Positions 1-10,410 of a stretch of 10,410 nucleotides of DNA are shown here, one piece after another (within the stretch, counting starts at the first letter, position 1; every line of letters begins with the position of its first letter). The position numbers were made by a program, and so were the translations under genes. Source of the DNA: an uncultured archaeon (GTDB lineage Archaea; Asgardarchaeota; Heimdallarchaeia; Heimdallarchaeales; Heimdallarchaeaceae); the NCBI GenBank assembly GCA_964534625.1, contig CAZHRF010000054.1, positions 1 through 10,410 of the forward strand, in the 5' to 3' direction. Below the pieces are notes generated by a model, which was not told where the DNA came from, did no database searches, and saw only the letters and a list, made by a program, of their open reading frames with translations.

Positions 1-6236: not shown

Positions 6237-7538
6237 TTAACGGGAATTCATCTTTTGTTTGTATTGTTGAGTTTTATGATACCTTCTCTTTTTGATTTTA
6301 TCAATGTTAGTTTTACATATGGGACAATGTTCTTTCATCGAGATCCACATACTTAAATGATTATGATGAAAAACATTTTTGCAGTTAGGGCAGAATGAAA
6401 CATGATTTTTTTGTTCAATGTTCATGTTGCAAACGTAACATTTAGGCAATTGTCTTCCACAATAACGGCAAAATGATGCGTCTTTCTTATTCGAGATTGA
6501 ACAATAAGGACAAGCATATTTACGTTTTAACACTTTTTTTGGTACGCGTGCTGTTTTATACACAAATAATCTTGTATTATCCAGTTTTTCTCCCAGTTCG
6601 TCTCTATTATCAACAATTGGTTTAATAATTGCAATCAGACAAACAAATGAACTCAACCCTAATCTAAACTCTAGTGTTTGTTCATAAGTTATGAAAAACA
6701 ATCCGATCCCCAACCCAAAGAGGAGAAAATAGTTTCTGATAATAACCCATTTGAATATTTCCCATGTATATCTAACAGCTAGTTTTAGTACCTCCCCTAG
6801 CCACTTTAGAAAACGCCAGAAAAGATTTGGAAAACGGATAATCCCCCGTCCGATAGTTTTTAAAAGTGTAATGATTAAATCAAATAAAGATTTTAACATG
6901 TTCCATAGTTGCTTTCTGAAATGAATAGTTAGTGTAAGAAGTATCAAACCTGCCCCAATTAGATAATTTAACACAGGAAAAAGCCATGGTATCTGGTCTA
7001 TCGCAGTTAAAACAATATAACATACACCAGAAACAAAAAATATATTCCATGGAGATATAAACAGTTTCCAATTAACTTGCTCGAGTATATCTAAGAAATT
7101 ATGCCAAGTTGTGTTAAGAAACCGAATAATTTTAACATTCAGATCATATGTTTCTGAGAAGAAGCCTATTAAGATTAAAAATAGCCCTCCAAATATTAAT
7201 ATAAAATTCCAGAACTCTTTTGCAAATAGACTAAAACCAAGGGCAAAAGTAATTGAAGGTAAAGCTAATACTAAAAAGCCAATATAAGCGATAATAGCTC
7301 CAGCAACAAAATAATCTATACCTTTTTTGTTTAATCGTCTAATAAGTAGTCCAAAAAAGCCTATAAGAAAACCTAAAACCATAACTCCCATACCCCAATT
7401 AGAATATTGACCTGAAAAGAACATATTTGTAAAAATGACGATCAACATTCCAAGCAGAGAAATAGCGAATCCTGTCCATAAAATAGGAATAACATCAAGT
7501 GTTTTGTGCTTTTTTTGTTTTTGTTTTTTAGTAAACAT
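6237..7538 (-). CDS. Multi-pass membrane protein (about 8 TM) with C-terminal zinc ribbon and RING-finger domain; putative membrane E3 ubiquitin ligase
   Basis: Hydrophobic segments with amphipathic linkers in residues ~15-310. Zinc ribbon C343-x2-C-x10-C-x2-CG. RING C367-x2-C-x12-C-x2-C-x4-H-x2-H-x3-W-x6-C-P-x-C408 (nt 6440-6315). ATG overlaps the upstream stop (TAATG), with AAGGAGGT SD at 7556-7549. Confidence 0.85.
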   Translation of the reverse strand: MFTKKQKQKKHKTLDVIPILWTGFAISLLGMLIVIFTNMFFSGQYSNWGMGVMVLGFLIGFFGLLIRRLNKKGIDYFVAGAIIAYIGFLVLALPSITFALGFSLFAKEFWNFILIFGGLFLILIGFFSETYDLNVKIIRFLNTTWHNFLDILEQVNWKLFISPWNIFFVSGVCYIVLTAIDQIPWLFPVLNYLIGAGLILLTLTIHFRKQLWNMLKSLFDLIITLLKTIGRGIIRFPNLFWRFLKWLGEVLKLAVRYTWEIFKWVIIRNYFLLFGLGIGLFFITYEQTLEFRLGLSSFVCLIAIIKPIVDNRDELGEKLDNTRLFVYKTARVPKKVLKRKYACPYCSISNKKDASFCRYCGRQLPKCYVCNMNIEQKNHVSFCPNCKNVFHHNHLSMWISMKEHCPICKTNIDKIKKRRYHKTQQYKQKMNSR

Positions 7539-9613
7539 TAGTCAAAAAACCTCCTTTTAATAAAATCGCCAATATTCTGCGACTTTTTGCTTCTTTCTTC
7601 AATTTTCCGCGCAATCATCTTTTTTATTTGATTGATAAGCAATATTATAGATATAATTCCCAGAACTATAAACATAAGCCCCATACTTGTTTTTACTGCG
7701 CTAGTGGCATTTGCGAATAAATTCAAGAAATCACTACCAAAGGTTAAAGCGATACCATATACTGTAGAGAACGACATAACAGAGAATAATAAAATCAACA
7801 AAATATTGTTATAGATAAAACGAGCGATAGTTTTTATACCATTCCAAATTGCTCTGAATATATCGGGTATTTTTTGAATTATTTGTTTGATTCTGTTCAA
7901 ATCAAAGATTAAACGTGCAAAAAGTAAGAACACAATACCAAAGATTAATGATAAAAGCGAATAAAGATTACTGCCAATATTATTTCTGACAACAATACTA
8001 GATATTATTAATGCTAGACCAACCAAACGAACACAGAAATAGAATCTTCTAACAAGAAATTCCCAAAACATCTTGGGATAGCCTATCCATTTAGCAAATA
8101 GGAACATCACACCACCCAATATTATTAGTACTATCCATTGGGTTGCCCAACTATTGATTATACCGAAAATTAACGAAACAATAATTAAACAAAAGCCTGT
8201 AAATCGTATAAGAGATACTCTATTTCTCTTTATATATTGAAAAACAGACTTTCGTGAAAAAATTAGAGAAATAGGGATCAATAGTGACCCAATGACTATC
8301 TGTACAGTAGCGAGAGTTGGACTAATCTGCCCACTTTTTCGCCATATAGAACCATAAATAATTAATAAAATGCCCAATGAAGCTCCAATTAATCTTAATA
8401 ATTCAAGAAACACTTTTTTGAAATTTCTACTAATAAAATAGTACAATTCAGAAAAAATAGTTTTTATAGCAGTCCACCAACCCAAGAAAACTTTTTCTCT
8501 TGAGAAGTATTCGCCTATCAAAATCAATGAAATACCCGAAAAAACAACAAAACTTTTGAACCCTCCGTCTATAATCGTTTTTGCATAAAAAAGCAGATAA
8601 ACACCAGAGGTAGCAACTAACAATCTAATAGTTTCTTTTAAAAGTATGACATAATGTTTTTTGATGAATTCGATAATTGATACAAGAACATTATATATCC
8701 CACTAAATAGGTCTCCAATGAAATCAAGAACAACTTTTCTTGATAATATTTCAGCTACAATGGAAATGGTTATACCCAAATACAATAATGGTAAGGGAAT
8801 CAGCTCTTTTATTGCTAAAACAACAATAACTATACCTCCAGCAAATACAATCAAACGCAAAGACTCTTTAATAATAACGATATAATGTGTGGAAATAAAG
8901 GAAAATAATTTTTTGAAAAAATCAACCAAGGACATAATAATTGTCTGGAAGACAAATTCGTTGAAGAACCAGTTAATGAAACGCCATATCCTTTTTGAAT
9001 GATGAGCGATCAGATAAAACCAACATGCACTAAAAGCCAAATAAACAAACCACACATTTTCCCATCTTAGTAATAAGAATATTATTCCTCCCAACGCACA
9101 TAGATCAAGTGTGTACAACACTATCGGACGAATATTTTCAATTAAAAAGTTAAACACATGTTCCATTCCCACCCATATTCTCTTTAAAGTGTGTTTTATT
9201 CCATTCCATATTACTTCATCTAATAGTGTTAATTCAAAAAAAGCACCCAAACCTAACAGTCCCAAACCCCAATAAACATAAACAATTTGCCCAAAGAAAG
9301 GTAAAGGTAAGAGCTTTTTTGATATAGAAACAATAATAAATAAGAAACCCACAATAATAGCAAAAATACCCAATTGCGAGTTCTTATCTACTTCTAAATT
9401 CTTCCTGAATAATCTGTAAGCAATATAAAAAACTAAGATACATGAATCAACTATTAACGCCATCAAAAGGATGTTTATAGGCAAAGCAAAATCAGCAAAT
9501 AGAGACAATAAAACCGTAGTTGCAATTATTAATATAACAAATAAATAATACGAAGCGTTTAGAAAATAATCTAAGAAAGGATTCTTAGATTCATCCTTTT
9601 TTTCACTATACAT
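7538..9613 (-). CDS. Large multi-pass membrane protein with internal TM-hairpin/amphipathic-helix repeats; function unknown
   Basis: 691 aa, roughly 16-18 hydrophobic segments by eye, three repeats at an exact 77-aa period, N-terminal region colinear with the downstream RING protein. Confidence 0.85.
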   Translation of the reverse strand: MYSEKKDESKNPFLDYFLNASYYLFVILIIATTVLLSLFADFALPINILLMALIVDSCILVFYIAYRLFRKNLEVDKNSQLGIFAIIVGFLFIIVSISKKLLPLPFFGQIVYVYWGLGLLGLGAFFELTLLDEVIWNGIKHTLKRIWVGMEHVFNFLIENIRPIVLYTLDLCALGGIIFLLLRWENVWFVYLAFSACWFYLIAHHSKRIWRFINWFFNEFVFQTIIMSLVDFFKKLFSFISTHYIVIIKESLRLIVFAGGIVIVVLAIKELIPLPLLYLGITISIVAEILSRKVVLDFIGDLFSGIYNVLVSIIEFIKKHYVILLKETIRLLVATSGVYLLFYAKTIIDGGFKSFVVFSGISLILIGEYFSREKVFLGWWTAIKTIFSELYYFISRNFKKVFLELLRLIGASLGILLIIYGSIWRKSGQISPTLATVQIVIGSLLIPISLIFSRKSVFQYIKRNRVSLIRFTGFCLIIVSLIFGIINSWATQWIVLIILGGVMFLFAKWIGYPKMFWEFLVRRFYFCVRLVGLALIISSIVVRNNIGSNLYSLLSLIFGIVFLLFARLIFDLNRIKQIIQKIPDIFRAIWNGIKTIARFIYNNILLILLFSVMSFSTVYGIALTFGSDFLNLFANATSAVKTSMGLMFIVLGIISIILLINQIKKMIARKIEERSKKSQNIGDFIKRRFFD
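7549..7556 (-). promoter_or_regulatory. Shine-Dalgarno sequence for the RING membrane protein, embedded in the upstream gene
   Basis: ACCTCCTT on + reads AAGGAGGT on -, 10 nt before the ATG at 7538. Confidence 0.7.
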
Positions 9614-9635
9614 AAAAAATCATAATGGGAACTCA

Positions 9636-9643
9636 TATATAAA
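9636..9643 (-). promoter_or_regulatory. Putative archaeal TATA box of the membrane-protein operon (probably leaderless mRNA)
   Basis: TTTATATA on the minus strand 23-30 nt upstream of the ATG at 9613. No SD in between. Confidence 0.55.
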
Positions 9644-9702
9644 TCATACCAAATTCAGTTATGGAATACTACGAAAAAAGTACAGTAGAATTCAATTTCT
9701 TA

Positions 9703-10206
9703 CTAATCTTCTCCCATTAATAATTCGATTAGTTCTTGCGCCCTGTTTTTCACTACTTCCGACATTTTTTCAAATGTTTTGACAGTATTAACTTGAACAC
9801 CTATCAGAACAAAATTTTTATCATATTCGAATATGGTTTTTTTTAATTCAGTAAAAGGTATTTGATGTGTAGATATAGGTTTGAGAGCATTTTCAATTTT
9901 TGAAGAAATATAAATTGTTCCAGGCTGTGCATCCATATCTATTGCGTCAATAAAAACAACCGATTGAATGGTATTATCTTCTATGACTTTAAGAACAGCA
10001 GAAGAAACATCGATATCCCTCTCAATATATACATTAGCGTATTTCTTTTTCAAGACATCACCAACTATAATGCCAAAAGCATCATCTGCTCTATCCATAT
10101 TTCCAAGACAGATGAAAGCAGTCTTAGATAAATCTAAAGAAGCATTTGATGCATAAAAATTGTTTTTTAGTCCTGAAAAGGTCAAATTATCACTGGATAA
10201 AAACAT
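9703..10206 (-). CDS. hycI: Hydrogenase maturation endopeptidase (peptidase A31, HycI-like)
   Basis: ICLGNMDRADDAFG, VVFIDAIDM...PG, ISTHQIP, LIGVQ and MSEVV motifs; 167 aa; AAGGA at 10217-10213 upstream. Confidence 0.85.
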   Translation of the reverse strand: MFLSSDNLTFSGLKNNFYASNASLDLSKTAFICLGNMDRADDAFGIIVGDVLKKKYANVYIERDIDVSSAVLKVIEDNTIQSVVFIDAIDMDAQPGTIYISSKIENALKPISTHQIPFTELKKTIFEYDKNFVLIGVQVNTVKTFEKMSEVVKNRAQELIELLMGED

Positions 10207-10323
10207 GCTTTTTCCTTTATAAGAGTTATGTAAATGAATTTTAAATATAAAACAAAAAATTTGAGTTATAATTGATTAATATACATTTAGATTAATTTAA
10301 GAACCTTACGTATAATAATTAAT

Positions 10324-10371
10324 AAGTAAAAAAGTAAAAAAGTAAAAAAGTAAAAAAGTAAAAAAGTAAAA
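10324..10371. repeat. Perfect intergenic tandem repeat (AAGTAAAA)x6
   Basis: Six exact 8-bp copies (48 bp) read directly from the sequence. Confidence 0.95.
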
Positions 10372-10410
10372 TAGATTAAAAAAGAATAAGAGAGAAGCTA
10401 TTTTTTAATC

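What the first reader, a model, noticed from the sequence alone, without database searches (positions are those of the whole stretch)
6237..7538. Prokaryotic multi-pass membrane protein with a C-terminal RING finger: ERAD-like E3 ligase architecture
Seen: about 8 TM segments, a zinc ribbon (C343-C360), then C-x2-C-x12-C-x2-C-x4-H-x2-H-x3-W-x6-CPxC (367-408), including the Trp and CP motif that contact E2 enzymes in eukaryotic RINGs. Established: eukaryotic membrane quality-control ligases such as Hrd1/gp78 and Tul1 combine a multi-TM domain with a cytosolic C-terminal RING, and Asgard and Aigarchaeota archaea encode ubiquitin/E1/E2/RING systems. Inference: a membrane-anchored ubiquitin ligase for membrane protein turnover in a prokaryote. 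Only the architecture is shared; I see no sequence homology of the TM part to Hrd1.
Basis: partly seen in the sequence, partly recalled or inferred. Interest (0 to 1): 0.8.

Follow-up and report, generated by a model that had tools for sequence, protein, structure and literature searches.

The report
Asgard membrane RING ligase with partner
A Heimdall-group Asgard archaeon encodes an eight-helix membrane protein whose cytoplasmic tail is a zinc ribbon plus a eukaryote-type RING finger, always co-translated with a large repeat-built membrane protein; it is probably a membrane-embedded ubiquitin ligase complex, but it is not related to the eukaryotic ERAD ligases and its activity is untested.

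Summary
It has 8 TM segments, a C4 zinc ribbon (C343-C360), and C-x2-C-x12-C-x2-C-x4-H-x2-H-x10-C-x2-C (367-408) with W398 and CP406.

All 13 Cys/His/Pro are invariant in 108 relatives. The finger is most similar to RING-H2 E3s (EL5 3.6e-6). The model (pLDDT 92-96 there) superposes on RNF165 at 1.1-1.8 A.

Three relatives lose ligands 1, 2, 5 and 6 together and keep 3, 4, 7 and 8. That fits a cross-brace, not serial ribbons. K+R is 34 inside and 1 outside, so the RING faces the cytoplasm. The genome has ubiquitin (GG end), E1s, two active E2s, JAB and Cdc48.

New here:
- The gene always follows a 500-1285-aa repeat-built membrane protein (20 of 20 loci).
- The membrane domain occurs only in its own class, and sister-family versions lack the RING.
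- No ubiquitin-system gene is linked to it.
- The membrane domain matches nothing known, Hrd1 included.

"ERAD-like" is therefore an analogy only. This scan found the same family earlier in another genome (e1-5639176). Public records call members hypothetical proteins.

The parts
6237..7538 (-). Gene for the 433-aa 8-TM / zinc-ribbon / RING protein (P0001)
   Evidence: ORF found. About 28 full-length family representatives. AF2 model with mean pLDDT 87.3.
6534..7538 (-). Membrane domain, residues 1-335: 8 TM helices plus cytoplasmic amphipathic helices 131-154 and 208-268
   Evidence: Helix positions. K+R is 34 on the predicted inside and 1 outside. No Pfam, NCBIfam, Atlas or PDB fold match. 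The domain is found only in the window's own class: 45 of 400 phylum genomes.
7137..7157 (-). Most conserved membrane-domain motif, S-E-T-Y-D-L-N (residues 128-134), at the cytoplasmic end of TM4
   Evidence: E129, L133 and N134 are invariant or nearly invariant in 22 family members that are otherwise about 20% identical.
6459..6512 (-). C4 zinc ribbon, C343-x2-C346-x10-C357-x2-C360
   Evidence: The four Cys are invariant in 108 sequences. Pfam Zn_Ribbon_1 and DZR hits. The ribbon is also present in the RING-less sister-family versions.
6315..6440 (-). RING finger, residues 367-408, ligand order C4H2C2. Proposed site 1 is C367, C370, H391, H394. Proposed site 2 is C383, C386, C405, C408. E2-contact positions are V369, W398, P406 and K409.
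   Evidence: Sequence and family matches. Conservation. Structure matches. Ligand co-loss and exchange.
7538..9613 (-). Upstream partner gene: 691-aa polytopic membrane protein (P0243) built of repeats about 83 aa long
   Evidence: Self-alignment shifted by about 83 residues gives E 7.5e-42. A large polytopic gene sits directly upstream in 20 of 20 family loci. No Pfam or NCBIfam family.
7536..7555 (-). Translational-coupling junction: AGGAGG (7550-7555), an 11-nt spacer, then TAATG, in which the partner's stop codon and the RING gene's ATG share one base (7538)
   Evidence: Sequence read. The same abutting or overlapping arrangement occurs in related loci.

Best explanation
The gene encodes the RING subunit of a two-protein membrane complex found only in Heimdall-group Asgard archaea.

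Shown by sequence and modelling:
- The protein crosses the membrane eight times, with both ends in the cytoplasm.
- Its C-terminal tail holds a C4 zinc ribbon followed by a cross-braced RING finger. The RING is homologous to eukaryotic RING-H2 domains.
- The canonical C-x-H (ligands 3 and 4) is replaced by a C-x2-C knuckle, and ligand 6 is His. This gives the order C4H2C2.
- The residues that eukaryotic RINGs use to hold an E2 are kept across the family: V/I after ligand 1, the helix Trp, the Pro of the final CPxC, and a K/R after the last Cys.

Inferred:
- The RING recruits one of the cell's ubiquitin-charged E2 enzymes to the cytoplasmic face of the membrane. It promotes ubiquitin transfer to lysines of proteins held by the membrane domain and its partner.
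- The partner is the repeat-built polytopic protein that is co-translated from the overlapping upstream gene.
- The substrates are probably membrane proteins, or the partner itself. Their fate could be Cdc48/proteasome extraction or ubiquitin-ESCRT sorting; the data do not say which.

The membrane pair is older than the RING. Sister-family versions have the same membrane domain, a zinc ribbon and an even larger partner, but no RING. The ligase module was therefore added to an existing membrane machine of unknown function.
For: RING identity:
- phmmer against PDB finds EL5 (3.6e-6), RNF165/ARK2C (1.5e-5), RNF24, Arkadia, RBX2 and RNF38.
- Pfam zf-RING_2 covers 2-44 of 44 positions.
- AF2 pLDDT is 92-96 over residues 340-410.
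- Structure matches: RNF165 at rmsd 1.1-1.8 A over 47-51 residues with 29-33% identity, RNF4 in complex with E2~Ub, and the Prp19 U-box at Z 7.7.

Cross-brace:
- P0010, P0021 and P0103 have lost C367, C370, H391 and H394 together. They keep C383, C386, C405 and C408.
- Five relatives without C383 carry the canonical His at position 388 instead.

E2-contact positions in 108 sequences: V/I369 100%, W398 81% (plus Y 8%), P406 100%, K/R409 61%.

Topology: K+R 34 inside, 1 outside.

The ubiquitin system is present in this genome:
- Four UQ_con hits. Two of them have HPN plus the catalytic Cys, and two are UEV-like.
- A 77-aa ubiquitin ending in GG.
- Five ThiF/E1 hits, three JAB hits and two Cdc48 hits.
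- About 11 paralogous RING proteins, including one inside a Ubl/E1/E2/JAB cluster.

Archaeal RINGs of this kind act as E3s in vitro. Examples are the C. subterraneum srfp, which has the same shifted C3/H4 (PMC5654768), and a Helarchaeia RING E3 (bioRxiv 10.1101/2023.07.25.550441).

Partner:
- A polytopic gene lies directly upstream in 20 of 20 loci.
- The junction is TAATG with a Shine-Dalgarno-like AGGAGG.
- Partner orthology across families: hhalign E 1.4e-7, against 0.26 for a reversed control.
Against: - No Ub, E1, E2 or JAB gene lies within about 8 kb in any of 20 loci, so nothing in gene context ties this RING to the ubiquitin system.
- The closest structural match for the whole ribbon+RING module is the C-terminal domain of IFT144/WDR19 (Z 10.0), followed by GATOR2 subunits. 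To my knowledge, not tested here, those RINGs serve as scaffolds rather than ligases.
- The Pfam zf-RING_2 score (24.7 bits) is below the 27.3-bit cut-off. Pfam's only above-threshold call is 'double zinc ribbon'.
- The ligand order is not canonical.
- Sister-family versions work without a RING.
- Two full-length family members (P0010, P0021) have lost zinc site 1.
- No substrate, activity or binding partner has been shown.
Confidence: 0.6

Rival explanations
1. The zinc ribbon plus RING is a non-catalytic assembly or binding module. It would hold the membrane complex together, or bind ubiquitin or a peptide, as the ribbon+RING ends of GATOR2 and IFT-A subunits are thought to do. No ubiquitin transfer would be involved.
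For: - The best whole-module structural match is the IFT144/WDR19 C-terminal domain (Z 10.0, 93 residues). Several GATOR2 chains have Foldseek probability 0.98-1.0.
- ESM Atlas matches are IFT121/IFT144 zinc-finger clusters.
- Pfam zinc_ribbon_16 scores 27.4 bits against a 27-bit cut-off on the isolated tail.
- There is no ubiquitin gene linkage.
- RING-less sister versions exist.
- Some members have lost zinc site 1.
Against: - The four positions that contact E2 in active RINGs are kept across a family that is otherwise about 30% identical.
- Sequence similarity is highest to active RING-H2 ligases.
- Archaeal RINGs tested so far are active E3s.
Confidence: 0.25
2. The Cys/His region is three serial zinc ribbons (a DZR-type domain) and not a cross-braced RING. 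It would act as a generic zinc-ribbon tail, for example in nucleic-acid or protein binding.
For: - Pfam DZR scores 30.9 bits, above its 27.3-bit cut-off, over residues 343-386 of the isolated tail.
- The spacing C-x2-C-x12-C-x2-C could by itself form a ribbon.
Against: - Ligands 1, 2, 5 and 6 are lost together while 3, 4, 7 and 8 are kept in three relatives.
- C383 and His388 replace each other among relatives.
- The model superposes on RNF165 at 1.1-1.8 A.
- There is end-to-end alignment to RING-H2 domains.
Confidence: 0.05
3. The protein is a true evolutionary relative (ancestor or offshoot) of a eukaryotic membrane ligase such as Hrd1/gp78, Doa10/MARCH6 or Tul1. On this view eukaryotic ERAD descends from this system.
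For: - The general layout is shared: a multi-pass membrane domain followed by a cytoplasmic C-terminal RING.
- There are weak RING-only sequence hits to synoviolin (E 0.1) and AMFR (E 0.15-0.5).
- The host is an Asgard archaeon.
Against: - The membrane domain has no sequence or fold match to any solved chain above the background level for helical proteins (all Z < 8). It has no Pfam or NCBIfam hit.
- It occurs in only one class of the phylum.
- The RING was added late, because sister versions lack it.
- The Hrd1 and gp78 RINGs are weaker matches than many soluble RING-H2s.
Confidence: 0.03

Closest known systems
Eukaryotic RING-H2 E3 ligase domains (EL5, RNF165/ARK2C, Arkadia/RNF111, RNF24, RNF38, RBX2; Pfam zf-RING_2 PF13639)
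   Same: - Significant sequence similarity over the whole finger (E 3.6e-6 to 1e-2).
- The same beta-beta-alpha fold in the model (rmsd 1.1-1.8 A).
- The same F-H-x2-[C/H]-[LI]-x2-W ... CPxC core and E2-contact residues.
   Different: - Ligands 3 and 4 form a C-x2-C knuckle in place of C-x-H.
- Ligand 6 is His, so the order is C4H2C2 instead of C3H2C3.
- The Pfam score is just below the cut-off.
- A zinc ribbon always sits directly in front.
Archaeal small RING finger protein (srfp) of Ca. Caldiarchaeum subterraneum and the Asgard operon RING E3s (PMC5654768; bioRxiv 10.1101/2023.07.25.550441)
   Same: - An archaeal RING of RING-H2 type. The srfp paper also reports a displaced C3/H4 with an extra Cys.
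- The genome also carries Ub, E1 and E2.
- These relatives are experimentally active E3s.
   Different: - Those proteins are small and soluble, and they are encoded inside Ub/E1/E2 operons.
- This one is an 8-TM protein encoded away from any ubiquitin gene, with its own membrane partner.
Eukaryotic polytopic membrane RING ligases (Hrd1/synoviolin, gp78/AMFR, Doa10/MARCH6, Tul1 of the Dsc complex)
   Same: - The architecture is shared: a multi-pass membrane domain, a cytoplasmic RING, and work with other membrane subunits.
- The function may also be analogous.
   Different: - No detectable homology of the membrane domain.
- A different RING ligand order.
- The partner is a repeat-built protein of no known family.
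- The RING was acquired within one archaeal class.
C-terminal zinc-ribbon + RING modules of IFT-A (IFT144/WDR19, IFT121, IFT122) and GATOR2/SEACAT subunits
   Same: - The tandem ribbon+RING module as a whole matches best: 8fh3_C with Z 10.0 over 93 residues.
- Atlas clusters with Zf_2nd_IFT121 and Zf_IFT144_1st match it.
- phmmer gives E 0.04-0.06 to WDR19 over both fingers.
   Different: - Those modules end beta-propeller/alpha-solenoid coat-like proteins, not membrane proteins.
- Sequence similarity is marginal.
Six-TM RING protein in this genome's second Ubl/E1/E2/JAB cluster (contig C72; scan note e1-5621799)
   Same: - The same genome and the same RING type (phmmer 1.2e-6).
- Polytopic, with the RING at the C-terminus.
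   Different: - The membrane domains show no detectable similarity: a search with residues 1-335 finds only itself.
- That protein sits inside a conjugation operon. This one does not.

Membership tests
RING-H2 finger (Pfam zf-RING_2, PF13639) | Score at or above Pfam's gathering cut-off (27.3 bits) | tested here: not met
   20.4 bits for the whole protein and 24.7 bits for the isolated tail, with full-length coverage 2-44 of 44. Seven paralogues in the same genome do pass.
RING-H2 finger (Pfam zf-RING_2, PF13639) | Ligand order C3H2C3 (C-x2-C ... C-x-H-x2-H-x2-C ... C-x2-C) | tested here: not met
   The order here is C-x2-C-x12-C-x2-C-x4-H-x2-H-x10-C-x2-C. In the alignment to EL5, the canonical His4 position is Asn388 and Cys6 is His394.
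RING superfamily (cross-braced binuclear treble clef) | Cross-brace: ligands 1, 2, 5, 6 form one zinc site and ligands 3, 4, 7, 8 form the other | tested here: met
   Three relatives lose 1, 2, 5 and 6 together and keep 3, 4, 7 and 8. The model superposes on RNF165, RNF4 and Prp19. Model coordinates could not be inspected and no metal was modelled.
RING superfamily (cross-braced binuclear treble clef) | E2-contact residues: aliphatic after ligand 1, helix Trp, Pro after ligand 7, basic 'linchpin' after ligand 8 (definition recalled from established RING-E2 structures) | tested here: met
   V/I369 100%, W398 81%, P406 100%, K/R409 61% of 108 sequences.
RING E3 ligase (function) | Stimulates ubiquitin transfer from a charged E2 | not testable with these tools
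   This needs an in vitro assay.
Hrd1/gp78 ERAD ligases | Membrane domain homologous to the Hrd1 membrane domain | tested here: inconclusive
   No sequence family hit. No Hrd1 chain appears among the rows shown in the fold searches, where all helical matches have Z < 8. The 433-residue model was searched whole, so single-domain sensitivity is limited.
RING-CH / RINGv (MARCH, Doa10; Pfam PF12906) | C4HC3 ligand order with a C-x-C pair at ligands 3/4 and a longer spacer before the His (spacing recalled from memory) | tested here: not met
   The spacing is C-x2-C-x4-H-x2-H. PF12906 is not among the Pfam hits at E<=1.
PHD finger (C4HC3) | C4HC3 ligands and a PHD fold | tested here: not met
   Ligand 6 is an invariant His. 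Pfam PHD is not among the hits at E<=1. The structure matches shown are RING and U-box domains. The C-x2-C-x4-H spacing does resemble PHD.
Double zinc ribbon (Pfam DZR, PF12773) | Score at or above the gathering cut-off (27.3 bits) | tested here: met
   30.9 bits on the isolated tail over residues 343-386, but 24.9 bits on the whole protein. The match joins the real ribbon to the first half of the RING. The ligand co-loss pattern argues against a serial-ribbon reading.
Prok-RING_1 (Pfam PF14446) | Score at or above the gathering cut-off (29.1 bits) with full coverage | tested here: not met
   22.9 bits, covering only 6-32 of 54 positions.
Operonic archaeal ubiquitylation system (Ub, E1, E2, srfp, Rpn11) | The RING gene is encoded in a cluster with Ub, E1 and E2 | tested here: not met
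   No Ub, E1, E2 or JAB homologue in 20 family loci of 4.5-17 kb. These genes lie on other contigs of the genome.

The most novel reading that the evidence does not exclude
The 8-TM RING protein and its repeat-built partner form an archaeal membrane-embedded ubiquitin ligase that marks membrane proteins for Cdc48/proteasome extraction or ubiquitin-ESCRT sorting. That would be an independent, pre-eukaryotic invention of membrane-protein ubiquitylation. In addition, its ribbon+RING tail may share ancestry with the C-terminal modules of the eukaryotic coat-like proteins of IFT-A and GATOR2.
Probability: 0.2. Interest if true: 0.85.

Novelty: new variant of a known kind. Interest (0 to 1): 0.62.

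Why it matters
[quoted passage not shown] Their soluble Ub/E1/E2/RING cascade has been reconstituted (PMC5654768; bioRxiv 10.1101/2023.07.25.550441). How ubiquitylation first became tied to membranes is not known; that tie is the basis of ERAD, endosomal sorting and organelle quality control.

This family gives a concrete, testable candidate. It is a polytopic protein with a cytoplasmic, apparently E2-competent RING and an obligatory membrane partner. It is present in most genomes of one Heimdall-group order.

It also shows a ligase module being added to an older membrane machine, because sister lineages keep the machine without the RING. That is the kind of domain accretion proposed for eukaryotic E3 diversification.

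In six full-text searches I found no paper describing polytopic Asgard RING proteins. Public records call family members 'hypothetical protein'. That library is incomplete, so prior description elsewhere cannot be excluded.

Tried and rejected
- RING-E2 co-fold. The tail (residues 336-425, 108-row alignment) was folded with the genome's best E2 (46-row alignment). The scores were 0.27, 0.33 and 0.25 against a mark of 0.32, and the tool returned 'no answer'. This counts neither for nor against binding.
- First structure model. With a 2-sequence alignment it was unusable (pLDDT 43). It was replaced by the 108-row model.
- Fold of the membrane domain. The exhaustive VIA-align search of 48,161 chains gave only generic helical matches with Z <= 7.7. 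These included small Mrp/MBH/MBS subunits at Z 6.5-7.1 over TM1-4, which is within background. The ESM Atlas gave nothing for the membrane part, either by features or by shape. No Hrd1, Doa10 or derlin chain appeared in the lists. The model was searched whole, so this is not proof of a new fold.
- Partner protein. It has no Pfam or NCBIfam hit and no Atlas hit.
- Is the RING protein's membrane domain a paralogue of the partner's repeats? hhalign gave probability 39.6%, E 3e-4, score 40, against score 17 for a reversed control. Pairwise BLASTP gave E 0.24, with a recurring 'LIFGxxFLxLIGxF' motif. phmmer found nothing. This is a hint only and is not claimed.
- Internal repeats in the RING protein's own membrane domain were not detected.
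- Sigma-70-type promoter and terminator scans were uninformative for an archaeon: 26 sites found against 25 expected.
- Linkage to the neighbouring hydrogenase, HycI and SPT-like genes is not conserved outside close relatives, so these were treated as bystanders.
Full report
**1. The observation**

The stretch 6237-7538 is one open frame on the minus strand. The plus strand is full of stops. The product (P0001, 433 aa) has eight hydrophobic segments.

There is a ribbon at C343-x2-C346-x10-C357-x2-C360. It is followed by C367-x2-C370-x12-C383-x2-C386-x4-H391-x2-H394-x3-W398-x6-C405-P-x-C408. The only error was the strand.

The pattern is under strong selection. An ortholog 40% identical keeps every ligand. 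I aligned 108 sequences: 29 longer family members plus 79 ribbon+RING pieces from other proteins. The twelve ligands and P406 are the only invariant columns, while mean column identity is 11%.

A profile search of 1.84 billion representative proteins returned 919 hits at E<=1e-3. About 28 of them match end to end at 400-430 aa. The rest share only the ribbon+RING module, in many different architectures.

**2. The organism and its ubiquitin system**

The window lies on a 10.4-kb contig of a 3.37-Mb, 120-contig, 90%-complete genome. Its best E2 is 77-79% identical to proteins named 'Candidatus Heimdallarchaeaceae archaeon'. Family members of the target carry the same organism names and are annotated 'hypothetical protein'. 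The host is therefore a Heimdall-group Asgard archaeon.

The genome contains:
- four UQ_con matches. Two have the HPN motif followed by the catalytic Cys. Two lack the Cys and are UEV-like;
- a 77-aa ubiquitin ending in GG, next to an E1, and a second Ubl ending in Ala-Gly;
- five ThiF/E1 matches, three JAB/MPN matches and two Cdc48 homologues.

It also encodes about eleven further proteins with the same RING type. Seven of them pass Pfam's zf-RING_2 cut-off. At least two others are polytopic, and one sits inside a Ubl/E1/E2/JAB cluster.

**3. Is the finger a RING?**

By sequence, the tail's best matches among solved structures are active RING-H2 ligases: EL5 (3.6e-6), RNF165/ARK2C (1.5e-5), RNF24, Arkadia, RBX2, RNF38 and RLIM. 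Hrd1 and gp78 are far weaker, at E 0.1-0.5.

The EL5 alignment shows what differs from the canon:
- C386 aligns with ligand 3.
- The canonical His4 position is Asn388.
- Ligand 6 (Cys in RING-H2) is His394.
- C383, three residues before C386, has no counterpart in EL5.

Pfam's zf-RING_2 covers the whole finger but scores 24.7 bits against a cut-off of 27.3. The only above-threshold call is 'double zinc ribbon', which joins the true ribbon to the first half of the RING. That raised a real rival reading: three serial zinc sites instead of a ribbon plus a cross-brace.

Two lines of evidence settle this in favour of the cross-brace.

First, the structure model. With the 108-row alignment, AF2 gives mean pLDDT 87.3, and 92-96 over residues 340-410. 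Residues 365-414 superpose on:
- RNF165 at rmsd 1.1-1.8 A over 47-51 residues (29-33% identity);
- the RNF4-E2~Ub complex (rmsd 2.0-2.6 A over 55-58 residues);
- the Prp19 U-box (Z 7.7, 1.5 A over 53 residues).

No PHD finger appears in the lists shown.

Second, natural variation.
- Three relatives (P0010, P0021, P0103; the first two are full-length family members) have replaced C367, C370, H391 and H394 together. They retain C383, C386, C405 and C408. Loss in that combination removes one whole site of a cross-brace. In a serial arrangement it would leave two half-sites.
- Five relatives that lack C383 carry His at position 388, which is the canonical C-x-H. Those with C383 do not. C383 is therefore the replacement for canonical ligand 4.

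The same displacement, with an 'extra' cysteine, was noted in the Caldiarchaeum small RING protein, which is an active E3 (PMC5654768).

The positions that active RINGs use to grip an E2 are kept: V/I369 in 100% of sequences, W398 in 81% (Y in 8%), P406 in 100%, and K/R409 in 61%.

**4. Topology**

The model has membrane helices at 17-40, 46-71, 79-100, 108-127, 165-179, 188-206, 270-283 and 289-310. Two long amphipathic helices (131-154 and 208-268) lie between hairpins.

With the N-terminus inside, the loops predicted to be cytoplasmic hold 34 Lys+Arg. Those predicted to be outside hold one. With eight spans, the ribbon and RING are cytoplasmic, where the E2s are.

**5. The membrane domain and its partner**

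Residues 1-335 match no Pfam or NCBIfam family. They have no ESM Atlas neighbour. No solved fold matches above the level usual for helical proteins (all Z < 8).

The family's most conserved membrane feature is the motif T-E-x-Y-D-L-N at the cytoplasmic end of TM4.

A profile of this domain finds it in 45 of 400 genomes of the phylum, all within the window's own class:
- 23 of 30 genomes in its family;
- 8 of 12 in a second family of the order;
- none in the other roughly 300 genomes.

In every locus examined (8 close relatives, 6 from the second family, 1 from a third, and further ones below), the gene is immediately preceded on the same strand by a large polytopic gene of 500-900 aa. The stop and start abut or overlap.

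In the window the junction reads AGGAGG-11 nt-TAATG.

The window's partner (691 aa) is built from repeats of about 83 residues. Shifted self-alignment gives E 7.5e-42. Partners from the two families are collinear homologues (hhalign E 1.4e-7, against 0.26 for a reversed control).

Other neighbours are not conserved. No ubiquitin, E1, E2 or JAB gene occurs in any of the 20 loci. One locus has a Cdc48 gene about 4.5 kb away.

**6. An older machine that gained a RING**

In a sister family of the same class, the same membrane domain occurs in proteins of 540-1412 aa; both halves match, at E 1e-13 to 1e-20. These proteins have a zinc ribbon but no RING. They are again directly preceded by an overlapping gene for a giant membrane protein of 1010-1285 aa with 20-25 predicted spans.

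The pair is thus the conserved unit, and the ribbon is old. The RING is an addition in the lineage that includes the window.

**7. What it most likely does**

The best-supported reading (about 0.6) is a two-subunit membrane complex. Its smaller subunit presents an E2-recruiting RING at the cytoplasmic face, so that ubiquitin is transferred to proteins engaged by the membrane parts.

The fold, orientation, conservation of E2-contact residues, presence of the cascade, and co-translation with the partner are shown or modelled. E2 binding, ligase activity, the heteromer itself, the substrates and their fate are inferred.

The main rival (about 0.25) is a non-catalytic zinc module. The whole ribbon+RING tandem matches best the C-terminal domain of IFT144/WDR19 (Z 10.0 over 93 residues). 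GATOR2 subunits and the Atlas IFT121/IFT144 zinc-finger clusters come next. From my own knowledge, not tested here, those modules are regarded as scaffolds.

Serial ribbons (0.05) and true kinship with Hrd1, Doa10 or Tul1 (0.03) are disfavoured for the reasons given above.

**8. Comparison with what is known, and novelty**

It works like a polytopic eukaryotic RING ligase, but it is not a member of any of their families. The RING belongs to the RING-H2 lineage, in the archaeal C-x2-C variant.

Archaeal and Asgard RING E3s are established experimentally, but as small soluble proteins encoded in ubiquitin operons. Six full-text searches found no description of polytopic Asgard RING proteins or of this gene pair. 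That library is incomplete.

This scan has met the family before in another genome (e1-5639176), and the same stretch was noted as a coupled pair (e1-5621726). My tests were made independently and agree, except that paralogy between the two proteins is not established.

I class it as a new variant of a known kind: a RING ligase domain in a previously undescribed membrane setting.

Noticed in passing
window 1891-6206 (+), also L012:2511-5559: This is a lipid-type gene trio. It holds a long-chain fatty-acid-CoA ligase (600 aa). Next is an alpha-oxoamine synthase whose best NCBIfam match is serine palmitoyltransferase (455.8 bits, below the 640-bit cut-off). The third gene is an alpha/beta hydrolase. 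The first two also lie next to the ortholog in another genome. This is a possible sphingoid-base or acyl-amino-acid pathway in an Asgard archaeon.
   Followed up: partly
window 9703-10206 (-); L013:3209-7836: A HycI-type hydrogenase maturation protease ends a four-subunit [NiFe] hydrogenase operon (Fe-S subunit, FAD/NAD-binding subunit, small subunit, large subunit). The operon lies just upstream on the longer copy of this contig. It is not conserved next to the RING pair in other genomes.
   Followed up: partly
P0001 residues 337-431 (window 6246-6530): The zinc-ribbon + RING tandem as a unit matches the C-terminal domain of human IFT144/WDR19 (8fh3_C, Z 10.0, 93 residues). It also matches GATOR2 subunits and ESM Atlas IFT121/IFT144 zinc-finger clusters. 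The module is widespread in Asgard proteins (919 profile hits). A shared origin with the ends of eukaryotic coat-like proteins would be worth a phylogeny.
   Followed up: partly
L041-L046, L048 (sister-family genomes G062-G075): RING-less versions of the same membrane domain occur in proteins of 540-1412 aa. They have a zinc ribbon and long regions of no known family. Each is directly preceded by an overlapping gene for a 1010-1285-aa protein with 20-25 predicted membrane spans.
   Followed up: partly
P0010, P0021, P0103 (relatives): These are natural variants in which RING zinc site 1 is gone (ligands 1, 2, 5, 6) and site 2, the Trp and CPxC are kept. This is a half-U-box-like state within the family.
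   Followed up: yes
genome contigs C91:4947-6707, C72:4291-5403, C16:28346-30409, C53:14048-17119, C5:67793-70777: The genome has about eleven further proteins with the same C4H2C2 RING. They include a 4-TM and a 6-TM protein and three proteins of 690-1020 aa with no TM segment. The 6-TM protein lies in a cluster with a Ubl ending in Ala-Gly, an E1, an E2 with an insertion before its catalytic Cys, and a JAB peptidase.
   Followed up: partly
L040:7322-9439 (genome G010): A Cdc48 homologue lies about 4.5 kb from the RING pair, on the same strand, in one genome only. It was seen once, so it may be coincidence.
   Followed up: no
window 420-1691 (-): An M20-family peptidase (423 aa from a TTG start), transcribed divergently from the acyl-CoA ligase gene. 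It appears ordinary.
   Followed up: no
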